Part shown: in pieces, positions 1-10,824 of the stretch
How positions within the stretch are numbered: position 1 is the stretch's first letter
Layout of the letters: each line of letters starts with the position of its first letter
NCBI RefSeq assembly: GCF_006345805.1
Contig: NW_021827306.1
Location: 1-10,824 of the forward strand
Direction of reading: 5' to 3'
DNA from: Octopus sinensis
Taxonomy: Eukaryota
Length of the DNA stretch: 10,824 nucleotides
Made by a program: the position numbers and the translations under genes
Notes under the pieces: generated by a model
Seen by the model: the letters and a program-made list of their open reading frames with translations, nothing else
The model's database searches: none
Told to the model about the DNA's origin: nothing

Positions 1-122
1 TGGTCGATTTCATCGACCCCCCAGTGTTCCACTGGTACTTATTTTATCAACCCTGAAAGGATAAAGGACAAAACTGAACTTGGTGGATTTGAACTCAGAT
101 CAGAGAGATAAACGAAATACCG
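1..122 (-). mobile_element. tRNA-derived SINE family A, fragment (body and B-box; tail cut by window edge, head missing)
   Basis: Contains ggtacttattttatcaaccctgaaaggataaagg...tttgaactcaga...acgaaatac, which aligns with the other family A copies (176, 2228, 8645, 9150, 9758). Confidence 0.8.
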
Positions 123-136
123 AAAAGCTAGCTACT

Positions 137-139
<3 letters not shown>

Positions 140-175
<36 letters not shown>
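140..175. repeat. (AAT)n microsatellite
   Basis: Direct reading. Confidence 0.97.
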
Positions 176-381
176 CCTTTCTACTATAGGCACAAAAGGC
201 CTGAATAATTTGGCGAAGGGAACTAGCCGATTACATCGACCCAATATGCAACTGGTACTTAATTTATCGACCCTGAAAGGATAAAAGGTAAAGTAGACCT
301 CGGCAGAATTTGAACTCAGAACGTAAAGTCATTTGAAAATGCCGCTTCGCATTTCGTCGAGCGTGCTAACCATTCTGCCAG
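176..381 (-). mobile_element. tRNA-derived SINE family A, near full length, tail type 1
   Basis: On the minus strand: A-box-like ctggcagaatggttagc, B-box gagttcaaattc, and the shared body gaggtctactttaccttttatcctttcagggtcgataaattaagtaccagtt. Flanked on both sides by (AAT)n. Confidence 0.88.
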
Positions 382-393
382 TTAATTACTAGT

Positions 394-436
394 AATAATA
401 ATAATAATAATAATAATATTAATAATAATAATAATG

Positions 437-470
<34 letters not shown>

Positions 471-525
471 TAATAATAATAATAATGATAATAATAATAA
501 TAATAATAATAATAATGGTGATAAT
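394..525. repeat. (AAT)n microsatellite with GAT interruptions
   Basis: Direct reading; source of the poly-L and poly-Y ORFs. Confidence 0.97.
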
Positions 526-608
526 TTCTTAGCCAAAGGGGCATCAGATGAGAGGGGCGGTTGTCGATTATAAAGATCCTTAGTTCTTGAATAATCATAA
601 TATACAAA

Positions 609-628
609 CAATAATAATAATAATAACA

Positions 629-663
<35 letters not shown>
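609..663. repeat. (AAT)n switching to (ATT)n, self-complementary
   Basis: aataataat...aacaat followed directly by tattattatt... Confidence 0.9.
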
Positions 664-718
664 GTGAAGAGAAAAATCAATGTTCTAAAACAAATGGTGT
701 TTGTGTAGCCGTATAGTT

Positions 719-880
719 GGGGATGGGGGTGTGGGTACGAGGGGTCGGGACTTAAGTGCGGGGGTGGGTGAAATGGTGGGTCAGTTTGGGTTTATTCTGT
801 GGACAAGGTAGAGATGGCGGTGGCGGTGGAGGTGGTGGAGTGGAAGGTGAGCGGGTGTGGGGGTGATGGTGGTGGGGGAA
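719..880 (+). other. G-rich tract with G-quadruplex-forming potential
   Basis: Nine G3-G5 runs between 719 and 790 and further runs at 853-878. Confidence 0.6.
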
Positions 881-949
881 ACCGGTGAGTGACGTCATCA
901 AATTCGATGGCGGGTTCACGAGAGGATGTGACTAATGGCGACAGGAGGA

Positions 950-1056
950 TGGTCATAAAGATGATGATCATGATCATGAGGCTAATGGTGGTTGCTGCCA
1001 TGCTGCTGCTGCTGATGATGATATTTAATGTGATGGGGATAAAGATGAGGTTGATG

Positions 1057-1091
<35 letters not shown>

Positions 1092-1140
1092 CATCATCAT
1101 TATTATTATATTTAAGGGGATAATGGTGATGATGACATCC
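950..1140. repeat. (GAT)/(GCT)/(ATT) low-complexity trinucleotide tract
   Basis: Direct reading; explains ORFs 792..1178 and 889..1191. Confidence 0.9.
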
Positions 1141-1582
1141 TTAATGATGACAGGAAAGCATTCAACTACCCATGACAAGTGTATGACTTAGCAAACAACA
1201 CACACAGCTCCTCTCTCCATCCGTTCCTCTATCATACACCTACACATTGGCCTATATAATATTTGATTTATATCATTCTACAGCATGTGTGTGTATATTT
1301 CTGCATGTACATGTTCGCTTAGGTATAGCGAAGTGTAAATCATTACGCGAGTGCAGAGTGTAATATGAAGTAATGAAAAGCAAGAGAACTGTAAGCACCT
1401 AACAAAATTCCTGTTGATATTCCTCTTCCATTGTTATTCATTAAATGACGTTACGTTCTCTATTCGCCTGACGATTCCTTCTAAAGCGTTCGGATGTTGA
1501 GAGGGCCAACAAGTGGTTATTAGTAGCGCTACGACTAAACGAAATCACGATAAGCATATCTGTGGGGGGAAGGGGGTTTAGT

Positions 1583-1980
1583 TGTGGCTGTGTGGTAAGA
1601 AGCTTGATTTCCAACCATAGCGTTCCGGGTTCAATTCCATTGTGTATCTTCATGGACAACTGTCTTCTACTATATTCTCGGCCCGACAAAAGCCTCATGA
1701 GTTGATTTGGCAGACGGAAACTGAAAGAAGCCCGTGGTATATAAATATATATATATATATATGGGTGCTGTCTGTTTGTCCACCATCATCGCTTAACAAT
1801 GTTGGTTTGTTTACATTCCCGTGATCTAGAGGTTCGGCAAAACAAAACAAAAATCGATAAACTAAATACCAGCCTTCAAAAATAACCAAGAAAAGAGTGA
1901 TACGTTCTACTAAAACTTTACGAAACGGTACCCCAGCTTGGCCGCAACCGAATGACCGAAGCAAATGATATACGGAACAA
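1583..1980 (+). mobile_element. tRNA-derived SINE family B (CORE-like), near full length, diverged
   Basis: A-box tggctgtgtgg (1585-1595), B-box ggttcaattcc (1628-1638), then a CORE-like segment catggacaactgtcttctactata, an internal (TA)n at ~1737-1762, and a 3' motif ggtaccccagcttggccgc (1927-1945) shared with copies at 6171 and 6379. The CORE assignment is from recalled similarity. Confidence 0.78.
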
Positions 1981-2167
1981 ATATATAACACTCCTCATAC
2001 CGCGCCTCTTTTTTACCTCCCACCCGCCATCACTCCACCTTATTACGACTGAAAAGTGCCTTAGCCCATTTCAGGACCTAGAAAACACGTGAGAGTAGAG
2101 ACAATCCATACTTGGCAGTCACACCATATTTCAAACCTTCACGACAAGAGACTATACCATTGCTTAT

Positions 2168-2227
2168 AACACTACTAATACTACTACTACTACTAATAAT
2201 AATAATAATAATAATAATAATGATAAT
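2168..2227. repeat. (ACT)n/(AAT)n microsatellite
   Basis: Direct reading. Confidence 0.95.
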
Positions 2228-2441
2228 GGTTTCAGATTTTGCCACAAGGGCAGCTATTTTGGGGGAGGTGGGCATGAGGCGATTACATTGATCCCCAGTG
2301 TTCAGTTGATATTTAATTTATCGACCCCCGAAACGATGAAAGACAAAGTCGACCTCAGCGGAATTTGAACTCAGAACGTAGCGATGGGCGAACTACCACT
2401 AAGCATTTTGTCCAAGGTGCTAACGATTCTGCCAGCTCGCC
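2228..2441 (-). mobile_element. tRNA-derived SINE family A, full length, tail type 2
   Basis: Reverse complement matches the + copy at 9758-9976 along its whole length, including the tail (gcccttgtggcaaaa...gaaacc). Head ggcgagctggcagaatcgttagc and B-box gagttcaaattcc present. Confidence 0.92.
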
Positions 2442-2445
2442 AGCT

Positions 2446-2446
<1 letters not shown>

Positions 2447-2476
<30 letters not shown>

Positions 2477-2615
2477 GTAGTAGTATAGTAGTAGTAGTAG
2501 TAGCATAATAATAATAGCAATAATAATAATAGCAATATAAAATATAATAATAATGATAATAATCATAATAATAATAATATAATAATAATAATAATAATAA
2601 TATAATAATAAATAA
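2447..2615. repeat. (AAT)n/(AGT)n microsatellite
   Basis: Direct reading. Confidence 0.95.
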
Positions 2616-3185
2616 ATGCCCTGATGCAGTACCAGGCAGTGGCTCTCATGGCTTCTGATCTTAACTGATTGGAAGTGTTATCATGTACATTGTTTTGTCT
2701 TGGTATAAAAGATGGGCTACAGCAAATATTCTGCTCAATACCACAGATTTGCTTGTCAGTTGTTGACCTTAACCAGTTGAGCATGTCCCTTAGTGGCTGA
2801 CAATACGTGCATCTCTGATCACGAGCAGAAGTAGTGGGGGAGCATCATGGCCATGTGTTGAGAGGGATTCTTTGGAGTTTGAATGGTTCACCTCTGGAAA
2901 CATAGTGTTTCGTTCAACATCCTAAAGCAACCCTTATTCAGGGACCTTTTGAGCAGGATGGGCTACTCAACCTGAAGAAAATTCTAACTAGTGCCCACCT
3001 GCAAGGTCATGTGCTGTTTATCTTGATATGAGATCACCATGTCGCGCACATATGGTTGTGCTGCATGTGCCTGGTGTACCTTTATCAGACGGGTAGTCAT
3101 GATGGGTATATTGGGCTTCGTATATTTTACCCCAGTGTCACTTTGATGGCATGAACTGCTCTCTCACTCAATAATAATAATAATA
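2616..3185. mobile_element. ~570 bp non-coding interspersed repeat with (AAT)n tail; retroposon-like, family unassigned
   Basis: Complex, more GC-rich block with no long ORF, sharply bounded by (AAT)n on both sides and ending ...ctctctcactcaataataataat. I recall it as an abundant octopus repeat; a single copy is present here, so repetitiveness is not shown by the window. Confidence 0.6.
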
Positions 3186-3220
3186 TAGAGAAGCACAAAG
3201 ATATGTGTTCGTGAGACTGA

Positions 3221-3462
3221 TTCTAAATATTAGCATACATATATGAATTCGTGTATATATATATACACACGCATATACACATAAATACATTCACGTACAT
3301 ATATATACACACACATTTGCATATAATTTATATGTGTGTGTGTTCGTGTGTTTCTAAATATTAGCATATACGTATATGAATTTGTACATAAATACACAAG
3401 CATATACATAAAGATATATATACATATATAAATGCATTCACGTACATCTATATACACACACA
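3221..3462 (+). repeat. Older degenerate tandem duplication (~130 bp period)
   Basis: ttctaaatattagcata...atatgaatt...cattcacgtacat...tatacacacac occurs at 3221 and again at 3352. Confidence 0.8.
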
Positions 3463-3547
3463 CCATATATATATATATACATGTGTGTGTGTGTGTGTGT
3501 ATGTGTGTACGTATATATAAACGTACACATTTATATACACACACACC

Positions 3548-3598
<51 letters not shown>

Positions 3599-3659
3599 TA
3601 CGTATATATAAACGTACACATCGTATATATAAACGTACACATTTATATACACACACACC

Positions 3660-3691
<32 letters not shown>

Positions 3692-3759
3692 ATGTGTGTA
3701 CGTATATATAAACGTACACATCGTATATATAAACGTACACATTTATATACACACACACC

Positions 3760-3804
<45 letters not shown>

Positions 3805-3850
3805 TACGTATATATAAACGTACACATCGTATATATAAACGTACACATCG
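3441..3850. repeat. Composite minisatellite, about 4.5 units of 80-110 bp
   Basis: Unit: (tg)n-tatgtgtgtac-[gtatatataaacgtacacat]x1-2-ttatatacacacacacca-(ta)n, starting at 3481, 3561, 3671 and 3771. Confidence 0.95.
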
Positions 3851-4090
3851 ACACAAGAAGTCAACAATGGTAAGAACGATGCCAGAAGATGTAAGAACGG
3901 TGGTAAGATGGCTCCATATTGCACTGCCATTCAAATGGAAGATATTAAAGACGGTGTAAGACACGAAAATTCTTCTGTCAGAATTTGTTGCGAAAAGCAT
4001 TATGTTTAACATTATTTCTTGCGACATAACGAAACGTTTTGTCTCAGGCTTCGCGCTAATTGCCAAGAGTAATTCTTCAGAGTTCTACAG

Positions 4091-4156
4091 AATTTCGAGA
4101 ATTGTGTGGAAAGAATTTAAAGATTAGTGAAATTGTAAAATGGCGCATAAACAATG
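4091..4156 (+). other. Weak candidate internal exon (66 nt, phase 1-1; xFRELCGKNLKISEIVKWRINN)
   Basis: Acceptor-like ttctacag (alternative ttcttcag at 4080), open frame, donor ATG|gtaagg, within a non-repetitive island. No recognised homology. Confidence 0.18.
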
Positions 4157-4189
4157 GTAAGGACAATGATTCCTCCTCTGTGAATGTGT

Positions 4190-4441
4190 GTGCATACAAA
4201 TATCTGTATCTGTATGTGTGTGTGTGTGTGTATGTGTGCAAGAGAAGATGTGTAGGTACGAACACATATTCGCGTACAGGACACATATACATAGACACAC
4301 ATGAACATACAGTTAGATACACTAACAAATATATACATACATATACATTATATATATTTACACACACACACACACACACACAGGCATATTATGGAATGGT
4401 CATTTCTCTTTTATTAGATCATACATACATCAGATCTAAGC

Positions 4442-4478
<37 letters not shown>

Positions 4479-4581
4479 ATATGCATGTGTATAGGTATAT
4501 CTATATGCATCAACGTAAATATGCATTATATATATGTATATGTACAATATGTATATGTATATATATATATATATATATATA
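4190..4581. repeat. Mixed (TG)/(CA)/(TA) simple repeats
   Basis: Direct reading. Confidence 0.9.
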
Positions 4582-4662
4582 ATCGGTTTGATCCGGTTCC
4601 ATGCAACACAAATATTAGTAGGCTTGTTCCAAGAACCTAGCTTCTTGGGCTCATGAGTGTGT

Positions 4663-4720
4663 ATAGATAGATAGATAGATAGTTAGCTAGATAGATAGAT
4701 GGGTAGGTAAATAGGTAGAT
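4663..4720. repeat. (TAGA)n tetranucleotide repeat
   Basis: Direct reading. Confidence 0.9.
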
Positions 4721-5065
4721 ATGGTTAAGTATGGCATTGCATGTGTACACAAACAGACACACATAAGCCTACACAAACCCACGTAAATAGATACAAACCA
4801 ATTCATACACATACACACACACACGTAAATACATATATACTTTTTTCCTTTGAGACAAACATTTTCTGGAACTTTCTCAAAAACACACACATCAATCTAG
4901 TCAGAATTACAAAACTGAAAACCACAATATGTCATACAACATACAAACAGCAGAAACACGTGTCGGGCTGAAGTTTAATGAGAATAATACAGCAATAAAT
5001 ATTTTTTGAAGATATACAATTCTCCCTTTATTCTATATGATGCCTTGGTGATGTATATATATATA

Positions 5066-5270
5066 CAGGACGCCATGATAGATCGTTAGCGCCTACACGC
5101 ATTTTTCTCTCTCCTAGTTTTTCTCCTTGTTTTTTTTTCTGTGTCCCTTTCTGTAGAAGAGCGTAGGCTCGAAACGTAAAAGGCTTTTTCTATTCCTGAG
5201 CGCTGTACTAATACATTTGTTTGTTTGTACTCCACCTGCCTTCGTCTTTTGTTTATTTTCGTAAACTTTC

Positions 5271-5273
<3 letters not shown>
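5066..5273 (+). mobile_element. Penelope-like element terminal-repeat fragment or non-autonomous derivative
   Basis: ~200 bp block between (TA)n tracts carrying a minimal hammerhead-like motif. Such motifs are established markers of Penelope-like element terminal repeats. No RT or GIY-YIG ORF is present here. Confidence 0.55.
5146..5183 (+). ncRNA. Minimal type I hammerhead ribozyme-like motif (core A6->U variant)
   Basis: Stem I ccttt (5146-5150)/aaagg (5179-5183); core ctgtaga versus consensus CUGANGA; stem II gagc-gtag-gctc; GAAA (5171-5174); palindromic acgt mini stem III; predicted GUA cleavage triplet (5176-5178). Confidence 0.62.

Positions 5274-5310
<37 letters not shown>
5274..5310. 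repeat. (TA)n microsatellite
   Basis: Direct reading. Confidence 0.97.
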
Positions 5311-5312
<2 letters not shown>

Positions 5313-5329
5313 GATATATGTAAATAAAA

Positions 5330-5612
5330 CAATGAACTCCCCCGTCGTTAAACAACGTATGAGGGTTCGACAATTTATTATCGAACAACCACACAGAAGA
5401 TGCTTCGTTTATAGTGATCAAATGTTTGTGTAGAGATAAGCTCACTCCCTCCATCAGATAGACATTACCTGTACAGGTGCAACTGGGTGCCTCACGTCAG
5501 ATGTCGAAATGAAGAGCTTTGTTCCAGAATACAGGTGTAACACCCAGTCTGGCAATCGAGCCCATGCTCTCGTAATCGTGAGTGCATCAACTTACCCACT
5601 AAGCCATGCGCC
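5330..5612 (-). mobile_element. tRNA-derived SINE family C
   Basis: Minus strand begins ggcgcatggcttagtgg with a perfect A-box TGGCNNAGTGG (5596-5606) and a degenerate B-box ggctcgattgc (5552-5562) 33 nt downstream, followed by a ~220 bp unique body. Confidence 0.72.
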
Positions 5613-5641
5613 TTGGCACACACACATGTATATATATATAT

Positions 5642-5875
5642 ATTAACAATTAAGGAACGGCCATAATAGGCCATTCACCCACTAGAAATAACAGCCAAAG
5701 CTTCTACCGCAAATAAAGATCAATTCCGTAAACAGGAGAAAATTAAAAAAACATTTACCCTGTAATTTTTTTAATTTTCTCCTGTTTACGGAATTGATCT
5801 TTATTTGCGGTAGAAGCTTTGGCTGTTATTTCTAGTGGGTGAATGGCCTATTATGGCCGTTCCTTAATTGTTAAT
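5642..5875. repeat. Perfect long inverted repeat (110 bp arms, 14 nt spacer)
   Basis: 5642-5751 is the exact reverse complement of 5766-5875, checked base by base. Spacer is catttaccctgtaa. Confidence 0.97.
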
Positions 5876-5969
5876 GTTGAACTTAAAAATGGTCTATGAC
5901 TATTTAATTTTTTCCCACTGGGCCGCTGGTGGCAATAAAATTCTACAAAATTTTCCTTGCCACCCTATA
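5876..5969. mobile_element. Possible right end of a foldback MITE or DNA transposon with a TIR-like terminus
   Basis: Minus strand reads TA-TAGGGTGGCAAGGAAAATTTTG, resembling Tc1/mariner-type ends at a TA. Internal inverted copy ggtggcaataaaatt at 5928. No matching left TIR is found. Confidence 0.4.
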
Positions 5970-5973
5970 TTGA

Positions 5974-6012
<39 letters not shown>

Positions 6013-6016
6013 GCAT

Positions 6017-6220
6017 GTGTGTCTGTTCTCTTCCACATCCGCCTGACAACCGGTGATGGGTTATTTACGTCTCCGTAAGAGCATTTCAGTACAAGAGGCC
6101 GATAGCTTATGTACCAAGCTTTCAACAAATAAGTTCTGCGGTGCATCTGTTCTACTACAACCCTGAAGTAGGTGCTCCAGCATGGCCGTAGCCTGAAGAC
6201 AAAGATAAGTAAAACATTAA
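6017..6220 (+). mobile_element. SINE family B 3' half
   Basis: Aligns to 1765-1975: tgtctgtt...gacaaccgg...tttacgtc.ccgtaa...ggtgctccagcatggccg (6171-6188). Confidence 0.75.
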
Positions 6221-6244
6221 AGTTATATACATATATATAACTCT

Positions 6245-6410
6245 TTGTCTGTGTTTGTACCTGCAAAGCTTGATAACCGGTATTGGTTTGTTGGTGTCCC
6301 TCTAACTTGGCAGTTCAGCATAAAGATCGGTACAAAAATACAAAAAGTTCTAAACTCTACAAAAGTCGAATACGAGGTGGTGCCACAGCATGGCCGCTGT
6401 CCAAAGACAA
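6245..6410 (+). mobile_element. SINE family B 3' half, more diverged
   Basis: tgtctgtgtttgt...gcttgataaccggtattggtttgtt...ggtgccacagcatggccgc (6379-6397). Confidence 0.7.
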
Positions 6411-6797
6411 ATAATAGATTTTATGTATGTCTATATATAATTGTATATATTTATACACTCGCAAAGAGATGCTACGGTATGTTTAATATAAAAGATAGTA
6501 TGTACAAAATGGAAGTCGATATTATAACAGGCGTAGATATGCTGTGAAGGAACGTGTTGTTGTGTGTAAAATGAAAACCAACTTCTCTGCTGCTGTACGT
6601 GATGTTTCTAAATTCTTTAGCTGTATACAGGACATGGAAGATACATATATATATGTGTGTGTGTGTGTTGTGTGTGTGTGTGTGTCATAATATTGTGTAA
6701 GGAACATATATATATATATACATTGATGTGCCGGTTACTGTGTTTATGTATATATATTATTGCGTGTGTGTGTATAAATCTGTGGAAATGATAATAT

Positions 6798-6894
6798 ATG
6801 TGTGTGAATTATATATATATATATATACTTGTATATATATTGTATCTATATAAACACATGTACACACTCGCGTGTAGAAGTTATATATATATGT

Positions 6895-6936
<42 letters not shown>

Positions 6937-6963
6937 ATAATTATATATATATATATATATATA

Positions 6964-7036
<73 letters not shown>

Positions 7037-7129
7037 TAATATATATATATATAATAATATATATATATATATAATATATATATATAATATATAAATATAT
7101 AATATATATATATAATAAATATATATATA

Positions 7130-7160
<31 letters not shown>

Positions 7161-7206
7161 GCTGCGTATGTCACTATATATGTATATACATATATACATA
7201 TAAATA

Positions 7207-7262
<56 letters not shown>
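6798..7262. repeat. Long interrupted (AT)n microsatellite
   Basis: About 460 bp almost entirely A/T alternation; source of the poly-IY ORFs. Confidence 0.97.
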
Positions 7263-7266
<4 letters not shown>

Positions 7267-8376
7267 CCAACGACCCGAAGCACAATGCACAGGAGAAGTG
7301 CGTATACATATGCAAACATATACACACACACACAAACAGATACAAACCGTTTCAAACATATATATATATATACGCAAAATATATATATATTTTTTTTTCT
7401 TTTTTGTTAGAGACAAAAAAATATCTGAAAGTACCCCCAAAAACTCACATCAATCAAAACAGAAGCACAAAAATGAAAAATGCGATACATTACACACAAA
7501 CAAATACACTCACAAACACACATATTCACAGACTCAAACTCACTAACACACACACACACACACACTCAGATATACATATTTTGTCAGCTATATTATCAAG
7601 TTTTTTCACTTAATTAAACACAATGTCCATAGCACGTAACATGATAATGTTGGTCGGCTATTCACACCAGAGGAAGATGTCCTCACTGGGGTTTGTGGCG
7701 ATTTTTTGAAAGAGAAAAAAAAAAGGCTAACGGGTGTTGTGTAGGCTTGGCTGAAATGAAGGCCGCCGGATAAATAAATGAACACACACATTATATATAT
7801 ATATATTATATATATATATATATTATATATATATATATATACATACGTATAATGTTATCAATAAAAATAAAATGGAAGAGAATGAACGGCAAGCAAATTA
7901 AGAAAGCGCGAAAAGTAAAAAAAAATTGCAAAGTGAATAACGTGGCCAAAAATATACGTTATCGGCAAGGAGATTGCCTATGTAGGTATAAAAGATTTGA
8001 GGCTTCTTCCTCTTAATCTTGTTCATTTTGTTGGTGGTGATGGTATTTGATGTCGGTTTTTTTATTTTCTTGTTTTTGTACGTGATGCGATAATTCTTTA
8101 TATATATTTTTTTGTTTTGGTGGTTGTTGTTGCAGTTTTAGTTTATTATATATTTCTTTTGTTTTGTTTTTGTGGGTTTATTATTTATTATACACTATTT
8201 ATTATTATTATTATTATGTTTTTGCTTTTTATTATTTCGGGAAATAGAAATTTTTTACAGGAAAGAATAATGATAATAATAATAATAATAATATAATAAT
8301 AATAATAATAATGAATGAATGACAGTATGATAAGAAAGACAAAAGAACCATGTATCTATACGTGTATACATACACA

Positions 8377-8408
<32 letters not shown>

Positions 8409-8644
8409 TATATGTGTATATATATATCCCTTACCAATAACCGTGTCATATATATAGGCAGTAATATTTAACCTTAATGTCGCATTACACTTTTCCTTAG
8501 CAGGTCTCGACATAAAAGTACATATATTTATGTACAAACATACACACACACACATATAGCACATATATACATGTATATATATGAACACATATATATACAC
8601 AATTGGGTATTTATGCATACATACATAGGAATGTTTGTATATAT

Positions 8645-8869
8645 ATTTCTTTATTACCCACAAAGGGCTAAACATAGAGGGACAAACAAGGACAGACAAA
8701 GGGATTAAGTCGATTATTTCGACCCCAGTACGTAACTGGTACTTAATTTATCGACCCCGAAAGGATGAAAGGCAAAGTCGACTTCGGCGGAATTTGAACT
8801 CAGAATGTAACGGCAGACGAAATACAGCTATGCATTTCGCCCGGCGTGCTAACGTTTCTGCCAGCTCGC
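8645..8869 (-). mobile_element. tRNA-derived SINE family A, full length, tail type 3
   Basis: Head gcgagctggcagaaacgttagc, B-box gagttcaaattcc, body and tail ...tttagccctttgtgggtaataaagaaat on the minus strand. Confidence 0.92.
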
Positions 8870-9040
8870 ATACAAAGATGCCTATACAGATGCCTATGTA
8901 TATTATGCTAGCACACTTGATCGTCAACCTCCGTACGTAGCCGTCAAGACAGAGAGAAAGTGTGAAAACAAAGAGAGGGGCAGAAACTTTGCGGGAGAGT
9001 GACTGCTGAAAACATTACAATAAATCTAGGTAGGGCATTC

Positions 9041-9149
9041 AGTCGATCCCATCGACACCCAGGTACTTAATTCATCCACCTCGAAAGAATGAAAGGCAAA
9101 ATCGACCTCGGTGGTATTTGAACTCAGAATGTAGCGACGGGCGAAATAC
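9041..9149 (-). mobile_element. SINE family A headless second monomer in tandem with 9150-9382
   Basis: B-box and body present; A-box head absent; joined at gaaatac|ctatttc. Confidence 0.85.
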
Positions 9150-9382
9150 CTATTTCTTTACTACTCACAAGGGGCTAAACACAGACAGGACAAACAAGGA
9201 TAAACAAACGGATTAAGTCGATTATATCGAACCCAGGGCGTAACTGGTACTTATTTAATCAACCTCGAAAGAATGAAAGACAAAGTCGACCTCGGTGGTA
9301 TTTGAACTCAGAACGTAGCGACGGGCGAAATACCGCTAAGCATTTCGCCCGGCGTGCTAACGTTTCTGCTATCTCGCCGCCT
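9150..9382 (-). mobile_element. tRNA-derived SINE family A, full length, tail type 3
   Basis: Collinear with 8645-8869 over its full length. Confidence 0.92.
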
Positions 9383-9717
9383 ATCCTATGATATGTTATA
9401 ACATAATATACGACAAAATACCAGACATTGTTATTGCGGATCAGACAAGCTTTACAGAAATGACGATTTTGTGGTTGTTGCCGTTGTTATTCTTGTCCTC
9501 TCATTTAGTCTTCATATTCTTTCTTGCATTCACTCTTTCTTTTACTCCTTCATCCTTCAATTCGTTCTTCCTATCTTTCGTTTTTGTTTTTTGATCTGAT
9601 TTTTGATCTATACCGAATTCAGTTGGTTTTTTTTTTTGATTTTCGTTATTATTGCTACCCTAGTAAATTTTTGTTTTTTTGATAAGGTACTTATCATCAT
9701 CAACTTGATTACCATTA

Positions 9718-9757
<40 letters not shown>

Positions 9758-9976
9758 GGTGAGCTGGCAGAATCGTTAGCACGTTGGACGAAAAGCTTCA
9801 CGGCATTTCGTCCGTGGCTACGTTCTCAGTTCAAATTCCGGCCGAGATCGACTTTGCTTTTCACCCTTTCGGGGTCGATGAATTAAGTAACAGCTGAAAT
9901 ACTGGGGGTCGATGTAGTCGACTTAATACCCTCCCCACCCAAAAAATGGCTGCCCTTGTGGCAAAAATTTGAAACC
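9758..9976 (+). mobile_element. tRNA-derived SINE family A, full length, tail type 2
   Basis: A-box-like tggcagaatcg (9765-9775), B-box gttcaaattcc (9829-9839), body gtcgatgaattaagtaacag, tail ending gaaacc followed by (ATT)n; also preceded by (ATT)n. Confidence 0.92.
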
Positions 9977-10052
9977 ATTATTATTATTATTATTATTATC
10001 ATTATTATTATTATTATTACATTTTTCGCTCGATTTCATGTAAACCATCACC

Positions 10053-10078
10053 CGATCTCCCAACCCGCCACACACACA

Positions 10079-10119
<41 letters not shown>

Positions 10120-10128
10120 CCACACACA
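10053..10128. repeat. (CA)n microsatellite
   Basis: Direct reading. Confidence 0.95.
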
Positions 10129-10194
10129 AACATTCAGATTGGAACCATCCTTCTTAATATCAACCCCCTCATCTGATATTCCTGTGGCAAATAA

Positions 10195-10292
10195 ATCATT
10201 GTCATCGATATCATCATCACCATCACCATCATCATCATTATCACTATCATCATCATATCAACATTTTTTATTTTCCTCGCATTTCTTCATCC

Positions 10293-10323
<31 letters not shown>

Positions 10324-10412
10324 GCCATCATCATCATCATCATCATCGTTATCGTCATCATCATAATCATTATAGCCGTCATCATCATCATTATCATCAT
10401 TTTATTATTATT
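10195..10412. repeat. (CAT)n/(ATT)n trinucleotide tract
   Basis: Direct reading. Confidence 0.92.
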
Positions 10413-10634
10413 AAAAAATTTCTATTATTTGCCCGAGTTTTTTTTTAGGCATTTTCCATAAATTTTTGCGGCCATTTTTTTTTTTGATAAATTATTTTAT
10501 TTTATTTTTACATTTATTCCAGAGAGTGGTTTTCGTTATTGTTTTCTTAAGCATTTTTTGTGTTTTTTGTTTTTCTGTCTTTCTTCTCTTCGAGAGGCTG
10601 GTTCGGTGTTGAACGGTTGTATTTCTACCACCAC

Positions 10635-10670
<36 letters not shown>

Positions 10671-10824
10671 CTAATATAATCAATAATATCATAATAATCA
10701 TAATAATGAATAATAATAATAATAATAATAATTATTATGTTGTTGTTGCTTTTGTTATTATCGTTATTACTGTTATTATTGTTGTTGATGATATTATTAT
10801 TATTATTATCATTATTATTATTAT
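10635..10824. repeat. (AAT)n switching to (ATT)/(GTT)n
   Basis: Direct reading. Confidence 0.92.

What the first reader, a model, noticed from the sequence alone, without database searches (positions are those of the whole stretch)
5642..5875. Perfect 110-bp-arm palindrome in an otherwise heavily decayed region
Seen: two 110 bp arms of complex sequence are 100% complementary around a 14 nt spacer, while neighbouring repeats are visibly diverged. Established: such structures extrude cruciforms and, if transcribed, give ~110 bp of dsRNA, a substrate for ADAR (coleoids edit RNA heavily) and Dicer. Inference: it is very recent, kept identical by intra-arm conversion, or selected as a hairpin RNA. 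A fold-back sequencing or assembly artefact is also possible.
Basis: partly seen in the sequence, partly recalled or inferred. Interest (0 to 1): 0.7.

Follow-up and report, generated by a model that had tools for sequence, protein, structure and literature searches.

The report
Young palindromic mini-transposon, probably ordinary
The perfect 234-base palindrome is real, but its ends carry the insertion signature of a small non-coding "cut-and-paste" transposon (a MITE), so it is most likely a very young piece of ordinary selfish DNA and not a special hairpin gene or an assembly error.

Summary
Arms 5642-5751 and 5766-5875 are 110 nt and 100% complementary around a 14-nt core. The flanks are not complementary. 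Other interspersed repeats in the window are only 66-93% identical.

The outer 5 nt of each arm are A+TTAA / TTAA+T. I read the unit as a 224-bp element (5647-5870) with two 105-bp inverted arms, bounded by a duplicated TTAA target at the edge of a (TA)7 tract. Its termini (TTAA|CAATTA...TAATTG|TTAA) fit the published piggyBac terminal motif, and such a boundary is expected by chance only about 1 time in 1,000. They do not fit Kolobok (RR...YY). A TA target (Tc1/mariner) is also compatible. TSDs of 5-10 bp (hAT, Mutator, P, Transib) are absent. A third, degenerate terminus next to another TTAA lies 100 bp to the right.

The element has no coding capacity, no sub-repeats and no Rfam match. Zero arm differences imply an age under about 4 My, if the octopus rate calibration applies.

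Copy number, the decisive test, could not be run. The collections hold no host DNA, as shown with a repeat that has several diverged copies in this window as control.

Verdict: most likely a young palindromic MITE (about 0.6). Rivals are an in-situ template-switch duplication (about 0.2), an artefact (under 0.1) and a selected hairpin RNA (about 0.05). Interest is low.

The parts
5642..5751 (+). Left arm of the perfect palindrome as observed (110 nt): 1 chance-paired base, then TTAA, then the 105-nt left inverted repeat
   Evidence: (I1)
5752..5765 (+). 14-nt core CATTTACCCTGTAA. It contains an off-centre 4-bp stem TTAC/GTAA, a 3-nt loop and a 3-nt bulge.
5766..5875 (-). Right arm, the exact reverse complement of the left arm
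5647..5870 (.). Proposed mobile element proper (224 bp). It reads CAATTAAGG...CCTTAATTG, has 105-nt terminal inverted repeats and contains no ORF of 20 aa or more.
5643..5646 (.). Left TTAA, the putative target-site duplication. The alternative is TA at 5644-5645.
5871..5874 (.). Right TTAA, the putative target-site duplication. The alternative is TA at 5872-5873.
5629..5643 (.). (TA)7.5 microsatellite directly abutting the left end. It is a TA/TTAA-rich target and a potentially fragile tract.
5875..5973 (.). 99-bp non-repeated block between the palindrome and the next TTAA. It is possibly the remnant of an older related element. It has no overall similarity to the arm.
5964..5977 (-). Third, degenerate terminus. 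The minus strand reads TTAA-T-CAATATAGG (7 of 9 matches to CAATTAAGG) and abuts (AT)16.
5977..6008 (.). (AT)16 microsatellite bounding the block on the right

Best explanation
The palindrome is a young insertion of a small non-autonomous DNA transposon: a foldback-type or palindromic MITE.

The element proper is 224 bp (5647-5870). It consists of two identical 105-nt terminal inverted repeats around a 14-nt core, with no coding capacity. It sits in a TTAA target at the right edge of a (TA)7 tract, and the TTAA is duplicated on both sides (5643-5646 and 5871-5874). TTAA is self-complementary and one further flanking base pairs by chance, so the visible palindrome is 110 + 14 + 110 nt.

Inferred mechanism: a transposase supplied in trans by an autonomous relative binds the two identical ends, cuts the element out and integrates it at TTAA. 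The boundary TTAA|C...G|TTAA makes a piggyBac-like relative the best guess. A TA-targeting Tc1/mariner type is not excluded.

The arms are perfect because the copy, and probably its family, is young: under about 4 My at 95% if the octopus rate applies. The family may itself have been born by fold-back copying of one transposon end.

I expect no locus-specific function. If a host transcript reads through it, the RNA would form a perfect duplex of about 110 bp. That would be an incidental ADAR or Dicer substrate.

Shown here: the structure, the boundaries, the motif fit, the lack of coding capacity and the lack of a longer TSD. Inferred: mobility, the transposase partner, the age and the neutrality.
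For: The perfect arms end exactly at TTAA on both sides, and complementarity is random beyond them.

A systematic TSD scan finds only TTAA, TA or a 3-bp TWA. No direct repeat of 5-10 bp flanks the element.

The first six bases after TTAA, CAATTA, fit the piggyBac superfamily terminal motif C[CAT][CAT][TGA][TAG][TGA], with the conserved first C and last G (paper PMC5381638).

TTAA plus that motif occurs at 3.2e-4 per position per strand in this window. A random arm end would carry it within 0-2 nt about 1 time in 1,000.

A third TTAA followed by a 7-of-9 match to the terminus lies 100 bp away, in inverted orientation, abutting a second TA tract. It is the only such site among the 92 TTAA sites (both strands) that are not palindrome termini.

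No ORF of 20 aa or more lies inside the element. It has no sub-repeats.

For size and context, an O. vulgaris repeat annotation reports recently active Tc1-Mariner (1,553 insertions), piggyBac (474) and 65 structurally called MITEs averaging about 196 bp (PMC13282606).

Palindromic MITEs made of two TIRs and a short core are known. One example is Made1, 37 + 6 + 37 bp (PMC1784062).
Against: No second copy could be examined, so mobility and family membership are unproven.

TTAA and TA are self-complementary. Any inverted duplication whose source ends in TTAA would show TTAA at both ends, so the 'TSD' is not independent evidence. Only its rarity at the boundary counts.

The 105-nt perfect TIRs are far longer than the 12-19 bp typical of piggyBac-like elements.

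I noticed the motif fit and the third terminus after looking, so they are post hoc.

The 30-mer of the arm and the translated arms found nothing in any collection. The controls show those collections contain no host DNA, so this is uninformative and not negative evidence.
Confidence: 0.6

Rival explanations
1. In-situ inverted duplication, not a mobile element. A replication template switch, or snap-back synthesis during repair of a break at the fragile (TA)n tract, copied 110 nt of adjacent sequence in reverse complement in one step. That would give a single-copy perfect hairpin. In one variant the source was the left end of an older 216-bp TTAA-flanked element (5647-5751 plus 5752-5765 plus 5876-5972), and the copy ran 5 nt past its terminus.
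For: One-step copying explains 100% identity without invoking youth of a whole family.

The structure sits exactly at the end of a (TA)7 tract.

The inner ends of the arms are A7/T7 runs, and the core contains a TTAC/GTAA stem that could nucleate fold-back.

Template switching is documented to create perfect hairpins in a single event (PMC10710096).

The third terminus at 5964-5977 together with the TA tracts on both sides fits an older element spanning 5647-5972.
Against: The copy would have to stop, by coincidence, within 5 nt of a TTAA|C boundary. That is about 1e-3 for a random end.

Priming from the TTAC/GTAA stem predicts ATG between GTAA and the T-run. ATG is absent, so a second 3-nt event is needed.

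The individual template-switch events quoted in the passages I read from that paper are 28 and up to 83 nt. Its classification criterion for new miRNA-like hairpins was a stem of 30-55 bases. The copy here is 110 nt.
Confidence: 0.22
2. Sequencing or assembly artefact: a fold-back chimera, or a hairpin contig end carried into the consensus.
For: Perfect palindromes are a known product of fold-back library artefacts and of some assemblers. No read-level data were available to me.
Against: Fold-back reads are palindromic out to the read end. Here the symmetry is only 110 nt, and both flanks are different, ordinary repeats.

The window has no N or gap.

From my own knowledge, the 14-nt core resembles no common adapter.

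An artefact would not generate a canonical TTAA|C...G|TTAA boundary.
Confidence: 0.07
3. A selected hairpin-RNA locus, such as an endo-siRNA/hpRNA gene, a young miRNA-like gene or a dedicated ADAR substrate. On this reading the arms are kept identical by selection or by intra-palindrome conversion.
For: If transcribed, the region gives an extremely stable duplex of 110 bp or more. Palindromic MITEs have given rise to miRNA genes elsewhere, for example Made1 to mir-548 (PMC1784062).
Against: No Rfam family reaches its gathering score.

The geometry is wrong for a pre-miRNA, which prefers a stem of about 35 bp.

The arms have no detectable protein-coding parent (a weak test).

I detected no coding gene anywhere in the window. 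I did not look for eukaryotic promoters.

Perfect arms carry no covariation signal. Youth explains the identity more simply.
Confidence: 0.05

Closest known systems
piggyBac-superfamily non-autonomous elements (TTAA-flanked MITEs, e.g. coral CMITEs, PMC2872659; C. elegans palindromic PALTTAA elements in Repbase, the latter from my own memory)
   Same: TTAA on both sides. The terminal C...G and the first six bases fit the superfamily motif. The element is small and non-coding. It occurs in a marine invertebrate context.
   Different: The arms are 105 nt and perfect, against typical TIRs of 12-19 bp or 13-14 bp in the roughly 100-bp CMITEs that start with CCC. No autonomous partner or second copy was seen.
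Made1 / hsa-mir-548 (palindromic mariner-derived MITE, PMC1784062)
   Same: The architecture is two TIRs plus a tiny core, so the whole element is a palindrome that would fold into a hairpin if transcribed. A TA target is also compatible here.
   Different: Made1 is 80 bp (37 + 6 + 37) and is present in many diverged copies. Here the element is 224 bp with perfect arms, and its copy number is unknown. The termini do not resemble Hsmar1.
Template-switch mutations that create perfect hairpins in one step (PMC10710096, PMC8794818, PMC5453318)
   Same: A reverse-complement copy lies next to its source, with perfect pairing and a short loop.
   Different: The reported events I read are 28 nt and up to 83 nt, against 110 nt here. 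The boundary here coincides with a transposon-type TTAA|C end, which that mechanism does not predict.
Drosophila hpRNA loci (endo-siRNA-producing long inverted repeats; PMC10292708, listed and not read)
   Same: A long inverted repeat that is capable of forming dsRNA.
   Different: From my own knowledge, hpRNA arms are homologous to target genes and the loci are shown to be transcribed and diced. Neither is shown here.
Foldback (FB) elements
   Same: Long inverted arms that make up nearly the whole element.
   Different: FB arms are built from tandem sub-repeats (my own knowledge). These arms contain none.

Membership tests
MITE (non-autonomous TIR DNA transposon) | Terminal inverted repeats at both ends | tested here: met
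   The termini are 105-110 nt and 100% complementary.
MITE (non-autonomous TIR DNA transposon) | Small size and no coding capacity | tested here: met
   The element is 224-234 bp, and no ORF of 20 aa or more lies inside it.
MITE (non-autonomous TIR DNA transposon) | Target-site duplication of fixed length flanking the TIRs | tested here: inconclusive
   TTAA, TA or a 3-bp TWA are possible. TTAA and TA are self-complementary, so they would be present in any palindrome whose source end carries them.
MITE (non-autonomous TIR DNA transposon) | Multiple copies at unrelated loci, or empty-site alleles | not testable with these tools
   There is no other copy in the window. The arm 30-mer found nothing and the translated arms found nothing. 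A multi-copy window repeat pattern also found nothing in the metagenome and viral collections, and translated flank ORFs found nothing in the protein database. So these collections hold no host DNA.
piggyBac superfamily derivative | TTAA target-site duplication | tested here: met
   TTAA lies at 5643-5646 and 5871-5874, directly flanking CAATT...AATTG. The caveat on self-complementarity applies.
piggyBac superfamily derivative | Terminal motif C[CAT][CAT][TGA][TAG][TGA] with conserved first C and last G | tested here: met
   CAATTA...TAATTG fits the motif from PMC5381638. The chance frequency of TTAA plus the motif is 3.2e-4 per position.
piggyBac superfamily derivative | Short TIRs (12-19 bp, mean 14), optionally with imperfect sub-terminal repeats | tested here: not met
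   The inverted arms are perfect over 105 nt. The paper reports sub-terminal inverted repeats up to 400 bp, but imperfect ones.
piggyBac superfamily derivative | Autonomous element with matching termini in the same genome | not testable with these tools
   No host genome is accessible.
Kolobok | TTAA TSD with termini 5'-RR...YY-3' | tested here: not met
   The termini are CA...TG. The definition is from PMC9587614.
Tc1/mariner-derived (Stowaway/Made1-like) MITE | TA target-site duplication | tested here: inconclusive
   TA at 5644-5645 and 5872-5873 would flank ACAATT...AATTGT. TA occurs at 0.13 per position in this window, so this is uninformative.
hAT / Mutator / P / Transib-type elements | Direct TSD of 5-10 bp | tested here: not met
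   No direct repeat of 5-10 bp flanks any symmetric or near-symmetric boundary.
Foldback (FB) elements | Arms composed of tandem sub-repeats | tested here: not met
   TRF finds nothing in the arms. No sub-repeats of 8 nt or more are present.
Template-switch / snap-back inverted duplication | One arm (the source) present in the ancestral or orthologous sequence, the other absent | not testable with these tools
   No ortholog or second haplotype is available.
Template-switch / snap-back inverted duplication | Junctions explained by microhomology priming | tested here: inconclusive
   The A7/T7 runs and the TTAC/GTAA stem could prime the copy, but the expected ATG after GTAA is missing.
miRNA / hairpin-RNA gene | Match to a curated RNA family, or pre-miRNA geometry (stem of about 35 bp, loop of 10 nt or more) | tested here: not met
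   The best Rfam hit is MIR6425 at 49.9 bits against a gathering score of 142. The stem is 110 bp or more and perfect, with a 3-nt loop. The geometry criterion is from PMC10710096.
miRNA / hairpin-RNA gene | Transcription and small-RNA production | not testable with these tools
   No expression data are available.

The most novel reading that the evidence does not exclude
The hairpin is single-copy. It was created in situ in one step by a 110-nt template switch or snap-back at a fragile (TA)n tract, which is longer than the 28-nt and up-to-83-nt events quoted in the template-switch paper I read. It is transcribed, which would give a coleoid a brand-new perfect dsRNA locus (endo-siRNA source or ADAR hyper-editing sink) caught at birth.
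Probability: 0.04. Interest if true: 0.6.

Novelty: new member of a known kind. Interest (0 to 1): 0.2.

Why it matters
If this is a young palindromic MITE, as I think, its value is limited. It marks recent or ongoing DNA-transposon activity (a TTAA-targeting type) in this genome. It gives a terminal sequence (TTAA-CAATTAAGGAACGG) with which the family and its autonomous partner can be found in minutes. It is also a potential site of local instability and, if it lies inside a transcript, of incidental dsRNA. It would become interesting only if it proved single-copy and expressed. In that case it would be a one-step birth of a long hairpin RNA.

Tried and rejected
1. Exact look-ups of the four ORFs that cross or flank the junctions (60, 62, 122 and 107 aa): none is on record.

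2. A 30-mer of the arm against the metagenome, viral and prokaryotic genome collections: 0 hits.

3. A composite of all stop-free translations of the palindrome against 5.8 billion proteins, to catch spurious ORFs on other copies or a coding parent: nothing.

4. Controls. The flank and repeat ORFs also found nothing. A degenerate 27-specified-base pattern of the repeat family that has at least five copies in this window found nothing in metagenome or viral contigs. The negatives in 1-3 therefore say nothing about copy number.

5. Rfam at a permissive E-value: only sub-threshold generic-hairpin hits over the palindrome. ARAGORN found no tRNA.

6. Is the 99-bp right block a diverged third arm? 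No. The global alignment is no better than shuffles.

7. Sub-repeats or IR-DR-type transposase sites inside the arm: none.

8. The supplement of the O. vulgaris repeat paper holds no TE library as text.

9. I considered spending the last protein search on a piggyBac transposase, to fish out host autonomous elements and read their termini. I did not run it. The output gives no organism filter and the chance of reaching the host's copies was low.

10. The phage, plasmid and E. coli collections and the bacterial promoter scan were not used, as they are irrelevant to this eukaryote-like window.

Full report
**Observation.**
The window really contains the palindrome. Arms 5642-5751 and 5766-5875 are 110 nt and 100% reverse-complementary around the 14 nt CATTTACCCTGTAA. 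Beyond the arms, complementarity is at the random level: 12 of 40 outward positions pair. The arms are complex and A-rich on the top strand (52 A of 110). They have no tandem structure and no internal direct or inverted sub-repeat of 8 nt or more.

As a single strand the region folds into one continuous hairpin. The energy is -193.8 kcal/mol as RNA (z = -32) and -133.7 kcal/mol as DNA (z = -35). The fold also shows that the spacer is not featureless. TTAC and GTAA inside it pair, which leaves a 3-nt bulge and a 3-nt loop.

The contrast with the neighbourhood is real. Every other repeat pair in the window aligns at 66-93% identity. The window has no N and no ORF that looks like a gene. It is dominated by microsatellites and short interspersed repeats.

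**Anatomy of the ends.**
The outermost bases of the palindrome read A-TTAA-CAATTAAGG on the left and CCTTAATTG-TTAA-T on the right. I scanned all symmetric and near-symmetric boundaries for direct repeats of 2-10 bp. Only TTAA (element 5647-5870, 224 bp), TA (5646-5871) or a 3-bp TTA/TAA are possible. No TSD of 5-10 bp exists. That excludes hAT-, Mutator-, P- and Transib-type insertions.

TTAA and TA are self-complementary. A duplicated target of that kind becomes part of the visible palindrome. Conversely, any inverted copy of a sequence ending in TTAA shows TTAA at both ends. The presence of a 'TSD' is therefore not independent evidence, so what counts is how rare such a boundary is.

A survey of 157 piggyBac-like elements gives the terminal motif C[C/A/T][C/A/T][T/G/A][T/A/G][T/G/A], with a strongly conserved first C and last G next to TTAA (PMC5381638). 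CAATTA...TAATTG fits it. In this window TTAA plus that motif occurs at 3.2e-4 per position per strand. A random arm end would therefore carry it within 0-2 nt about once in a thousand.

Kolobok elements also duplicate TTAA, but they have RR...YY termini (PMC9587614), and those are not met here. TA is too common (0.13 per position) to say anything for or against a Tc1/mariner origin.

**Surroundings.**
The left end abuts a (TA)7.5 tract (5629-5643). That tract follows a (CA)n-CATG leader and, further left, a minus-strand repeat with pol III box A/B-like motifs (my reading). To the right lie 99 bp of non-repeated sequence, then another TTAA (5974-5977), then (AT)16.

On the minus strand that third TTAA is followed, after one extra base, by CAATATAGG. 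This is a 7-of-9 match to the palindrome's terminus, in inverted orientation relative to the left end. Of the 94 TTAA sites in the window (both strands), only the two palindrome termini and this site have such a match. The background rate is 0.0014 per position. I estimate the chance of such a site within a few hundred bases at about 0.02. That estimate is post hoc.

The 99-bp block shows no overall similarity to the arm. Two readings are simplest. In the first, an older related element was already flanked by TTAA inside one TA tract, and the young palindrome landed in its left TTAA. In the second, the whole 326-bp block is a composite.

**What could not be done.**
The decisive test is copy number in the host genome, and it was out of reach.
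- Exact look-ups of junction-spanning ORFs found nothing.
- A 30-mer of the arm found nothing in the metagenome, viral or prokaryotic genome collections.
- The translated arms found nothing among 5.8 billion proteins.

I then ran controls. Translated flanking ORFs were equally absent from the protein database. A specific pattern of the repeat family that has at least five copies in this window was absent from the metagenome and viral contigs. So these collections simply do not contain the host's non-coding DNA, and the negative results are uninformative.

No tool confirmed the organism.

**Best explanation (about 0.6).**
I take this to be a young insertion of a palindromic, non-coding TIR transposon: a foldback-type MITE with 105-nt arms and a 14-nt core. 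It would be mobilised in trans and integrated at TTAA at the edge of a TA tract. piggyBac-like is the best-fitting superfamily signature.

Zero differences in 110 paired sites bound the arm-to-arm divergence at 2.7% (95%). With the calibration used for O. vulgaris repeats (JC 0.09 = 25 My, PMC13282606) this gives an age under about 3.8 My, with a median near 0.9 My. That paper also reports thousands of recently active TIR insertions (Tc1-Mariner 1,553, piggyBac 474). It reports 65 structurally called MITEs of about 196 bp on average, so such objects are already being annotated in octopus genomes.

Palindromic MITEs made of two TIRs and a tiny core are well known, for example Made1, 37 + 6 + 37 bp (PMC1784062).

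Against membership in piggyBac proper: TIRs there are 12-19 bp, not 105.

**Rivals.**
1. In-situ inverted duplication by template switching or snap-back repair at the TA tract (about 0.22).
   - For: it explains the perfection in one step, and it is a documented way to create hairpins (PMC10710096).
   - Against: it needs the copy to end by coincidence at a TTAA|C boundary. It predicts an ATG after GTAA that is not there. At 110 nt it exceeds the 28-nt and up-to-83-nt events quoted in the passages I read from that paper.
2. Artefact (about 0.07). Fold-back reads are symmetric out to their ends. Here the symmetry is 110 nt, the two flanks are distinct and there are no gaps. The boundary is also canonical for a transposon.
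3. A selected hairpin RNA, or identity maintained by conversion (about 0.05). No Rfam family reaches threshold. The geometry is wrong for a pre-miRNA. No parent gene was found. There is no evidence of transcription.

**Verdict.**
The exciting interpretations are unsupported. I class it as a new member of a known kind, of low interest. A single BLAST against the host genome would settle the matter.

Noticed in passing
window 5964-5977 (minus strand): A third TTAA is followed by CAATATAGG, a 7-of-9 match to the palindrome terminus CAATTAAGG, and directly abuts (AT)16. As a result the block 5647-5973 is bounded on both sides by TTAA plus a TA microsatellite. It may be an older related element, or a composite into whose TTAA the palindrome inserted.
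   Followed up: partly
window 5540-5617 (minus strand): The sequence left of the palindrome carries pol III box A-like (TGGCTTAGTGG) and box B-like (GGCTCGATTGCC) motifs, as in a tRNA-derived SINE head pointing away from the palindrome. ARAGORN and Rfam do not call a tRNA. The motif reading is my own.
   Followed up: partly
window 3-128, 216-381, 2277-2441, 8699-8869, 9029-9150, 9216-9378, 9761-9935: At least seven copies of one short interspersed repeat (core ...GGTACTTAATTTATCGACCCCGAAAGGATGAAAGG...GAATTTGAACTCAGAA...) at 73-93% identity. Several are joined to long (AAT)n/(ATT)n tracts. Larger blocks 132-525, 2184-2592 and 9708-10019 are related at 75-83%.
   Followed up: partly
window 3440-3855: A tandem array of about 3 units of 100 bp (82-96% identity). 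Each unit is a compound (CA)n(TA)n(TG)n microsatellite plus CGTATATATAAACGTACACAT. It produces many sub-threshold Rfam hits to microsatellite-like miRNA families (mir-297, mir-466, mir-3149), which I regard as spurious.
   Followed up: partly
window 6882-7266: A 385-bp imperfect (TA)n tract of about 196 units, with GC down to about 10%. It contains long imperfect self-complementary arms (86-103 nt, 80-87%). It is a potential AT-rich palindromic fragile site and far larger than the tract next to the finding.
   Followed up: no
window 5617-5643 and 3465-3491: An identical 27-nt compound microsatellite junction, CACACACACATG(TA)n, occurs in inverted orientation at two places. This suggests the (CA)n-CATG-(TA)n leader is part of a recurrent repeat unit and not independent slippage.
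   Followed up: no
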